From IMG/VR virus record IMGVR_UViG_3300009031_000221, positions 384,001 through 448,000 of that record: a DNA stretch of 64,000 nucleotides. One strand, given 5' to 3'. The translations under genes were made by a program, and so were the position numbers. This stretch comes from a virus (Duplodnaviria; Caudoviricetes). Numbering within the stretch: position 1 is the first letter of the stretch; each line of letters starts with the position of its first letter. Below, piece after piece: positions 1 through 64,000 of this stretch. The notes under the pieces are model-generated. The model worked only from the letters and a program-made list of their open reading frames with translations, was not told where the DNA came from and searched no databases.

Positions 1-2
1 CG

Positions 3-221
3 GATCTTGAGGATCTACTAGCATTCGCAAATGCTTTTAATAACCTTGGGGATGCCGTCCAGGATCAATTCCGGGAATTGCTGGAAGGATATACTGGAGG
101 ATTCCTTGCGGACATGGAGTTGAATCCCCATGCCGTAAAGATGATCAAGATGAAGATGGGCAATATGCATGGCGGGATTCGTGCCGCATGTATCGCATGG
201 GAAACTCGTCCAGGCGCTTAG
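3..221 (+). CDS. 3' end of a hypothetical protein truncated by the window edge
   Basis: Open frame DLEDLLAF...WETRPGA ending TAG 219-221; not in ORF track because it has no start. Confidence 0.6.
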   Translation, partial: DLEDLLAFANAFNNLGDAVQDQFRELLEGYTGGFLADMELNPHAVKMIKMKMGNMHGGIRAACIAWETRPGA

Positions 222-1024
222 GGTTCCCAACGTAGACGATACTTCCCGTTCAGGATAGGAACGACCTGCATAGTGATATCATGCGTCCCCTTGGCACGGT
301 GAATCAATCCGAATCCATTTTGCCAGTTGGGACAAGGAGACCCGGGGACAATCCCATCCAAGCGGGCGAGAGTGCCGGGTGACATTGAATGGATGATTTT
401 AGTACCCTCGTATGTGTGAATTGTCCTACTCGCCATCTCTGTCCGGTGAATATGCCCGAAGCACGTATGGAACGGGCGGGATTGCAGCCTAGCCGCAACA
501 GTCTGCCCACCCTGACTGCGTACCAAATCCCCGTGTGTGCATTCGACTCCATTTGCACCCCATAGCCAGTAGGCCGCCCCATAAGGGCCGATGTACTGGA
601 CGTTAACCGCTGGGGCGTCTAATGCCATCAGGGAGGGAATGGATAGAGCGGAATACTTAGAACCTACAGGGGTCAACCCCATAGCCTCAGGTGCCATCGC
701 CATCAAATACTTCTGGATCCGTTGCTCGTGATTACCCTCGAGCCAGATAATGGGAACGGTACGACCTACAATAGCCCGAAGGCGTACCAACCATTCTCGT
801 AGCGTAATCATCGCCAACTGCGTCGTTGCCCTGTCCTCAGGACTGACAAGAAACTTCGTTGACCAGGATGCAAGGTCAAGGTTGTCCCCTAGCATGATAA
901 CTTCGCTCGGCTTGACAGCCCTTGCTGCGTCTAACACTGCCTCCATTGCTGCCGTATCGTGTAGGGGCTCAGAGCCATGAAATCCGACATGAATATCGGG
1001 TACAATTAGTGCGACCTGTCGCAT
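218..1024 (-). CDS. Calcineurin-like metallophosphoesterase
   Basis: Motifs DIHVG, GDNLD, GNHE, HGD, GHIH. Confidence 0.85.
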   Translation of the reverse strand: MRQVALIVPDIHVGFHGSEPLHDTAAMEAVLDAARAVKPSEVIMLGDNLDLASWSTKFLVSPEDRATTQLAMITLREWLVRLRAIVGRTVPIIWLEGNHEQRIQKYLMAMAPEAMGLTPVGSKYSALSIPSLMALDAPAVNVQYIGPYGAAYWLWGANGVECTHGDLVRSQGGQTVAARLQSRPFHTCFGHIHRTEMASRTIHTYEGTKIIHSMSPGTLARLDGIVPGSPCPNWQNGFGLIHRAKGTHDITMQVVPILNGKYRLRWEP

Positions 1025-1077
1025 CCGTTCCGCCTATTAGCCCAAAGTGAAATAGGGCCATATTTGCATATACGTCG

Positions 1078-1105
1078 AACCATACCCATCAAGATGGGTA
1101 TGGTT
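1078..1105. repeat. Perfect 13-bp inverted repeat with 2-nt centre
   Basis: aaccatacccatc-aa-gatgggtatggtt in intergenic DNA. Confidence 0.85.
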
Positions 1106-1135
1106 GCGATTATTGTAGCTGATCGATAGAAACAT

Positions 1136-1160
1136 TTGAACCCTTACGTTAGGGATTCAA
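1136..1160 (-). terminator. Hairpin just downstream of 1163..1582, possible terminator
   Basis: ttgaaccct-tacgtt-aggg(a)ttcaa; no strong U tract. Confidence 0.35.
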
Positions 1161-1162
1161 CA

Positions 1163-1582
1163 CTATTTCAAAGGGGCGCCTGAAGACGGGTTTGCAAGCA
1201 TCCCTTCGTTCAGATTGTTCAAGAAATCCGCAGCCATGTCAATATGCTTTGCTACGGTAAGTTCTCGCAATTCGCGAACTGCGAACATCTGGCAGGCCCG
1301 TAGCAACTGGTAGTACGCTACAATGCCGTCCTCATTATTGTGATTTGCTACAAGGTTACGGGCATGGAGGAGGATAGATGCAGGCGTGCCCATCTCCGTA
1401 GCTGCCTTCTCGAGCAACGGACGGATATGAGGGCGTAGCTCAGGATTCGTTGTCCCAAGCTTGATCAATTCTTCCCGTAGATCACTCGAAGCCCGCTTGC
1501 CCCGAATCAAAGGACGAATGTGGGGACGCAGTTTCGGATGGGTTGTGCCTAATTTGATTAGGTCTTCACGCAAGTCGATCAT
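1163..1582 (-). CDS. Hypothetical protein with two tandem ~26-aa repeats
   Basis: DLREDLIKLGTTHPKLRPHIRPL / DLREELIKLGTTNPELRPHIRPL; AGGAAC RBS. Confidence 0.8.
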   Translation of the reverse strand: MIDLREDLIKLGTTHPKLRPHIRPLIRGKRASSDLREELIKLGTTNPELRPHIRPLLEKAATEMGTPASILLHARNLVANHNNEDGIVAYYQLLRACQMFAVRELRELTVAKHIDMAADFLNNLNEGMLANPSSGAPLK

Positions 1583-1649
1583 GTTAGGTTCCTCGATAAG
1601 TCCTACGGGAGTAGCCCTATAGGGACTCTAACGGGATCCTAATTCCCAT

Positions 1650-2852
1650 CTACCCCTTGGTCAGTGCATTCATGGCAGTGTCACTAAGGAATGTGGTTTC
1701 CGCACCCCAAATGATAACCGCCAGCAATCCGAGGTAGACGATACCCACAATGGCACGATCCCGCTTGGAAATCTCGTAGTAGCTAGGACTAGGGTCACGT
1801 GCTTTCATCTCCATGATGCCCACAATTGCCATGATGGCAAGCAACACGCTATGGAAGTAGATCGTTGCAACCACCCCGAATCCGAATCCGAACTTGATGA
1901 ACCGCTGAGACAATGCCTGCACAATTCGACCCCCGTCCATCGGAAGCATGGGCAACATGTTGAACAGGTTGATCACGAACCCAACGTAGGCAATAGCCTG
2001 GAGCATCGGGGAATGGTAGACCATTGCCAGGATCATCGTGACCAGGGCGCCGACAGTGCCTAGCAGCGGACCACCCAGGCCAACCATAGCTTCCTTCCAC
2101 GATGAAGCGGGCATTTCCTTCAAGTCAATGACGGCACCAACGAAAGGGATGAACATAGGAGCGGAGGCCTTGATCCCCATCCGACGAAGGACATAGACGT
2201 GTCCAAATTCGTGAATTGCCAGGAGGATGACAAACCCCGCAGCGAAGGGCAACCCCCAAGTCCAGGCGTAAACCCCGATCATGAACAACATGGACAGGAC
2301 GAACTTGCCCTTGGCCAGGAGCTTGAGGGCAAGGACTGCCGCCAAGGCAAGGTACTGGTAGCCGGGCATCTTTTTCAGGAGGTCGTGGAACTTCCGAATC
2401 AACCAAGCGAACGGAATGGCGACGACGAAAAGTACGAACATCAAGGGTTGAAGCATCCACTTCTTCATGAACTGGAATGCAGGGCTCAGGAATTTCACTG
2501 CCCTCTTGTAGACAGGTTCTACGACATCAATGGCCTTGACCACCTTCCTGAAGACAGCCCGCTCTAGGCGTTTTTCCCATGGGACGTAATTGTACTCAAG
2601 GTCGATCTCGGCGCCCATGCCCTTGAGGATATCCGCATGCCCGAAACCCCTGGTCTTCAGCCACTTGTCATCCTTGTTGAAACGGGCGTTGACGGTGATA
2701 TCCCACTCAGGGGAATCTAGCAGGATGGCAGCCGCCCGTTCGTAGGCAACATTCGCATCCGTAGCCGCCTTCGCGACAATGCCGCTATCGATGACGGTGC
2801 CCGGAGTTACCGCCTTCAGGTTGGTAAAGAACAATTGCTCAGCGGCGTCCAT
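1650..2852 (-). CDS. Site-2 protease (peptidase M50) with soluble N-terminal extension
   Basis: HEFGH zinc motif, NLFNMLPMLPMDGGRI, multiple TM segments; start moved to ATG 2852 (AAGGAG RBS). Confidence 0.9.
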   Translation of the reverse strand: MDAAEQLFFTNLKAVTPGTVIDSGIVAKAATDANVAYERAAAILLDSPEWDITVNARFNKDDKWLKTRGFGHADILKGMGAEIDLEYNYVPWEKRLERAVFRKVVKAIDVVEPVYKRAVKFLSPAFQFMKKWMLQPLMFVLFVVAIPFAWLIRKFHDLLKKMPGYQYLALAAVLALKLLAKGKFVLSMLFMIGVYAWTWGLPFAAGFVILLAIHEFGHVYVLRRMGIKASAPMFIPFVGAVIDLKEMPASSWKEAMVGLGGPLLGTVGALVTMILAMVYHSPMLQAIAYVGFVINLFNMLPMLPMDGGRIVQALSQRFIKFGFGFGVVATIYFHSVLLAIMAIVGIMEMKARDPSPSYYEISKRDRAIVGIVYLGLLAVIIWGAETTFLSDTAMNALTKG

Positions 2853-3144
2853 GGCGGCTCCTTGTCTGTTTGATTGCGGGCATTTTACCGGTGGCAAGCC
2901 ACCATAGGTAATGTCCCTCACATGGGACATACCCTTTGCCGGTTAGAATTGCATGCGTGTGGCGCGGGTTCAGGGTACTTTGCACACGTCGGGGAAGCCC
3001 TTCAAAGGGCGTGCCCTTCAATTTGGCATCAATGAGGTAGAGGATATTGAACTCAACCCCCATGCCGAAACGAATACCACAACACCACGGGATGCCATGC
3101 TTGCGGCCTTCCTTGGCCCAGTCCATGATGTCCCGAATCTTCAT
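2839..3144 (-). CDS. Hypothetical protein
   Basis: ATGA overlap with the upstream stop at 3141-3144. Confidence 0.6.
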   Translation of the reverse strand: MKIRDIMDWAKEGRKHGIPWCCGIRFGMGVEFNILYLIDAKLKGTPFEGLPRRVQSTLNPRHTHAILTGKGYVPCEGHYLWWLATGKMPAIKQTRSRHGRR

Positions 3145-3605
3145 TTGATTGGCACCCATAGCGTATTGGTGTCGTACTTCAGGGGACTCATGGCATCCCG
3201 CAGATCTTTCGGGGCAGTCTTTCGTTTGCCTCGAAGGTAATTCAGGATGTCACACCGTCCGCCATAGGTAGCCGGAATGGCATGAGCATTAGCTAATTGC
3301 GCCGCCAGGAACCGATGATGTCCGTCGATGATGACAGGAGGCCCGATAGTTTCGTACGTGCAATCGTTGTCCAGTTCGATGGGTTCCATGGGGAGCCCTG
3401 ACCACATGCCCTCAGCCAAGTAATGAATCCGTCCCAGGTGCCAAGCCCTACCATCATCCCCGTAGACCTCCGTCCTCCAATGGGACTGGATCGGGGCTGC
3501 CATTACCTCTTCATCGGTAATCGTGCCCAAGCCTAACCGTTCCGCCGCATCGTAGAACTGAGCCAAGCGGTTGACGATGATGTAGTAGACGGGATCCTTA
3601 GCCAT
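3141..3605 (-). CDS. ParB/Srx-like N-terminal domain protein
   Basis: VIIDGHHRFLAA motif. Confidence 0.7.
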   Translation of the reverse strand: MAKDPVYYIIVNRLAQFYDAAERLGLGTITDEEVMAAPIQSHWRTEVYGDDGRAWHLGRIHYLAEGMWSGLPMEPIELDNDCTYETIGPPVIIDGHHRFLAAQLANAHAIPATYGGRCDILNYLRGKRKTAPKDLRDAMSPLKYDTNTLWVPIK

Positions 3606-3611
3606 GACAAC

Positions 3612-3740
3612 CTACTTGGCGGGGTTGCACATCTTCGTGCAGTCGCATTTGGGTGCCGGGATCTGCATCTCCAGGTACAGGAGCAATATGAACAGCCCAG
3701 TACTGAGTTTGTTGTTTCGAACCCAATTCAAGAACTTCAT
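3612..3740 (-). CDS. 42-aa small membrane/Cys protein (not in ORF track)
   Basis: MKFLNWVRNNKLSTGLFILLLYLEMQIPAPKCDCTKMCNPAK*, GGAG RBS, fills the gap exactly. Confidence 0.6.
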   Translation of the reverse strand: MKFLNWVRNNKLSTGLFILLLYLEMQIPAPKCDCTKMCNPAK

Positions 3741-4269
3741 GATGTTGTACTCCTACCCGTTGATCCAACGGATGTTTTGTTCACGTTCCGCTCGTTCGAC
3801 CTGAGCCTCATCGGCGAGGCGCATTTCCAGGGCACTCGAGAAGCCCTGACGGGTTGCCTTAGCATCCTCGGCATCCATACGGAACTGTTCAGCGATGGTT
3901 TCCGCCGCGCCAACCCAAGCCTTGGGCGAACGATCGCCCACCGGCAACAGGTCGTAGCATGCGGGATTGAAATTGCCCGTGAACCCGTGCCGGAACGCCA
4001 TGGAACGAAAGACCTCAAATGCCTGACGCCACATTTCCAAGGAGTGGCGCTTCATGTCGAACACGGCTTCTTTATCCTCGGGATGTGGCACGCCGATACC
4101 ATGGGTCTTGCAACGATGCCACGTATCGAACGGGGACAGGAGCCAACCGCCACGGCAAGGGCACGTGTCCGGACGAATCTCGTTCCAAGCGCCCGATTCC
4201 AGTTCACGGTAGATGTCAGCGTTCATCGTAGGTTCCTTCGGGGGCGTCGTCTGCGTCCCCCTGTAGTAT

Positions 4270-4296
4270 ATCTACGCTGCTATCGTGGAAAGTAAG
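4270..4296 (-). promoter_or_regulatory. Conserved promoter motif + leader hairpin
   Basis: CTTACTT-N12-GCGTAGAT; loop CAGACGA. Confidence 0.8.
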
Positions 4297-5466
4297 TCCA
4301 GGCTAGCTATTTGCCGTTTCCTTTGCCGGTTCTTTTGGCGAAATCCCGTAGGCGGCATCCAGCATATGGTCACAGAGGGACCGCACCTTCACGTCGAAGG
4401 TGTCATCCCAACCGGACATCGTACGCCCACGTTCAGCGCGTTCCTCGGCAATGAGTACCTTCAGTCGTTCCGCAAGACTCTGAATTTCATCCATTCGGTG
4501 TGCCATGATTCGCTCCTATACCAAGTTCAGCATGAAGGGTGCCTCAACGGGCTGCAGGTAGAAGGCAACCTGCCCTCCGCCAACCGGGATTTCATTCCAC
4601 ATTTCCCAGTCTTCCCATAGGGTCTGGCTGAGGAGTTGTGCGTTATCCAGGGAACCGAATTGCCCTTCCGCATCCAGGTAATCGCCGTTTCGGTCTACGA
4701 CCGCGTAGCGGAGGTTGATGTTCGTGAACAATGTAGACGCATTGGGGCCGGCGGGCTCTTCCTTGCACTCGGGCCAGATCGTGTACATCAGGTCGATGCG
4801 TTGCCCAAGCGTCAGGTAGTTCCATTCCGCACGGGTCTGCGCCCCATCCGGGTTCACGTACTCGCACCACAGGTTCCAATCGTTGGCAATTTGGAGGTTC
4901 ATCGGACGGGATCGCATGGGTGCTCCTTACAGGGTGTTGTAGAACTGGACGGCTCCATCCCAATCATGAGCCTGTGTACTCAGTACCTGATAGATAAGCC
5001 CTTCCGCGTCTGTATTCTTGACCACCCATAGGGAGTTATAGGCGTCAAGGACAAGGAACTTCATCCGTCCACTGGAATTTTGACCGCACGCAGCAACGAT
5101 ATGCTGCTGCGTATGCCAGTTGAAGATGTCATGCGGCTGAAGGACGTGTCGGGTATCGCGGCTCATGGGTGCTCCTTTAGACTTGCCAAGCCGGGGGCTT
5201 GGGCATTGGGGGAGTCGGTTCCGACCACCACCAACCCGCCCAGTCGATTTCGTTGGCCATCTTGACATTGGTCGTCAATTCGCCGTCAACGATCATGACC
5301 ACGATTTCATGTGCCCGAAGGCCGTCCTGGGTAGCGGTCTGGTAGCGACCCGGCTTGGTCGGCATTTCCTTCTGCCAGTGTCCATCCAAGTACTTCTGCC
5401 ACAAATCTTTCAGCGAAGACGATCCCATGTCCGGTTCCTTCAGGCATCGTTCGTGCCCTGTGATTC

Positions 5467-5493
5467 ATCTACGCTGGAAGGATGGAAAGTAAG
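5467..5493 (-). promoter_or_regulatory. Conserved promoter motif + leader hairpin
   Basis: Exact; GGCA-CGAACGA-TGCC. Confidence 0.8.
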
Positions 5494-6141
5494 TCAATGG
5501 TCATTGACCAGGGTTGCTGCCAACCCAATGGCAATCAGGTTGATGGGGTGTACACGATAGGCGTAGTGCGCCGCCCAGGCATGCTCGAACGGGGTTTCGG
5601 GCTTTCCGCCCTCTGGAACCCGTGCTTCCCGAAAGGCTGCTCGTGCCGCCATTTGCATAGTGCGATTCTTCTCGTCGTATCCTGCCAGAAGCATTGCGAC
5701 TTCGATTTCTTCGAGGTCGCGGTCACCAGCGATCCACTTGTCCGCCCAGTTATGCAGGTCTCCATCCGAAACCCCACCGTGGCATGCTTCCTTGGCACAC
5801 AGGATGCCGAACTTCACGCACTGTTCGTTCGTAGGCTTGGCGAACCCGACGATCTCACGGATCAAGGTCAGTTCCGTAGAACCTCCACGATAGCCGTACT
5901 CGATTCGGGTATCCCCGGAAGCTTCCGCCTCAAACATCCGCATGTTGTTCGATTGAACCTGGTGGTGTTCCGCCATCGGGTTCATGAGGAGGGCAAGCAT
6001 CGGGTCAGGATACCAGTGCAACCAACCCGGGCCGCAAAGGTTTCCTTCACCGCTAGTCGTCGCCTTTTCCCCCAAGGTCCATTGGAACTTGTTGCAAGTT
6101 TGCATGTTCTTGTCGGTCAACTTGTAAACTCGCATGCCCAT
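5494..6141 (-). CDS. Phage protein related to the DUF7666-like paralogues at 32760-34072
   Basis: LCGPGWLHWY...MFEAEASG...STELTLIRE, then KFGILCA...WADKWIAGD. Confidence 0.5.
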   Translation of the reverse strand: MGMRVYKLTDKNMQTCNKFQWTLGEKATTSGEGNLCGPGWLHWYPDPMLALLMNPMAEHHQVQSNNMRMFEAEASGDTRIEYGYRGGSTELTLIREIVGFAKPTNEQCVKFGILCAKEACHGGVSDGDLHNWADKWIAGDRDLEEIEVAMLLAGYDEKNRTMQMAARAAFREARVPEGGKPETPFEHAWAAHYAYRVHPINLIAIGLAATLVNDH

Positions 6142-6750
6142 ACCCTTCTAGTAGTTTGCGTTGTGGTAGACGACATTGACGGCATCAGCCACGGTCATGG
6201 CCTCATAGGGACTCACGTAGCCATGGTATTGTTCCTTGACGAGTTGGTTCAACCGATCCGCTTCGATGACGGCTTCCTCACGGGTCGTGGAAATGAAATC
6301 GAAGGACGTATCATCACATTGCATGACGGTGAACAATTCGGAAGCCGATGTCTTCATGGCGCTACTCCTTGGCCCAGGACTCTGCGGGTTCGTCGGACTT
6401 GGGATCGTTTGCCTTCATGGCATCGGGCATCAACGCCTTGATCCTCACGTTCAATGCGTCGCGCCGCCGCAGCAAATCCCGCATCTCTGCGTCGATAATC
6501 AACGAGTCCTTGCGGGCGTAGAACGCATCGGAGAAGTCCTTTCCGAATAGGTCTGCCAAGAAGCCAATGCGTTCCGCTTCGCAACGTTGCTGCGTGTAGG
6601 CGTCGTAGGCAGCAAACTCCCAATTGGTCATTTCCTCCGCTTTGTCGAAGTAGTTGATCCGCAGGCTACCGGCAGATCTTCCTTTCACAATCAGGTCCGC
6701 ATTCTTCATCGTCAGTTCCTATCTAGGGATCATTCGTCCCCACGCGAAGT

Positions 6751-6777
6751 ATCTACGCTGGATTGCCTGAAAGTAAG
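6751..6777 (-). promoter_or_regulatory. Conserved promoter motif + leader hairpin
   Basis: Exact; GGGA-CGAATGA-TCCC. Confidence 0.8.
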
Positions 6778-7955
6778 CTAACCCGACAAAATGGATGTGG
6801 AGGTTCAGACTCCATGTCAAACGGGGTGCTGATGAATGCCCTAAGTGTGTCGAATAATGATGATCCGGTTGATTCCGCCGTCTTAAAAACCAGTTCCCAG
6901 AATTCTACTTCCGGCAAGAATTCATACCGATCCACAGGGCAAAGGTATCGTATGTAAGGAATGCATCGCCCATCATTACGTGCCTCAAAGGCCCATTCAA
7001 TCAGGGTTGCTTTGTTGGCAAATGCGAAGGCTTCCTTCCACCATGGAAAGTAACTATGTTCCCATAGGAAATGCCGCCCTTGGACGGACAATAGTTGGTA
7101 TTTCTCCCAGAGGGTTGTTTGATCCATGACCTTAGACCACAACCACGGTGCGGAACTTCTTTCCCGCTTGAACCAAGGCGAATGCGAATCCTGAACCCTC
7201 CACGGTAACAAGCATGTCCGCTACCTTGGTATCCAGGCTGATATGCCCGACTGGCACACCGTTGATCTTGACTCCAGGCAATCCCTTCTTCGCATCCCCT
7301 CGGGAATCGAACGGGAACACGGCGAGGTTGCTGAACCCGAACTTTTGACCGTTGATGGTCATCGGTGCCTTGTCGATGTCCTGTTTGACTAGGAGATCCG
7401 CCAACGTCATGTCCTCCGCTTCCTTGTCATGGATCCATGCCGCCCCAACCTTCAGCAAGGCTAGGAGGGTATGGATATGCCATGTAGCGGTGGTAGCCAT
7501 GATCTAATAGCACTCCCGAAGTGTTCCGACGGTCTCGCCCGTTTCCTTGTCAACCACCGCCTGATAGTTGCCGTCCGCGTCCCCCGTAGGAACAACGTCC
7601 GCCTTGTCCAGGAGGGCGCTGGCCTCGTCGATACCCAGAGCACGCCGCATGGCCTCCCAGGTGGACTTGCCGCCCGACTGACGGCCATCTTGATGCTTGT
7701 AGACGTACATGGTTCAATTCCCCCGATAGACGGGCAGGTTGTACTCCGCGGCGAATTCCTCGGCTTCCTGCTTCGTGTTGAAGAAGTCTAACCAGAAGTC
7801 CGTGCCATCGACCTGAACGGCCCAACCGGCTTCTCCGTTCTCATCCGTGGGGTAGATGCGAACCATCACATGTTGGTCCATGTAATTCTGGCGCTGTTGC
7901 ATGACTTCAGTGATGCGCATGGAAGTTCCTTTGTAGGGATCCTCGTCCCTACTTT

Positions 7956-7982
7956 ATCTACGCTGCTAGGGACGAAAGTAAG
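7956..7982 (-). promoter_or_regulatory. Conserved promoter motif + leader hairpin
   Basis: Exact; GTAGGGA-CGAGGA-TCCCTAC. Confidence 0.8.
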
Positions 7983-8029
7983 CCTTCGCGGGTAACATAC
8001 GCATCATGCTCCCATAGGAGCAATAACAG

Positions 8030-8266
8030 ATGAGGTTCCCGATGTCCGCATTTCTAACCGCTATCGCAATGACATTGGCTGTTTTCAGCCCCGCCGATTC
8101 AGAATACGTGCCTATGACGTGTACGCAGCGGCATTGTAACATCGACACGAACTGTAGCTTTCGCTACAGCGCTTGGGCATGCATGTGTTGCCATTGCTGG
8201 ACGGATCACTGCGTTCCCGTGTCCCCGTGCCAGCCTGATCAGGGCTCATCTCCCGCATGTGATTAA
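8030..8266 (+). CDS. Small Cys-rich, probably exported protein
   Basis: Hydrophobic N-terminus plus 10 Cys. Confidence 0.45.
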   Translation: MRFPMSAFLTAIAMTLAVFSPADSEYVPMTCTQRHCNIDTNCSFRYSAWACMCCHCWTDHCVPVSPCQPDQGSSPACD

Positions 8267-8334
8267 TAGCTTCTCATGGGTAATGTATGTTACACGTTCC
8301 AATGATGGTGACGTGATACACACAGAGGTTACCT

Positions 8335-8589
8335 ATGGCTATGAATGCTTATGAAATCCGCTATGCGGTATTGTGCGATGCCCGTCAGATGCTTCAGGAT
8401 CAGTGGCACGTTGCCGTTGACTATGCCCAGTCGAAAGGCCCTAGTCGTTTTAGCTCCGGTGGAGTTGAAGCGGAAATTGACGAACCGTTGCCGCCTGCTC
8501 CGACCATTGAAGCTATCATGAAGTTGGCGAACGAAATGTACGATTTCGTACAGCAGTCCGCGCCGCCTCGTGCCCCTGTCAAGGGCTAG
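8335..8589 (+). CDS. Conserved phage hypothetical protein
   Basis: MNAYEIRY...PTIEAIMKLANEMYDFV pattern; GAGGT RBS. Confidence 0.65.
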   Translation: MAMNAYEIRYAVLCDARQMLQDQWHVAVDYAQSKGPSRFSSGGVEAEIDEPLPPAPTIEAIMKLANEMYDFVQQSAPPRAPVKG

Positions 8590-8927
8590 ACTTTGACGGC
8601 GAATGGGTGCGGCGGGTCTAGTGACCGTTCAAATGGTGCGAATGCCATCCTTTTGAACGCATTCAACCTCGATACCTTCCATTCCTTTGCCTTGGCAAAC
8701 ACCATTGCCCATAGTTCATCTTCGGGCATGAGCGTGTATCCATCAAACTGGGGAGGGATGCGTTTAATGTAGATGGGGTCACCCGCATTAAACGCATCCT
8801 CATCCAGGATGGACATGACGACATCCCTTTTGTTCATCCATGGGTACTGCCAAGCGTGCCAGATCTTGTGGCGTCCTGCCTTGGTTCGCATGAATTGAAT
8901 CAGGAATGTGTCAAGTTTGGGACTCAT
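8586..8927 (-). CDS. Hypothetical protein
   Basis: ATGA-coupled to the CPBP gene. Confidence 0.6.
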   Translation of the reverse strand: MSPKLDTFLIQFMRTKAGRHKIWHAWQYPWMNKRDVVMSILDEDAFNAGDPIYIKRIPPQFDGYTLMPEDELWAMVFAKAKEWKVSRLNAFKRMAFAPFERSLDPPHPFAVKV

Positions 8928-9643
8928 GCAAACAATGTCTTGACCAGGGGGCGAACCAAGGCAAGCACCAGCATGTCGTAGGCGAAGTGGACGAAGATGG
9001 CGGCGGGCAGACCATAGGTGAACATGACCCAGAACAGCGCCATGCCGATGAACCAGGAGTTGATGACCCCCAGGATTCCTTGGTACTTGTGCCCGTCACG
9101 GAAGAAGGCGTTCGCAGTCAGCATCGCAGCGCCAACCTGCCAACCAGCCGGATGGAACAGGTAGCCGTGCAGATGCTCCCCGGTCGTCCAGTTCGCCAAC
9201 GGTCCCCACGCATGCATGTGGAACCATTCAGCGATGCCGAAGCCCGCCCACTTGAAGAACAGGAAGTTGCCGAAGACCAAACCACCGATGACACCGTAGA
9301 AGGCGATCCAACGGAAGTAGATCTCCTCGAAGATACCAGCCAGGACGGAAACGATGGTGCCCTGCACGAACATCGACCCCACGGAATCCTCGGCGTCGAA
9401 GATGCGGTTGTAATTTCCCCGCGTGGCGTAGTGCCAGAACGCCCCCAGGAACGCGAGAGTGCCGCCCCAGGCGAAGATAGGCCACACGGACTTGCACCAC
9501 TCGCTGACGGTGCCACGGGAAGTCCACACGCCAAAGACGTGCCATGGAAGAAGTTCCGGCCACCACGTGTGGACGATCAAGATCATGATGGCCGCACCCA
9601 CAACGGTTGGCCCTTTCCAAGATGTGTTCTCGCTATCGCTCAC
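8924..9643 (-). CDS. CPBP family (CAAX/Abi) intramembrane metalloprotease
   Basis: EEIYFR, FxxGH, VHFAYD motifs; GTG start after GGAGGT. Confidence 0.85.
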   Translation of the reverse strand: MSDSENTSWKGPTVVGAAIMILIVHTWWPELLPWHVFGVWTSRGTVSEWCKSVWPIFAWGGTLAFLGAFWHYATRGNYNRIFDAEDSVGSMFVQGTIVSVLAGIFEEIYFRWIAFYGVIGGLVFGNFLFFKWAGFGIAEWFHMHAWGPLANWTTGEHLHGYLFHPAGWQVGAAMLTANAFFRDGHKYQGILGVINSWFIGMALFWVMFTYGLPAAIFVHFAYDMLVLALVRPLVKTLFA

Positions 9644-9681
9644 GGCATACCTCCTTGCCCACACATACGGGGGCTCGGAGC

Positions 9682-9708
9682 ATCTACGCCGATTACGCTA
9701 GAAGTAAG
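9682..9708 (-). promoter_or_regulatory. Conserved promoter motif
   Basis: Exact. Confidence 0.8.
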
Positions 9709-9725
9709 TCACTAAGCGGACTTGA

Positions 9726-9788
9726 TTACCACTCCCCACGCATATAGGACTTCAGGTTCCACTTCTTTCCCGTCACATGGTCATTCAT
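9726..9788 (-). pseudogene. Displaced remnant of a release-factor 3' end
   Basis: MNDHVTGKKWNLKSYMRGEW* aligns without gaps to the RF C-terminus HHVTGKRTTAARYMKG. Confidence 0.65.
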
Positions 9789-9821
9789 GTTTCGGTAATG
9801 TCATTATAGCCGAACGCTAAC

Positions 9822-10511
9822 ATGATTACATGCACATATTGCCAAATAGATCACATTGGGCCAGGTAAACTATGTCCTAAATGTGCGGTTGACCGACGAG
9901 ATGCTGCAAAAAGGCATCGGGAAAAGCTAATCCAAGCAGGATTATGTATTCGATGCGGTAAAAACCCGCCCCGACAAGGGCACAAAACATGTATATGTGC
10001 CCCAGAATACATGAAATCACGGTCGGATCGCCTTGCTAAATCTAAGCAATGTGTTGGATGTGCAGCCCCTCTACCCAAAGATGATACGCGGAAATGGTGC
10101 TCTGAATGTAGATCTGATGATGTTGTGCGAAATCAAGAACGCCGAAAGCAGCGCATAACGTCAGGTGTTTGTTTACGCTGTGGAGAAGACAGGCAAGGGA
10201 ACACTGGTTGGTGCCCTAATTGCCGTAGAAAGCTCCGGGATGAGGAACGCAACCTGAAACTTCAAGTTATTGCGGCTTATGGTGGGGCTTGTTCATGTTG
10301 CGGGGAATTGGATCCCAGATTTCTTACAATCGATCATGTGGAAGGGGGAGGATCCAAACATCGTGAGGAAATTAAAGGGAAATTGTATCGTTGGGTGCGG
10401 AACAATAATTTCCCATCCAGCCTTCAAATACTATGTTTCAATTGCAACTGCGGCAGATCCGTCAATGGAGGGGTTTGTCCACACAAGGATCAGCACAAGT
10501 CTTCGATATAG
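9822..10511 (+). mobile_element. HNH endonuclease with N-terminal CxxC repeats, antisense to neighbours
   Basis: CSCCG...LTIDH...LCFNCN; 3' end overlaps the RF 3' end. Confidence 0.85.
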
Positions 10512-11171
10512 CCTTTCATATACCGTGCAGCTGTAGTGCGTTTTCCGGTAACGTGATGGACTACAATATCGTCCTGCATTCGTATGGTGATTGTCTTATC
10601 CCCTCTTGCGCCCCCACCTATCTGACCTTTCCGCACTCCATTAGTTTTATTGTGCCCCTCGGATTTCTGGGATTCTGCTAATCGTGCCCTCAATAGCTGC
10701 ATAGCAGTTACTTTGTTCTGAGTTTGGCTACGCTCTGATTCACACCGGACAAGAGTTCCAGTGGGGATGTGTAACAGCTGAACTGCGGAATCGGTCTTAT
10801 TCACGTGCTGGCCTCCTTTTCCCCCAGCCCGACAATAAGTCCATCGTAGGTCCTTATCCGCTATAGATTGTTCTTTGTCCGAAGGGACAACCAAAATAGC
10901 AACCGTTATCGTAGACGTATGTACCCTGCCCCGCTTCTCCGTAGGAGAAATACGTTGCCATCTATGGCCACCTGGTTCATTCTTGAATAGGTCAGAAGCA
11001 TTTTTCCCGGTCACGCGAATGACGACAATGCCGGGACGATCTTCTACGAGTTCGAGGTCAAAGGAAGTTCCGTTCTGCGTACCGGACATAGATGCCTAGC
11101 TGGTCATAAACCAAACCCTTCGCATCTGCACCACCTTCCCCCGATCTCACTTCAACGATTATAGTTTCCAC
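10490..11171 (-). CDS. Short class I peptide chain release factor (no domain 1), requiring a +1 frameshift at 11061/11060
   Basis: GTG 11171 after AGGGGG gives METIIVEVRSGEGGADAK...YVRYAERNFL, then TGA; the +1 frame continues DLELVED...HRWQRISPTEKRGRVHTS...GGKGGQHVNKTDSAV. Confidence 0.85.
11057..11063 (-). promoter_or_regulatory. Candidate programmed +1 frameshift site CTT TGA C
   Basis: Same heptamer as the bacterial prfB shift site, exactly at the junction of the two RF-homologous frames. Confidence 0.75.
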
Positions 11172-11180
11172 GTTACCCCC

Positions 11181-12131
11181 TTAGATTCCGAGACGCTTGC
11201 ACACCCACCATGCCCAACTCTTGGACATTTTGAAGTGCTTGTTCAGTTGCGATGCTGTCAATCCAGCGGATCGAAGCTGCTTGAATTCTTCCTCCACGGT
11301 ATCAATTTGGCATGATGCTTTATGTTTGATGTTTAGCTTGTATTGGAAACACGGTGGACAAAATGGGCGGATCATTCTTACCAGGTCATTCCGTTGTCCC
11401 ACACGTGCCAAAGTCAAAATGAAGCCCCTTTGATCTGATCTACGATTCACTTTTGGAGTCCACCCATACAAATCATGTAGACGATCACGCAAAAATATGA
11501 CATCGGTCTCATCGAATCCATCCGTATGAAATACCATTCGATAACCGTGGTTGGATGTTGCACCATCACCCCAATACCAGTGGGCTAGGGAGATAGGGTT
11601 AAGGTCTACATCCTTTGGAATGCACTTCACTCCATCTGGGTACCACCGTTTACGTTGCTCTGTAAAGGGTTGGTATTTTCGGGTACGCAACATAACTGTC
11701 CCTTTGCCCTTAACGATGTTTCCATTGATTTGGCTATATCGAGGTTTTCGGATGCTCCGTGTACACTGAATGCCCGCGTTTATGAGTGCCACTTCCACAG
11801 CATCAACCCAACTTTCGTGTACGGGCGTTTGTTCTAGGCATAATCGACCCTCGCTATTTGCACTCAATTCAATCCAAGCATCCCCAAGCAACAAGCCATC
11901 TATAATACTTAGGAGATTCGGATCTATCAGAAATGTCTTATGCCGACCCAGATTTGACGCTTCTGTGGGTGTCCGCAGATCAACCCCCATATTAACCAAC
12001 CTGCGATGTATCGTTGTTCTTCCGACACCAAGTTTTCGACTGATCTCCGCTTCTGAAGATCCCTCGAGGTACATCGCTTGGATGTGATTATCAGGCAGTT
12101 GTTTACTTGGCCTTCCAACAGGATTAGACAT
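11181..12131 (-). mobile_element. LAGLIDADG-family endonuclease with N-terminal HTH
   Basis: IIDGLLLGDAWI and LAHWYWGDG motifs, HTDGF. Confidence 0.85.
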
Positions 12132-12152
12132 GACTTCCCCCCTCAGGCGCCC

Positions 12153-12181
12153 ATATTATCAGGTACTGAGATTCATGTCAA
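12153..12181 (-). promoter_or_regulatory. Sigma70-type promoter
   Basis: TTGACA-N17-TAATAT upstream of the LAGLIDADG ATG, with a GGGGGG RBS. Confidence 0.7.
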
Positions 12182-12224
12182 CACAATTTCAGTGTGCATT
12201 ATTTACGCTAATATGTGTTATTGG

Positions 12225-12542
12225 CTAAAGGTGCTTGTCAAGCAATTCAATGAGGGAAGCCTTGGGCTTTGCCCCAAAGGTCTTCTCCACTTCCTTCCCA
12301 CCCTTGAAGACCAGCAATGCCGGAATCGAGGCTACTCCGTAGGTATGGGTGATTGCTAAATTGTCATCAACATTCAACTTGCACACCTTCACACGCCCGG
12401 CGTATTCATCCGCTAGTTGATCCACAATGGGGGACAACATACGGCATGGGCCACACCAGGGCGCCCAGAAGTCGACTAGGACAGGCAAGGTGGAATTGAG
12501 GACTTCGCTTTCAAAGTTCTCGGATGTAACTACAACACTCAT
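12225..12542 (-). CDS. trxA: Thioredoxin
   Basis: VDFWAPWCGPC. Confidence 0.95.
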   Translation of the reverse strand: MSVVVTSENFESEVLNSTLPVLVDFWAPWCGPCRMLSPIVDQLADEYAGRVKVCKLNVDDNLAITHTYGVASIPALLVFKGGKEVEKTFGAKPKASLIELLDKHL

Positions 12543-12581
12543 GACACTCTCCTAGCACGGTAATTCTAGCACACTACTTCA

Positions 12582-12905
12582 TTAGGGTACAAGCTCTTCC
12601 TCAGTGCAATTTTCTTCCCAACGATCATTCCACTGAACATGCAACTTGATGTCCACCAAGACTCCGGCCACATCCTTATGGTCATACCGATTCAGACGAA
12701 GCATCCCGGAGAACAACCGTGCCATGGCCTGCTCGAGGGGATCCTTGGATTCTGTTGCGAGGACATCCAACTCAGTGATTGCTTCTAGATCGCAATCCTT
12801 GGGCTCCGGATGTTCAAACCAATTCCGGGTTACGGTGAGGGCTACTCGTTCCCGTTCGTGCCGAAAATGATAGTTCGGTGTCGATACCTCTAAAGGAATA
12901 CTCAT
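12582..12905 (-). CDS. Hypothetical protein
   Basis: Coupled to upstream gene; start moved to MSIPLEV. Confidence 0.55.
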   Translation of the reverse strand: MSIPLEVSTPNYHFRHERERVALTVTRNWFEHPEPKDCDLEAITELDVLATESKDPLEQAMARLFSGMLRLNRYDHKDVAGVLVDIKLHVQWNDRWEENCTEEELVP

Positions 12906-12906
12906 G

Positions 12907-13623
12907 TTACTCCGGTTGAACAAAGGGCTTGCACTGCTCCAGGATGGAACGGCATGCCGCCAAGTCAAACTTGTCATCCGCGGTACGAACCCCGGATTCC
13001 ATGTCAATCCAGAACGGGGCGTCTACGGGTCCAATCTCTTTGAGGACTTCTAGGACATTTGCGGGCTTGATTCCGCCAGCATAGCCCATGGTCACGCCCT
13101 GAGGGTTCACAGGCCACTTGAAGGTCTCGATACCACGCCCGCCGGAAGGATCATAGAGAAGGCTGGCCTTTCCGGTATTGAACTGAACGTTGATCAATGC
13201 GGCATCGGTAGCGGCAATTTGCAGTTGGTCTTCCTTACGAACCTGCAAAATGAACTCGAGTGGCCATAGGCGAGCCATGCCAATGAACGCCTTGTCTGCC
13301 GGGGCGTTGTATCCATTGAGTTGGATTCTGTCGAACTCAATCTTGTCTTGTAGCCAATTATCCTTGCCCGCAAGCGTATCCCGTGCTATTTGGCCGCAGA
13401 AGTGTGCTGCCAAACGCATCTGAGGTTTGTTGTTGACAAAGCTCTTGCGCCAAAGATCACGGAGCTTCGCAACCCATTCTGCCGATGGATAACGAGGCGA
13501 GCCTGTCCGTTTCGGGGAGAACAGAATCGCCCACTCGACAAACGGAAACTCCAGGCTCAAGGCCAGGAGATCTTCGGGATTGATGAGGTCATCGGCACCC
13601 GTCAGAGAAACTTTAGTCAACAT
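12907..13623 (-). CDS. Phosphoribosylanthranilate-isomerase-like TIM-barrel protein
   Basis: VSLTGADD, GYAGGIKPANV, WIDMESGVRT...KFDL. Confidence 0.6.
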   Translation of the reverse strand: MLTKVSLTGADDLINPEDLLALSLEFPFVEWAILFSPKRTGSPRYPSAEWVAKLRDLWRKSFVNNKPQMRLAAHFCGQIARDTLAGKDNWLQDKIEFDRIQLNGYNAPADKAFIGMARLWPLEFILQVRKEDQLQIAATDAALINVQFNTGKASLLYDPSGGRGIETFKWPVNPQGVTMGYAGGIKPANVLEVLKEIGPVDAPFWIDMESGVRTADDKFDLAACRSILEQCKPFVQPE

Positions 13624-13628
13624 TGTTG

Positions 13629-14048
13629 TTACCTTGTAATTTGGAGCTTCCTCAGCCCCTTGAGATTTCCACGGCCTCCACAGATCCAAAGGGCTTGCTG
13701 TTCATCCCCGAATCCCAGGAGATAATGATTCCGCACATAGTAGAACGAGTAGCCTGTGTTGCCGTCCTCACTATTAGCCAAGAAACTATCCCCATCGCCC
13801 TTGGTGACTTGCACCATGACAATACCACCCCACAGCGTATCGAGGAATAACCACGTTCCGATCTTGATGCCCTCGATGTCCCGGATGACATGAGCCGGGG
13901 TCATGAGGGACTCGGCTTCCTCTCGCGTGTGTTCCGCAGGAACAAATCCCTCGGGCACAAGGTAGACAGGAGAACCGATATTCTCATATATCTTGAGGCC
14001 GATAACAGGGCGATTCGGATCATCCGGGCCTAGAACAACAGCATCCAT
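13629..14048 (-). CDS. Hypothetical protein
   Basis: ORF between flanking genes. Confidence 0.6.
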   Translation of the reverse strand: MDAVVLGPDDPNRPVIGLKIYENIGSPVYLVPEGFVPAEHTREEAESLMTPAHVIRDIEGIKIGTWLFLDTLWGGIVMVQVTKGDGDSFLANSEDGNTGYSFYYVRNHYLLGFGDEQQALWICGGRGNLKGLRKLQITR

Positions 14049-14060
14049 GATGTGAAACCT

Positions 14061-15056
14061 TTAGTTGACTCGCGAACGGGTCTTGGGGGTAGTGAAACCG
14101 TAGTCAATTGTCTTCGGATCTTCATACCCCAAAGCGGGAGTATTCAGCTTAGCGCCGATGTCATCCCACACAGCCTGATCGGTAGCATCCACACCATTCA
14201 TGGAACCCCGAACCTCAGCCGCCATGACAACATCATCCACACCGTTATCAAATGACGAGGTATCCATCATGAGGGCGGAATCTAGCAGCGTCCCCGCTTC
14301 TGAGGCGCCTGAAGTACGAACCTGCGTGCAGATGGATTCGATATGCTGTGCAATGCCATCCGCCTGTGAACCCGCCAAGGCAATCCGCTGCTCCATCTTG
14401 GGGATGGAATCTACCTTGGACTTGATGGCACGAAGGCGCTCCCCCATAACGATCTGAGCGGTCTTGTCATCTTTGTTGGATGCAGCCTGTGCCTTTTGCA
14501 GTTTGTTGAATTCGCTCGCCAAGGACTGAGGGGCAAGTTGACGAAGGCTTTCCTTCGTGTTTTGGACCATAGACAGGATGCTGAGCCACCCGTTGATCAT
14601 CTCATCTAGGCGAAGGATTTGGTCATCTGAAATAGCTTCCGGCCGAACGCCCTGAAGCTCCCGCATCTCCGCAACCAACTTTGTCAAGCGGCTGAATGCG
14701 GATACCTGATCCGAATAATCACCGTATGCCCGGTAGTTACTTGCAACATCAGCCCAATTCACCGCACCCTTGACAAACAGATCAAGCGGGGAATCGATTC
14801 CCGGCTTGTCAATCTTCCACAAGGACTTGAGGTAGTACCAACGTTGCCGTTCGATACGTGCCGCCCGCCCAGATGCGGTCAAGGACTGTTGGACGCCCGG
14901 CATGCTAGGCAGGACGTATAGCGCCATACCTTCTAGCAGAAGGCCCAATCCAAAGGCCTCCCACCCGAAGGCGAGACCGCTAATCCCAATCCCCGCCAAG
15001 GAAACCAGGTTCATCCAGTGAGTGAATAGCGCAGATGTGTAATTGGTCTTGTTCAT
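14061..15056 (-). CDS. Membrane-anchored coiled-coil protein, probably from a leaderless mRNA
   Basis: Two N-terminal TM helices, long helical region; ATG directly after promoter 15062-15088. Confidence 0.75.
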   Translation of the reverse strand: MNKTNYTSALFTHWMNLVSLAGIGISGLAFGWEAFGLGLLLEGMALYVLPSMPGVQQSLTASGRAARIERQRWYYLKSLWKIDKPGIDSPLDLFVKGAVNWADVASNYRAYGDYSDQVSAFSRLTKLVAEMRELQGVRPEAISDDQILRLDEMINGWLSILSMVQNTKESLRQLAPQSLASEFNKLQKAQAASNKDDKTAQIVMGERLRAIKSKVDSIPKMEQRIALAGSQADGIAQHIESICTQVRTSGASEAGTLLDSALMMDTSSFDNGVDDVVMAAEVRGSMNGVDATDQAVWDDIGAKLNTPALGYEDPKTIDYGFTTPKTRSRVN

Positions 15057-15061
15057 GTCAT

Positions 15062-15088
15062 ACCTACGCGAATAAGGGTAGAAGTAAG
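15062..15088 (-). promoter_or_regulatory. Conserved promoter motif (variant)
   Basis: CTTACTT-N12-GCGTAGGT. Confidence 0.75.
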
Positions 15089-15092
15089 TCCG

Positions 15093-16049
15093 CTAGACGC
15101 TAACCCGAATGTTGCCTGCGCCCTTATTTCCATTGGCCTCACGAATCGTCTGAAGGATGCTAGCCTCCAGTTGTGCATGCTCTGGAGAAGCCGCCCATTC
15201 CGCCGTTCGTTGCTCCTGTGGGGGCAGATGAATGTCCGAGAGAATGGTTGCAGGGCGGGTAGACAACACAATGATACGATCCGCCAAGTCCAAAGCCTCA
15301 CCCACATCATGTGTCACGAACAGGATGAGGCATTGGTATTGCTTCTTCAACGCCTTGACCAAGTTCCGCATTTCGATGCGGATTGACGGGTCAAGGGCGG
15401 AGAATGGTTCATCCATGCACACGATCTCTGGGCGGACTACCAACGATGCCGCCAAAGCCGCACGTTGCTTCATACCCCCAGACAACTGCCGTGGAAACTT
15501 GTGCAAGGCATCCCCCAGGCCGACAGCCTCGAGGATTGCGATAGCCTTCTCCTCTACTTCCCGATGGGGCGCCGAACATGGAATCTTGCCACGCAATGCC
15601 GGGATGCGATCCGCCACGGACTTCAGCATGTCCTGAAGGAATTCCCACGGCCAACGGATGCGGGGACCATAAATCAGGGGTTTGAACATCAGCGTGACGT
15701 TGCCCAGGACGGTAAGCCAACGGACAAGCACCGGGGTTTGGAATACCGTGATGGTTTCATCCCGTGGCCCAGTGACCTCCTCCCCATTGATGAGGCACTG
15801 CCCCGCCGTGGGCATGTGCGTATTGGGAGGATACATGCCCGAAACCATGCGGAGGATCGTGGATTTGCCGCAACCCGAAGGCCCCAGGATTGCGATGGTT
15901 TCGCACCCTTCCGTCTTGAACGTAATGTTCTTGACGACTTCCTTCAGTCCTTCATCATCCTCAAATGACTGGCAGCACCCCTTGAATTCCACCGTCAAAG
16001 TGGGCTTGGCAACTGCCGCAGCGCCAACACCGTCTACTGATGCAATCAT
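15093..16049 (-). CDS. ABC transporter ATP-binding protein (NitT/TauT type)
   Basis: GPSGCGKST, LSGGMKQR, VCMDEPF, FVTHD. Confidence 0.95.
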   Translation of the reverse strand: MIASVDGVGAAAVAKPTLTVEFKGCCQSFEDDEGLKEVVKNITFKTEGCETIAILGPSGCGKSTILRMVSGMYPPNTHMPTAGQCLINGEEVTGPRDETITVFQTPVLVRWLTVLGNVTLMFKPLIYGPRIRWPWEFLQDMLKSVADRIPALRGKIPCSAPHREVEEKAIAILEAVGLGDALHKFPRQLSGGMKQRAALAASLVVRPEIVCMDEPFSALDPSIRIEMRNLVKALKKQYQCLILFVTHDVGEALDLADRIIVLSTRPATILSDIHLPPQEQRTAEWAASPEHAQLEASILQTIREANGNKGAGNIRVSV

Positions 16050-16051
16050 GG

Positions 16052-16933
16052 TTATTCTCCTTCGGGGCTAAGCAAGTGGTGCTTCTGGCACAATTTGAAT
16101 CCGTAAATGGTCACGACACCAAGGATGATGACCTGAATGATGCCTGCGTAGATTCGTGGGCCGTTCTGCACACGGCAAGCGCCCGCAATGATGGCCCCTA
16201 GACCATTGGTGACATTGACGGTTTCCGCCGCCACAATGTATGTCACCGCAATGCCCGCACAGATGCCGACACCCTCAAAGATTCTAGGGGCTGCAGCAGG
16301 GATGACAAAGTAGAACAGGGCACTGAGCCGCCGGAACCCTGCATCAACCGCACGATCCTTGATCGCGGGGTCAACATTCCGAACAGCGTCGAATGTCGTC
16401 GGGATGATGTAGACCAGCGTGCCCAATGTCAAGAAGTTGACCTTTAGAGCCTCTGAAATGCCCCATACCAACATGAACAACGGCAGGAATGCCGTGATTG
16501 GCGCATTCCGCATCGGAGGAATCAGGAAGGCGAAGAAGGCTTCGATTGTACCAAATGCTCCCATGAGGATTCCCAGAGGGATCCCAATGAGGCATGCCCG
16601 TAGCACGGCACTCGCGATCCGGCTGACCGATGCCATCGTGCCTTGGACGCCACTGGAATACTTGAAGGACTCCCAACCCCAAGCCGGATTGATTGGCCGA
16701 AGCTGCCCGGTGACTGCATCCGGGATCCTGGCAGGGGCATCGTGAAACATCTCAATGTATGCGACTGCCGTAGGCCCCGGGCCGGGGAGGAAGTTGGGGT
16801 TGACGATCTTCGCATCCGTGAACATCGACCATGCCATGATGAAGGTCACCAAGCCTGCGATGGGCAGGACGTACTTGGCAGTTCCCGTGGCAGGAGTGCA
16901 AATAGGGTGTGCATGCTGGTGGTTACTGCTCAT
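16052..16933 (-). CDS. ABC transporter permease (NitT/TauT type)
   Basis: TM segments, GIPLGILMG, EAA-like loop DRAVDAG. Confidence 0.9.
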   Translation of the reverse strand: MSSNHQHAHPICTPATGTAKYVLPIAGLVTFIMAWSMFTDAKIVNPNFLPGPGPTAVAYIEMFHDAPARIPDAVTGQLRPINPAWGWESFKYSSGVQGTMASVSRIASAVLRACLIGIPLGILMGAFGTIEAFFAFLIPPMRNAPITAFLPLFMLVWGISEALKVNFLTLGTLVYIIPTTFDAVRNVDPAIKDRAVDAGFRRLSALFYFVIPAAAPRIFEGVGICAGIAVTYIVAAETVNVTNGLGAIIAGACRVQNGPRIYAGIIQVIILGVVTIYGFKLCQKHHLLSPEGE

Positions 16934-17207
16934 TGGCCCCTCTCTGTGCGTAGTAGGTGTCCATTTGTTCCCGGTTCGCCCGCACGGATGGATTGGCCTG
17001 GATGTAATCAACAAGCCCGTCAATCGTGTCCGTCTCAACCATCAGGCCATAGGGTGCGAAGGTCATGTATCGCATGTCCGCCCGCAACCCTGCACCACTG
17101 CGGGATACATAGGAACGGGGGTCACGGATCCCTTCGGGGACAACCAAGGCGAAGTACGACCCGCCCTCATCCCACAACACCCACACAGATTTGAGTTTAT
17201 CAGTCAT
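16923..17207 (-). CDS. Hypothetical protein
   Basis: Overlaps permease start; operon-like packing. Confidence 0.6.
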   Translation of the reverse strand: MTDKLKSVWVLWDEGGSYFALVVPEGIRDPRSYVSRSGAGLRADMRYMTFAPYGLMVETDTIDGLVDYIQANPSVRANREQMDTYYAQRGANEQ

Positions 17208-17209
17208 GT

Positions 17210-18310
17210 TTATGCCTTCCTACGCTTGACAGCAAATCCCATGGTGGGGGTGACGAAACTATCGACCTTCGTGATAGCGAGGATGCCGCCAATGAATTCC
17301 ATGGGCATCTCGCCACCGAGGTACTCCCAGGTGAAATTTACGCGGCTGAGGTGGCTGGGGACGGCAGTGCAGTCATAACCGCTGTACCGGGTAAGCCCCT
17401 TCTCCCAATCGTAGAGCTTAGCATCCTTGGGGATGAACTTGTTGTCATCCTTCAAGGTGTAGTTCAGGAAGGCGGTAATCCATCCCGTCATGTCATCCGT
17501 GCCCGAACCCGACAGGTGCTTGTAGATGGATGACCAGAAATCATTGTCAAACGGAGCCCCATTCGCCTGTGCCGCGATCGTGTAGAGGACCGGAATCAGG
17601 TGATTGAAGTATTCTCCCAGGTGCTTCGGGAACATAGGCGCCAAGGCGATGCACGAATTCAACAGCTTGACGTAATCCTCCGGCTGGCCCAGCAAACGAA
17701 TCCGAGGAATGCCGCAACAGGTCATCACCCGGTAATCGTAGTAGGGGCTAGCCGCATCCATGAACGCCACCATCGATGCCGCACGACTCACGGGGGTATG
17801 CGTGCTGAAGGATGGGAGGGCGTTCGTCAACACGGTAGACGGCACAAGCTTGCCCATCTCCGTCTCAAACATCGGCAGCACGTCCAACCATGCGGTATCG
17901 GAATGTCCGGGCACAAGGCCGTCATGACGAACCCGAATGATTTCCTTCTCCGCCGAGGTGGTGAACAAATCCCGGTATTCATCCGGGTTTTGCTTGACCG
18001 TGACAGCAACCTCATGAAGCACGAGGTACATCAGCACTTCGGGGGACAATGCCAAGGGGTAGTGATTCGCGAAGCACGCATGAACTGCATGGAAGAACAA
18101 ACTGCCCTTGTTGTTGTGGTGCATTTCCAGGGTGTTCAACGGCATCCGGCATTCAACCAACCCCGAACCCGTAATGGCATTCAGGAAATGGTCTACTGGG
18201 ATCATCTTACTGGGGGCGGCGTTCTCCTTGACCTTCTTACGGCTATAGGAGTCATGAATGGTAACGTCAAAATCACAAGGCATGGGGGTCTCCGGTGCGA
18301 ATGGTCGCAT
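17210..18310 (-). CDS. DUF4419-like protein (start may be the MPCDF ATG)
   Basis: ACFANHYPLALSP, CGIPRIRLLG, SGTDDMTGWI. Confidence 0.75.
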   Translation of the reverse strand: MRPFAPETPMPCDFDVTIHDSYSRKKVKENAAPSKMIPVDHFLNAITGSGLVECRMPLNTLEMHHNNKGSLFFHAVHACFANHYPLALSPEVLMYLVLHEVAVTVKQNPDEYRDLFTTSAEKEIIRVRHDGLVPGHSDTAWLDVLPMFETEMGKLVPSTVLTNALPSFSTHTPVSRAASMVAFMDAASPYYDYRVMTCCGIPRIRLLGQPEDYVKLLNSCIALAPMFPKHLGEYFNHLIPVLYTIAAQANGAPFDNDFWSSIYKHLSGSGTDDMTGWITAFLNYTLKDDNKFIPKDAKLYDWEKGLTRYSGYDCTAVPSHLSRVNFTWEYLGGEMPMEFIGGILAITKVDSFVTPTMGFAVKRRKA

Positions 18311-18313
18311 TCA

Positions 18314-18340
18314 ATCTACGCAATGGAAGGGGGAAGTAAG
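18314..18340 (-). promoter_or_regulatory. Conserved promoter motif
   Basis: Exact. Confidence 0.8.
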
Positions 18341-18344
18341 CGCA

Positions 18345-18377
18345 GGATGCCGGGGGAAAACGACTCCCCCGGCATCC
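18345..18377 (-). terminator. 13-bp GC-rich hairpin after the OmpA gene (no U tract)
   Basis: ggatgccggggga-aaacgac-tcccccggcatcc. Confidence 0.5.
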
Positions 18378-18387
18378 CGCTCAGGAA

Positions 18388-20154
18388 CTACTTGGCGGAC
18401 ACGAACACGATGTCAGTGCGACGGTTCTTCGCACGGCAATCGGCGGTCTTCAGGTTGCACACCGGGCTATCCGGGCCATTGCCCTGAGCCACAACCCGAT
18501 TCTCAGCCAATCCCTGCGAAATCAGGAACTGGCGGACTTCCTCTGCCCGTTGCTGGGACAGGGTGATGTTGCTAGCCTTGCTACCCACGTCATCCGTGTT
18601 GCCCTCGATACGGAAGCCCATGCCCTCTACCAGGCCAACCTGCGTCATGACCTGGGCCTTGAGGATGGAGCGTGCCCCGATGTCAAGCGACTTGGAACCC
18701 GTATCGAAGTTGATCGTAACCGGCTTGACCAGCTTCGGCTCCGCATTGGCAATCACGGTCGGGTTGTAGACGGGCTTCTCCGCCTCAATCGGAACCGCAA
18801 CCGTGCCCGTTGCCTGTGCCGCAGCCGCCCGGTGAGACTTCTCATCCTCGTAGATGGCCTTGATGATGCTACCGTTGCGGAGCTTGCTAGGCACGAACCG
18901 CTGCGTCAGGGCAGGCGAACCATCCGGCTCCGTGTACTCGGACCAGATGCTATCCGCCTGCTTGTAGACCGTATCGAACTTCGGGGCGGATCCGTCAATG
19001 CCGAAGTAGGCGACGTTATCACCCAAATCGTTCCACTTGACCCACTCCAGGGATGCTAACGTAGCGTCGTACTTCAGTTCATCGCGGAAGCGGGGTTCAA
19101 CCGTGGAGATCAACCGTGCCGCCGCCTTCTTGTCCGCGTTGCCGATGCGAGCACCCTCGAGGAAGATGCGGGCAATCTTCTCAGCCACGTCCGGATGTGC
19201 CGCCAAGAAGTCGCTACGAACCAACAGGTTATCGGCAACCAACGTATCCGCCTCCTTCGTGGAGAACACACGGTAGGCACCGGGACGGCAAGCAATCGCC
19301 AAGGACACATCCGGCTCCCACAGGCAAGCCACGTCGATCTTGCCCTGGCAGAACAGGTTCCGGGCGTACGTGTAATCGTCCATGCTGAATGACATGTTGC
19401 CCCGTGCCTTTTGCAGTTCCGTCGGGTTCAAGTCGCCATTGGTCAGCCACATTTCGAAGACCGTGTGGTCAGGCGAGTACTTGAGGACGGCGCCCTTGTG
19501 CGTCAGCATGTCCCGTGGGGACTTGACGGACTTGTCTGCAACGCAAGCGTCACCGCCACGCGACCAGTCGATCTGCATGACCGACACGGCATCCACAAGC
19601 GCCTTGGCGAAGCCCGGCAAGTTGATGGGAAGTTCGTCCGTCGTAGACCAGATGAAGTCCGCCGAACCCGACTGGAGGGCGGCGTTCTTCTTATCCGGCT
19701 CTTCGATAAAGATGAACTCCACGTTCAGGCCCGGGCCACTCTCCGGCTTGAGCACCGAACGAACCGTATTGCAAAAGGAACCTGCCTGGGGCGTCAAGCC
19801 ACCGCAAGCCAGGATGCCCGCCGAGTGACCGGGCCACTGCGACAGGGCAACCTTGCACGGACGCTGGCTGGCGCTACCACAGGAACCGGCAACGCCGGCG
19901 GGGACATTGGCTGCCACAGGCGCCGCAACCGGGACATTGACGACCTTGGTTTCCGGCTGACCCGTGGTTGCGTTGATGACCGGCTTGCCGGCGGCATCCA
20001 GCACGGGAACGGTCTGTTGTACCACCGCTGCCGCTGGCGCTGCAGCCTTGTCGAGGAACTTGGGGCGAACGACGAAGTAGTAAAGGGACGCCACAACGGC
20101 AACAAAGGCAATGCCGAGAACGGCTCGGCCCGCAGGTTGGATCTGAATAGCCAT
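18388..20154 (-). CDS. ABC substrate-binding protein fused to a C-terminal OmpA-like domain
   Basis: N-terminal TM anchor; WPG-type SBP; INFDTG...IEGNTDDVG...LSQQRAEEV...KNRRTD. Confidence 0.9.
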   Translation of the reverse strand: MAIQIQPAGRAVLGIAFVAVVASLYYFVVRPKFLDKAAAPAAAVVQQTVPVLDAAGKPVINATTGQPETKVVNVPVAAPVAANVPAGVAGSCGSASQRPCKVALSQWPGHSAGILACGGLTPQAGSFCNTVRSVLKPESGPGLNVEFIFIEEPDKKNAALQSGSADFIWSTTDELPINLPGFAKALVDAVSVMQIDWSRGGDACVADKSVKSPRDMLTHKGAVLKYSPDHTVFEMWLTNGDLNPTELQKARGNMSFSMDDYTYARNLFCQGKIDVACLWEPDVSLAIACRPGAYRVFSTKEADTLVADNLLVRSDFLAAHPDVAEKIARIFLEGARIGNADKKAAARLISTVEPRFRDELKYDATLASLEWVKWNDLGDNVAYFGIDGSAPKFDTVYKQADSIWSEYTEPDGSPALTQRFVPSKLRNGSIIKAIYEDEKSHRAAAAQATGTVAVPIEAEKPVYNPTVIANAEPKLVKPVTINFDTGSKSLDIGARSILKAQVMTQVGLVEGMGFRIEGNTDDVGSKASNITLSQQRAEEVRQFLISQGLAENRVVAQGNGPDSPVCNLKTADCRAKNRRTDIVFVSAK

Positions 20155-20203
20155 GATGTACTATGCTCCTTTCCAGGGTGACTCGCACCCGGCTGATATC
20201 GAC

Positions 20204-20830
20204 CTAATGGCCGAAGAACTTGATGAGCGCCTTGTAGCGCTCCACAGCGGTAGAAATCGTCTGACGAACACCATCCGCCCGAAGATTCACCGCTTTTGCC
20301 TGCTCCTCGGCCGCCTGTTTGGCTGCCGCCGTATCCTGAACAGCGCCCTCACGGCGCGCCTTCAAGGATGCGATTTGTGCATCAAGATCCACAATGAGGG
20401 CATCCAACTCCGCCTTCCGGGAATCGAATGCCACATTGAGCGCCTTGACACGATCCGCCTCGTCCGATGCGACGAGACCCGTGTACTTATCGAGGATTGC
20501 GACGCGCCGATTGGCGTCCGCCATGACGTGTTCCTCGTCCCAGGTGTTATCCACCGCATCCATTGCCCGCACCATCGCCAACTGCTGCTCCGGGGAGAAT
20601 GGAGCGAGGCTAGCACGCAAAGTGATGACGGTTTCCGCCGAGTTACGCCCGGCTTCCGCACCACCCGCGGCAAGGATCTCCTCCAAAGTCCAATCCAAAG
20701 GCGTCCGCTTGACAGCGGTAGCCGCAGGAGCGGGAGCATCCCCAGTCGGGGCCTCGGGCGCCTCCGGAGCTTCCGATGTAGCGGAATCCGTTGCTGGTGT
20801 AATGGTTACAAGTTTGTCCCAAAAAGCCAT
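20204..20830 (-). CDS. Hypothetical coiled-coil protein, first gene of the ABC operon
   Basis: GAGGT RBS, MAFWDKL start, helical C-terminal half. Confidence 0.7.
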   Translation of the reverse strand: MAFWDKLVTITPATDSATSEAPEAPEAPTGDAPAPAATAVKRTPLDWTLEEILAAGGAEAGRNSAETVITLRASLAPFSPEQQLAMVRAMDAVDNTWDEEHVMADANRRVAILDKYTGLVASDEADRVKALNVAFDSRKAELDALIVDLDAQIASLKARREGAVQDTAAAKQAAEEQAKAVNLRADGVRQTISTAVERYKALIKFFGH

Positions 20831-20884
20831 GTGAACCTCATAAGGATACGTTAGGTCCTTCCCGTACATGGGATGACCCGTCCT

Positions 20885-20911
20885 ATCTACGCAACGATGA
20901 TGAAAAGTAAG
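20885..20911 (-). promoter_or_regulatory. Conserved promoter motif
   Basis: Exact. Confidence 0.8.
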
Positions 20912-20925
20912 TCTAGGCTAGAGCA

Positions 20926-21363
20926 TCAAGTCTCAGGCAGTGTTCTATGCAGTGCCCTACGGGCGGCTGCGATGATGCCCATAGCCTTCACACCGTACTC
21001 ATACTTGTTAGGGCCTGAATTGTAGGCTATCAAGGCACGGCACGAATTAATGTCCCTTGTTTTCCGGCAATAGCTCAAGGCCTCCTTCGACGCACTGGAC
21101 AAACCTACAGCACGGATCCTATTCCGAAGAGATATAACTCCAATGTGGATACACCGTTCGGCACCCTTCTCCCTAGCCATCTTCCCATAGCATCCACGGA
21201 CACCCATGGGGTTATTCTCGTGCAAACCGCTTTCCATGACCCCGATAGACAATGCCATCATCGGATCTACTTCCTGTTGGATTGCTTCCTTCTCGATTTG
21301 CGAGGCAATCTGTGGATCGCCCTTACTGCAAATAAGAAGAATCGCTACAACAAATGGACTCAT
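20926..21363 (-). CDS. Lytic transglycosylase (SLT)-like protein
   Basis: DPMMALSIGVMESG, IAYNSG. Confidence 0.65.
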   Translation of the reverse strand: MSPFVVAILLICSKGDPQIASQIEKEAIQQEVDPMMALSIGVMESGLHENNPMGVRGCYGKMAREKGAERCIHIGVISLRNRIRAVGLSSASKEALSYCRKTRDINSCRALIAYNSGPNKYEYGVKAMGIIAAARRALHRTLPET

Positions 21364-21541
21364 TCACGCCTCATGCCGAAACCCGTTCGGCGTTTGCCTC
21401 CTAGCCCTATATGGACTGAGGGTCAAAAATTGGATGATCCGTCAGAACCTGCATCGTTGATCATCCAATACCCCATCTAAGGTAAGAACGATCTACGCGG
21501 GATGGATCAAATTCACGTTCGCTATCCAAATGGAATCCAAA

Positions 21542-21982
21542 ATGAACCCTTTGATTACAGTCATTGCCAACCGCTATCTAAAGGCATTTGGTATAGCACG
21601 AATCGAACAACACCTGATTGACATTCAGGGAATTGCCAAGAACCTTCGCTCGTATCTAGACCTAGTTGAAGACCTAATTGCGGCCGGAGAACGGCGGCGT
21701 GTAGGTCGGGTATCCGATATCAACGTAGGTCCAATTCGCTTTGATGGTCAAAAGGTTGAAGCCAAAGTGGCAGGTACTACCGGCAGCTACGATACCAGGA
21801 TTACAGTATTTCCGCAACGGGGTCACCACTGTACTTGTGTCGATTGGGAAAAGAATGGAAAGAAGGTTGGCCCTTGCAAGCATGTCCTAGCTTTGGGCAT
21901 TGCCTGGAAGACAGAATCTCTAATGCCTACCGTAGATAACATTGACGACACTCTCAAGGAAATCGTAGACCGGGGGATCTAA
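21542..21982 (+). CDS. SWIM zinc-finger protein
   Basis: CTCVDW...PCKHVLA. Confidence 0.85.
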   Translation: MNPLITVIANRYLKAFGIARIEQHLIDIQGIAKNLRSYLDLVEDLIAAGERRRVGRVSDINVGPIRFDGQKVEAKVAGTTGSYDTRITVFPQRGHHCTCVDWEKNGKKVGPCKHVLALGIAWKTESLMPTVDNIDDTLKEIVDRGI

Positions 21983-22233
21983 TCGTCATCCGGGACAAGG
22001 GTGTAGCCGTTCTTCGGGGCCTTCGGTACTTCTACTGGCGTATCGTCCGTCTCATCCTTGGGATCGATACAACCAGCAATGACCTTAGCCATTGCGACAC
22101 AATGGTCGTTCGTGCAGCAACGAATCATGCTGAGCCCATACACGACCTCTTGGGTCGCGGGTTCCGTGCTGCACACGATACATTCATCCTTCTGGAACGG
22201 GGACTTGGGCCTGATGGTCATCTTACGGGACAT
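21979..22233 (-). CDS. Small Cys-containing hypothetical protein
   Basis: CIVC...CCTNDHC. Confidence 0.55.
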   Translation of the reverse strand: MSRKMTIRPKSPFQKDECIVCSTEPATQEVVYGLSMIRCCTNDHCVAMAKVIAGCIDPKDETDDTPVEVPKAPKNGYTLVPDDD

Positions 22234-23365
22234 TGTTTCCTCGCTCAATCGCAATGATGGCTTCCCGCAATGCCTCGAAGTCTTGATCTGAATTGTGCCG
22301 CTGCACGGCCTTGCGGTAGGCCTCATCGGTCGTATCCCAGTTGCCGAAGCACGATGCCGTGGAAGTTGTCAAGCCCTCGTTGTTGAGTCCCACAAAGATC
22401 GGCAAATTTGATCCCCGTTGACGGCAGCATTCGATGACACGATAGGTATCCCGCAAGGTTGGCGGCGTGTAATTCGATGCCTCAAACTGCTTGTAAAGCT
22501 CCGAACCAATGGCAGCAAATGCCGGATTGAGCCTAATGGATACCGGAAGCCCATAGAACTCCCCAAGCTTGTCCAAGTGGACGATCGTTTCCGTAGCCTC
22601 CGCAATGGCTTCCGAATCGGTCATGCCGGCGGCAGGCTTGAGCATGACATATTCATCCAACATGATGGGATATCGCGGAACATGAAACGCATGCGTATCG
22701 GCATACATGACTTGTTCACACAGGGCGAAGAAGTCCTGCACATGGTTCTCCGCATAGCCCTTGAACAGGATGGCATTGCGGAGGTACGGGTCTTGTGTTT
22801 CGTATCCCCCAGAGAACTGCAGGCTGATCTTCTTGAGGGGCATGGAGGTGCGGATGCAATCGTAGACCCATCCGATAACTTCCGCAGTGACGGTCTCGAA
22901 CCGTGTCTCCAAGCAAATAACCTTCAGGTCAGGGCAATTGGCTATCGCTTGTCTAATGGCGAATTCGAGGCATACACGGGGCATTGTATCCCCGTCAAGG
23001 ATACTCCCGTTGTTGGACAGGAATACCCGTTGCACCTGACTCAGTTGTGCCTCATCCAGGGCATCGAATGCCTGCGTCACCTGATCATTGATCTCAACAG
23101 GAGCCAATGCTACTGGCGATGATTGCGAGGGCAACGTACAGAAAGAACACCGCTTCCATCGGCAGGGCTTCGTGTAGAGGGCAAGGAAGATCTCTTTGCC
23201 CAAGGGCGTGTCCTGGAACCATGAGAAGATCGGAGTGCGGTGGTTATGCTGTGTGTCGCCCGCTATGTTGACAGCAGGCACCGTCCCTGTAACACGAATC
23301 AACTTGGTGTGGTCCAACACGCGAACGGTGGGGACAGGAAGATGAGCGGTTTCGATATGGTGCAT
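22223..23365 (-). CDS. Radical SAM protein resembling the TIGR01210/RaSEA group
   Basis: TKPCRWKRCSFC, NNGSILD, ETRFE, GYETQD...KG, YVMLKP. Confidence 0.7.
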   Translation of the reverse strand: MHHIETAHLPVPTVRVLDHTKLIRVTGTVPAVNIAGDTQHNHRTPIFSWFQDTPLGKEIFLALYTKPCRWKRCSFCTLPSQSSPVALAPVEINDQVTQAFDALDEAQLSQVQRVFLSNNGSILDGDTMPRVCLEFAIRQAIANCPDLKVICLETRFETVTAEVIGWVYDCIRTSMPLKKISLQFSGGYETQDPYLRNAILFKGYAENHVQDFFALCEQVMYADTHAFHVPRYPIMLDEYVMLKPAAGMTDSEAIAEATETIVHLDKLGEFYGLPVSIRLNPAFAAIGSELYKQFEASNYTPPTLRDTYRVIECCRQRGSNLPIFVGLNNEGLTTSTASCFGNWDTTDEAYRKAVQRHNSDQDFEALREAIIAIERGNNVP

Positions 23366-23372
23366 GTGTTCC

Positions 23373-23843
23373 TTAGAGTTCCAACTTCAAGCCAATACCC
23401 AAATGACCCGGCAACAAGTCCCACTTGCCGATCTTTTTCAGTTCCTTTTCGATCAAATGCCAATCCGTGGCACCTTCAAAGCCCGCCTTGTCATCCAACA
23501 GCACGTTGAAGTAGAACTTCTTGCTGAAGTTGCACATTTCCGTGTCCGGGCATTCGGGATTCTCGTTGATGTAATCGAACTTGACGCCCTGATCCGCCAA
23601 ACCCGCAAGGACATCCTTGGTGGCATCATCATACGAACATGACCAGAGGATCAGGCGGACTTCAGGGCGCTTTGTCCATTGCCGCAGCACTTCCAAAGCG
23701 TTGGGCATGTACTGCGCCCCGACATTGTGTCGGTTGTACTTCCCCTCCAGGATGACATCATGCACGTCGATGCAGATATAGATGGTGTCCCATCCACGGG
23801 GGATCATATCATCGTATGCCCGTTTGATATTGAAGAGGTTCAT
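23373..23843 (-). CDS. HAD-superfamily phage protein
   Basis: ICIDVHDVI, LLDDKAGF. Confidence 0.7.
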   Translation of the reverse strand: MNLFNIKRAYDDMIPRGWDTIYICIDVHDVILEGKYNRHNVGAQYMPNALEVLRQWTKRPEVRLILWSCSYDDATKDVLAGLADQGVKFDYINENPECPDTEMCNFSKKFYFNVLLDDKAGFEGATDWHLIEKELKKIGKWDLLPGHLGIGLKLEL

Positions 23844-24553
23844 GCCACCACCATGCAAGTAGGTTTGATGCCAAAGGTATTGTGCGACCACCAATGCTCC
23901 AGGCCACTTTGGACAACCAGCATCGTGACCTGATAGGCCAGGATGGACATCCATGGGACGAACCCAAGCAATGCGAACAGAGCCGTGGTCATGACGAAAG
24001 CCGACACGCCTCGATAGGTCAAGGTCTTGAGGATGATACGCTTATGTGCGACATGATCCGAATCGTCGATCCCGTAGTTCGAATCGTGCCAAATCCGCTC
24101 ATGGACGAACCCGAATGCCGCCATCAGCAAGGCATATCCGGTCAGCATCCACAGGCCAAGCCCAAGGCTATGCAGCACCAACCAAAAGCAAGCGAGGCTA
24201 CTGATGCGGTAGCTGAATACCTTGAACATGGAACGCCATGATGTGGAATGCGCCGAACGATCGGGTTCCCACGGCTCCCGCCCCTTGTAGCGATCCCATG
24301 TCCTGAATGCCCACAGGAGAACGGGGTAGACGATCGGCTCGAAGTGGAATATGAGGAACAGCGGAATCAGTTGCGGGGCGCCCATCTTCCATGAGATCAG
24401 GGGCAGGATAATGTCCTCGATGCACTCCCAGATCACGGCAGCGATCACGAACCGACGACCGTACTTCTTCCCCAGGCCCTTGATCTCACGCCATGTTCCC
24501 ATGACGTTGATCTTTTCCCAGGCCTCTTCCGCAGCCCATTTCAGGATGTTCAT
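23840..24553 (-). CDS. Membrane protein with two DUF2061-like repeats
   Basis: KVFSYR...HERIW and KTLTYR...EHWW. Confidence 0.55.
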   Translation of the reverse strand: MNILKWAAEEAWEKINVMGTWREIKGLGKKYGRRFVIAAVIWECIEDIILPLISWKMGAPQLIPLFLIFHFEPIVYPVLLWAFRTWDRYKGREPWEPDRSAHSTSWRSMFKVFSYRISSLACFWLVLHSLGLGLWMLTGYALLMAAFGFVHERIWHDSNYGIDDSDHVAHKRIILKTLTYRGVSAFVMTTALFALLGFVPWMSILAYQVTMLVVQSGLEHWWSHNTFGIKPTCMVVA

Positions 24554-24780
24554 GACTTGATCCCCCGATCCAACCATGCCTGGGTATGTGCATGTCGCTC
24601 TGCCCGGGTTGTTGGGGGGTGCTTGTATTGCATATCCGCATGGTGGGTCCACAAGGCCCACACGATCTTGTTGGCTCGATTCTCCACGAAGCGCTTCACG
24701 TGATGAATGCCCCGGAGGTAGTAATGCCAGAACTTCCGATTCAGATACGGCAAGTCCTTCGGCCCGTCATGTTGTTCCAT
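24550..24780 (-). CDS. Hypothetical protein, first gene after promoter 24816
   Basis: AAGGAAC RBS. Confidence 0.7.
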   Translation of the reverse strand: MEQHDGPKDLPYLNRKFWHYYLRGIHHVKRFVENRANKIVWALWTHHADMQYKHPPTTRAERHAHTQAWLDRGIKS

Positions 24781-24815
24781 GGTAGTTCCTTAGGCATCAT
24801 CTGTGCCCGTAGATT

Positions 24816-24842
24816 AGCTACGCTGATTATGTGGAAAGTAAG
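24816..24842 (-). promoter_or_regulatory. Conserved promoter motif (variant) + hairpin
   Basis: GCGTAGCT; GGCA-CAGATGA-TGCC. Confidence 0.75.
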
Positions 24843-24844
24843 TC

Positions 24845-25318
24845 TTAGAGATTTGCAACCAAGTACTTCAACACGTATTCAGTGACATACTGTTGAACGG
24901 CTACCCGATCAAGACCTTCGGGGACGGAGACAAGCCCTCCATCAACGTAGCCCGCATTGTCAGCAATGGCGAAGTAGGCAAAGGGTTCCTTGATATTTCC
25001 ATCCGGCCAGAGTTCCGCATAGCCCGTGGTAGCAACGCCAATGTCCGAATCGAACAACTCGCGAACGCCCATAGCCATTTGCGATGCAACCCCCAAGGAA
25101 ACGCAGTTGCATATCTTGGCGTCTTCCTCATTGACCCAGAGCAGCTTGACCTTTGCTTCCAGGCAGTAGGCAGTCACGCCTCCACGGAAGTAGGCGGATG
25201 ACCCGGACACGGAGGAGAAAGCAGCCTGGAGGTTGCCCGCGGTGATGCTCTCCGCCACGGCGATAGTGATGCCGTTGGGCTTGAGCCTTTGACCGATGGT
25301 TGCAGCGTATTCGTTCAT
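24845..25318 (-). CDS. pncC: CinA C-terminal / NMN deamidase
   Basis: AVAESITAG...SGSSAYFRGGVTAY...ATTGYA. Confidence 0.9.
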   Translation of the reverse strand: MNEYAATIGQRLKPNGITIAVAESITAGNLQAAFSSVSGSSAYFRGGVTAYCLEAKVKLLWVNEEDAKICNCVSLGVASQMAMGVRELFDSDIGVATTGYAELWPDGNIKEPFAYFAIADNAGYVDGGLVSVPEGLDRVAVQQYVTEYVLKYLVANL

Positions 25319-25343
25319 GTGTCTCCCCTGAGGCTTTTTCTTA

Positions 25344-25370
25344 GACTACGCCCTACGGAGTAGAAGTAAG
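25344..25370 (-). promoter_or_regulatory. Conserved promoter motif (variant)
   Basis: GCGTAGTC. Confidence 0.75.
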
Positions 25371-25886
25371 TCCCCCAGGAACCGAACACATGTCATGTGC
25401 CAACTGCGTCATGCCACACTGGACGCACGTTCTTGTCTCGCCTATCCACAAGTCGGTTGATTCCATTTGGACGCCCCAGACGTGACCACAGGAGTTTTCA
25501 TCGCCACCCTGCCTACATGTACACTGGCAATCAATCGCGACACTATCCTGACACTTTCCCGACAATGTGTCGGGATTACTGTCGCGATTACTGTCGGGTT
25601 CCTTGCCCTCATAGATGTGCAGAATCCGTTGCCCGCCCCAGAACGTTGTCGTTCCCAGGTACACCCACAACCCTTCCGGCAAATCCGAGTAGGATGCAGC
25701 GACGTAGATATGTCGCTTGACTAGTTCATCTTCGGGGTCGCATTCATACCATAGGCATACATGGGAACCAATGTTGCCAACGGTACGAAACGTCGAGTAC
25801 CTTGGAAGTTCAATCTCGTTCCAATGGTCGCACTTGTCGGATACAGAATAGCTGATGAGACGACGGGGTGCCATGAGATCCTCCAC
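25353..25886 (-). CDS. DUF7352-like phage protein
   Basis: VCLWYECDP...KRHIYV...YLGT...LHIYE. Confidence 0.45.
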   Translation of the reverse strand: MEDLMAPRRLISYSVSDKCDHWNEIELPRYSTFRTVGNIGSHVCLWYECDPEDELVKRHIYVAASYSDLPEGLWVYLGTTTFWGGQRILHIYEGKEPDSNRDSNPDTLSGKCQDSVAIDCQCTCRQGGDENSCGHVWGVQMESTDLWIGETRTCVQCGMTQLAHDMCSVPGGLTSTP

Positions 25887-25913
25887 AATAGGAGGCCCAC
25901 AATACCCATCAGA

Positions 25914-26519
25914 TCATCGGGAGGGATCCGGGTAGATCGCACCTTCCCAGGGAAAGAGCGCATTGATGCGATCCCCTTGAATGATCGAAGCACATGCGTT
26001 CAACGCCCGTTTGCGGTATGCCGTCCGTGGGGGTTTTCCTGCTTCGGTCAGGAAGCGGGCTTTCATGGGTACCGTTTCCATGTCTATTTTGCCCCTAGTT
26101 GCAAGATCCCGAACATGAATGAACTCCATCCGCGTCATTGACGCGAAATAATTCAGCGTTATCTGTTTGGAGGACGCAATCAACCATTCCAGGTCGTCAC
26201 TGTCCAGACGAACCCTGCAAAATGCACTATTTGACCGTTCCCGTTCGATTGGCCGGGGAGGTCGACTGAGGATCCATAGATCCTCCCTTTCAATAGGTTC
26301 CCCCGATTCCCCGCAAGGGACATAGATGTACATAGCCATCTACTTGTCCTTGAGGCGATTCCAGTAGTGGGTAATCGCCAGGAACACCCGCTGCATGCGG
26401 TTCCTGCCAACGTGGGACTGCCTTTCCCAATACAAATCCTCAGCCATAGCCTCCGGACTACGGATGACTTTGACCTTTGGCGTGGCACACTTGCAATCAG
26501 TACACTTATGGCAACTCAT
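25914..26519 (-). other. Two hypothetical CDSs: 25914-26339 and 26340-26519 (59 aa, not in track)
   Basis: Abutting ORFs; the second reads MSCHKCTDCKC...RLKDK*. Confidence 0.6.
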
Positions 26520-26996
26520 CTAACCCTCCGCAATTGTCCCGGTGAACCACTTGGCCATGTCGGGATCGTTGTATGTGTCAATTCCAAAATGCCCGAGCTT
26601 CGTTTTGCCCGTCATCGGTGGGGGCAACTCCATCGGCAGCCCCGGATTGTGATTCGCCGGTTTGAGATTCGCCGGGTTCGGAGGAATGTCCTCCTCGTAC
26701 GTCTCCATCATCTTCCCGTCTTGGACAAATCCAACCACGGCCTCCCACGGGATGACAACCTTGCCAAGCTTCCCGCCGAAGGACAGGCCCGCTTCGATGC
26801 ATTCATCCGTCACTTTGAATCCCGGCATGTGGAATTTGTGGGAGAAGTTCAGCATCATGGCCTTGTATTGCCCTGGTTCCCCCGCAACACGCCCAGGCAA
26901 TACCACTCCCGGTGCGAATTGATTGAGAAATACAGCGGTTTTGCCCATGCCCAGGAGCGTCTCGAAGGCGAGACGCTTTTCAACGTTCGTTGCCAT
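26520..26996 (-). CDS. sspB: SspB-like ClpXP adaptor
   Basis: PGVVLP...LNFS...GLSFGG...VIPWEAV. Confidence 0.7.
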   Translation of the reverse strand: MATNVEKRLAFETLLGMGKTAVFLNQFAPGVVLPGRVAGEPGQYKAMMLNFSHKFHMPGFKVTDECIEAGLSFGGKLGKVVIPWEAVVGFVQDGKMMETYEEDIPPNPANLKPANHNPGLPMELPPPMTGKTKLGHFGIDTYNDPDMAKWFTGTIAEG

Positions 26997-27004
26997 GTTC
27001 TGCC

Positions 27005-27821
27005 TCACTTATTGTAGGTTGCACACGTTGGAATGCAGTTCGTCTGAGCGGTCTTGGCGCACTGGGTCAAGCACAGATCCACACGGTGGTTCTGGCAACC
27101 CTGAACCACCGCCGTATTGCACACGTAGAACAGCGCAATCCAAAATATGGCGTAGACGATATTGAGAGTGATGTCATCCCAAGTACGAATGTTGAGAGGC
27201 TTGATGGGGACATCGGAATCGCTCATGAATCACTCCTACCAGGGCAAACGGGCTTGCATTCCCATGACGTGTCTTCCCCACAGGAAGAACAGTAGCGACC
27301 GGAACCGGTATGCCCACCAGGCTTCTTGCGTCGTTCCCGCACAATGAGGCCCAGGGCAAGCAAAAGCAGGCACCCCAGTCCCCCGAACAATATGGTTTCA
27401 GCCGTCATGGTGTCCTATGAGTGAAGCCCTGAGTCACAGGGCTCCTGCTTGGAACGATCCGCCCCGCAGATGTGGCAAAACCGTCCCGCAGCCGGATGTT
27501 GGTAGGGGGGCGCTACTACAGCCTTGGGGGCATAGCGATTGGTCAAGTATTTCCCCAATAGCGTCATCAACATGCCAAGGCTTACTAGGAAAACCCCGCC
27601 GAAGAACAGGAGTGCGAAGAGCGTGCCCATGGTTAATGACCCCAGGTGAACGTGGAAGGGAAGGGTGCCTTGCAAGCCGTGATGCAGGTAGCATCCGTGC
27701 CGCACTTGTCGATGCATTGCTGCATCATCTTGTCCTGGTCACACCCGCGACCGAGGACGCAAAGCCCGAGGATTAGGATGACAATGAACGCGCCTTTGGC
27801 GATTTCAAGAATGTGGGGCAT
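27005..27821 (-). other. Four single-TM, Cys-rich mini-proteins: 27005-27226, 27223-27408, 27415-27630, 27633-27821
   Basis: Each has an N-terminal TM helix then a Cys cluster. Confidence 0.7.
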
Positions 27822-28048
27822 TACTTGCTCGCCTTGGGGTCGAAGTGCGGGCGATGGCACTTGACGCAGAGGTGGTTGCCATCGGGGGAGAAGCGAAGGG
27901 TGTGGCCTTCCTCGCACTGGATGTTCAGGCGGATGACCTGGAGGTTCCGCATCGTCCGCAGCTTCTCGCTCAGGGAGAGCGGCTGGCGCAGCTTGGCCGG
28001 CAGGGTGCGGGAGAGAACCTTGGCACGATTGAAAGCATTGAGCGTCAT
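27821..28048 (-). CDS. Small zinc-ribbon-like protein
   Basis: CEEGH...CVKC; follows promoter 28095. Confidence 0.6.
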   Translation of the reverse strand: MTLNAFNRAKVLSRTLPAKLRQPLSLSEKLRTMRNLQVIRLNIQCEEGHTLRFSPDGNHLCVKCHRPHFDPKASK

Positions 28049-28094
28049 GGTGTCCGATTCCTTGAGGGCTGGTTGTTCGCGTGCCCTACCCCCT

Positions 28095-28121
28095 ATCTAC
28101 GCTGAACCTTAGGAAAGTAAG
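28095..28121 (-). promoter_or_regulatory. Conserved promoter motif
   Basis: Exact. Confidence 0.8.
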
Positions 28122-29038
28122 TCCCGATGGCAGCCCCTTGTGACGATTGGCACCATATCCAAGGGACTAAAACGACTTCCCCTGGAACGGTCGCTTCCGC
28201 CGATAGTCGGCCCGCAACCCCAATGGACGCCTCCGCCTTCCGTTTCATTGGCCTCATCGCACACGCCTTGCACGCTAAACGGCACGCCCTCGGAAAGGCG
28301 CTGAACCGTGTACGTCCAGTTGCCATCGTCCCGCTGACGGGCAAGCAGCCATGCCGTGTGGCCATTGTTGACCATCTTCATGCGGGCACGGTAGCCAATC
28401 TCTTCCGCGATGATCCAACCCTCCCCATGTGCCAGGATGTTGTACCGGTCATCCGCCTTGCACTTGCCGCCACGTCCCATCAGGTGCTGGCGAATCCGCA
28501 GCCCCGAGTCCGTCATGATGCGAAGGTAATCCTCGGGGTCCTTGCGATCCAACGTACCGTCCAATCGGGCGATGAAGTAGGGTTCGAAGCACCAATCGTA
28601 GGTTTCCAGGTCCATGTCCATGGGGAACGGATACGTGCCGCCCGTCGTATCCAAGTAGTCACACATCTGGATCAGGCGATTCAGTTGCGGATTGACAACG
28701 CTGACTACCTCAGCCATGTTCTCCAGCAGCCATACCGCCAACCGCACGTCAGGATCTACGTCATTGACGTAGACGTGCATGGCACGATCACCCTTGTCAT
28801 CAACCCAGGAATCGAACACGTGCATGCGAATGGCAAGCGCCACCTGTGCAGCCGTCGCACGAGTAGCAAGACGGTTGACGCCAACGTGGTGGTCGAAGTT
28901 GGCCCATCCAGCAGGATCGAAGATGGGTGCCGCGTCGCAGTATCCATCAATGGCTACGGAACCCTTGGGGTGCGTAGCCTTGAACTCCGGGAAGGTCATG
29001 GGCTTGGTATGCGGGCATGCGTGCAGATAGACTCTCAT
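28109..29038 (-). CDS. DHH-like phosphoesterase-related protein
   Basis: AIDG, FDHH, NDVDPD. Confidence 0.45.
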   Translation of the reverse strand: MRVYLHACPHTKPMTFPEFKATHPKGSVAIDGYCDAAPIFDPAGWANFDHHVGVNRLATRATAAQVALAIRMHVFDSWVDDKGDRAMHVYVNDVDPDVRLAVWLLENMAEVVSVVNPQLNRLIQMCDYLDTTGGTYPFPMDMDLETYDWCFEPYFIARLDGTLDRKDPEDYLRIMTDSGLRIRQHLMGRGGKCKADDRYNILAHGEGWIIAEEIGYRARMKMVNNGHTAWLLARQRDDGNWTYTVQRLSEGVPFSVQGVCDEANETEGGGVHWGCGPTIGGSDRSRGSRFSPLDMVPIVTRGCHRDLLS

Positions 29039-29105
29039 TGAGGTGCCTCGACCTGAACATTCAGGTTCATACCGTGGAGGATAGGATCCTTATCACGGCC
29101 ACCTG

Positions 29106-29132
29106 ATCTACGCTAGATTTGCGAGAAGTAAG
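29106..29132 (-). promoter_or_regulatory. Conserved promoter motif
   Basis: Exact. Confidence 0.8.
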
Positions 29133-29134
29133 CT

Positions 29135-29722
29135 CTAACAGCCCAGGTCGTACCGGGTGAACCGACGAATGACAATGTTCTCACCCGTCTTTGCGATGTA
29201 CCCTGCCAGATACTCATAAACCGTATGCTTGTCATCCTTCACGTAGGGCTGATTCATAAGGCATACGTCCGCATACCAGGCATTCATTTTGCCCGCTACG
29301 ATCTTCATCTTAATCTCCGCAGGCTTGTCCTTTGGACAGTCGAAAACGAATTCGTCATATTTCCTAGCACCGTATTCTGTTGGAATATCCGATTCCGTTA
29401 CGTACTTCGGCCCCATGGCGACGATTTGCAAGCCAATGTTGCGAACCAGTTCCTCGAACTCCGCCGTATTCGCAACGAAGTCCGTTTCACAGTTCACTTC
29501 AAGGATGCACCCCGAATGTCCATCGTGATGGATGTAGGAAGCAATACGTCCCTCAGGAGCCTTGCGTTCAGCCCGTCCTCCCGCCGCGGACAGGTTATGC
29601 TCCCGAATCCACTCGACTGCAGAATCTTGGTCGTCTTGACATACCGTCAAGGCATGCCTGCAATCGCTATATGCAGCCCCGGTACGTTCCCGCAATTTCT
29701 TGACACCCTCAATGCTTGGCAT
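29135..29722 (-). CDS. tsf: Elongation factor Ts, short form (195 aa)
   Basis: VKKLRERTGA..DC..AL, EVNCETDFVA, GENIVIRRF. Confidence 0.95.
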   Translation of the reverse strand: MPSIEGVKKLRERTGAAYSDCRHALTVCQDDQDSAVEWIREHNLSAAGGRAERKAPEGRIASYIHHDGHSGCILEVNCETDFVANTAEFEELVRNIGLQIVAMGPKYVTESDIPTEYGARKYDEFVFDCPKDKPAEIKMKIVAGKMNAWYADVCLMNQPYVKDDKHTVYEYLAGYIAKTGENIVIRRFTRYDLGC

Positions 29723-29723
29723 T

Positions 29724-30422
29724 TTATTCCTCGAATTCTCTGAGCCTTTGAATGTGTTCAGCCCACGCCGTTTCTTCTTCCGTGGTCAGAACGAAACCCA
29801 ACTCCAATACCCGTAGACGCATAGCAATGCACCCATCTACGGAGGGCGTGAAGCGTTCTACCGTGAACGGACTCATGTCGATGTCAATGCCGAAGAAATG
29901 ATGAAATGAACCATTGCATTCCAACGCCTCATCCTTCTTGGTAATATCGGCGAATTGTTCCCAGGTGCAATCCGGGGGCAACGGAATCGTGAAGTTCTTC
30001 ACACGGCCAGCCCACCAGCCCTTGACACGCCCCGCCTCAAATAACTCCCGAACTTGGGTGTCATCATCAACATCATGGTAGAAAAACGGGGACAGGTTGT
30101 TGAGGTGCGTGTAATCTTGCATGGTCAGGATGACATTTTTCTTCATGTCCCATACAACCAGCCCATAGCTTACAGGTGCCAGGAGCGGGTACGGAGCATA
30201 TTGCAACGTCATGGGATGCTTGGGAGGGTTGCCGTTCAACAGGTGTTCCGCATAATCCTTCCGCATATCCCGCCATTGCTTCAGGACATCACGGAGGTGC
30301 TTGGGATCCTTCTCAAAGGTTCCTTTGCTCATCAATGCCCACGGCAAGATGTTAGTCCACCGAGTCATGCGATGCTGCTTGCCGCCCTTGGTCCGAATGG
30401 TAAATCCTACAGTTCCACCCAT
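29724..30422 (-). CDS. Hypothetical protein
   Basis: Operon-like packing. Confidence 0.7.
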   Translation of the reverse strand: MGGTVGFTIRTKGGKQHRMTRWTNILPWALMSKGTFEKDPKHLRDVLKQWRDMRKDYAEHLLNGNPPKHPMTLQYAPYPLLAPVSYGLVVWDMKKNVILTMQDYTHLNNLSPFFYHDVDDDTQVRELFEAGRVKGWWAGRVKNFTIPLPPDCTWEQFADITKKDEALECNGSFHHFFGIDIDMSPFTVERFTPSVDGCIAMRLRVLELGFVLTTEEETAWAEHIQRLREFEE

Positions 30423-30425
30423 GGT

Positions 30426-31199
30426 CTATTCCTCCCAGATCTTTGCGAATTGTTCCGGCGTCCAGCCTACGATGTCTGATACCTGTCCGTCCCCGATCTC
30501 CACAACCACAGGTACTTGAGCCCCGTCCATCGACATTGCAATGTCAATGGAATAGAACAAGGCCGGGATTAGTTTAGCTACGTCGTGGGCAAGGGCGACA
30601 TAGGATACATCGCTGAACGAATGGACATGGTGGTGAACTTTGCCGTTCAGGACAAAGAACCGTAGCTCATGGTTCGTTGGGACGAACCGGCGTACGCACA
30701 GTCCCCCCTCGATATGCCCACGAAACTTCACCATCTCCGCTACGATGTCAGGTGCCTGATCCGGTCGACTCACAACGGATCCCAAGGCAGACTTGTTGGA
30801 CTTTACGTAGTCCTTGATGAATACCCAACCCCAATCCAACTTGGTGATTTCGGCTTCAATGTCGCAACCCTTAGGGAAGAACGCGGTTTCAGGCGTCAAT
30901 CCTTTGAGGTAGGGATACCAGTTCGGCAGATGATGGCACGATAGGTAATCAAGCATGGACGTGAATGGATGACCGCCAGCGGCGTAGATCGCATCGCACA
31001 GCCTGCCATACGTAGTGGCATCCATCATCCAACCACGGTAGACAACCTTGTGCCCTACAAGGGAATCCCCTGTGATTTTATTCTCGTTGATAATGGCACA
31101 CGGATGCCCGGCAGCCTTCAACGCGGCGTACTGGTCGGCGAAGGCCTCATCAACCTTGCTGGTTAGCATGGACTTGGGGAATAGGAATGCGTAGCTCAT
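30426..31199 (-). CDS. ATP-grasp protein (R2K-like clade)
   Basis: YRGWM, FIKDYVKS, ELRFF, SIDIA, VEIGDGQVS. Confidence 0.8.
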   Translation of the reverse strand: MSYAFLFPKSMLTSKVDEAFADQYAALKAAGHPCAIINENKITGDSLVGHKVVYRGWMMDATTYGRLCDAIYAAGGHPFTSMLDYLSCHHLPNWYPYLKGLTPETAFFPKGCDIEAEITKLDWGWVFIKDYVKSNKSALGSVVSRPDQAPDIVAEMVKFRGHIEGGLCVRRFVPTNHELRFFVLNGKVHHHVHSFSDVSYVALAHDVAKLIPALFYSIDIAMSMDGAQVPVVVEIGDGQVSDIVGWTPEQFAKIWEE

Positions 31200-31807
31200 T
31201 TGTAGGCCCCCTGCAATACGGCAAACAAACGCTCGATCTCAAGGTGGGTCTCAAGGAGGGTGCCACGGTTGTCGATGAAGAATGTCGCATATTTCATGCG
31301 TTCCTCGTTGGACATTTGGGCGTGGATACGTTGCAGGGCGGCTTCCCTATTCAAACCGTTACGTGCCATGAGCCGCTGGATCTGCGTTTCCACTTCGCAT
31401 TTGATGACAATCACGAATTCGCAAAGGTTCTCTGCCTGACCGGACTCAACCAGCATTGCATTGTCAATGATGATGATGGGCACGTTGTCTTGTTGTGCTT
31501 CCTGAATCTTGGATTGCGTGATCGCATCAATGTGCGGATGCAGGATTTCCTCGAGCACTCGCATCGAACGGGGATCCGCGAATACCACAGCGCCCAGTTT
31601 GGATCGATTCAGGGTGCCATCAGGCAGGAGGTATTCCCGTCCGAAGGCCTCAATGACACCCTCAAGGCCTGGGGTGCCAAGTTTGACAGCTTCCCTGGCT
31701 ACGAGGTCCATGTCGATGATGCGTACACCGGGCTTCGTCGCAAGGATCGAAGACACGTAGGACTTCCCACTCGCGATGCCGCCTGTTAGACCGATGATGA
31801 CACTCAT
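31196..31807 (-). CDS. coaE: Dephospho-CoA kinase
   Basis: IGLTGGIASGKS, LNRSKLG, RLMARNG. Confidence 0.95.
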   Translation of the reverse strand: MSVIIGLTGGIASGKSYVSSILATKPGVRIIDMDLVAREAVKLGTPGLEGVIEAFGREYLLPDGTLNRSKLGAVVFADPRSMRVLEEILHPHIDAITQSKIQEAQQDNVPIIIIDNAMLVESGQAENLCEFVIVIKCEVETQIQRLMARNGLNREAALQRIHAQMSNEERMKYATFFIDNRGTLLETHLEIERLFAVLQGAYK

Positions 31808-31825
31808 AGCATGACCTCCGGATGA

Positions 31826-31852
31826 ATCTACGCGGGGAATGCTAGAAGTAAG
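31826..31852 (-). promoter_or_regulatory. Conserved promoter motif
   Basis: Exact. Confidence 0.8.
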
Positions 31853-31855
31853 TGC

Positions 31856-32020
31856 TTAGGAGACTTTCTTACTCCGGGGGATCAACCATTTGATAATCAG
31901 GGTGATTAGCCAGAATGGGGATGTCACGAAGTACAAATAGCGCATTTCCCGCGAAGGGCTGCTACGCACCCAGTAGGCAGTGACCAAGGCGCCCGCAATA
32001 ATGTAAAATAGCAACCACAT
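31856..32020 (-). CDS. 54-aa two-TM protein (not in ORF track)
   Basis: MWLLFYIIAGALV...WLIPRSKKVS*. Confidence 0.55.
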   Translation of the reverse strand: MWLLFYIIAGALVTAYWVRSSPSREMRYLYFVTSPFWLITLIIKWLIPRSKKVS

Positions 32021-32763
32021 TACATATGCATCCACTGCAGGATGAGGTGTGCTAGCTTGAAGTAATCCCCTTCCCCATCAAGATCGATGTCGGCATACCC
32101 CTTCCTGATAAGGGTGCCACAACGAAGGGGGTAATTCTCCAGGGTGTTGCAGAACACAGCATCCGCCCCGGAACGATCCATCAGGTGTTCCGCAGCGGCT
32201 ACCAGTTGCTCCTCAGTAGCATTGGACAGAAACTTGAACCCTAGGAGGGATGCGGTAGGGCAAACCTTCTTGACAACATCGATGACCTTGGGCGTCGGGA
32301 ACAACTTGATGGTCAACGAATTGTCAATGTCGGGGCCGACATAATTCGGGTCATCTGGCATATCAGGAAGTCCCGGACAGAATTCATAAGTAGAGTGGAT
32401 CTTCCCATCTACCTTGACAGGTGCGAAGTCCGCCACGGCTGCAGCACAAATGACCACATCAGGATGCCTGTTCCGGCACTCCCGTTCCAATGCTTTGGCC
32501 ATTTCATTGGCAGACACGACGGGAATCATCGTCACGCTTCCGCTGATCCATTCCTGAGCGCAAGTAGAACGCGGGATTTGCCTGAGATACTTATCTTCCA
32601 TGGGAGCATGGATGAACACGACATGGTTGTCCTTGCACAGGGCATTGGCCATTGCGGCAGGCAAGGCCCCCGTGGCATGGTTCGCAATGAACCGCACATT
32701 GTCGATGTACTCTCGAGTCCCGCCGGCGGTGATGATGTAGGTCTTGGGTTCGGATTTACTCAT
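32020..32763 (-). CDS. coaB: Stand-alone phosphopantothenate-cysteine ligase (CoaB-like)
   Basis: ITAGGTREYIDNVRFIAN.ATG, AAAVADF, GFK. Confidence 0.85.
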   Translation of the reverse strand: MSKSEPKTYIITAGGTREYIDNVRFIANHATGALPAAMANALCKDNHVVFIHAPMEDKYLRQIPRSTCAQEWISGSVTMIPVVSANEMAKALERECRNRHPDVVICAAAVADFAPVKVDGKIHSTYEFCPGLPDMPDDPNYVGPDIDNSLTIKLFPTPKVIDVVKKVCPTASLLGFKFLSNATEEQLVAAAEHLMDRSGADAVFCNTLENYPLRCGTLIRKGYADIDLDGEGDYFKLAHLILQWMHM

Positions 32764-33464
32764 GGCGTGTTGGCCTCCGCAGCGGCAAATGCTGCATCTA
32801 CGAGTTCTTGAAGCTTGGTACGTTGTAGGGCTTCCATAGGAGAACGAAGTTCCTCCCGTTTCCCCGTGTCCAAGACAGAATTGAAATAGGATTGTGCGGC
32901 TTCTATGGAGGATTGGCGAATCAGCCATGCGGCATCGGAGGAATTTGTAGCCACTTTATATGCCGTATACGCCGCAACATCATGACTTATCACGTAGTAC
33001 GCCGAATAATAGGCACGGGATGAACCGAAATGCGAATCCAGGGTTGAAATATTCCGTGCAACGCGAAATGCTTCCTCCCGGATGGATTCGTCCCCCGTTT
33101 CCAAATATTGCCTGACGATGGTAGGGCATTGCCACAGATCAACAACCTGAAGGGCGCACCATCGAGCGAATTCACTCAACAAGGCATTGGCATCAATGCG
33201 ATTCAAATGCGTCCGTTGGCTTGCAACGTGCTTATCAGGTACGAATCCTTCGGGATGCGCTACGATAAACCCGTCCAGTTCCACAAGATCCAATGAGAAT
33301 CCTCCGCACATGTATTGGAGGGCGTCAAAAGGATGAACCGAAGCGTGGAGCCCATTGATGCATGGACGGATTTCCCCCTCTTGGATGTAGGGTTCGGGAC
33401 GAACATCGTATACGTTCGTTCCCCACTGGGGTTTGCCGTTGCTGCTGAACCAATAGGCTCTCAT
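32760..33464 (-). CDS. DUF7666/Imm5-like paralogue A
   Basis: PCINGLHAS...DKHVAS...FARWCAL...YLETGDES. Confidence 0.65.
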   Translation of the reverse strand: MRAYWFSSNGKPQWGTNVYDVRPEPYIQEGEIRPCINGLHASVHPFDALQYMCGGFSLDLVELDGFIVAHPEGFVPDKHVASQRTHLNRIDANALLSEFARWCALQVVDLWQCPTIVRQYLETGDESIREEAFRVARNISTLDSHFGSSRAYYSAYYVISHDVAAYTAYKVATNSSDAAWLIRQSSIEAAQSYFNSVLDTGKREELRSPMEALQRTKLQELVDAAFAAAEANTP

Positions 33465-34072
33465 GGAGTTCCCTGGGCAAATGCTGCATCTACGAGTTCT
33501 TTGAACTTGGCACGTTGCATATTTCTAATCTCATTATTGGTCGATTTGGCAGCAGTGCGTGCCCCATAGTAGGCAGCATTATGAGGGTTGTATGCCGCAA
33601 CCTGATAGGCAGCCCCAGATGCATAATATGCATATGCATGGGAACGGCTATTTAGGAGGCCATTGGCGGCATATGCCGCATCTCTTGCTTCGTCCCGAAG
33701 AGATTCGTCACCTGTTTCCAGGTATTTCCTGACGACATCTGGGCATTCCCAAAAGTGAACTACGCTCAAAGCACACCATCGAGCGTACTCCATCAATAGA
33801 TTGGATGCGTCGATCCGTTTGATGTGTGTACGTTCAGAAGCGGCGTGCTTGTCCCCATTGCTACCGACGATGGTTCCGCCTAGTTCTACTAGGTCTAGTG
33901 TAGTATTATCGTGGATGGAATAGAACAAAGCGTCAGAAGGATGTTCCGAAGCATGCAATCCGTTATCGCAAGGGTGGATTTCCCCTTCAACATTGTAGGT
34001 TTGTCCTACTAGGAAAGGTACGAAATCACCATGCTGTGCAACACCATGGCTACTGAACCAATAGGCCTTCAT
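33461..34072 (-). CDS. DUF7666/Imm5-like paralogue B
   Basis: PCDNGLHAS...DKHAAS...YARWCAL...YLETGDES. Confidence 0.65.
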   Translation of the reverse strand: MKAYWFSSHGVAQHGDFVPFLVGQTYNVEGEIHPCDNGLHASEHPSDALFYSIHDNTTLDLVELGGTIVGSNGDKHAASERTHIKRIDASNLLMEYARWCALSVVHFWECPDVVRKYLETGDESLRDEARDAAYAANGLLNSRSHAYAYYASGAAYQVAAYNPHNAAYYGARTAAKSTNNEIRNMQRAKFKELVDAAFAQGTP

Positions 34073-34650
34073 CGGACTACCCCTTCTTGATGCCCGCCTT
34101 CTTGGCCTTGTCACGTGCCGTCTTGCCCGGAGCACGGACGAACTGCTTGGCCTTGTTCCCGCCCCCATCACGGCGGCTATCACGCTCGAACTGCTGCTCC
34201 GAACGCTGTGCAAAGTTCCACTGCATGTCCAAGACCGCGAACTCCTGTGCCTGACGGAGGAGTTCAGGAAGGATAGCCAAGTAGTCCACTTCCAACTCGA
34301 ACGTGGCAATGTTCCGCTGCGTACGGAACTGCAGGTTGGTGTTCACGAATCCATCATCCCGCACACGCCCAACCTGGAAGCTGAACAAGGGGTTGATGCC
34401 CACGGACTTGCTGACGATGACTGCAACGCCACTCTTGGGGTCGCTGAACGTCTTTGCCACGTTCCACTGAACCTTCGCCCGCTCCGGGCGATTGTCCCGA
34501 CGGTCATTCCGGGGAGGACGACCATTCATGGTCGAAGTCGCCAACATGCCGTGCGGCAGTTCAGGGAGCGTGGCAACCAAATCATTGAACTGCTTCTGTG
34601 CAACGGGCTTATCCATGTTCGTATTCCTCTGTGTAGTGTTTCCTAGTAGC

Positions 34651-34677
34651 TTCTACGCATTCTAGTAAGGAAGTAAG
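34651..34677 (-). promoter_or_regulatory. Conserved promoter motif (variant)
   Basis: GCGTAGAA. Confidence 0.75.
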
Positions 34678-35849
34678 CCTAGCTGACGGCATTTCACGAT
34701 TCGCAAGGCTTCCGTGAATTCTAGGGCAGCCCATGGGGCCTTATCCACTCGCACAAAGGCTTCTTCAAGAAGAGACTCGTAGGCATCGGGTTCTACCGTG
34801 CCATCCATCAGAATATCCGCGATCTCCGTCGCTTTCCGGCGAAGATGTTCTTCTACATGGATATGCCATTCTGCATGTACCTTTGCATACACGCCATTGG
34901 GGGAATCCTCCCCGCATATGTCACAGTGCAATGGATACGGAAATAATGTCATCTGTGTCATGGCTATCCCTGAGTGCGAGGCTTCTTGGTCGGGTGCCCT
35001 TCACAGGCAACTGCTGGCGTAGGCATGGCGAAATGCACACGCTCCAATTCCCCCGTCTCCGGATTCATACCGTGCATGCGAACACTGGCGCCAAAGGGAT
35101 TGGAAAGTTCTACCAGGATCCCTTCCCCACCGTTCTTCTTCATGTGTGCATGTCCACAAGTGAAGTACGCCCTATTCGGACAGTCCCCGCACAACAGCAT
35201 GAATTGCCCAGGTTCGCCCATTCCCCATGGAACCTGCTGATAGCAGCGGGGATGATCGTCAATCTTCTTTTGGCAAGGCGAATCGTCATTGTCGCCACGG
35301 CAAACGATGAACACATTGCCGGGTTCCGGCTTGTCTTGTTCATCGCATTCCTGCCACATGCGGAAGGTGCAAATGTCATTCGAGGTATGCCCACACAACT
35401 GGCACTTATTCCAGGGATGCGGGGCATACTTGATTTCATCGGTCAGACGGGGGACTGCCATTGGTTATTCCTTGCCCTTCTTGGGCTTCTTGGGCTTCTC
35501 GGTCGTGTACGTAACCGTGGTGATAGGGTACACCCGTTCACAAACCACTTCGTCACCCTTGGTGTACTCGAAGGGTTTGCAGTCTTCGCCGACCTGCGAC
35601 ATGTAGTAACTGTTCATCTTGTGAAAGATGGCTTGGTAGAAGTGGCCTTCGAATGCGATGTCCTGAAATACCGCCCGGTACTGATCGTGCAGTTCCGAAT
35701 CCGGCATGCCTCGGGCATATCCAAACTTCTCCGCAAACACGACGCAAGTGGTTTCTTCCCCGTCGAGGAAGTCCTTCAACTGCTCCGTGAGGAATTCCTT
35801 GTCAAATGCTTTGGTATCTGCCATGTCCGTATCCTCCTGCTTGGGATGA

Positions 35850-35876
35850 GTCTACGCACTAGGGGACAGAAGTAAG
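35850..35876 (-). promoter_or_regulatory. Conserved promoter motif (variant)
   Basis: GCGTAGAC. Confidence 0.75.
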
Positions 35877-37654
35877 CCTAACAAGCCTAACGGGTCAACG
35901 CTTCGTAGAATCCCGGCAGATCTTCCTTCGGGGTCTCGAACTGCTTCAAGTGTTCCTTGACAGCATCCTCAATCTTGTCCTCTTGGAACCCATCAATGCA
36001 CCTATGGCCACATGACGTGCACTGGCGTACGTCTACCATCGCCGTCAGTATCGCATGACGCGGATGCCCATCAGGTGCATACTCAAACTTATGAGGCTGC
36101 GGCCCGTCCATCCAGGTCATGGATCCATCACAATCAGGGCACCGAAAATCTATTAGCATTTCTTCCTCCAATTATCGTACATGACTTGTATTTCCCGTGC
36201 ATTGTCCAGATTCTGTGTCTCAGGATGCTCCCAGTCAATATCGATGGCATCGAACAGATTGAGCGCCTCTATCATATACTTCCGTTTGCCCTTGACCAGA
36301 AACTTCCCCGATACCACATGAACAACCTGCCATGTGTCCGGTTCCAATGGATCCTCTACAACCGCTAGCCATCCCTTCTGCTGTGCCTGCTTGACCGTCA
36401 TAGCAGGGCCGGGAATATTAAATGCATCCTCCGGGAATTGGTAGGTTTGATCATCTACCTCAAACCCTTCAAGAAAGTCTAGGAAGTCCATATGCCCCCT
36501 AACCGTTCGTAAATGGAACCCCGAGGGCCTTCGACACTAGATACGCGAACCCGAAAAACAGTAGGGTGCCGATGCATGATGGAAGCAACACACATAATAG
36601 GAATAGCCCTATTTCGCCAATGGCATAGCATGTGGCACACAGGTACATCCATTGTGTGTGAATCTTGTTCCTAAGATTCATCCTTATGTGCCCCCATCCA
36701 GAAGTCCTGATAGCTCTTCATCATGTCCGTAACACCCTGGAACTCATCTGGAGCCTGCTCATGGCTGCATTCAGGGCAAGTAAAGTATGCCGTCTTCCAA
36801 GATCCATGCTTGGAGGTAGCCTTCTTGGTGTAGCAGTCCTCTACGTCAACCAGCAACAGAGCGGTGCAATTGCTACACCGGATTTGGCACGGGATGACTT
36901 TTGTGGATTTCCCTGGTTCAAGCACCTTCATTGCTGCTTTCTCCCCGTGCCGCCTTCAAGTCCGCTACCAGTCGACGCAACATGTCAATGGTGGTGTACG
37001 CACATTCAGAATCCCCACCGGGCATGAACCCATCGAATTGCTCCTGTGTGTACTTCTCCAAGTAGCACGTATGGAAAAGGATGTATTCCAAGTCGGTTTC
37101 GGTCAAGGGCCCTGCCTTAGCGGGGTCGTTGAACACCGTGAGGGGGCGGTCATAGCTAGTAACGTCATAGGTCAGGAATACCGTCACCCAATGGCAAGGA
37201 ATCCCATTCTCCCGGATAAATTCACGCATTCCGGTCTTGGACGGGTCGTCGCGGCACAATTCTTCATCCTCAAACAATTCGGCGCCCTCAAGCGGTCCCC
37301 AGGCCTTAGGATCTGTAACACAGTCACACCTATGGTAGTACTGCTTTGCTTCATTCTGGAGCGCATACATCGCGATTTGCATCGGTTACTTCTTTAGGGC
37401 CTTGGCCTCATCGTAAAGGAATTCTGTGATGCGGCTATCCGCTTTTGCCATTGCACCGTCCCACCCTTCACCGTAGATGTAGTGGAGGATGCCAGTATTG
37501 TAATCGTAGAGCGTCCACATGGTGGGGATTTGCTGTGGGGATGTTTGAAACAACACGAACCGGGGAGGATCCTCAGGAAGGTATGCCCGAACAGGGACTT
37601 TCTTCCTTCCCTGCTGTGCATCTTGAATTTCGCTCCAGGCCATTGCCGAGTCCC

Positions 37655-38458
37655 CTAATTCACCAGCGCCCAAGCGTCATCACGGTCGATGATCAGCGTG
37701 GTGCTGGACTTGTTGTCCCGAACCGCCTTGAGCTTGCCGGAGTTGGCCTTCTTGTCTTCCGCCACAAGGTAGGTCAGCGTCTTGCCCGCCGAATCCTTGA
37801 CCGTGCCGCCCTGCTTCTCAATGGCGTCCTTCAAGGAAGAGTCACGGAAACCCGTGAAACAGAAGGACATTCCCAGGAGTTTGCCGCTAGCCTGCTGGAT
37901 GGTGATGCCGGCTTCGCCAATCAGTTTGCCGATGAGCCCCGCCTTCTCCTGGAAGCCCATGACAAAGGCCTCCGCCGTCGTCTGGCTGAAGCCAGGGATT
38001 GCGGCGATTTCGGAGATACGGGCCTTCATCATCTTCGAGAGGGTGTTGAACCCGGCATCCGCAATCGACTGGGCCATCGAACGGCCAATCATCGGGATGC
38101 CAAGCGAACCCACGAAGGTGCTAAGGGAAAGGATTTTCTTTGCGTTCAGGTTGGTAACCGCCTTGTCACCGGAACCGCCAACGCGACGGCCACCGATTTC
38201 CAGGTCGGCAACCGCAACCGGGTCAAGCAGGTAGAGGTCAGCGATGTCCGTCACGAAACCCGCCTCAATGAGCGCCTCGATCAGGGTATCGCCAACGTGC
38301 AGGACGCCAATCTTCTTGACCCAGCGCTTGATGGAGCCGGAGGCCTGTGCCTCGCAGTCATCGTTGCGGCAAACCAAGTATTCGCCGTCCCGCGTCAAGT
38401 TGCCCTTGCAGGAGGGGCATTGCGTCGGAATCGTGAAGTATGCACGCGTGGTTGTCAT
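37655..38458 (-). CDS. ligA: NAD-dependent DNA ligase, C-terminal half (Zn finger, HhH, BRCT)
   Basis: PTQCPSC...CRNDDC, LGIPMIG, IPGFS, GMSFCFTG...GGTV..S...LTYLV. Confidence 0.9.
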   Translation of the reverse strand: MTTTRAYFTIPTQCPSCKGNLTRDGEYLVCRNDDCEAQASGSIKRWVKKIGVLHVGDTLIEALIEAGFVTDIADLYLLDPVAVADLEIGGRRVGGSGDKAVTNLNAKKILSLSTFVGSLGIPMIGRSMAQSIADAGFNTLSKMMKARISEIAAIPGFSQTTAEAFVMGFQEKAGLIGKLIGEAGITIQQASGKLLGMSFCFTGFRDSSLKDAIEKQGGTVKDSAGKTLTYLVAEDKKANSGKLKAVRDNKSSTTLIIDRDDAWALVN

Positions 38459-38498
38459 CGTATGAGTCCTTGAGGAGATCGTCTGTCCCCTGTGATGT

Positions 38499-38525
38499 AT
38501 CTACGCGGAACGGAGGAAAAGTAAG
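38499..38525 (-). promoter_or_regulatory. Conserved promoter motif + hairpin, drives ligase C-half
   Basis: Exact; GGGGA-CAGACGA-TCTCC. Confidence 0.8.
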
Positions 38526-38575
38526 CCCGTCAAGGTTGAACAATTTCGTGCTCAACATAGTACTCGAATGATACG

Positions 38576-38980
38576 CTAGTTGATCTCCGGAGAAATGGTG
38601 AGATTTTGACGCTGGTCAAAGGCTACAATGACGGTTTGGTCATCATTAATGATGTGACCATAGGCGGTCAAATCATCTAATAGCATATCCTGACATTTCG
38701 CGAATCCTTCCAACGTTTTTTCAGTGACGGATCCTGTCCACTTCACCTCGCGGAATGATTGACACACGTAGCATTCAATGTCATCGGGGTCTCCTCCCAT
38801 GGGGGCATCTGTGAAAGTTACTAGCCGACTCCCCTTAGGCAGTGGATCCGGTATTGCCTCCAATTCAGGTACGGGATCAACATCTACACGACCTCGCAAA
38901 GGGGTATACCGATGCTGATAACATATTCTCAAATATGCCATGGTTAATTCTCCAATGCGGATAATGCTAACATTGTCCAC
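38576..38980 (-). CDS. Hypothetical protein inside the ligase split
   Basis: GTG-start ORF overlapping the endonuclease 3' end. Confidence 0.45.
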   Translation of the reverse strand: MDNVSIIRIGELTMAYLRICYQHRYTPLRGRVDVDPVPELEAIPDPLPKGSRLVTFTDAPMGGDPDDIECYVCQSFREVKWTGSVTEKTLEGFAKCQDMLLDDLTAYGHIINDDQTVIVAFDQRQNLTISPEIN

Positions 38981-39765
38981 GCTTTGTGTTCCATACGCTC
39001 GATCCTATCAAGGGATAGGACACCACTATTCATGTTGTGCGTTGCGGCATACTGATGCAACGCCTCAATCTTCACTTTAGTCTTGGGATCATTTAGGAAT
39101 TCCTTGGGTTTGATTTCCCAAAGCTCCTGAATCCCACCCTCAAGTGTCACCAATAGATCAGGGATGTATTGGTGCTGCTGTCCCTCAAATGTGTACGGGA
39201 TCGCAAAGGGTTCGACTTCTACTTCTTCTACTTCATCGTATTGATCCAGAACCCAAAGCACCCGCCGTTCCCAGGATGATCGAACGTAGACCATCTGATC
39301 GGCTTTCACTGATAAAACCCACCCGGCATGGAACTTTTGATTTCGCACCCAATCTGGATGAGCCCGGATGTAATCCATAGTTCGTTGAGAGCATGCTGCC
39401 CGAAAATCTGGATTGTTCCGATGAACATTGTACTGGGCGATGGTTTCGGGGGTATGCCTCATACCTCGGCGTTTCGTAGCGGCTATTTCTGAAGAATTAG
39501 CGGATCTCAAGCTATCCATGCCAAAGGCCTTCTTGAAGGACTCCGCATCAGGGTAGCCATGCTTCTTGTAATGATGCGCTGAAATGCAATTAAGTTTCAC
39601 CTGACATACCGGGCATGTCAATGCATCCGATGCTAATGTAACACACCGATTCTTACGTCCTCGTATTAGGGGCTGGAGGGCTTGACATGCAGAGCACCAC
39701 TTAGGGTGGCTAAATTTGGTTCGCTTGGTTATATCCGCCCCGCAAGGGCATTTCAATTCATCCAT
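38944..39765 (-). mobile_element. TnsA-like PD-(D/E)xK endonuclease with Zn-finger/NUMOD3-like N-terminus (homing endonuclease candidate)
   Basis: YVRSSWE, EPFAIPY, YIPDLLV, WEIKP; GMRHTPET. Confidence 0.75.
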
Positions 39766-39766
39766 G

Positions 39767-40774
39767 TTAGTAGTCCCGATCGGACTTCCCGAATAACGTT
39801 ACCTCCAAAGGGGTCATTACATCCGAATCCTTGCGGCGACGCCCCGCATTGATTGCCCCCTGAATAGACTTGATGATGCCGATATGCCCAACTTTCAAAG
39901 TATTATTCTGCCCCAAGGCGGCACTGATCGTATCCGAATGCTGGACAAACAAGGGCACGAGCCTATCGGCAGCCAAGCTGGTATTCAGCTTATCTTGGTT
40001 CTCGTTCCAGATCAGAAATATGATGGGCATGATGTTAATACCCCAAAGCGGCAACTTGGTGGCGCCTTTCGTTGAAAGGGTTCTCGTTGCAATAGGATTC
40101 CACCAATTTAGGAAATTTGCCATCTTCTGGAACTTAGAAGGATCATCGATATACATCATGTCCTCCGTAGCATTCCGAGAAACTACCATCTGTGTGATTC
40201 GTTTCTTGGAAATACAATCATCAAGCCGCACTTGCATGTTTATTACGGAAGTCAGACTGGCAGGCCCAGGCTTCTGAAAGGCATTATTGGTATCCAGCAA
40301 CCCCGCTTTCTTGAATACCGGAGTCCATTTGCACTCCCCTGATCGTTGCCCGATCTTTGCACTAGCCCCTGCCGTTAAGATCGAACCGGCATTCTTGCTA
40401 TTGAGCGCATAGAAGTAACGATGCACCGCATTGCGGCTACTGCAAGCCGTAAGGGTAACTGGAAAGTCATTGATGGTATCATGAATCGTAGCGGTCATAA
40501 CTCGATCAGATTCGGTAACATCATTGGATTCCGACAAGCAGTAAATGCGGTGTTGCCCATCAACAATAATGTATTCGTCTTTGTTCTTCGGGTGCTTGAG
40601 GAGTACCAGATCGCCCTTGATGCGAACGATGTCCCACGATGACCCTAATGCTACAGCCCGTTTCTTTGCGATAGGCCGATTGACGAATCCAAACCCATGT
40701 TCAAGCTTGAACAGGTGGAATTTCGTCCCCAGGGATCCCTTCTCGATAGATATATTGCACTTTGTAGTAGCCAT
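39767..40774 (-). CDS. DGQHR (ParB/DndB-like) domain protein
   Basis: IIVDGQHRI. Confidence 0.65.
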   Translation of the reverse strand: MATTKCNISIEKGSLGTKFHLFKLEHGFGFVNRPIAKKRAVALGSSWDIVRIKGDLVLLKHPKNKDEYIIVDGQHRIYCLSESNDVTESDRVMTATIHDTINDFPVTLTACSSRNAVHRYFYALNSKNAGSILTAGASAKIGQRSGECKWTPVFKKAGLLDTNNAFQKPGPASLTSVINMQVRLDDCISKKRITQMVVSRNATEDMMYIDDPSKFQKMANFLNWWNPIATRTLSTKGATKLPLWGINIMPIIFLIWNENQDKLNTSLAADRLVPLFVQHSDTISAALGQNNTLKVGHIGIIKSIQGAINAGRRRKDSDVMTPLEVTLFGKSDRDY

Positions 40775-40886
40775 TGATGATATCCTTGATGTGCGGGTGA
40801 AATTACCCGGTAGATGATCTACCCGGCTAAGGGATCAAATTAACCTACCCTTAGCACTAAATCAAGGAATAAATTTCGAAGGCCCT

Positions 40887-42041
40887 TTAGATGTCATTCA
40901 CGATGCCTTCATCAACATTGGCTTCCAAGCGCGGAATAACGTCGTTCCTCTTGGAAACCAGGACGTTGCATCCTGGGAACAACTTGAGATGCTCGACTTG
41001 GCGAACTCCCGCAAGGCTAGCACGGGTAACCTTGGCCCCGCCAAGAATGACCTCATCAAAGATCGCAACGGGGGTGATTCGGCCCGAGTTGCCAACCTGC
41101 CATTGGATATCACGGATGATCGTCCGCTTTGCCTCGAAGGGAAACTTGTAGGCGATCGAACCCTTAGGGCGCCCGCCCAAATCTCCGTGGATTTCCCGGA
41201 TAACCGTATCGTCAATCTCGACAACGAGACCATCAATTTCGTATCCGATCGCCTTCCGCTTGCTCGCACAGTAGATCTGGTATTCCGCCTGAACTTCAGC
41301 CAAGGCTTTCCATACCGACCATTTCGGCGTTTGGAACCCCATGTCTTCCAATGCCAGGAGTTCCGTGGACTTCGATGCCATGGACACGCCTTGCGGCATC
41401 AGGTTGTAGCTCTTGAATGTCAAGTAGGAGCACTTGGCGAAATCGGTCTGCCGCATCAACGTGCCCGTGGCAGAGTTACGTGGGTTGGATTCACCCGGGA
41501 AATGCCGTGCAAAGTCCGTGTGCATGATGATGACTTCGCCCCGAACCCAAACATTGGCGGGAGTCGGATTGCCATCAGGCAGGAATGGGGGAAGCATCTT
41601 CACAACGCCCTGCATCAACATGGCATTGCGAGTAACTTCCTGGCCAATGGAACCATCGCCACGAGTCACTGCCTGAACCAGCACCCTATTGAGGTAATGC
41701 ATGCTCAAAGAGCAACCGTCAAGCTTGTCCATGACGATCAGGGATGATTGAGCGCTGCAACTCGTTACCCAGGCCTGCATGTCCTCGAAGAGCTGTGCCT
41801 TGTTCAGGGAACTCATCGGGATGGTGTGCTTGACCTTGGGCCAACCACCGGCAGTCGGACCTTGCGACACGGGAGCGCCGATGGTCTTCAGGAATGCGTG
41901 GTTAGGATCCAACTTGCGGAGGTCATCCTCAACAGAGTCGTAGACCGGATCGCTGACCAGAGGGGTTCCGGCGTAGTATGCCGCTTTCCACTTGGTCAGA
42001 TTGGCAACCATCTGATCGATTTGTGCTTGGTTCGCGTTCAC
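40887..42041 (-). CDS. ligA: NAD-dependent DNA ligase, N-terminal half (Ia, adenylation, OB)
   Basis: YYAG.P.VSD..YD, KLDG, VRGEV, IDGLV, WQVG.SGRITP, NDVIP; GTG start. Confidence 0.92.
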   Translation of the reverse strand: MNANQAQIDQMVANLTKWKAAYYAGTPLVSDPVYDSVEDDLRKLDPNHAFLKTIGAPVSQGPTAGGWPKVKHTIPMSSLNKAQLFEDMQAWVTSCSAQSSLIVMDKLDGCSLSMHYLNRVLVQAVTRGDGSIGQEVTRNAMLMQGVVKMLPPFLPDGNPTPANVWVRGEVIIMHTDFARHFPGESNPRNSATGTLMRQTDFAKCSYLTFKSYNLMPQGVSMASKSTELLALEDMGFQTPKWSVWKALAEVQAEYQIYCASKRKAIGYEIDGLVVEIDDTVIREIHGDLGGRPKGSIAYKFPFEAKRTIIRDIQWQVGNSGRITPVAIFDEVILGGAKVTRASLAGVRQVEHLKLFPGCNVLVSKRNDVIPRLEANVDEGIVNDI

Positions 42042-42084
42042 TGGGGGCTCCCTCTATAGGACATCGTCTGTGCCCTTACGTACG

Positions 42085-42111
42085 ATCTACGCTAAAAGAG
42101 GCAGAAGTAAG
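42085..42111 (-). promoter_or_regulatory. Conserved promoter motif + hairpin, drives ligase N-half
   Basis: Exact; GGGCA-CAGACGA-TGTCC. Confidence 0.8.
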
Positions 42112-42349
42112 TCTAGACCTACCGTGGGAATTCTATCGAATCGGCACCATTATCACACCACTTCCGGCATGAAATATTTCTACGAGGATCCCCGTTTTCG
42201 CAACGCTTGGTGCATCGTTGAACACTGCTGGCTTGGTTGCCCAGGTATACGCCAACGGAAGCCCCCGCAATACAAATCAACACAAAAGCTACAATCAACC
42301 ATCCCTTTGCGGACATTCTATCCTCCATACGAAGTTGCCTCTACATCAC

Positions 42350-42376
42350 ATCTACGATGTACCCTCGAATAGTAAG
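42350..42376 (-). promoter_or_regulatory. Conserved promoter motif (two mismatches)
   Basis: CTTACTA-N12-TCGTAGAT. Confidence 0.6.
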
Positions 42377-43858
42377 TCTAGCGCTGAACGATGTGCCACC
42401 CTTGGTGAATCACATTGGAGATTTCCTCAGCCAACGCGGGGTCAAGGACTCGTACCAGTTCACGCAATGAATGAAGGTCAAAGGATTGCGTCTCCTTGAC
42501 CGTCCATCCAAGGACTTTCGCGATTCGTTCGTGCATGGCGCTCTCCCCTAGTCGTCCCAATGAATCAGTTGTTCCACCGTGTAATCCTCGGGAAGGGTTT
42601 CAAAGGGATCCAGTTCTTCCCACTGTGCCTCCGAAATCGTATCCCCCTGGGCATAACTCTGGGTGTGTTCCTTGCCTTCATTCCACCGCACACTACCATC
42701 CTCGAACAGGAAGATGGTGTAGTCCACGTCGTACGTCAACGAATCATCAGAGCTATCGTCTCCGTAATGGAATGCATACAAGAACCCGAATGTTCGTTTG
42801 ATTGTCCTCATTCTACCCCCAGGTGACTTCCCATTTGTGATAATGGGCGTAGGTCACAAGTTCTTCCAGGTCTTCCAACCTACGGATGGTTTGTTCATCC
42901 GTGTTGCCGCAGTCGATAACCTTGCAACCCATTTCAATCTTGCCGACATCGCCCTTCTCCCCCGCAATGGCACGAACCGCTTGGCTCATGGAGGGTTCAC
43001 GGACAAGGTGTTGGCGAGTGGACTCCCGATTCTTGGTCTGCATGAGCAAGTGCTTGATCGTGGGCAAGTGTTCCACGTCCCACGATCCGCACATATCATT
43101 GGTATCCTCACACAGGATACGCAAGATGTCACGGGCATTGCTATTGGCGAAGTTGCATTCCGGCGCCTCGGAAACCCGGGCGATATCAAAGCCATCCTTG
43201 CAGTAGCCGCAACGGGCACCCTCGACGCATCCGGGGAAATCGCAAGCCTGAACCTGATTGTGAACCGGGGCTTGGGGGCAACCGAATGTGATCGACATGA
43301 CGGGCTCCTAATTCACAGAGGGTTCGTAGGGTTCAATGACGCATTTCGCGGCCCAACCCTTGTCTTTGGCCTGGAGGAACCGTTGAGCAGCGGCTTCGGT
43401 CTTCCAATGCTGGGCTTGTGTCGGATTGGTCGTGTAGGGCTTACGGTTGGGTTGCCCCTTGGTCACGTATGCCGTGGTATTCCCGTCCCATTTCCAGTTG
43501 ATGACGTAAACCATTGGAGCCCCTACAGCTTGATGGATGGAAGATCCTCGATCCGATCTACCCATTTCCAAGCGTTGAGGGCGTTGCACATCATCTGGGC
43601 CACGCTGCCCTTGGTGGGGTAATAGACACGAACTTCAGCCGTACCGTAGAAGGTGCGATCCCAGTCAGTGATGTCACCTTCATCCAGCATTCGGTCCAAT
43701 TCCGCAGAGCGTGTACGAGCCGCTTCTTTGACGCCCTTCTTGGTGGTTGCCCACACGGTGTCGATCTCGGTGTCCGACTCGCTGATTCGCTGCCACGTAA
43801 TCTGGTAAATCTTCGTCATCGTAGGTTCCTAAGGGTATCGTCTGCGCCCCGGTAGTAC

Positions 43859-43885
43859 ATCTACGCTGGCACAAGGGAAAGTAAG
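43859..43885 (-). promoter_or_regulatory. Conserved promoter motif + hairpin
   Basis: Exact; loop CAGACGA. Confidence 0.8.
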
Positions 43886-44615
43886 TATCTAGGACTTGAT
43901 AATCTTGATGCGGGACCACTTGGCTACGGATCCATCGGATTTGCCCTGCTGGTAGTAGGATGTCCGATAGGTTTGACCCGCCTTGATGCCGGTGTTGGCA
44001 TTGTCTGTCTTGGCGGTATGAATCCGCGTCCGTAGGAGTTGTTTGGGGCTATCCCGTTTCGGGGCCTTGGTGTCCAGAGCTTGATACATGGACTCAGCAC
44101 AATCATAGCCCGTCATTTCGGCCAGATCTTCATCTGAGCAAATCAAATCTTCATCGTGTCCGTAACCCATGGTAAATCCTTGTTAGGACAGTTGCGTGCC
44201 GCAGGTGCAAGATGATTGGAAGTTGTGTTCGCCTCGGGCTTCCGGATGGCAGCACCAAAGGCAAAGCAGCACGCCCGTCTTCTTGGAATGCGGAAGCGGG
44301 TTCGGAGCGATCTCATGGTTGGCTTGCGCCCGCTGGGCCTGCCGGGCGTTCCACTGGGCAATGCCATAGTCTTCAACGCACTTCGCCAAGTCCGCATCCG
44401 CACAGTCATCCGAAACGGCACCCATCAACGTGTACGCCCCAGGGGCGTTCAAGTTTTCGCATGCCCCTACCCGCCAAAGCCCGCCGCCGTAGATGATGTA
44501 CAAGCATTCACCAATCTGCAATGCCTGGCCAAGGCGATTGATTTTCGAGTTCGTCATGGAGTACCCCTGAAACAGCAACGAGTTTCTTGAGGACATCGTC
44601 TGTGCCCTACACATC

Positions 44616-44642
44616 ATCTACGCTACAATCGGCGGAAGTAAG
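44616..44642 (-). promoter_or_regulatory. Conserved promoter motif + hairpin
   Basis: Exact; GGGCA-CAGACGA-TGTCC. Confidence 0.8.
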
Positions 44643-47483
44643 TCCCAGTAGGTGATGAATTCGTCTTGAGTCCATGCACCGCTTTCCCTAGCCGGCCAGT
44701 TCTTCGCGTCCCATGGAATGGTTTTGTAGGGCATCATCTGCTTCATGTCCAGAAGGTCAATGGCGTCCCCTTCCTCGAACTTCTGTTCCCCTTCCTTGCC
44801 GTAGTTCCAGAATACGTAGATGGAGTTGATGATGAACACCGTGTAGTGAACATCTAGACCATCCGCATCCTTCTCAGGGTACAGAAACTGGACTGTCTTT
44901 GTGATTAGCATGCGATTTCCTTGAGATCTGAAGGGTGCAGTTGATTGAATACATTTTCCACGATTCTCGCCCGAATACGATAGCCCCACCCGTAGTCCAC
45001 AGAATCATCCAACCCTTGGCAAGGATGCTGGGGTTATCCACGCATCCCAAGTAAATGGCACCGATCCCGAATGCCACGCTCAGGAGCGCAACAACAAGAA
45101 TGAGGCGAGGATGAAACATCATGTCAGGGTTTCGGTTTAGCATTAGTCCGTGTGTTTGGCCCGAAATTCCGCCATCTGGCCTTCCTTAGTGTAATGAGCG
45201 CTATAGGAGTAGATCTCGTCATAGCGATTGCCGCCCCGAATCAACTCGGCACAACGATCCTCAACCTTGTCCGCCGGCATGATGTATACCGGAAAGTTCT
45301 CATGGTCGAAGTCATCGTAGCCGATGATCATGTGGGTAGCGCCCATGCGAACGCCCTCATCGTACCAGCTACTTAGATCATCGCGACTAGCACTCATCGA
45401 TCCATCCTCTGGCGAAGTAATTCGCCAAATCTATAGGGGTTGTCAAGGTAAACAGGGCTTTGGCATCGGGGTTCCAACCCTGATCAATGCTTCCCGTAAT
45501 GATCGTCTCGATATCCTTTGGCGTAATCGATGGTTGACGATAACGATCGTAGGCATCAAATTCCCAAGGTTCAGGTTCCGATAAATGTTCCTTGACGCCG
45601 ATGCCTACACGTAGCGTCCCCTGTGTAGTACGCTGAACGGGACGAACTTCGATACCCCTGAGGATGAAATGCCACCGGAAGGGGCGTCCGTTGACTACGA
45701 TATTTCGTCCGCCTTTCATCATGGTCTAGACCTCATCGTAGCTAGATGCCTGTGCCCGGATGATCTCTTCCGCTTCCCGGCATTTGGCTCGAGCCGTGGC
45801 CTGATAGCGCTCCAGGTATTCGACCGCCTTTGCGGTTTCAGCGGGGTCGTTGTACTGCAGCAACATGACCGCATACTCCATGGCACCCAAGCAAGCGCAA
45901 GCGGCTTCCGAATACAGGACGATGGGCTTGACCCGTGGAGCGGGCTTAGGCTCCGTCTTGATGGGGTTGTCGATATGGAATGTCACGGCTTCGATGATGG
46001 TGTTCAGTTCTTCGCTGATGGTTTCTTGTTTCGCCTGACGGCGCTGTGCCAAGGGGATGAGGACTTCCGTCAATAGTCCCCCAAAGAGCACCCCGAGGAT
46101 GGTTCCAACGGTTACGCCAGTGGCGCATACCGTAAACAGGAATCCAAGGGATGCCCCTAGCCATGTACTGCCTATCCAAATTGCAATCTTCTGATAGGGA
46201 TAGTCCATGTTCTTACCCCACTCTGTCTTTGGATCTTTCAATCCATACAGGCCGATCAATATCCCCAAGACTAATCCGACACCAAGACCGACAACAGCCC
46301 CAAACGCATCCTTCGTAATAGAAACCCCGACCAGCATCCCTATCATCCCCATGGGAATGCTGATTGCCGCGAAGTAATTCATGTTTCTACCCCACTCCGT
46401 TCAGGACGCGATCCACGCCAAAGCGCAGCTTGATCCAGGATTCCAATCGTTCGTAGGGCATATCATCGGCCCGCCAGTAGAACTTGTGCAAGCACTGACC
46501 GCATCCCGTTCCCATGACGTAGAATCCGATGTGCTTGGTGTATTTGGGGTTCCCACATTCGGTTTTCTCTCCCACGTCCCTCCCGTTGTAGTCAATGCAC
46601 ATGTTCCAACGGTTCGGGTCGAATTCCCCACGGATGTAATCATCTACCAGGTTTTGCAGCGTGTAGGGCTGGGCGGCAACCGGAACCTGCGGCACCATGT
46701 CCGCCGGCTCTTCGGGAAAAGAGGGTCGGGCGTTTGGCAGTTCGATGGCCTGCATGAATTCGTGCATGACGTTGTAGGGAACATTGAATCCCCCCGTCCC
46801 GTCATCGCATTGGAATACAATTCCTTGACCCCGCCATTCCATGCATCCTTCATTGTTGGACAAGCAAGAAGCCGTCACAACGTCCGGGGCATTCGCGAAC
46901 TTGGTGATGGTGATACGCCACCCTTCCAGTTCGCAGTGCTCATGCCCGTACTTGTCCGTCGTCCAGCCCATTACATCCCCCGTGACATGGTGGGGTCAAC
47001 CACCTCATCATCGTCAACCATTTCCACGGTGATTTCCTTGATGTAGACCGTCAAGTCCTGCTCCATGCGGATGTCCGCCAGGATGGGAGCGTTGCCCATT
47101 TCCGTGACGCGGGCCGACTTGCTGAAGAACACTTCCTGACCCAGCCAGTGGCCTTCCAGGACAACGGTGAAGATCAGGTTGCCGTTCTCAGTCTCGGTTT
47201 CCCGAACCAATTCAACCAAGTGCGTCGTGTGCTTCCGGGCACCCTCGGGGCAAACCGCGTGGAAGTCCGCGATGCGGGCTTGGCAAGGCACCTCATCCGC
47301 AACCGCTTTCTGCATGAACAAACGAGCCGCCGCCTTCGCACCCTTGCGGCTTGCGAACTTCTCGTTCTCGCCAACCTTGATCGGCGTGTTCAAGCCACTG
47401 GAGTACGTTGCGGTGAAGTAGGTAAACTTGGTCATCGTAGGTTCCTCAGGGCTAGTCGTGCCGTAGCAGCCGCCCTATGTATG

Positions 47484-47510
47484 ATCTACGCCAGAGTTTG
47501 AGAAAGTAAG
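47484..47510 (-). promoter_or_regulatory. Conserved promoter motif
   Basis: Exact; longer GGGC...GCCC leader stem. Confidence 0.8.
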
Positions 47511-47864
47511 TCCTCAGTCCTTCTTCGCCTTCCAGTTCTCCTCAAGCCACACGATGCCGATTTCCCCGCCCCATTCTCGGGGTTTACGCCAAATGTTCTC
47601 GGGCGTAACGCGGATCTGGGCGCACAATTCATCCAAGCTTTTGTGCGCTTCTTCCAAGTTGATGAAGCCCCCCGTGTGGTGCATCTTGGACTTCAAGCGG
47701 ACGATCTTGACATCTTGGACATCCGCGACCGACCCCGGCATCGGGGCTTCCTCGAAGAAGGCCGGATGGTACTTGCCCGTCGTCACGTCATGCAATACGC
47801 AAAGCACGTCCAAAGGGCCCCCGGTAAAGGTTCCATCACCGTTCTGAATCATCATGGCGTCCTC

Positions 47865-48353
47865 CTAAGCAGGAATGCGTTCCAACACCTTGAGGGTTTC
47901 GCCGTCCATGACCTTGGAGGCGTAATCCATCTTCATGTCCGAGGTCATGCGGGTATCCATTTCGACGAGGGAAATTTCGGATTCCCGGATGCGACGGCGA
48001 GTGGCGGGATCGAGTTCGCTGAACAACTTGCCGTTCAGGGCGGGGAAATACTTTGATCCCTGTGCCTTCCATCCATCCTTCAGGAAGGAATCGAGCATGC
48101 TGATTCGTGCAGCACCATCGACCAACCGATCATGCGAAACGTACTTCCCATCTTCCAGGACAGGATTGCCCATGACAACCAGGAGGTTACCGATTCCCGC
48201 ACGCAGGATGAGGCACTCGACAAGACCCGTGGCCCAGATCACGCCGCTGCTGCGAACTTGAGGCATGAGGAGGCTGCCCTTGTCCAGGGCCTCAACGACA
48301 CCCTCGAGGCTGCAAGTATTGCGGTAGATGCGGAAGGTACTGGGATCGAACAT
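47865..48353 (-). CDS. DUF262-like (ParB/Srx fold) protein
   Basis: LVDGAARI...FLKD...LNGKLFSELD; AGGAATCTACG-ATG leader. Confidence 0.65.
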   Translation of the reverse strand: MFDPSTFRIYRNTCSLEGVVEALDKGSLLMPQVRSSGVIWATGLVECLILRAGIGNLLVVMGNPVLEDGKYVSHDRLVDGAARISMLDSFLKDGWKAQGSKYFPALNGKLFSELDPATRRRIRESEISLVEMDTRMTSDMKMDYASKVMDGETLKVLERIPA

Positions 48354-48391
48354 CGTAGATTCCTGATGCGGGCATCCGTGCCCTGCTATCA

Positions 48392-48418
48392 ATCTACGCT
48401 GCCGCGACGAAAAGTAAG
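48392..48418 (-). promoter_or_regulatory. Conserved promoter motif + hairpin
   Basis: Exact; GGGCA-CGGA-TGCCC. Confidence 0.8.
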
Positions 48419-48648
48419 TCCATCATTCGATGCCCTGCATCCGTCCGATAGTACTTCGCTAGGTTGCGAGCTAGCTATACAGGCTCCCGTCAACATCCGA
48501 CCCTTTGCCTTACGGCAAGCCTTCAAGTGATCACGATACTCGGATTGCATTCCCGCATCATCCGTTTCCTGAATCACAGAAACCCAGACGTACGCCGCAA
48601 GTGACCAACGCTTGTTCTTCTCCGCATCCAATGCTTCTTCAAGTAGCG

Positions 48649-49530
48649 TCATAGCACTATCACCAATTTGCCACGCATAGCCCAACGGAATCCCGCATCG
48701 TATGCTTCCTGAGGCGGCTCTTGACTCGTGTGTGCCAAGTAGGTCTTGTTGCGAAGTTCCTCAGGCAAAGCCGCCAGGGCGCTATAGGGACAATGGACAT
48801 GCTTGCCGTCCTTCCCATCCGAATAGAACTGGCAATCGTGGAACATGATATCCGCGTCTTTCCACCAGCCCGAATGCGTAACTGCCGTGTCCCCACTGAA
48901 CACAACCACGCTCTTGCCAACACGGACAATGTATCCGTACGAAGGGAACTTGGTCCCATTCAAGTCCATGACGATGTTGTGGTCTACCACATTCGCAAGA
49001 ACCTCGAAGTCCTCATCCTTTGTCCCGTGGTAGTAGGCACAATCAAAGTAGTCTTGCAATCTAAATGTGCCATGGTTTGCCGCAGTGGATGCCGGGTTGT
49101 GATACCGCAACTCATCCAGTTGTTCAGCAAGCATGTTCCACACATCAGGAGGGGCTACCAAGACAGGCTTGAACTGTTCGATGAACTTGACCCGCCATGC
49201 CAGGGAAGCCAATCCCCCGCAATGATCCGCATGGGCATGCGTGATGCAGATGCCCTTCAGGTTGTGGACAACGGACTCGTATCCAGGCATGCACCCACAG
49301 ATTTGCAGCATCGTTTCCGGGCCGCAGTCAATGAGCCAGAACTTGTGGCTTTCCAACAGCGTGTAGTTATTTGCAGGGAATACCGTGAAGGTACGATCCT
49401 CTGAAGGATACGATGTAACCTTCGGGATGCTATCAACATCCAAGTTCGGGATGATTGCGAAGTTGGTATTGCCGAAGTGTCCCATAGGGACGCCACCACC
49501 ATGACCGAATACGTAAATTCCTGTTGCCAT
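48649..49530 (-). CDS. Metallo-beta-lactamase fold hydrolase (RNase Z-like)
   Basis: LIDCG, THAHADHCGG, FSGDT, HDC, YLAH. Confidence 0.85.
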   Translation of the reverse strand: MATGIYVFGHGGGVPMGHFGNTNFAIIPNLDVDSIPKVTSYPSEDRTFTVFPANNYTLLESHKFWLIDCGPETMLQICGCMPGYESVVHNLKGICITHAHADHCGGLASLAWRVKFIEQFKPVLVAPPDVWNMLAEQLDELRYHNPASTAANHGTFRLQDYFDCAYYHGTKDEDFEVLANVVDHNIVMDLNGTKFPSYGYIVRVGKSVVVFSGDTAVTHSGWWKDADIMFHDCQFYSDGKDGKHVHCPYSALAALPEELRNKTYLAHTSQEPPQEAYDAGFRWAMRGKLVIVL

Positions 49531-49531
49531 G

Positions 49532-50349
49532 TTAATCAATCTCCAAGTCGCGAAACCGTTTACCATCCGGGGTCAAATCCCCCTTGACGGGCTTCTTTCC
49601 CTGAACGGAACCTTGAATGTCGTTCGCCAGTTGCCAATCCCGACCTTCCAACCGGGGCTTCGTGGATGCTACCGCGGGGACATCCTCCGGAATCAATGCT
49701 AGATAATCCCCAAGTTGGAAAAATGCAAGCTCTGCTTGACGCAAGGCCTGCGTAGCCAGATTGGGCAATGCCCTTATTTCTCTCCGTTCATGCGCCAAAG
49801 CCTCTCGTTCTTGCCGCGTGCCTTCCCGAAGTTTCGCCATAGCATTACGGAGATCCGTGTTTTGCTTCCGTAGATCCTTGTTGGATGCCATGAGGTCGGC
49901 GTTTTCTTCAGTCGGGCTGCGGGTTAGAAGTTTGTTCTTTTCCTTCAGGCCATTGATGACCCTTTGCGAATGCGCCACATCATCCATATGTCACTTTCGA
50001 GTTTTGCAATCCGTTTCAGGAGGAACTCTTTGCTATTTACGTCAATCGGAGGAGGCATGACCCGCTTGGCTGACGTGTAGGATGCATTGTTAGGAGTACG
50101 AGGGAGAATGGAATTCGCTTCGGGAAACACCTCACCTTGCACCTCCCATCCAGATGTATACGACCGAGTGACATACTTACGGGCATTTATGACTTCAGCC
50201 ACTTCGCCATTATCCGCATCTACAACAGTTATGGCTACCTGTTCAAGGTCTTCATCCCCTGGATCGTCCATCTCGGCTTCCCAGAACGCATCTATCGAGG
50301 CATCCTCCCGGTAGACGGAACGGGCTTTGTTTGTACGCTTCGGAGGCAT
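49532..50349 (-). other. Two hypothetical CDSs: 49532-49987 (coiled coil) and 49945-50349
   Basis: ORF track plus packing. Confidence 0.55.
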
Positions 50350-50357
50350 GACGGGCT

Positions 50358-51467
50358 CTACTTCTCCTTGGCGAGGTACTGCGGAGAACGCTGCTTGAGG
50401 ATGAGCCGGCGGTTGCTACCGTTGGGCCACAGAACGGTCTGTTCGACCATCGGCTTGATGACAATGCCTTCCCGCAGACGGTTGGGATCCAGGACGGACT
50501 TGCCGTTGCTGGCTTCCGCAATCGTACGCCCCGCCAGCCAATCCCGTAGGGTCACACCCTGAGCGAGAACGGGGACACGACGGGCTTCCGGGATGTACCG
50601 TAGCCAATCATCCACACTCAGGTAATCCGTGCCGACCTTGATGTCGAAGCACCGGAGTTCCGCCGTCTTCAGCCCGTAGATGTTCTTTTGGACGCCAGGG
50701 CCGATGAGTTCGGAACGGATGGCAACGGCAGCAGCCGGGAACGTCGGAGCCGGAATGTCCTTGACAACATCCAGGAACCCGGACTTGCGGGCGCAATCCC
50801 AGTAGGTGTTCGGTTCCCCCGGGATTTCCTCGATTTCGCAGGTACGGGTCAGGACGGCAAGCCGACCATCATCCGTACGGACGCAAGCCGTGTTCGTGCC
50901 CTCGAGCTTCTCCGTGACGCACACGGGGATATCCATCAGGAGGTCAACAATCTCCAGGTAATTGTCCGCCCCCTCCAGGTCGTACACGCCAACGCATTCG
51001 ATCATAGGGTGCATGACGGCACCGGGGAACATGGATTCCGGGGCATCGTACTTGCGAACGCCTAGCAGGAGGGTTACGTCCGTCCCGATCAAGGTATCCG
51101 CATCGATGATGGGGAGTTCCTTCGCCGGAGCGATCATGCCCTGGGAAATCTCCCCACGCATGACGCATGTTCTCAGACGGTTTTGTTCCACACCGACCAG
51201 CATGGTCTTGGTGACACGACCCATATCGTCACGGGTGACAACACCCGCTTCATCCTTGCCCCACAGGCCAAGGGCGTCGATGATCCACTGGGGCAGGAGG
51301 CTGTCAACGGGGAAGTAGACAACACGTTCGCCCTCAGTGTAGACGCCCTTTTGGATGCAGAACTGGTAGGCCAGCCCCTTCACGGACGCCAGTTCAAGGC
51401 GGTCAGCGGAAGGGTGCGGCCAAATACGGTCGATGGTACGAAGGGTGACTTGGAACGTGCTTGCCAT
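50358..51467 (-). CDS. RNA ligase, DRB0094-like family
   Basis: PHPSADRLELA N-terminal domain, TEKLEGTN, ELIG, REGIVIKP, LILK. Confidence 0.88.
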   Translation of the reverse strand: MASTFQVTLRTIDRIWPHPSADRLELASVKGLAYQFCIQKGVYTEGERVVYFPVDSLLPQWIIDALGLWGKDEAGVVTRDDMGRVTKTMLVGVEQNRLRTCVMRGEISQGMIAPAKELPIIDADTLIGTDVTLLLGVRKYDAPESMFPGAVMHPMIECVGVYDLEGADNYLEIVDLLMDIPVCVTEKLEGTNTACVRTDDGRLAVLTRTCEIEEIPGEPNTYWDCARKSGFLDVVKDIPAPTFPAAAVAIRSELIGPGVQKNIYGLKTAELRCFDIKVGTDYLSVDDWLRYIPEARRVPVLAQGVTLRDWLAGRTIAEASNGKSVLDPNRLREGIVIKPMVEQTVLWPNGSNRRLILKQRSPQYLAKEK

Positions 51468-51476
51468 ATTTACCTC

Positions 51477-51734
51477 TCAGATGTCGTCTTGACATTCTTG
51501 CCGACATGCTTTGCAGCACCGGCACAGGGTTTTCTTGTTGTTGACATCCATGGAGTACGGGCACGTGTGCTCATCCTCCGTGCCTTCCTTTCCGCACTTG
51601 CAACGAGGCGTGCTAAAATGATCAGGGATCCCCCGTGTCTGCCGGGACGGAATTCCTCGAGTCTTGTTGGAAGGGATCCCCCGTGTCTTGTTGTCTGGGA
51701 TGCCTCGAGTCTGATTGTTCGGACGGTCATTCAT
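51477..51734 (-). CDS. Small protein with four xxTRGIP repeats and a C-terminal Cys cluster
   Basis: QTRGIPDN-KTRGIPSN-KTRGIPSR-QTRGIPDH; HTCPY...CRCC..C..EC. Confidence 0.7.
   Translation of the reverse strand: MNDRPNNQTRGIPDNKTRGIPSNKTRGIPSRQTRGIPDHFSTPRCKCGKEGTEDEHTCPYSMDVNNKKTLCRCCKACRQECQDDI
51618..51713 (-). repeat. Four 24-bp imperfect tandem repeats (A-B-A-B)
   Basis: Units 51618-51641, 51642-51665, 51666-51689, 51690-51713. Confidence 0.85.
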
Positions 51735-51771
51735 AAGGGTGCCTATCACCCATCGTCTGTGGGCGTGACCT

Positions 51772-51798
51772 ATCTACGCTCCTAATGGCGAAAGTAAG
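51772..51798 (-). promoter_or_regulatory. Conserved promoter motif + hairpin
   Basis: Exact; CCCA-CAGACGA-TGGG. Confidence 0.8.
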
Positions 51799-51800
51799 TC

Positions 51801-53591
51801 CTAGCGATGTGCTTCCAATGTGCCCAGATCCGTAGAATGGTAGCAATTGCAATTGGCATTATGGAATATCGAATCCATCGGCTTCCACACCATCAATGAG
51901 GTCCACAGAATCTTCCCCAAGGGTACGTCATTAATCAATCGGGGATTCACCAAGTTCGTATCCGGGTGTGCCTTCTGACATGCTACCTGGCATGCAGGTA
52001 TGAACTCTCGACTGAGATTCTGAAGATCCGTGGTACGAATCGATACCACCTGGATCAGAATCACGATAATGGCAATCAAGGTCAAAGACCCGTAATCCTT
52101 GAGCCACTTCTTTACCCTTTCCATATCTATTCCTCCAAGTCTGGGCCAATCAGGGATGCGACACGGCTTTCCCCAATATGAAATGCTTGATCCCTCAGAT
52201 TCTGTGCAGCACGGCGAACGATATCGATGTTCCCCTTACCCCGAATAACGTACTTCCCACTTAGGACATGCTGTGGCACAGGAGTACTTCCCGTTCCATG
52301 CTTAGTGGATACCACAGCTTCCCAGGACTTTCGCCAACATGCCTTGTGCAATTCAAAGGCTTGCTCAACGAACTCTAGGGGGATACCCCATTCGTCAGCA
52401 TAGTGTTGCGTAGGGTGCGGCTTCTCCATGGAAGCCTTTACCCGCTAGACAGGAAAAGACTGGCTAGCGATCCAGGCAGACACTTTGCGCTGAACGGAAG
52501 GGATGGCTTGGAATGAGTACAGATCATGGAATGATGTTGGACCCAAAGCAGCCATACGCGGACCCCAAACGGCCTGAAGATATGCGGGATTGATATTGAC
52601 GATGTGATCCGGCACGTAGATTGTCACGCCATCGGTATCCATTTCCATCTCATCGAAGCGGATGCCATCTGCTTGAAGCATAGCCTGCAGCATGTCCCCG
52701 TCTTCCCTTCCCATCAAAGCCGTTTCGTCACCTGTGAGGTAATCCGCCAGATCAACCGTTGCCACGTCATTCTCCTGTATTGAGTGCATTCAAGAAACCC
52801 TCTAAACAATACCCAAGTTATTCGCCGAATGGGCACGCTTCCTTGAGGTGGTAAGTCATATCGCCTTCTTCAGGACGAAAACTCTCAGGGTCAGCATCGT
52901 AACGAGCTTCTACCCGGGTCATGTCCCCAACGATAGGAAGCATGAGCAGTACCTTCGTAGGACATCGCTCTGCCCCCATGGCATGACCATCCCCAAGGGC
53001 GATAGCAGCCGTACAAATCCGGTATCCCGTGTGAACGTGAACGGTAGATCCCTTGGTAATCATGCCGCTGCCGCCACTTCGCGAAGGTCAAGGTGCTCAT
53101 CGCTGTAGGGACGGTCGATGGATGCCATGCCGGAGTTCGTACGGCAGTGGATGTCAACCGTGGGGCTTTGCATGAGGTACGCCAGGGGCAACTCATAGGT
53201 TTCCACCATGAGTGCAGCACCAGGGCTGGTCGTACCGATGCAGGTTGCCATGATGTGTGGGCGTGCCATCTTGGCATACACGGCACCCTTGGAATCGGGA
53301 GCGGTGAATCCAAGGATGATCGCATCACTGTACGCATCCAATGCAACACGAATGGTCTGCCCCGCCTGGAAAACCCGGCCGTCAGGAGCAATCACGGATG
53401 TCTTGCTGTAGGACTCGCTCATGATGTCCAATCTCCTACTTGGTGGGGGTGCAAACCTTTTGTGCCGCAATCAGTTCCCGAATTTCCACCCGGGTGACGT
53501 AACCTTGAAGGGCTAGGGTTGCAACAATACCGATTGCACACATGCACATTGCAAACTTGATGTCTTTCAGTTCTTTCAGAATGGCATCCAT
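51801..53591 (-). other. Run of ORFan CDSs: 51801-52124, 52127-52429, 52445-52789, 52818-53063, 53060-53422, 53436-53591
   Basis: Dense packing. Confidence 0.6.
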
Positions 53592-53624
53592 CGTCGTTCC
53601 CCTGGGAATCCGTTCCCGCACCCT

Positions 53625-53651
53625 ATCTACGCTGCTTGTTTGGGAAGTAAG
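53625..53651 (-). promoter_or_regulatory. Conserved promoter motif + hairpin
   Basis: Exact; GGGAA-CGGA-TTCCC. Confidence 0.8.
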
Positions 53652-54169
53652 CCCCGCTGATACAAACAAGCATGTACCCTGGATTGAATAGACGTTTGCA
53701 CCAAGTCCCACCCATACCGAGTCAAATCAGGCCGTTTGTGAGGAGACATAATCAGGATTGCGGGAGACACACACCCTAGTTGATGAAGCAACATCGGCAT
53801 CCAGGATGGATCAAGCAAATGCATCGCATAGCTGCAGCACGCCAAGGAATAGCTACCCGTAATCCCGTTCGATGCGATGGATTGGAAGGACAACGGAATG
53901 GCATCCTGTCCCGTTCGTTCCTTGTAGGCTTGCCCTGTGTAGGGATCTATCCCGGTGGCATGTCCCCCGAGGGATTTCACTTCTAGCGTGATTTCCCCCG
54001 AACCGCAAGCCAAATCCAGCACGTTGGTCAAATCGAGATTCCAATCTTGGACGCATTGCCGAAAGCATGCACGGACAATAGCCTCATGCGGGTTCCTATA
54101 GGTTCCACCATCCTTTTGGTAGAACCCAGCGACACCCTGTTGCACGTACTGGCTCCGAATGCTATTCAT
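53627..54169 (-). CDS. Class I SAM-dependent methyltransferase
   Basis: VLDLACGSGE, GIDPY. Confidence 0.8.
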   Translation of the reverse strand: MNSIRSQYVQQGVAGFYQKDGGTYRNPHEAIVRACFRQCVQDWNLDLTNVLDLACGSGEITLEVKSLGGHATGIDPYTGQAYKERTGQDAIPLSFQSIASNGITGSYSLACCSYAMHLLDPSWMPMLLHQLGCVSPAILIMSPHKRPDLTRYGWDLVQTSIQSRVHACLYQRGLLPKQAA

Positions 54170-54938
54170 TGCTGGGGAACCCTTGATTCATATGTTGCGC
54201 CGTTCGAGTTATCCAACTTTTGAATTGATCTACGGACATTGTTCCTTTGCCCCTATTGCATGTAATGCAGCATGAAACAACATTTCCTAGTTCATATCCT
54301 TTATCGTTGTCTACACGATCAATCCCTGTGTAAACAATGCCGCCGTTCCGACCGTGTTTTGATGGTATTACATTTGCTGGAGGAGCCCCACAGTAGTAGC
54401 ATAATCCGCTAACAAGCTCCTTAAACTCCAGAACCCCCAATGTGAATGCTAAATGTCGTTTTCTAGCACTTGCTCTATAAGTGCCAAGCAATGCGTTCCA
54501 CGCGGCTACTCCTTTAGGCAATGACCGGGATGAATTTTGGGCTTGGATTCGGGCTCGTTGAAAACATCCGCAGCTTAGAGTCGCCCCAGAGGCTAAATGC
54601 GTAGTTCGAATTCCTACCTCAGATCCACAATCACATTTACACCACCATACTATCCGGGGCTTTGGCACTTTGTCGGACATCTTTTGAACTTCCCGGCGCA
54701 ATACAACAAGTTTGCCAAACCGGTGACCTGTTAAGTCAGTATAAGGCTTCACTCCAATATCCGCCCGAAGACACCCACAACTCTTAGTTCGTCCGATCCG
54801 CAGGGAATTCATGAATACAACGACATGATTGCCGCAGTCGCACGCACATTCCCAGTAGGCCACCCCTTTACGGGGGATTCGTTCTATCGCAACTAATCGC
54901 CCAAATCGTTGCCCCGTTAAGTCCTTAACTTTCCGCAT
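54162..54938 (-). mobile_element. HNH homing endonuclease with two DLTGxRFG...CxCDCG...SCGC repeats
   Basis: CYYCG, GIDRVDNDKGY..GNVVSCC..CN. Confidence 0.85.
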
Positions 54939-54996
54939 TATGAACTCCGCACATACCTTTATTAGGTTGTCCGCTAATGGACGTGCGATAACTCCA

Positions 54997-56612
54997 CTAT
55001 TGGAAAGATTCAGGCACCAAACGCCGCATTCTAGCGTAAGTGGCTTGAATTGCAAACATTTGTCTTTTCACATGATCGTCCGTCATCGAGGTACTCCAGG
55101 CTGGCCACGTCAATTTCTTGCGTAGCCCTTCGTAGGCGGCAGCCGCAATCGCTTCCTGTGCATTCAGGTGCCGAACGTAGCCCAAGGCCGTGGCATTCCA
55201 CTTGGCCATCTCGATCCAGCGGGTATGTGCGTTGGTCACACGCTTGATGATTTCCTTGGCACGAGGGCTCAAGGTGGGATCATCTACCGCTTTGGGCACG
55301 CGATTGTCTTCGATGAAGTAGTGGAATGCGTTTCCTGTCATGGGCTCCTCACAAATCAAGGGTGCAGAACTCCACCTGAACCTTGGAATCATCCTCGGCA
55401 AAGGTGTAGGCGTTCTTACCGGGCAAGTAGGGATGCGGGACGATGCCCGTCACGGTGCCGACCTGGAGGTTGGACTTGAAGGGCTTGCCGGAGATCTTGC
55501 GAACCCGCTGTCCAACCTCAACCAAATTCTTTTCACGTCTCGGCATGGTTTCCATCTCCCTGTTCAATCTACGCGGGTTGCGTACGAAGTAAGTCTAGAC
55601 CAAGTAGGCGATGACAGCGATGGACGGCACCACGTTGAAGCGCTTGTAGGATGCGTGATGGCACACCTCCGTCACGCGGAGGAACACGCAGTTCCCGTCT
55701 TGAAACTTCAGCAAGGACTCCGGCAAGAGCGGGTTTCCCACGCCGAAGAAGAGGAGTTCCCCCTTCGCGGGCTTCTCGGCGAGTTCCAACTCGATATCGC
55801 CGAATTCGATGATCCCACGAAAGAATGACATTTTACGCACATTGACGCTGACCTTGACCATGATGTTGAACTCCTACTTGGCCTTGGGGGCCTTGGTGGA
55901 TTTGCCCATGGCAGCCTTGACGGCAGCCACGACGAAGGTCTTCTTGTGGGTCTTCAGGCCGATGCCGAAGGCCAAGCAGAGGACAGCCTGCAAAAGGGTG
56001 TGATACGTTTCCGCATTGTCCCCTTCCAGTTCACCCGGATCCCCGATCCCGTCCATCTTCGTCGCCATGCTCAGCAAGAGCTTGCGAACTTCGGGGTCTT
56101 CATAGCCCTCGGCCTCGATCATCGGGACGATGCGTTGGCTGTCCATCGCCAAGTCAAGAAAGTTTTTCAACACAGGCTGCTTCATGTTCATGCTCCTCGA
56201 GGGGTTAGACCGCCTCGTCAATTCGCAGATCCGCACCGGAGTAGCCGTCCGTGGACACCCGGCAATTCAGGCCTTCCAGGCAAACCAGTTCGCCCATGGC
56301 CACTTCCTGGACGGTCTTGCCACGCTGGGCGTACCGTTCCGACATCGTGAGGCGGTCATCCGCGATGATGACGCATTCCTCGGACAGGCCGAAATCCTTG
56401 CCGCCAACCTCGCGATTGTGCGCCTTGAAGGTATCCAGGCTCAAATCCCACGGGGCGGGCTTGGAGAAGTTCGCATCCGGCCACCGGGCCTGCGAGGCCT
56501 TCAGGGATTCCTGCGAATCCTTGTAGAAGCCGCCGATGGTGTAGGCGCGATACCAACCGCGTCCCTGGATGTGGAGGATGTCACCGTGATTGAGGGTCTT
56601 GAGGTCACTCAT
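54997..56612 (-). other. Run of ORFan CDSs: 54997-55341, 55349-55549, 55595-55861, 55874-56185, 56205-56612
   Basis: Dense packing, two promoter copies. Confidence 0.6.
55567..55593 (-). promoter_or_regulatory. Conserved promoter motif
   Basis: Exact. Confidence 0.8.
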
Positions 56613-56656
56613 GTTCGTCTCCAGGCGGGCTAGTCGTTTGCAGCCCCCTATGTATC

Positions 56657-56683
56657 ATCTACGCTGATGGAGGCGAAAGTAAG
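56657..56683 (-). promoter_or_regulatory. Conserved promoter motif
   Basis: Exact; GGGGCT...AGCCC leader stem. Confidence 0.8.
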
Positions 56684-57220
56684 TCACGCCTCAACCGATT
56701 TGAAGCATTCTTTGTGATACAAACGGCTTACGCTCAGCTTAAGCCGCGTATCGGCATCCTTGCCCCGAATCCACACGGCAGGGGCATCCACGTCAATGTA
56801 CTTGCCGCATGCACCACAGGCAGTCATGGAATTGCACGTAATGTCGATGGCGACATGGTTCAGGATCTTGGGCTGCGGCTTGGGCGCCTGACGCATTTCC
56901 ATCATCCGTTCAATGGATTGCAAACCCCGCCTCATCTTGTCGCCCTCGGTGGTATTCGAGGTGTGGATGCGAATCACCGGCGGCATGTAGGTAGAGCATG
57001 TGGCAACCTGCTCCTCAATCCACAGGAACACGGCATAGCCCTCACGGGGGCGCCCGTCCGCATCGGGAGGCAAACCCAGGTCGTTGTCCAAGCTGATCTC
57101 GTCAACCAGGCCAGGAACCTTCAGCAATTCGATGGTTGCCTCAGGCGTGTAGGTACGCACCCAATCCAGGGTGACACCCGCTGCCTCCGGGGTACGCTCA
57201 TCATCAAGGAACAACTTCAT
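56684..57220 (-). CDS. Cyclic-phosphate-processing receiver-like domain protein
   Basis: KLFLDDER, EISLDNDLG, IRIHTSN. Confidence 0.75.
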   Translation of the reverse strand: MKLFLDDERTPEAAGVTLDWVRTYTPEATIELLKVPGLVDEISLDNDLGLPPDADGRPREGYAVFLWIEEQVATCSTYMPPVIRIHTSNTTEGDKMRRGLQSIERMMEMRQAPKPQPKILNHVAIDITCNSMTACGACGKYIDVDAPAVWIRGKDADTRLKLSVSRLYHKECFKSVEA

Positions 57221-57435
57221 TTCGAATCCTCCGTTCGTTCCACGATTTCCAGGTTCGCACATAGGCATTCGCAATCACCCATCTTGTCCAGATAGGCGTA
57301 TGCCTTACCTTCCACCTTCTCGATCCGGTTCGTCTTGATGACGAACGTATGATCCCTGACCTTCAAGGCGGCAAGGTAGGCCTTATCGATATCCCCACGT
57401 GCCGTGAATGTTGCACGTTCCATTCTCTCTTCATG
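57217..57435 (-). CDS. Hypothetical protein, first gene of the leftward unit
   Basis: GAGGAA RBS after promoter 57468. Confidence 0.6.
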   Translation of the reverse strand, partial: HEERMERATFTARGDIDKAYLAALKVRDHTFVIKTNRIEKVEGKAYAYLDKMGDCECLCANLEIVERTEDSK

Positions 57436-57467
57436 TCCATTCCTCGAGGGCATCGTGCCTACGTTCT

Positions 57468-57494
57468 ATCTACGCTGTTCCCACAAGAAGTAAG
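57468..57494 (-). promoter_or_regulatory. Conserved promoter motif, leftward member of the divergent pair
   Basis: Exact; GGCA-CGA-TGCC. Confidence 0.8.
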
Positions 57495-57508
57495 TGTCCT
57501 ATGCGTGA

Positions 57509-57535
57509 CTTACTTTCCTACCCATCAGCGTAGAT
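57509..57535 (+). promoter_or_regulatory. Conserved promoter motif, rightward member of the divergent pair
   Basis: Exact; GGGCG-ATGA-CGCCC. Confidence 0.8.
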
Positions 57536-57940
57536 GATACATGGGCGATGACGCCCTCCTAAAGGAACGACGATGAACACGGGAAGCTTGGTCAATCTCC
57601 TCACGGCGAATACTCCCAACACCGTCAAGCCGGAACCCGGTGTCGGCGCAACCCTCCTGTCCTGGACGGATCGCCACGCTGGAACCATCGAGAGGGTCGA
57701 GGGAAAGCGTCTTTGGTGGAAGCGGGACACTGCGACCCGCACGGACAGCAACGGCATGTCGGAATCGCAGGCATACACCTTCGAGCGCAACCCCGATGCC
57801 TCCGAGCAACTGTTCACCCTGCGTCCGAATGGTCGTTGGGTTCAGAAGGGTTCGCCCATGAAGTCCGGGTGTTGCCTGTCCATCGGACACCGTTCCCAGT
57901 ACTTCGATTACAGCTTCTAAAGAATTCTTTCCGAAGGGCA

Positions 57941-57967
57941 CTTACTTTTCCCATCGACAGCGTAGAT
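57941..57967 (+). promoter_or_regulatory. Conserved promoter motif
   Basis: Exact; identical to the copy at 60325. Confidence 0.8.
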
Positions 57968-58588
57968 GGTATGTGGGCACCGAACGCCCCTCAACACACA
58001 CAAGGAACCTGACACCATGAAGAACCTCAAGAACGTCACCCCCCGCGGCAGCAACGACAACGACCAGGGTCGCAAGAACAGCGGCAAGAAGTCATTCGAC
58101 GGGGGCATCCATCGCGGTTGCACCAAGCCCACGAAGTTCAAGGATCGTCGCGTTGTCGAGTGGCGCTAAGCCGCAAGGCCTTACACGGAACCTGGGAGAC
58201 GACCGATGAATGATGAATTGTGGACGAAGCGGGACGGGACGACCATCAAGGTGTCCGAAATGACGGAAGACCACTTGCGGCGTACCGTGAAGATGGTTTC
58301 CAACAACCGGCGCTTCGACCTGGTGGTCGATGAAATGTCCGTGGAAATGTGTCGCGGATGGCTGTGCGATTACCTCAAGACCAAGCGGGAATTGGTGGAA
58401 TCGATCGATGCCTTGATGTTCGCCTTGTTGGAGGTAACGGGAGAGGTTGCTTACGCATAGAGGAACGTCATGAAGGCACACGCCAAGAATCGCCGTGATA
58501 CCAAGACCAACAACAGCCCCGTTCGTGGGGCTCGTGGCGGGGATCGTGCCGCTGCCAAGCGTGCCATCCTGGCGGATGTACGGTAGCA

Positions 58589-58615
58589 CTTACTTTCCCT
58601 TCTAGCAGCGTAGAT
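58589..58615 (+). promoter_or_regulatory. Conserved promoter motif + hairpin
   Basis: Exact; loop CGAAAGA. Confidence 0.8.
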
Positions 58616-59065
58616 GTAATACGGGACGCGAAAGACGCCCCAAGGAACCTACGATGCAACTTTCCCGATACAAAATCCTCACGGGGCCGCTGGCGGGTCA
58701 AATCGTGACGGCTCATCAACTTGAGCGTCGGGCTACCCCCACGTCGGAACTGGACAACGCACTAGGGAGCGGTATCTGGATCCCTTCATTGGGCGTGCGG
58801 GTTGCTGCGGATCAGGACGCCTACAGCGTTCCCTCGGCATATGTGGATCTGGTTGTCCCCTTTGACCGATTCAATCAGGAAATCTTCATCGGGGATACCC
58901 TTCATGCGGCATCGAAAGCAGCCGTCATTCGGGTCAAGGTTACGGGAATTGGCAAGTCCCATTGGGATAGCGGGCACAAGCGGAAACTCCGTGTCCAAGA
59001 CATCGACTCCGGGGCCACGTTGACCATCAACAACCCCGCCCACTGCATCAAGATTGTCTAGGGGA

Positions 59066-60076
59066 ATGATCATGGATCAAGCAGTCACAACTGAATCACA
59101 CGGCAAGTTGGCTTGCCTCAACTGGCAGACCCTGTCGGATGAGCGTGCCGCAACCGTCAAAGCCAATGGGAAGCTCCGTAGGGCTGCCCTCATCATGACG
59201 GGCAAATGCAACTTCGCATGTCCCTACTGCAAGACCCTGGGCGGGGACAGAGCCCCCACACGAACGAAATTCGATACCATGGCCAAGGTCATGAACATGA
59301 TCAACCACGGTCTCAAGGAACTCCGCCTGTCCGGTGGTGAACCTACGATGATTTCATGGTTGCCCGAGTTGGTTGCCATGGCTCATAGCAATGGCGTTCG
59401 CGTTGCCGTATCCTCCAATGGCTATGCTCCCGTCCGTATCTACGCAGCCCTGGTCAACGCCGGGGTTGCGGAGTTCTCGATTTCATTGGACTCCACGGAT
59501 CCCGAGGAAGCGGATCGCCTTGCCGGCGGACGAAAGAACGTTCTGGCCCGGGTCGAACGTACCATCAAGGCAGTGACGGACATGGGTGCCAAGGTCTACA
59601 TCGGCATGACGTGCTGTGCATCTCGTCGGAATCCCGAGGAAATGAAAGCCATCATTGACCGGGTTGCAGCCTTGGGCGCTACGGATGTCAAAATCATGTC
59701 CCTGGCTCAGGAAGGAACCATCGTTGATATGTCATGGCTGGATGATGCCACGGCAAAGCGGTTCCCCTTCCTTGCATGGCGGGCACACAACTTCAATGAC
59801 GGTCGGGATGTTCGGGGACTCCGTGAGGGTGATTCGCCCCGTTGTTCCCTTGTCCTGGATGACGTGACGATTGCGGGAGATAAGCACTTCCCCTGCAACG
59901 TGTACTTCCGTGAGGGAGGGGAAGCCATCGGGGACGTGAAGGATTCCGCTACCATGTTGGCGGATCGTGCGGTGTGGGCTGAAAACCACAACAGCCTTTG
60001 TGACCCGATCTGCAAGTCCATGTGCATGGATCTGCTCCGTACGTACAACAACCGCGTTGAGGAATTGAACACATGA
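59066..60076 (+). CDS. Radical SAM protein with C-terminal Cys cluster
   Basis: CNFACPYC, SGGEPT, SSNG, SISLD. Confidence 0.9.
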   Translation: MIMDQAVTTESHGKLACLNWQTLSDERAATVKANGKLRRAALIMTGKCNFACPYCKTLGGDRAPTRTKFDTMAKVMNMINHGLKELRLSGGEPTMISWLPELVAMAHSNGVRVAVSSNGYAPVRIYAALVNAGVAEFSISLDSTDPEEADRLAGGRKNVLARVERTIKAVTDMGAKVYIGMTCCASRRNPEEMKAIIDRVAALGATDVKIMSLAQEGTIVDMSWLDDATAKRFPFLAWRAHNFNDGRDVRGLREGDSPRCSLVLDDVTIAGDKHFPCNVYFREGGEAIGDVKDSATMLADRAVWAENHNSLCDPICKSMCMDLLRTYNNRVEELNT

Positions 60077-60649
60077 AACTGCAATGGTTGCCCAGACCTT
60101 CGACGGATCCCTATGGTTGTGGGTGGGAACTCGCAACCAATGACCGTCAATACCTCACCTATGATGGATTCGATCGCTTCGGGGACATCCGGGCCACTGT
60201 CATGGAAGAATCCACGGACAAATGGGTCGCGTACATTACATGGAAGGTCGATGAGAATCCTCCGAATGCCGAATGCAAGAAGGATGCGATGCTTTTGGCG
60301 GAAAGCAAAATCGAAGACGAGTGACTTACTTTTCCCATCGACAGCGTAGATGATACATGGGCACGGACGATGCCCTAGGACGCAGACGATGAACCCACAC
60401 ATGCCGCGATGCCAATGTGGCCACAGTTTCCTCAACCACTGGGCACCCCCTGACCGTTTCCGCCCTGCCAACACACCTTGTAAGGATTGTGATTGCGCCA
60501 GCTACCGCGGGGTGGTAGACGCAGAGCACCTGGCCCTCCTGCAACCAGAACTGCAACGACGCGGCGTGACGCCAAAATGTGATTGCAACGTACAAATCCA
60601 AGCGTTGGAAAAGAGAATTCAGGCCCTTGAAGCCCGACTGGCTCGATAA
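60073..60649 (+). other. Two hypothetical CDSs: 60073-60324 and 60389-60649 (Cys-rich)
   Basis: ATGA overlap; promoter plus leader. Confidence 0.6.
60325..60351 (+). promoter_or_regulatory. Conserved promoter motif + hairpin
   Basis: Exact; GGGCA-CGGACGA-TGCCC. Confidence 0.8.
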
Positions 60650-60659
60650 GGAAACTACG

Positions 60660-61238
60660 ATGTACAAGACTGGCTCCGGCCCCCTCAAGCGCGGCGAACT
60701 TCACGAGGTTCCCCCGGCAGCGGAAAACATGGGCATCCGTGCCCTGCGGGAAATCCCTTACCTCAGCTGCACCTCCGTTGACATCAACGAGGTTGACCAC
60801 ATCGGCCACGATGAGGGCGGTGTGGACATGGATCCCGCCTACCAGCGTGGGCACGTGTGGGAACCCGCTCAGGAGTCCGCGTTCGTTGGCTACCTGCTCA
60901 AGGGCGGCAAGGCTGGCCCGATTTGGGTCAACCGCTACGAGGATGCGACCACGGGCGGCGCCAACTGGTTCGACCTCCCCGTCACCATCATCGATGGCAA
61001 GCAGCGCCTGACCGCCCTCATCCACTGGACGCAGGGGGAAATCCCCGCGACCCTGAACGGAAAGGACATCTGGTACAAGGACTTGTCCATCATCGACCGT
61101 CGCATGCTCCCGCACCTGGATGTGTGCTACGTCAACATGACCGAGAACGACCAGATGCGGCTCTACCTGAACCTCAACAGCGGCATCGCCCACACCACGG
61201 ACGAACTCGACCGGGTTCGCGGCTTGCTGGCGGAATAG
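60660..61238 (+). CDS. DUF262 domain protein
   Basis: PAYQRGHVW, IIDGKQRLTAL, YLNLN. Confidence 0.85.
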   Translation: MYKTGSGPLKRGELHEVPPAAENMGIRALREIPYLSCTSVDINEVDHIGHDEGGVDMDPAYQRGHVWEPAQESAFVGYLLKGGKAGPIWVNRYEDATTGGANWFDLPVTIIDGKQRLTALIHWTQGEIPATLNGKDIWYKDLSIIDRRMLPHLDVCYVNMTENDQMRLYLNLNSGIAHTTDELDRVRGLLAE

Positions 61239-61241
61239 GCA

Positions 61242-61268
61242 CTTACTTTCGCCCCTAGCAGCGTAGAT
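61242..61268 (+). promoter_or_regulatory. Conserved promoter motif + hairpin
   Basis: Exact; GGGCA-CGGATGA-TGCCC. Confidence 0.8.
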
Positions 61269-61306
61269 GTAATGCGGGCACGGATGATGCCCCGAAGGAA
61301 CCGGAC

Positions 61307-61537
61307 ATGGCATACCTTGATGAAGAGCGGTACGAGCGGGAAGTGGATCGCTGGGCGGGTTACGAACAGTTCGCCAATCCGGGTGGCAATTCCGCCCTCC
61401 GCAAGGCTACCCGTTCCAACCCCCGTATCCACCCTTGCCCGACCTGCAAGCAGCCGAATCGTCTGACGGCCAAGGACAAGGCACATGGCTATTGCTGTGA
61501 CCCGTGTGCGGATCGCACCGAACGAGGCGGCTACTAA
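61307..61537 (+). CDS. Small zinc-finger protein
   Basis: PCPTC...CCDPCAD. Confidence 0.65.
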   Translation: MAYLDEERYEREVDRWAGYEQFANPGGNSALRKATRSNPRIHPCPTCKQPNRLTAKDKAHGYCCDPCADRTERGGY

Positions 61538-61540
61538 TCT

Positions 61541-61942
61541 ATGTATGGTAAAGGATCCAAGATTATAGCGAAAACCTACATGAAAGCCCTGCGGGATCGT
61601 ACGGTTTGCGCTATATGTGGTCGGCAGCCTGTAGACTTTCACCATAAAGATCCCGACGCCAGTAAAGATAGATGGATAGCACACCTTACGGTCTTAGGGT
61701 TTCCAATCCCACGAATTGAAGCCGAACTAGCGGTATGTGAACCCCTTTGCCGCTCATGTCATATGAAACAGGATGGTAGATTAGCATTTCTGAACGCCAA
61801 CAAACCGTTTCCTAAAGGGGTGCAGTTACCTCCGAAGCCCTGTACGTCATGTGGTATCCCCGCCAAGCCCCTGCGTAAAGGGCTGTGTAATAAGTGCAAT
61901 CACCAAAAGCGTAGGGATAGCAAACGTAATGCTATCCTATAG
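61541..61942 (+). CDS. HNH-like endonuclease
   Basis: CAICG...DFHHKDP...LCRSCH. Confidence 0.7.
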   Translation: MYGKGSKIIAKTYMKALRDRTVCAICGRQPVDFHHKDPDASKDRWIAHLTVLGFPIPRIEAELAVCEPLCRSCHMKQDGRLAFLNANKPFPKGVQLPPKPCTSCGIPAKPLRKGLCNKCNHQKRRDSKRNAIL

Positions 61943-61969
61943 CTTACTTTCGGCTCTATCAGCGTAGAT
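61943..61969 (+). promoter_or_regulatory. Conserved promoter motif
   Basis: Exact. Confidence 0.8.
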
Positions 61970-62002
61970 GATACATGGGCACGATTCCCAAAGGAACCTA
62001 CG

Positions 62003-62221
62003 ATGAACACCTCCCTTATCACGTTGCCCCGAATCATCACCGTACCGGGTCGCTACGTCACGCGAATCGGTGAGACCGTCACCATTGGCATCATGGGGAA
62101 GCGTCGTTTCTACGGGGCGTGTGGGCACTATCCCAATGGCGTCCCGGAGAAGTGGGACGTGTCGGGACGCCTCCTGCCCTTTTCGTTGTCGGACAACGAT
62201 ATCGTTCGGGCGGCGAACTAG
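62003..62221 (+). CDS. Hypothetical protein
   Basis: AGGAACCTACG-ATG leader. Confidence 0.7.
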   Translation: MNTSLITLPRIITVPGRYVTRIGETVTIGIMGKRRFYGACGHYPNGVPEKWDVSGRLLPFSLSDNDIVRAAN

Positions 62222-62227
62222 GCATGA

Positions 62228-62254
62228 CTTACTTTTCGTTCTAGCCGCGTAGAT
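62228..62254 (+). promoter_or_regulatory. Conserved promoter motif + hairpin, drives PARP
   Basis: Exact; GGGCA-ACG-TGCCC. Confidence 0.8.
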
Positions 62255-62298
62255 ACCACATAGGGCAACGTGCCCTCCAAACGAGAGGAACAAAGAAC

Positions 62299-63855
62299 AT
62301 GGCACCGAATATCACCGAATCCGTTACCCTGAACTTCACGGATCTGACCGGCGACAAGACCGGTTGCACGACCCTGGGTTCGAACAAGTTCTGGAAGGGC
62401 TGGGTCGAAGACCTTGGCGGCGGACTGGCGAATTTTGAGTGCCGTTGGGGGCCGACTGGTACGCCCGGTTCGGACAAGGGTTCCGTGCGTGGCACGAGCC
62501 TGTCCTCCGCCTCCGAGCAACTCCGCAAGAAGGTTCGGGAGAAGGAGAACAAGGGCTACACCAAGCTCGAGACCCGCACGGACAACGAGGAAATGACGAA
62601 GGCGGCGGCAAAGGGCGTTGTCATCGCTGCCCTGCCCGCCACGACCACGAAGGTGGCGGCGGTCGCTCCCACCACGTTCCATCCCGAGGTTGGCCGTTTG
62701 CTGAGCACCATCTACGGATCAACGGCACAGACCGTCCGTGCGGGCTTGTCGGCACAGGCGGGTGCGACGGCGGACAACCCGATCGGCAACCTGTCGGATC
62801 GCCAACTGGATCTCGGCGGCGCCATCCTGGATGAGATTGCGGAGGAATTGCAGCGTACCTTCGGGCACGAAAGCGCCGCGAATCGCAGCACGTTGCTGCC
62901 GCTCTCCGGCGGCGTTCCCCGCAACGAAATCATCCAACTGACCAACCGCTTCATGTCCAACATCCCCCGCGAGATCGGGCGGGACATGCGGGGCCGTGAG
63001 AACCTTCACCGCCTCGTCCTGTCCAGCTATGAGCGCTTGGATGAGCAGCGGACGTTCCTTCAGTTGCTCCGTGACGCCCACTTGACCCAGGACGTGTTCA
63101 AGGCGGCGGGCGCTCAGGTCACGACCGGCGGCAAGGAACACGTTTGGTACGATGGCCTGAACTGCGACATCGACCTGTGTGATGTGGGAAGTGTCGATTT
63201 CAAGCGGGTTGCCGACATCTTCAACACGGCACAGTCCAAGAACAACGCCAATTGGTGGCGGAATGGCAAGCCCAGTGTCCGGGTGGCCCGTGTGTTCAAG
63301 TTCACCCGCAAGGGCACGAGCAGCCGGTTCGATACCTACGCTTCCAAGGTACTGTCCAAGCCCAATGCCGTGGGCAAGATCATGGCATTCCACGGCACAA
63401 GAACGGAAAATTTGCTGGGCATCGGCAAGTCCGGCCTCTTGATGCCGGAGAACTTGCCCCGTGGCGTGACGATTAGTGGCAAGGCCTTCGGGAAGGGGAT
63501 TTACCATGCTCCTGCCTGGAATGCGACGGGACACAAGATGATTGGGCGGCATAAGGTTGATGGTTTCAACGGGGCTTTCAAGTCGCTCAACTATACTTCG
63601 GCTCGCGGCGCCTACTACGGAGCGGGCAACACGTCCCCTTCCGCCTACATGTTCCTTCAGGAAGTCGCCCTTGGCTTGGCGGATGTCCACACGACGGCTT
63701 GCTGGGACAAGCATCGCCCCGATGGTTGGCCGATGAATGACTTCATCTTTGCCGCTGGCTCGGCCAACCAGGGCGGGTTCGTTCACGACGAACTGGTTAC
63801 GTTTGACCAGGATGCCCAGGTGTTCCGCTACTTGATGGAAATCGAGTGCATCTGA
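62299..63855 (+). CDS. WGR-domain PARP-like ADP-ribosyltransferase
   Basis: WGR-like NKFW...RWGPTG; regulatory-domain-like PIGNLSDRQL...LTNRFMSNIP; catalytic FHGT, GKGIYHA, HDEL. Confidence 0.88.
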   Translation: MAPNITESVTLNFTDLTGDKTGCTTLGSNKFWKGWVEDLGGGLANFECRWGPTGTPGSDKGSVRGTSLSSASEQLRKKVREKENKGYTKLETRTDNEEMTKAAAKGVVIAALPATTTKVAAVAPTTFHPEVGRLLSTIYGSTAQTVRAGLSAQAGATADNPIGNLSDRQLDLGGAILDEIAEELQRTFGHESAANRSTLLPLSGGVPRNEIIQLTNRFMSNIPREIGRDMRGRENLHRLVLSSYERLDEQRTFLQLLRDAHLTQDVFKAAGAQVTTGGKEHVWYDGLNCDIDLCDVGSVDFKRVADIFNTAQSKNNANWWRNGKPSVRVARVFKFTRKGTSSRFDTYASKVLSKPNAVGKIMAFHGTRTENLLGIGKSGLLMPENLPRGVTISGKAFGKGIYHAPAWNATGHKMIGRHKVDGFNGAFKSLNYTSARGAYYGAGNTSPSAYMFLQEVALGLADVHTTACWDKHRPDGWPMNDFIFAAGSANQGGFVHDELVTFDQDAQVFRYLMEIECI

Positions 63856-63998
63856 TAGGCGGCAATCTTGCGAACGTGATCTAGGAATTCTACTTCGGTA
63901 TGGTCACTCTTGGCATTGTTGCATGTCCAACAAGCAGGGTGACAATTCCCAGGAACGTATCCTTCGGAGCTACGAATCCGGTCAATTCCCGTATACCT
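63828..63998 (-). mobile_element. 3' end of an HNH endonuclease truncated by the window edge (not in ORF track)
   Basis: TGIDRIRSSEGYVPGNCHPACWTCNNAK...SIK*, similar to 54162..54938. Confidence 0.8.
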
Positions 63999-64000
63999 GA

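Follow-up and report, generated by a model that had tools for sequence, protein, structure and literature searches.

The window analysed here is a stretch of 64,000 nucleotides from a 536-kb groundwater phage genome (IMG/VR record IMGVR_UViG_3300009031_000221, positions 384,001 to 448,000), and it carries an intact PARP-type ADP-ribosylating gene that encodes three domains. The gene, P0001, occupies positions 62299–63855 of the window (all features described below lie on the plus strand) and, according to the ORF list and its translation, consists of a single open reading frame of 518 amino acids plus the stop codon. An earlier note on this DNA had placed the gene at 62228–63855; the open reading frame is indeed real and single, but its true start lies at 62299, and position 62228 instead opens a promoter-like bipartite box. 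This box, CTTACTTT-N11-GCGTAGAT (62228–62254), is an exact match and is located 45 nt 5′ of the start codon, while a Shine-Dalgarno-like GAGAGGA, read from the sequence (62283–62289), is located 9 nt 5′ of the ATG. With up to two mismatches allowed, the box was found 33 times in the window, against 0.01 expected, in all cases in the orientation of the genes, and 123 copies were revealed in the whole 536-kb genome. The PARP gene has its own copy, and its placement behind the main promoter class of the phage is borne out by these counts. Among the listed carriers there was no RNA dataset from which expression could be read; they comprised groundwater metagenome DNA runs only, from which the contig itself may derive.

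The domain structure of P0001 was established from profile matches and from a predicted structure. The Pfam models placed a WGR domain (PF05406) at residues 9–90 (36.5 bits; gathering cut-off 22), a regulatory domain (PARP_reg, PF02877) at residues 127–271 (39.3 bits; cut-off 26.8), and a PARP catalytic domain at residues 300–404 (47.8 bits; cut-off 26.7), the last match covering only the N-terminal half of the Pfam model; all three are far above chance level. In the AlphaFold model (mean pLDDT 79.7, pTM 0.71), the WGR domain (62299–62610, residues 1–104) is predicted as a beta sheet plus a helix with pLDDT values of 80–96. It is followed by a linker rich in Ala, Thr, Val, and Lys (62611–62676, residues 105–126), which is predicted to be disordered (pLDDT <50 at residues 105–123) and in that stretch is variable among the members of the clade, by a helical regulatory domain (HD; 62677–63168, residues ~127–290) with six predicted helices, and by the ART catalytic domain (63169–63852, residues ~291–518), for which the structural alignment reaches PARP1 residue 1008. 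The model is of low confidence at residues 368–384, adjoining the donor loop.

In sequence searches of the PDB, PARP1 was matched at E 6e-8 when P0001 alone was the query and at 3e-13 when a profile was used, and the top Foldseek matches of the model were the WGR-HD-ART chains of PARP1/PARP2 (E 4e-20). In the VIA comparison, residues 1–518 of the model were aligned to human PARP1 541–1008 with a Z-score of 24.5 (393 residues, rmsd 3.5 Å), and the whole-chain alignment also spanned PARP2 90–565, the WGR domain included (Z 22.9). The WGR-CAT chains of PARP1/PARP2 gave ~80 more aligned residues than the CAT-only structures. In more than 40 catalytic-fragment structures, residues 123–126 of the model corresponded to PARP1 661–664 and the alignment continued to the C-terminus, with 306–318 of the 338–350 target residues aligned. 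The combination of WGR, regulatory, and catalytic domains suspected from the sequence is thus matched from end to end in PARP1, and the helical segment does resemble the PARP regulatory domain in both profile search and structure prediction. PARP1 and PARP2 were placed slightly above PARP3 and PARP4 in the profile and fold rankings, although VIA Z-scores of 22.5–24.5 leave them effectively tied. The WGR fold occupies the very N-terminus of P0001 and the last ART strand its C-terminus, so that there is no terminal extension; packaging into the virion in the manner of T4 Alt was considered but appears unlikely.

Residue conservation was read from two alignments, one of 25 clade members (A1, mean column identity 71%) and the other of 22 diverse distant PARPs with 22–44% identity (A2). 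Residues H365, G366, Y402, K428, Y432, and E498 are invariant in both, and S429 is nearly so; the corresponding motifs of P0001 are FHGT (364–367), GIYHA (400–404), and HDEL (496–499). The histidine of the triad, H365 (63391–63393), is aligned to the histidine of PARP1 HGS, and the tyrosine, Y402 (63502–63504), to that of PARP1 GIYFA. The catalytic glutamate, E498 (63790–63792), is the sole invariant Glu in the C-terminal half across the 22 diverse PARPs. The H-Y-E triad named in the earlier note therefore stands, each residue being located in a universally conserved PARP column. Between Y402 and the donor-site motif K428-S429-x-N-Y432 there is an insertion of ~20 residues (405–427; 63511–63579) with a conserved D-G-T-N-G-A end; its residues D421, G422, and G425 do not vary in A1, it is modeled with a pLDDT of ~87–90, and most PARPs of A2 are without it. 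Judging from conservation and the model, P0001 is probably capable of catalysis as an ADP-ribosyltransferase of the PARP1/2/3 type.

The WGR domain is less regular. W50 and G51 are invariant in the clade, but the signature of P0001 reads W50-G51-P52, and the column of the missing arginine (P52, 62452–62454, equivalent to PARP1 R591 and PARP2 R153 in the alignments) is occupied by P, S, A, or T in 25/25 clade members; the same column holds Arg in at least 90% of the 22 diverse PARPs and in Klebsiella phage PARPs. Furthermore, the domain has an 8-residue clade-specific insertion in the WGR hairpin, around the invariant C23. The arginine is conserved in PARP1/2/3, and its replacement in PARP2 (R153A) yields an essentially inactive protein that forms no stable complex with DNA; K130, Y132, W151, K179, and K183 are further DNA-binding residues of PARP2, the four other than W151 being contacts of the DNA backbone (PMC6294510). 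In a mapping anchored on W151 = W50, these five correspond to K30, W32, W50, K78, and K82 of the phage protein, all of which are invariant in the clade. The mapping rests on a modest alignment, since the WGR-only profile gave weak matches to the WGR domains of the PDB (E 0.0025–0.09), and the tyrosine that contacts the 5′-phosphate in PARP2, Y201, lies past the end of the HMMER alignment and has no mapped phage counterpart. At the position of PARP2 N127 the phage protein has Gly, as does PARP1, and the arginine network may therefore simply be wired differently. On the other hand, because the loss of Arg is clade-wide, the canonical break-sensing switch may not work as in PARP2. The activation by DNA ends proposed in the earlier note thus agrees with the five contact residues that are kept but not with the loss of the one that PARP2 needs, and, as far as the alignments allow, activation of P0001 by DNA breaks appears less certain than first assumed.

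The relatives of P0001 form at least 120 clusters of full-length proteins with 52–83% identity, encoded on phage contigs that reach 530 kb in length, including many independent contigs of 280–530 kb. Among ~185,000 species genomes, a single MAG contig carries the gene, and the nearest relatives outside the clade in a library of 1.8 billion proteins are no more than 33% identical. In 50,697 GenBank phage records there was no near-identical DNA, and protein-level matches were limited to eight records, with 24–30% identity. The immediate neighbors of the PARP gene are different in every relative examined, and the context therefore gives no firm clue to its role. A tblastn comparison of the small flanking genes between the window and the relatives L006, L007, L013, L018, L020, and L021 revealed no similarity that would indicate a conserved partner, and neither the 378-aa Cys-rich convergent ORF nor the small neighbors matched a Pfam family. 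A gene for NAD-dependent DNA ligase is located one small gene upstream of the PARP gene in one relative and 2.4 kb from it in another; in the present genome the distance is 20 kb. The PARP gene lies in an accessory region rich in genes of defense and anti-defense types, represented by a GmrSD_N-like gene in the present genome and by anti-Pycsar, Type ISP restriction, and CRISPR-Cas genes in the PARP regions of relatives.

Elsewhere, the genome has genes connected with ADP-ribose and NAD. A MacroD-type macrodomain gene (genome 261170–261742, minus strand) is located beside the gene of the NrtR repressor within an NAD-synthesis island (genome ~259.9–273.5 kb); NrtR, NadE, an NMNAT-like protein, and Prs are all encoded in the genome, together with two ARH hydrolases. 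The best PDB matches of one ARH are ARH3 structures (E 3e-11), and by this similarity it could substitute for PARG. The PARP, macrodomain, and ARH genes were found together in both further clade records examined (2/2). The eraser and NAD genes are ~65–335 kb from the PARP gene, and in huge phages such genes are common for other reasons. The microbial PARG model PF10021, for which the control in Deinococcus was positive, had no match in the genome; PF05028 had none either, but its own control matched nowhere. No match to NAPRTase (PF04095) was found in the genome, nor any Pfam match for the 495-aa ORF upstream of prs. The genome region at 272–289 kb contains ArdC-like, GmrSD_N, NUDIX-M23, deoxyribosyltransferase-like, and DFP genes.

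A second, smaller PARP gene (mini-PARP), the product of which has no regulatory domain, is also present. Only in the present genome and in L006 does it lie within ~10 kb of the PARP gene; in one further clade record the distance is ~65 kb, and in a second one no mini-PARP was detected. Given this varying distance and the one absence, it was rejected as a fixed neighbor. A recent duplication of P0001 as its origin was ruled out by the BLASTP comparison of the two (E 0.17).

Based on these results, we suggest, with a probability of about 55%, that P0001 is a WGR-gated transferase of the PARP1/2/3 type that most likely handles breaks and nicks in the replicating phage genome. The gene would be transcribed alone from the private promoter class of the phage, and the ART domain of its product would use NAD+ via the H-Y-E active site. 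The helical regulatory domain probably restrains the ART domain until a nucleic-acid ligand is bound by the N-terminal WGR domain, whereupon the activated enzyme may modify itself, other proteins, or DNA ends of the infected cell with ADP-ribose. The precedent of two assayed bacterial PARPs makes a chain more likely as the product than a single unit. The most likely role would be to mark the breaks and nicks of the 536-kb genome during replication as well as to handle them. The MacroD-type macrodomain and the ARH hydrolases of the phage could take the mark off, and the NAD-synthesis island could restore the NAD+ consumed.

The length of the product is the point at which the nearest alternative departs from this reading. 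The triad, WGR, and regulatory domains had been taken together as the mark of a polymer-forming enzyme, but polymer formation is not deducible from them, because human PARP3, with the same WGR-HD-ART layout and H-Y-E, only mono-ADP-ribosylates proteins (PMC8053099). H-Y-E is necessary but not sufficient for the synthesis of ADP-ribose polymer, and PARP3-like as opposed to PARP1/2-like behavior cannot be read from the sequence of P0001. It is possible, although we consider it unlikely, that P0001 is a PARP3-like mono-transferase acting mainly on nucleic acid, in which case ADP-ribose would cap phosphorylated DNA (or RNA) ends, e.g., to shield phage DNA ends from host exonucleases or to mark nicks for ligation, and the NADAR-like, ARH, and macrodomain enzymes of the phage would remove the cap. 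Human PARP3 is activated by 5′-phosphorylated breaks. It modifies DNA ends as well as proteins and prefers DNA breaks over itself as a substrate; moreover, terminal phosphates are in vitro targets of PARP1, PARP2, and PARP3 alike, and ends that carry PAR are shielded against nucleases (PMC8053099). The presence of a MacroD-type mono-ADP-ribose hydrolase and of ARHs in a genome where no PARG was found is consistent with such capping, as is the ligase gene near the PARP gene in two relatives, whereas the ranking of PARP1 and PARP2 above PARP3 and PARP4, slight as it is given the tied Z-scores, and the polymer made by the assayed bacterial enzymes of the same layout argue for chains. We are more doubtful that the WGR domain no longer senses breaks and that the enzyme, gated by RNA, by a phage or host protein, or by ADP-ribose polymer, or else weakly constitutive, acts mainly on host proteins for takeover or counter-defense, as T4 Alt/Mod do with different chemistry. 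The clade-wide loss of the arginine required in PARP2, the insertions peculiar to the clade, found in the WGR hairpin and next to the active site, and the defense-rich accessory region here and in relatives all point in this direction; however, the other five DNA-contact residues are invariant, with the PARP1-like Gly the arginine network may simply be wired differently, and no target or partner was found.

The roles put forward in the earlier note, host takeover, NAD manipulation, or anti-defense, are conjectural. Other readings involve the NAD+ supply. In one, which we regard as improbable, the huge phages of this clade would have a closed ADP-ribose signaling circuit of their own: the Arg-less WGR domain would sense a ligand different from the classical 5′-phosphorylated DNA break (e.g., phage replication intermediates, RNA, or damage caused by host defense), the MacroD and ARH enzymes of the phage would release free ADP-ribose from the mark, this would derepress the phage NrtR and lead to NAD+ resynthesis, and the second PARP would serve as an ungated partner. 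It is still harder to believe that P0001 is mainly an NAD+ consumer, a controlled drain directed against the host or a competing phage while the NAD pathway of the phage protects its own replication. PARP activation does consume NAD+, and NrtR, NadE, the NMNAT-like protein, Prs, and a second PARP that lacks the regulatory domain would all suit this purpose; nevertheless, a conserved autoinhibited three-domain layout is an elaborate route to NAD+ hydrolysis, and a need to withstand NAD-depleting host defenses would account for the NAD pathway just as well. Finally, the idea of an inactive relic, or of a cellular gene misassembled into a phage contig, draws on general caution about metagenomic contigs and nothing else, and we consider it scarcely credible: the conservation pattern (no variation at any catalytic or donor-site residue, 71% mean column identity) and the phage promoter box immediately upstream already contradict it, and the occurrence of relatives on many independent phage contigs, with only one MAG contig among the species genomes, also stands against it.

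Overall, the clade of P0001 represents a strongly conserved stand-alone case on several phage contigs of ~0.5 Mb. What is specific to the clade, as the alignments indicate, is the replacement of the W-G-R arginine with the five other DNA-contact residues kept. In this clade, nature has exchanged the very arginine on which the DNA-dependent activation of PARP2 relies, and the contrast with Klebsiella phage PARPs, which keep it, would probe the WGR switch outside eukaryotes. Since erasers, an ADP-ribose-sensing repressor, and NAD-synthesis genes are present in the same genome, the phage might in principle be able to set the modification, remove it, and cover its NAD+ cost by itself. The view of the field is unchanged: PARPs as an enzyme class, their occurrence in phages, and the NAD pathways that jumbo phages encode had all been described before, and PARPs of jumbo phages appear both in Iyer et al. 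(2021; PMC7824862) and among the “NAD-jumbo phages” (PMC11662467). Phage and bacterial PARPs had already been annotated, and two of the bacterial ones assayed, so that the kind of enzyme is less novel than the earlier note implied. No biochemical characterization of any phage PARP was found in the searched literature.

Among the known systems, human PARP1 (PDB 4dqy chain C) and PARP2 (6x0l/6x0m) have the three domains of P0001 in matching order and with a matching arrangement in space, and share with it H-Y-E, the K-S-x-N-Y donor motif, and most of the WGR DNA-contact residues. The identity is 19–23%, however, and P0001 lacks the zinc fingers, the BRCT domain, and the basic N-terminal tail, has another residue in place of the WGR arginine (R591/R153), carries one insertion in the WGR hairpin and another behind the triad tyrosine, and has no known HPF1 or PARG partner. 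The PARPs of Herpetosiphon aurantiacus (HaPARP) and Clostridioides difficile CD160 (CdPARP) produce PAR in vitro, HaPARP in a DNA-dependent manner (PMC8120803, PMC5966428). Like P0001, they are WGR, helical, and catalytic PARPs of the prokaryotic world, a likeness drawn from their published descriptions; each has a cognate PARG, whereas none was found in the phage genome. The PARPs of the Klebsiella phages vB_KpM_FBKp34 (QQV91759.1) and 05F01 (BBK09217.1) have the three Pfam domains above the cut-offs and are annotated as PARP in GenBank, although the paper describing FBKp34 nowhere mentions the PARP. They are 24–28% identical to P0001 and ~90 residues shorter, retain the arginine of the canonical G-R-V-G, and have neither of the two insertions of P0001; their carriers are cultured phages of 141–147 kb, in contrast to the 0.3–0.5-Mb groundwater phages of the P0001 clade. 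T4 Alt, ModA, and ModB are likewise phage-encoded NAD+-dependent ADP-ribosyltransferases, but they are arginine mono-transferases of the R-S-E (cholera-toxin-like) class without WGR or HD (PMC8120803). P0001, which has no R-S-E triad, differs from them in its H-Y-E active site, its PARP fold, and its Pfam family, as the earlier note had recognized.

According to our analysis, the PARP gene is a single ORF on the plus strand (62299–63855), which the ORF list and translation give as 518 aa. The earlier note had placed the start of the gene at 62228; at this position there begins instead a promoter-like box ahead of it (CTTACTTT-N11-GCGTAGAT; 62228–62254, plus strand), and a Shine-Dalgarno-like GAGAGGA can be read on the same strand 9 nt before the ATG. 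The window spans positions 384001–448000 of a 536,053-bp virus record, the sequence of which is present in groundwater metagenome runs. Pfam assigned residues 9–90 to a WGR domain (36.5 bits against a cut-off of 22), residues 127–271 to PARP_reg (39.3 against 26.8) and residues 300–404 to the PARP catalytic domain (47.8 against 26.7). Because only the N-terminal half of the Pfam catalytic model is matched, the C-terminal half was checked by structure and alignment.

The AlphaFold2 model, built on 25 relatives, had a mean pLDDT of 79.7 and a pTM of 0.71, with low-confidence stretches in the linker 105–123 and at residues 368–384. Its best Foldseek matches were WGR-HD-ART chains of PARP1 and PARP2 (E 4e-20 to 1e-18). 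VIA-align matched model residues 1–518 to PARP1 541–1008 in PDB 4dqy chain C (Z 24.5, 393 residues, rmsd 3.5 Å); with catalytic-fragment structures, the model from residue 123–126 onward corresponded to PARP1 661–664 to the end, with more than 90% of the target aligned. The proposed three-domain architecture (WGR, regulatory and catalytic) is borne out by these above-cut-off Pfam matches and fold matches, and structural alignment of the model indicates that the helical region folds like the PARP regulatory domain.

The catalytic motifs quoted previously were located at residues 364–367 (FHGT), 400–404 (GIYHA) and 496–499 (HDEL). The H-Y-E triad that they were taken to form (H365, Y402, E498) is invariant both in the 25 aligned clade members (53–82% identical) and in a diverse alignment of the PARP with 21 relatives of 22–44% identity, found by searching 1.84 billion representatives exhaustively. 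In the latter, 17 columns are invariant, among them H365, G366, Y402, K428, Y432 and E498, with E498 as the sole invariant Glu of the C-terminal half; HMMER places H365 at the HGS motif of PARP1 and Y402 at its GIYFA motif. Judged by sequence, the triad is intact, as is the K-S-x-N-Y donor-site motif, and therefore the enzyme is very probably active. Between Y402 and K428 lies a clade-specific insertion of about 20 residues, ending in a conserved D-G-T-N-G-A.

The sensor domain shows a different picture at one position. The W-G-R arginine, present in at least 90% of the diverse PARPs, is Pro in the phage protein and Pro, Ser, Ala or Thr across all 25 clade members. A deeper relative (P0122; 44% identity) has both the arginine and the 8-residue hairpin insertion of the clade, so the insertion is the older change and the arginine loss the later one. 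In PARP2 the equivalent R153, conserved as PARP1 R591 and PARP3 R103, touches N127 as well as the DNA on the 3′ side of the break; the R153A variant fails to form a stable complex with DNA and has essentially no activity (PMC6294510). Aligning the clade WGR profile with PARP2 WGR on the anchor W151 = W50 pairs the PARP2 DNA contacts K130, Y132, K179 and K183 with K30, W32, K78 and K82, all invariant in the clade; this alignment is weak alone (E 0.0025–0.09), yet it agrees with the Pfam match and the fold. The N127 position is Gly in the phage PARP, as in PARP1. Nucleic-acid binding has probably been kept, and in our reading the WGR switch would be wired otherwise than in PARP2. Two cysteines of this domain, C23 (codon 62365–62367), which sits inside the 8-residue insertion, and C48 (codon 62440–62442), are also invariant in the clade.

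Full-length relatives at 52–83% identity form at least 120 clusters in a 90%-identity database, and at least 13 of these clusters are on contigs of 280–530 kb. At 50% clustering only a few clade representatives remain (70, 45 and 44% identity), all others being at most 33% identical; the exhaustive search returned 381 matches at E ≤ 1e-3 and nine at E ≤ 1e-30. Relatives were found on four IMG/VR contigs and, among approximately 185,000 species genomes, on one 27.6-kb MAG contig. The clade is phage-restricted and strongly conserved.

The assignment of the gene to the main promoter class of the phage was correct, since it has its own box copy at 62228–62254. The window contains 33 boxes (4270–62254) versus 0.01 expected, always in the orientation of the genes, and a back-to-back divergent pair (57468–57494, minus; 57509–57535, plus) marks the strand switch near 57,500. 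Genome-wide, 123 copies were counted, densest between 200 and 536 kb, with none at 40–100 kb and 130–200 kb. Downstream, a convergent minus-strand ORF for a 378-aa Cys-rich protein (63828–64000, continuing to position 4166 of the stretch L001 outside the window) shares the last 28 nt of the PARP gene. Given its own box and this overlapping convergent gene, the PARP gene looks monocistronic.

Upstream on the plus strand are a radical SAM protein (59054–60076; CxxxCxxC, 76.9 bits) and a GmrSD_N/ParB-like protein (60579–61238), each with its own promoter box, and a Cys/His-rich ORF of 133 aa (61541–61942). The small ORFs near the PARP gene matched no Pfam family, nor did the 378-aa ORF, which has repeated HNH-like motifs; the two Cys-rich ORFs are possibly homing-endonuclease-type insertions flanking the gene. 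Each relative examined has different genes immediately beside the PARP, and no similarity is detectable among the small flanking genes of this window and those relatives; therefore, context indicates no fixed partner. The site is a fast-changing defence and counter-defence neighbourhood.

Several relatives carry recognizable genes nearby. In a 528-kb sister phage (L013), the region 1–9 kb upstream of the PARP orthologue holds a type I-C-like CRISPR-Cas set (581–8839; Cas3-like, Cas5d, Csd1, Cas7) and a TnpB/Cas12f-like gene. A Type ISP/MmeI-like restriction-modification protein of 1002 aa follows the PARP in L007 (7639–10647), and in L006 an anti-Pycsar Apyc1-like gene (999–1778) has the PARP about 4 kb downstream. 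In Klebsiella phage 05F01 a radical SAM gene adjoins the PARP gene; since it lies ahead of a gene for an anaerobic ribonucleotide reductase, it probably encodes the activase of that enzyme, and the presence of radical SAM genes beside PARP in both phages is probably coincidence.

Elsewhere in the genome, an apparent minus-strand operon (259859–261742; L017 860–2743) encodes the only macrodomain, of MacroD type (best PDB matches O-acetyl-ADP-ribose deacetylases, MacroD2, E 5e-32), next to an ADP-ribose-sensing NrtR repressor (NUDIX and NrtR winged helix) and an NMNAT-like protein, with NadE and Prs farther along the same island. There are two ARH-family genes, one DraG/MJ1187-like and the other with ARH3 as its best PDB match. 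PARP, Macro and ARH co-occur in both further clade records examined; in the 315-kb relative G001 (156308–156660) the Macro match is split over two adjacent frames (profile positions 1–68 and 77–118), perhaps through a frameshift or an error in sequencing. The NAD-dependent DNA ligase of the window (40887–42041, minus strand; 383 aa) has adenylation and OB domains only, without HhH/BRCT. Full-length LigA (575–651 aa in relatives) lies one small gene upstream of PARP in L006, and in another relative the distance between the two is 2.4 kb. About 6 kb downstream of the main PARP, outside the window, the genome encodes a second protein with a PARP catalytic domain (301 aa; genome 453926–454831, plus strand; L011 1273–2178; PF00644, 40.3 bits). 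It has FHGT, GIYTG and HNEY motifs and a Cys-rich C-terminal tail, and lacks WGR and helical regulatory domains. Sequence comparison rejected its recent duplication from the main PARP; L006 has a homologue at a similar distance from PARP (32% identity, E 3e-16), and the protein is not a constant neighbour among the relatives examined.

What the earlier note observed is confirmed, and its interpretation, a nucleic-acid-activated polymer-forming enzyme, is supported in part. With a probability of about 0.55, we consider the PARP to be active, autoinhibited and gated by nucleic acid, and to modify its own chain, other proteins or the ends of DNA inside infected cells. In this reading, nucleic acid would relieve the autoinhibition, and ADP-ribose would then be placed on these targets during infection; a polymer would be a likelier product than single units, with the handling of phage DNA breaks as the most likely service. 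The enzyme could instead be a mono-transferase like PARP3 or one that caps DNA ends, a tentative alternative that we hold to be the less likely one. The lost arginine could also mean a sensor rewired to another ligand and action on host proteins, which the invariant DNA-contact positions make rather doubtful.

Huge phages commonly carry eraser and NAD genes for counter-defence. The Macro, ARH, NrtR and NAD genes and the PARP could possibly form a write-erase-resynthesise loop, a link we only infer because these genes lie some 65–335 kb from the PARP and are so common. A controlled drain of NAD+ is improbable. That the gene is an inactive relic or an assembly artefact is contradicted by its conservation and promoter box, and we give this hardly any weight against a nucleic-acid-gated enzyme.

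The exact three-domain layout is on record in reviews for bacterial PARPs, of which HaPARP (DNA-dependent) and CdPARP synthesize PAR in vitro and are each accompanied by a cognate PARG (PMC8120803), whereas profile search found no PARG in the phage genome (PF05028 and PF10021; the PF10021 control matched Deinococcus, the PF05028 control nothing). Iyer et al. (2021) reported that a few jumbo phages have PARPs, for which they proposed a phage-ART-like action with polymers (PMC7824862), and in a 2024 survey "PARP1" was one of the NAD-dependent enzymes listed for jumbo phages of the gut (PMC11662467). In GenBank, a gene of the cultured Klebsiella phage vB_KpM_FBKp34 is annotated as a PARP comprising WGR, regulatory and catalytic domains, and the paper on that phage leaves it undiscussed; Pfam confirmed all three domains there and in 05F01. 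Both Klebsiella phage PARPs keep the W-G-R arginine, whereas it is replaced in the clade. Three-domain phage PARPs are thus already known as a kind, and the clade PARP is a new, divergent representative, noteworthy for its natural loss of the WGR arginine, its clade-wide conservation in phages of 0.3–0.5 Mb and its co-resident eraser, NrtR and NAD genes.
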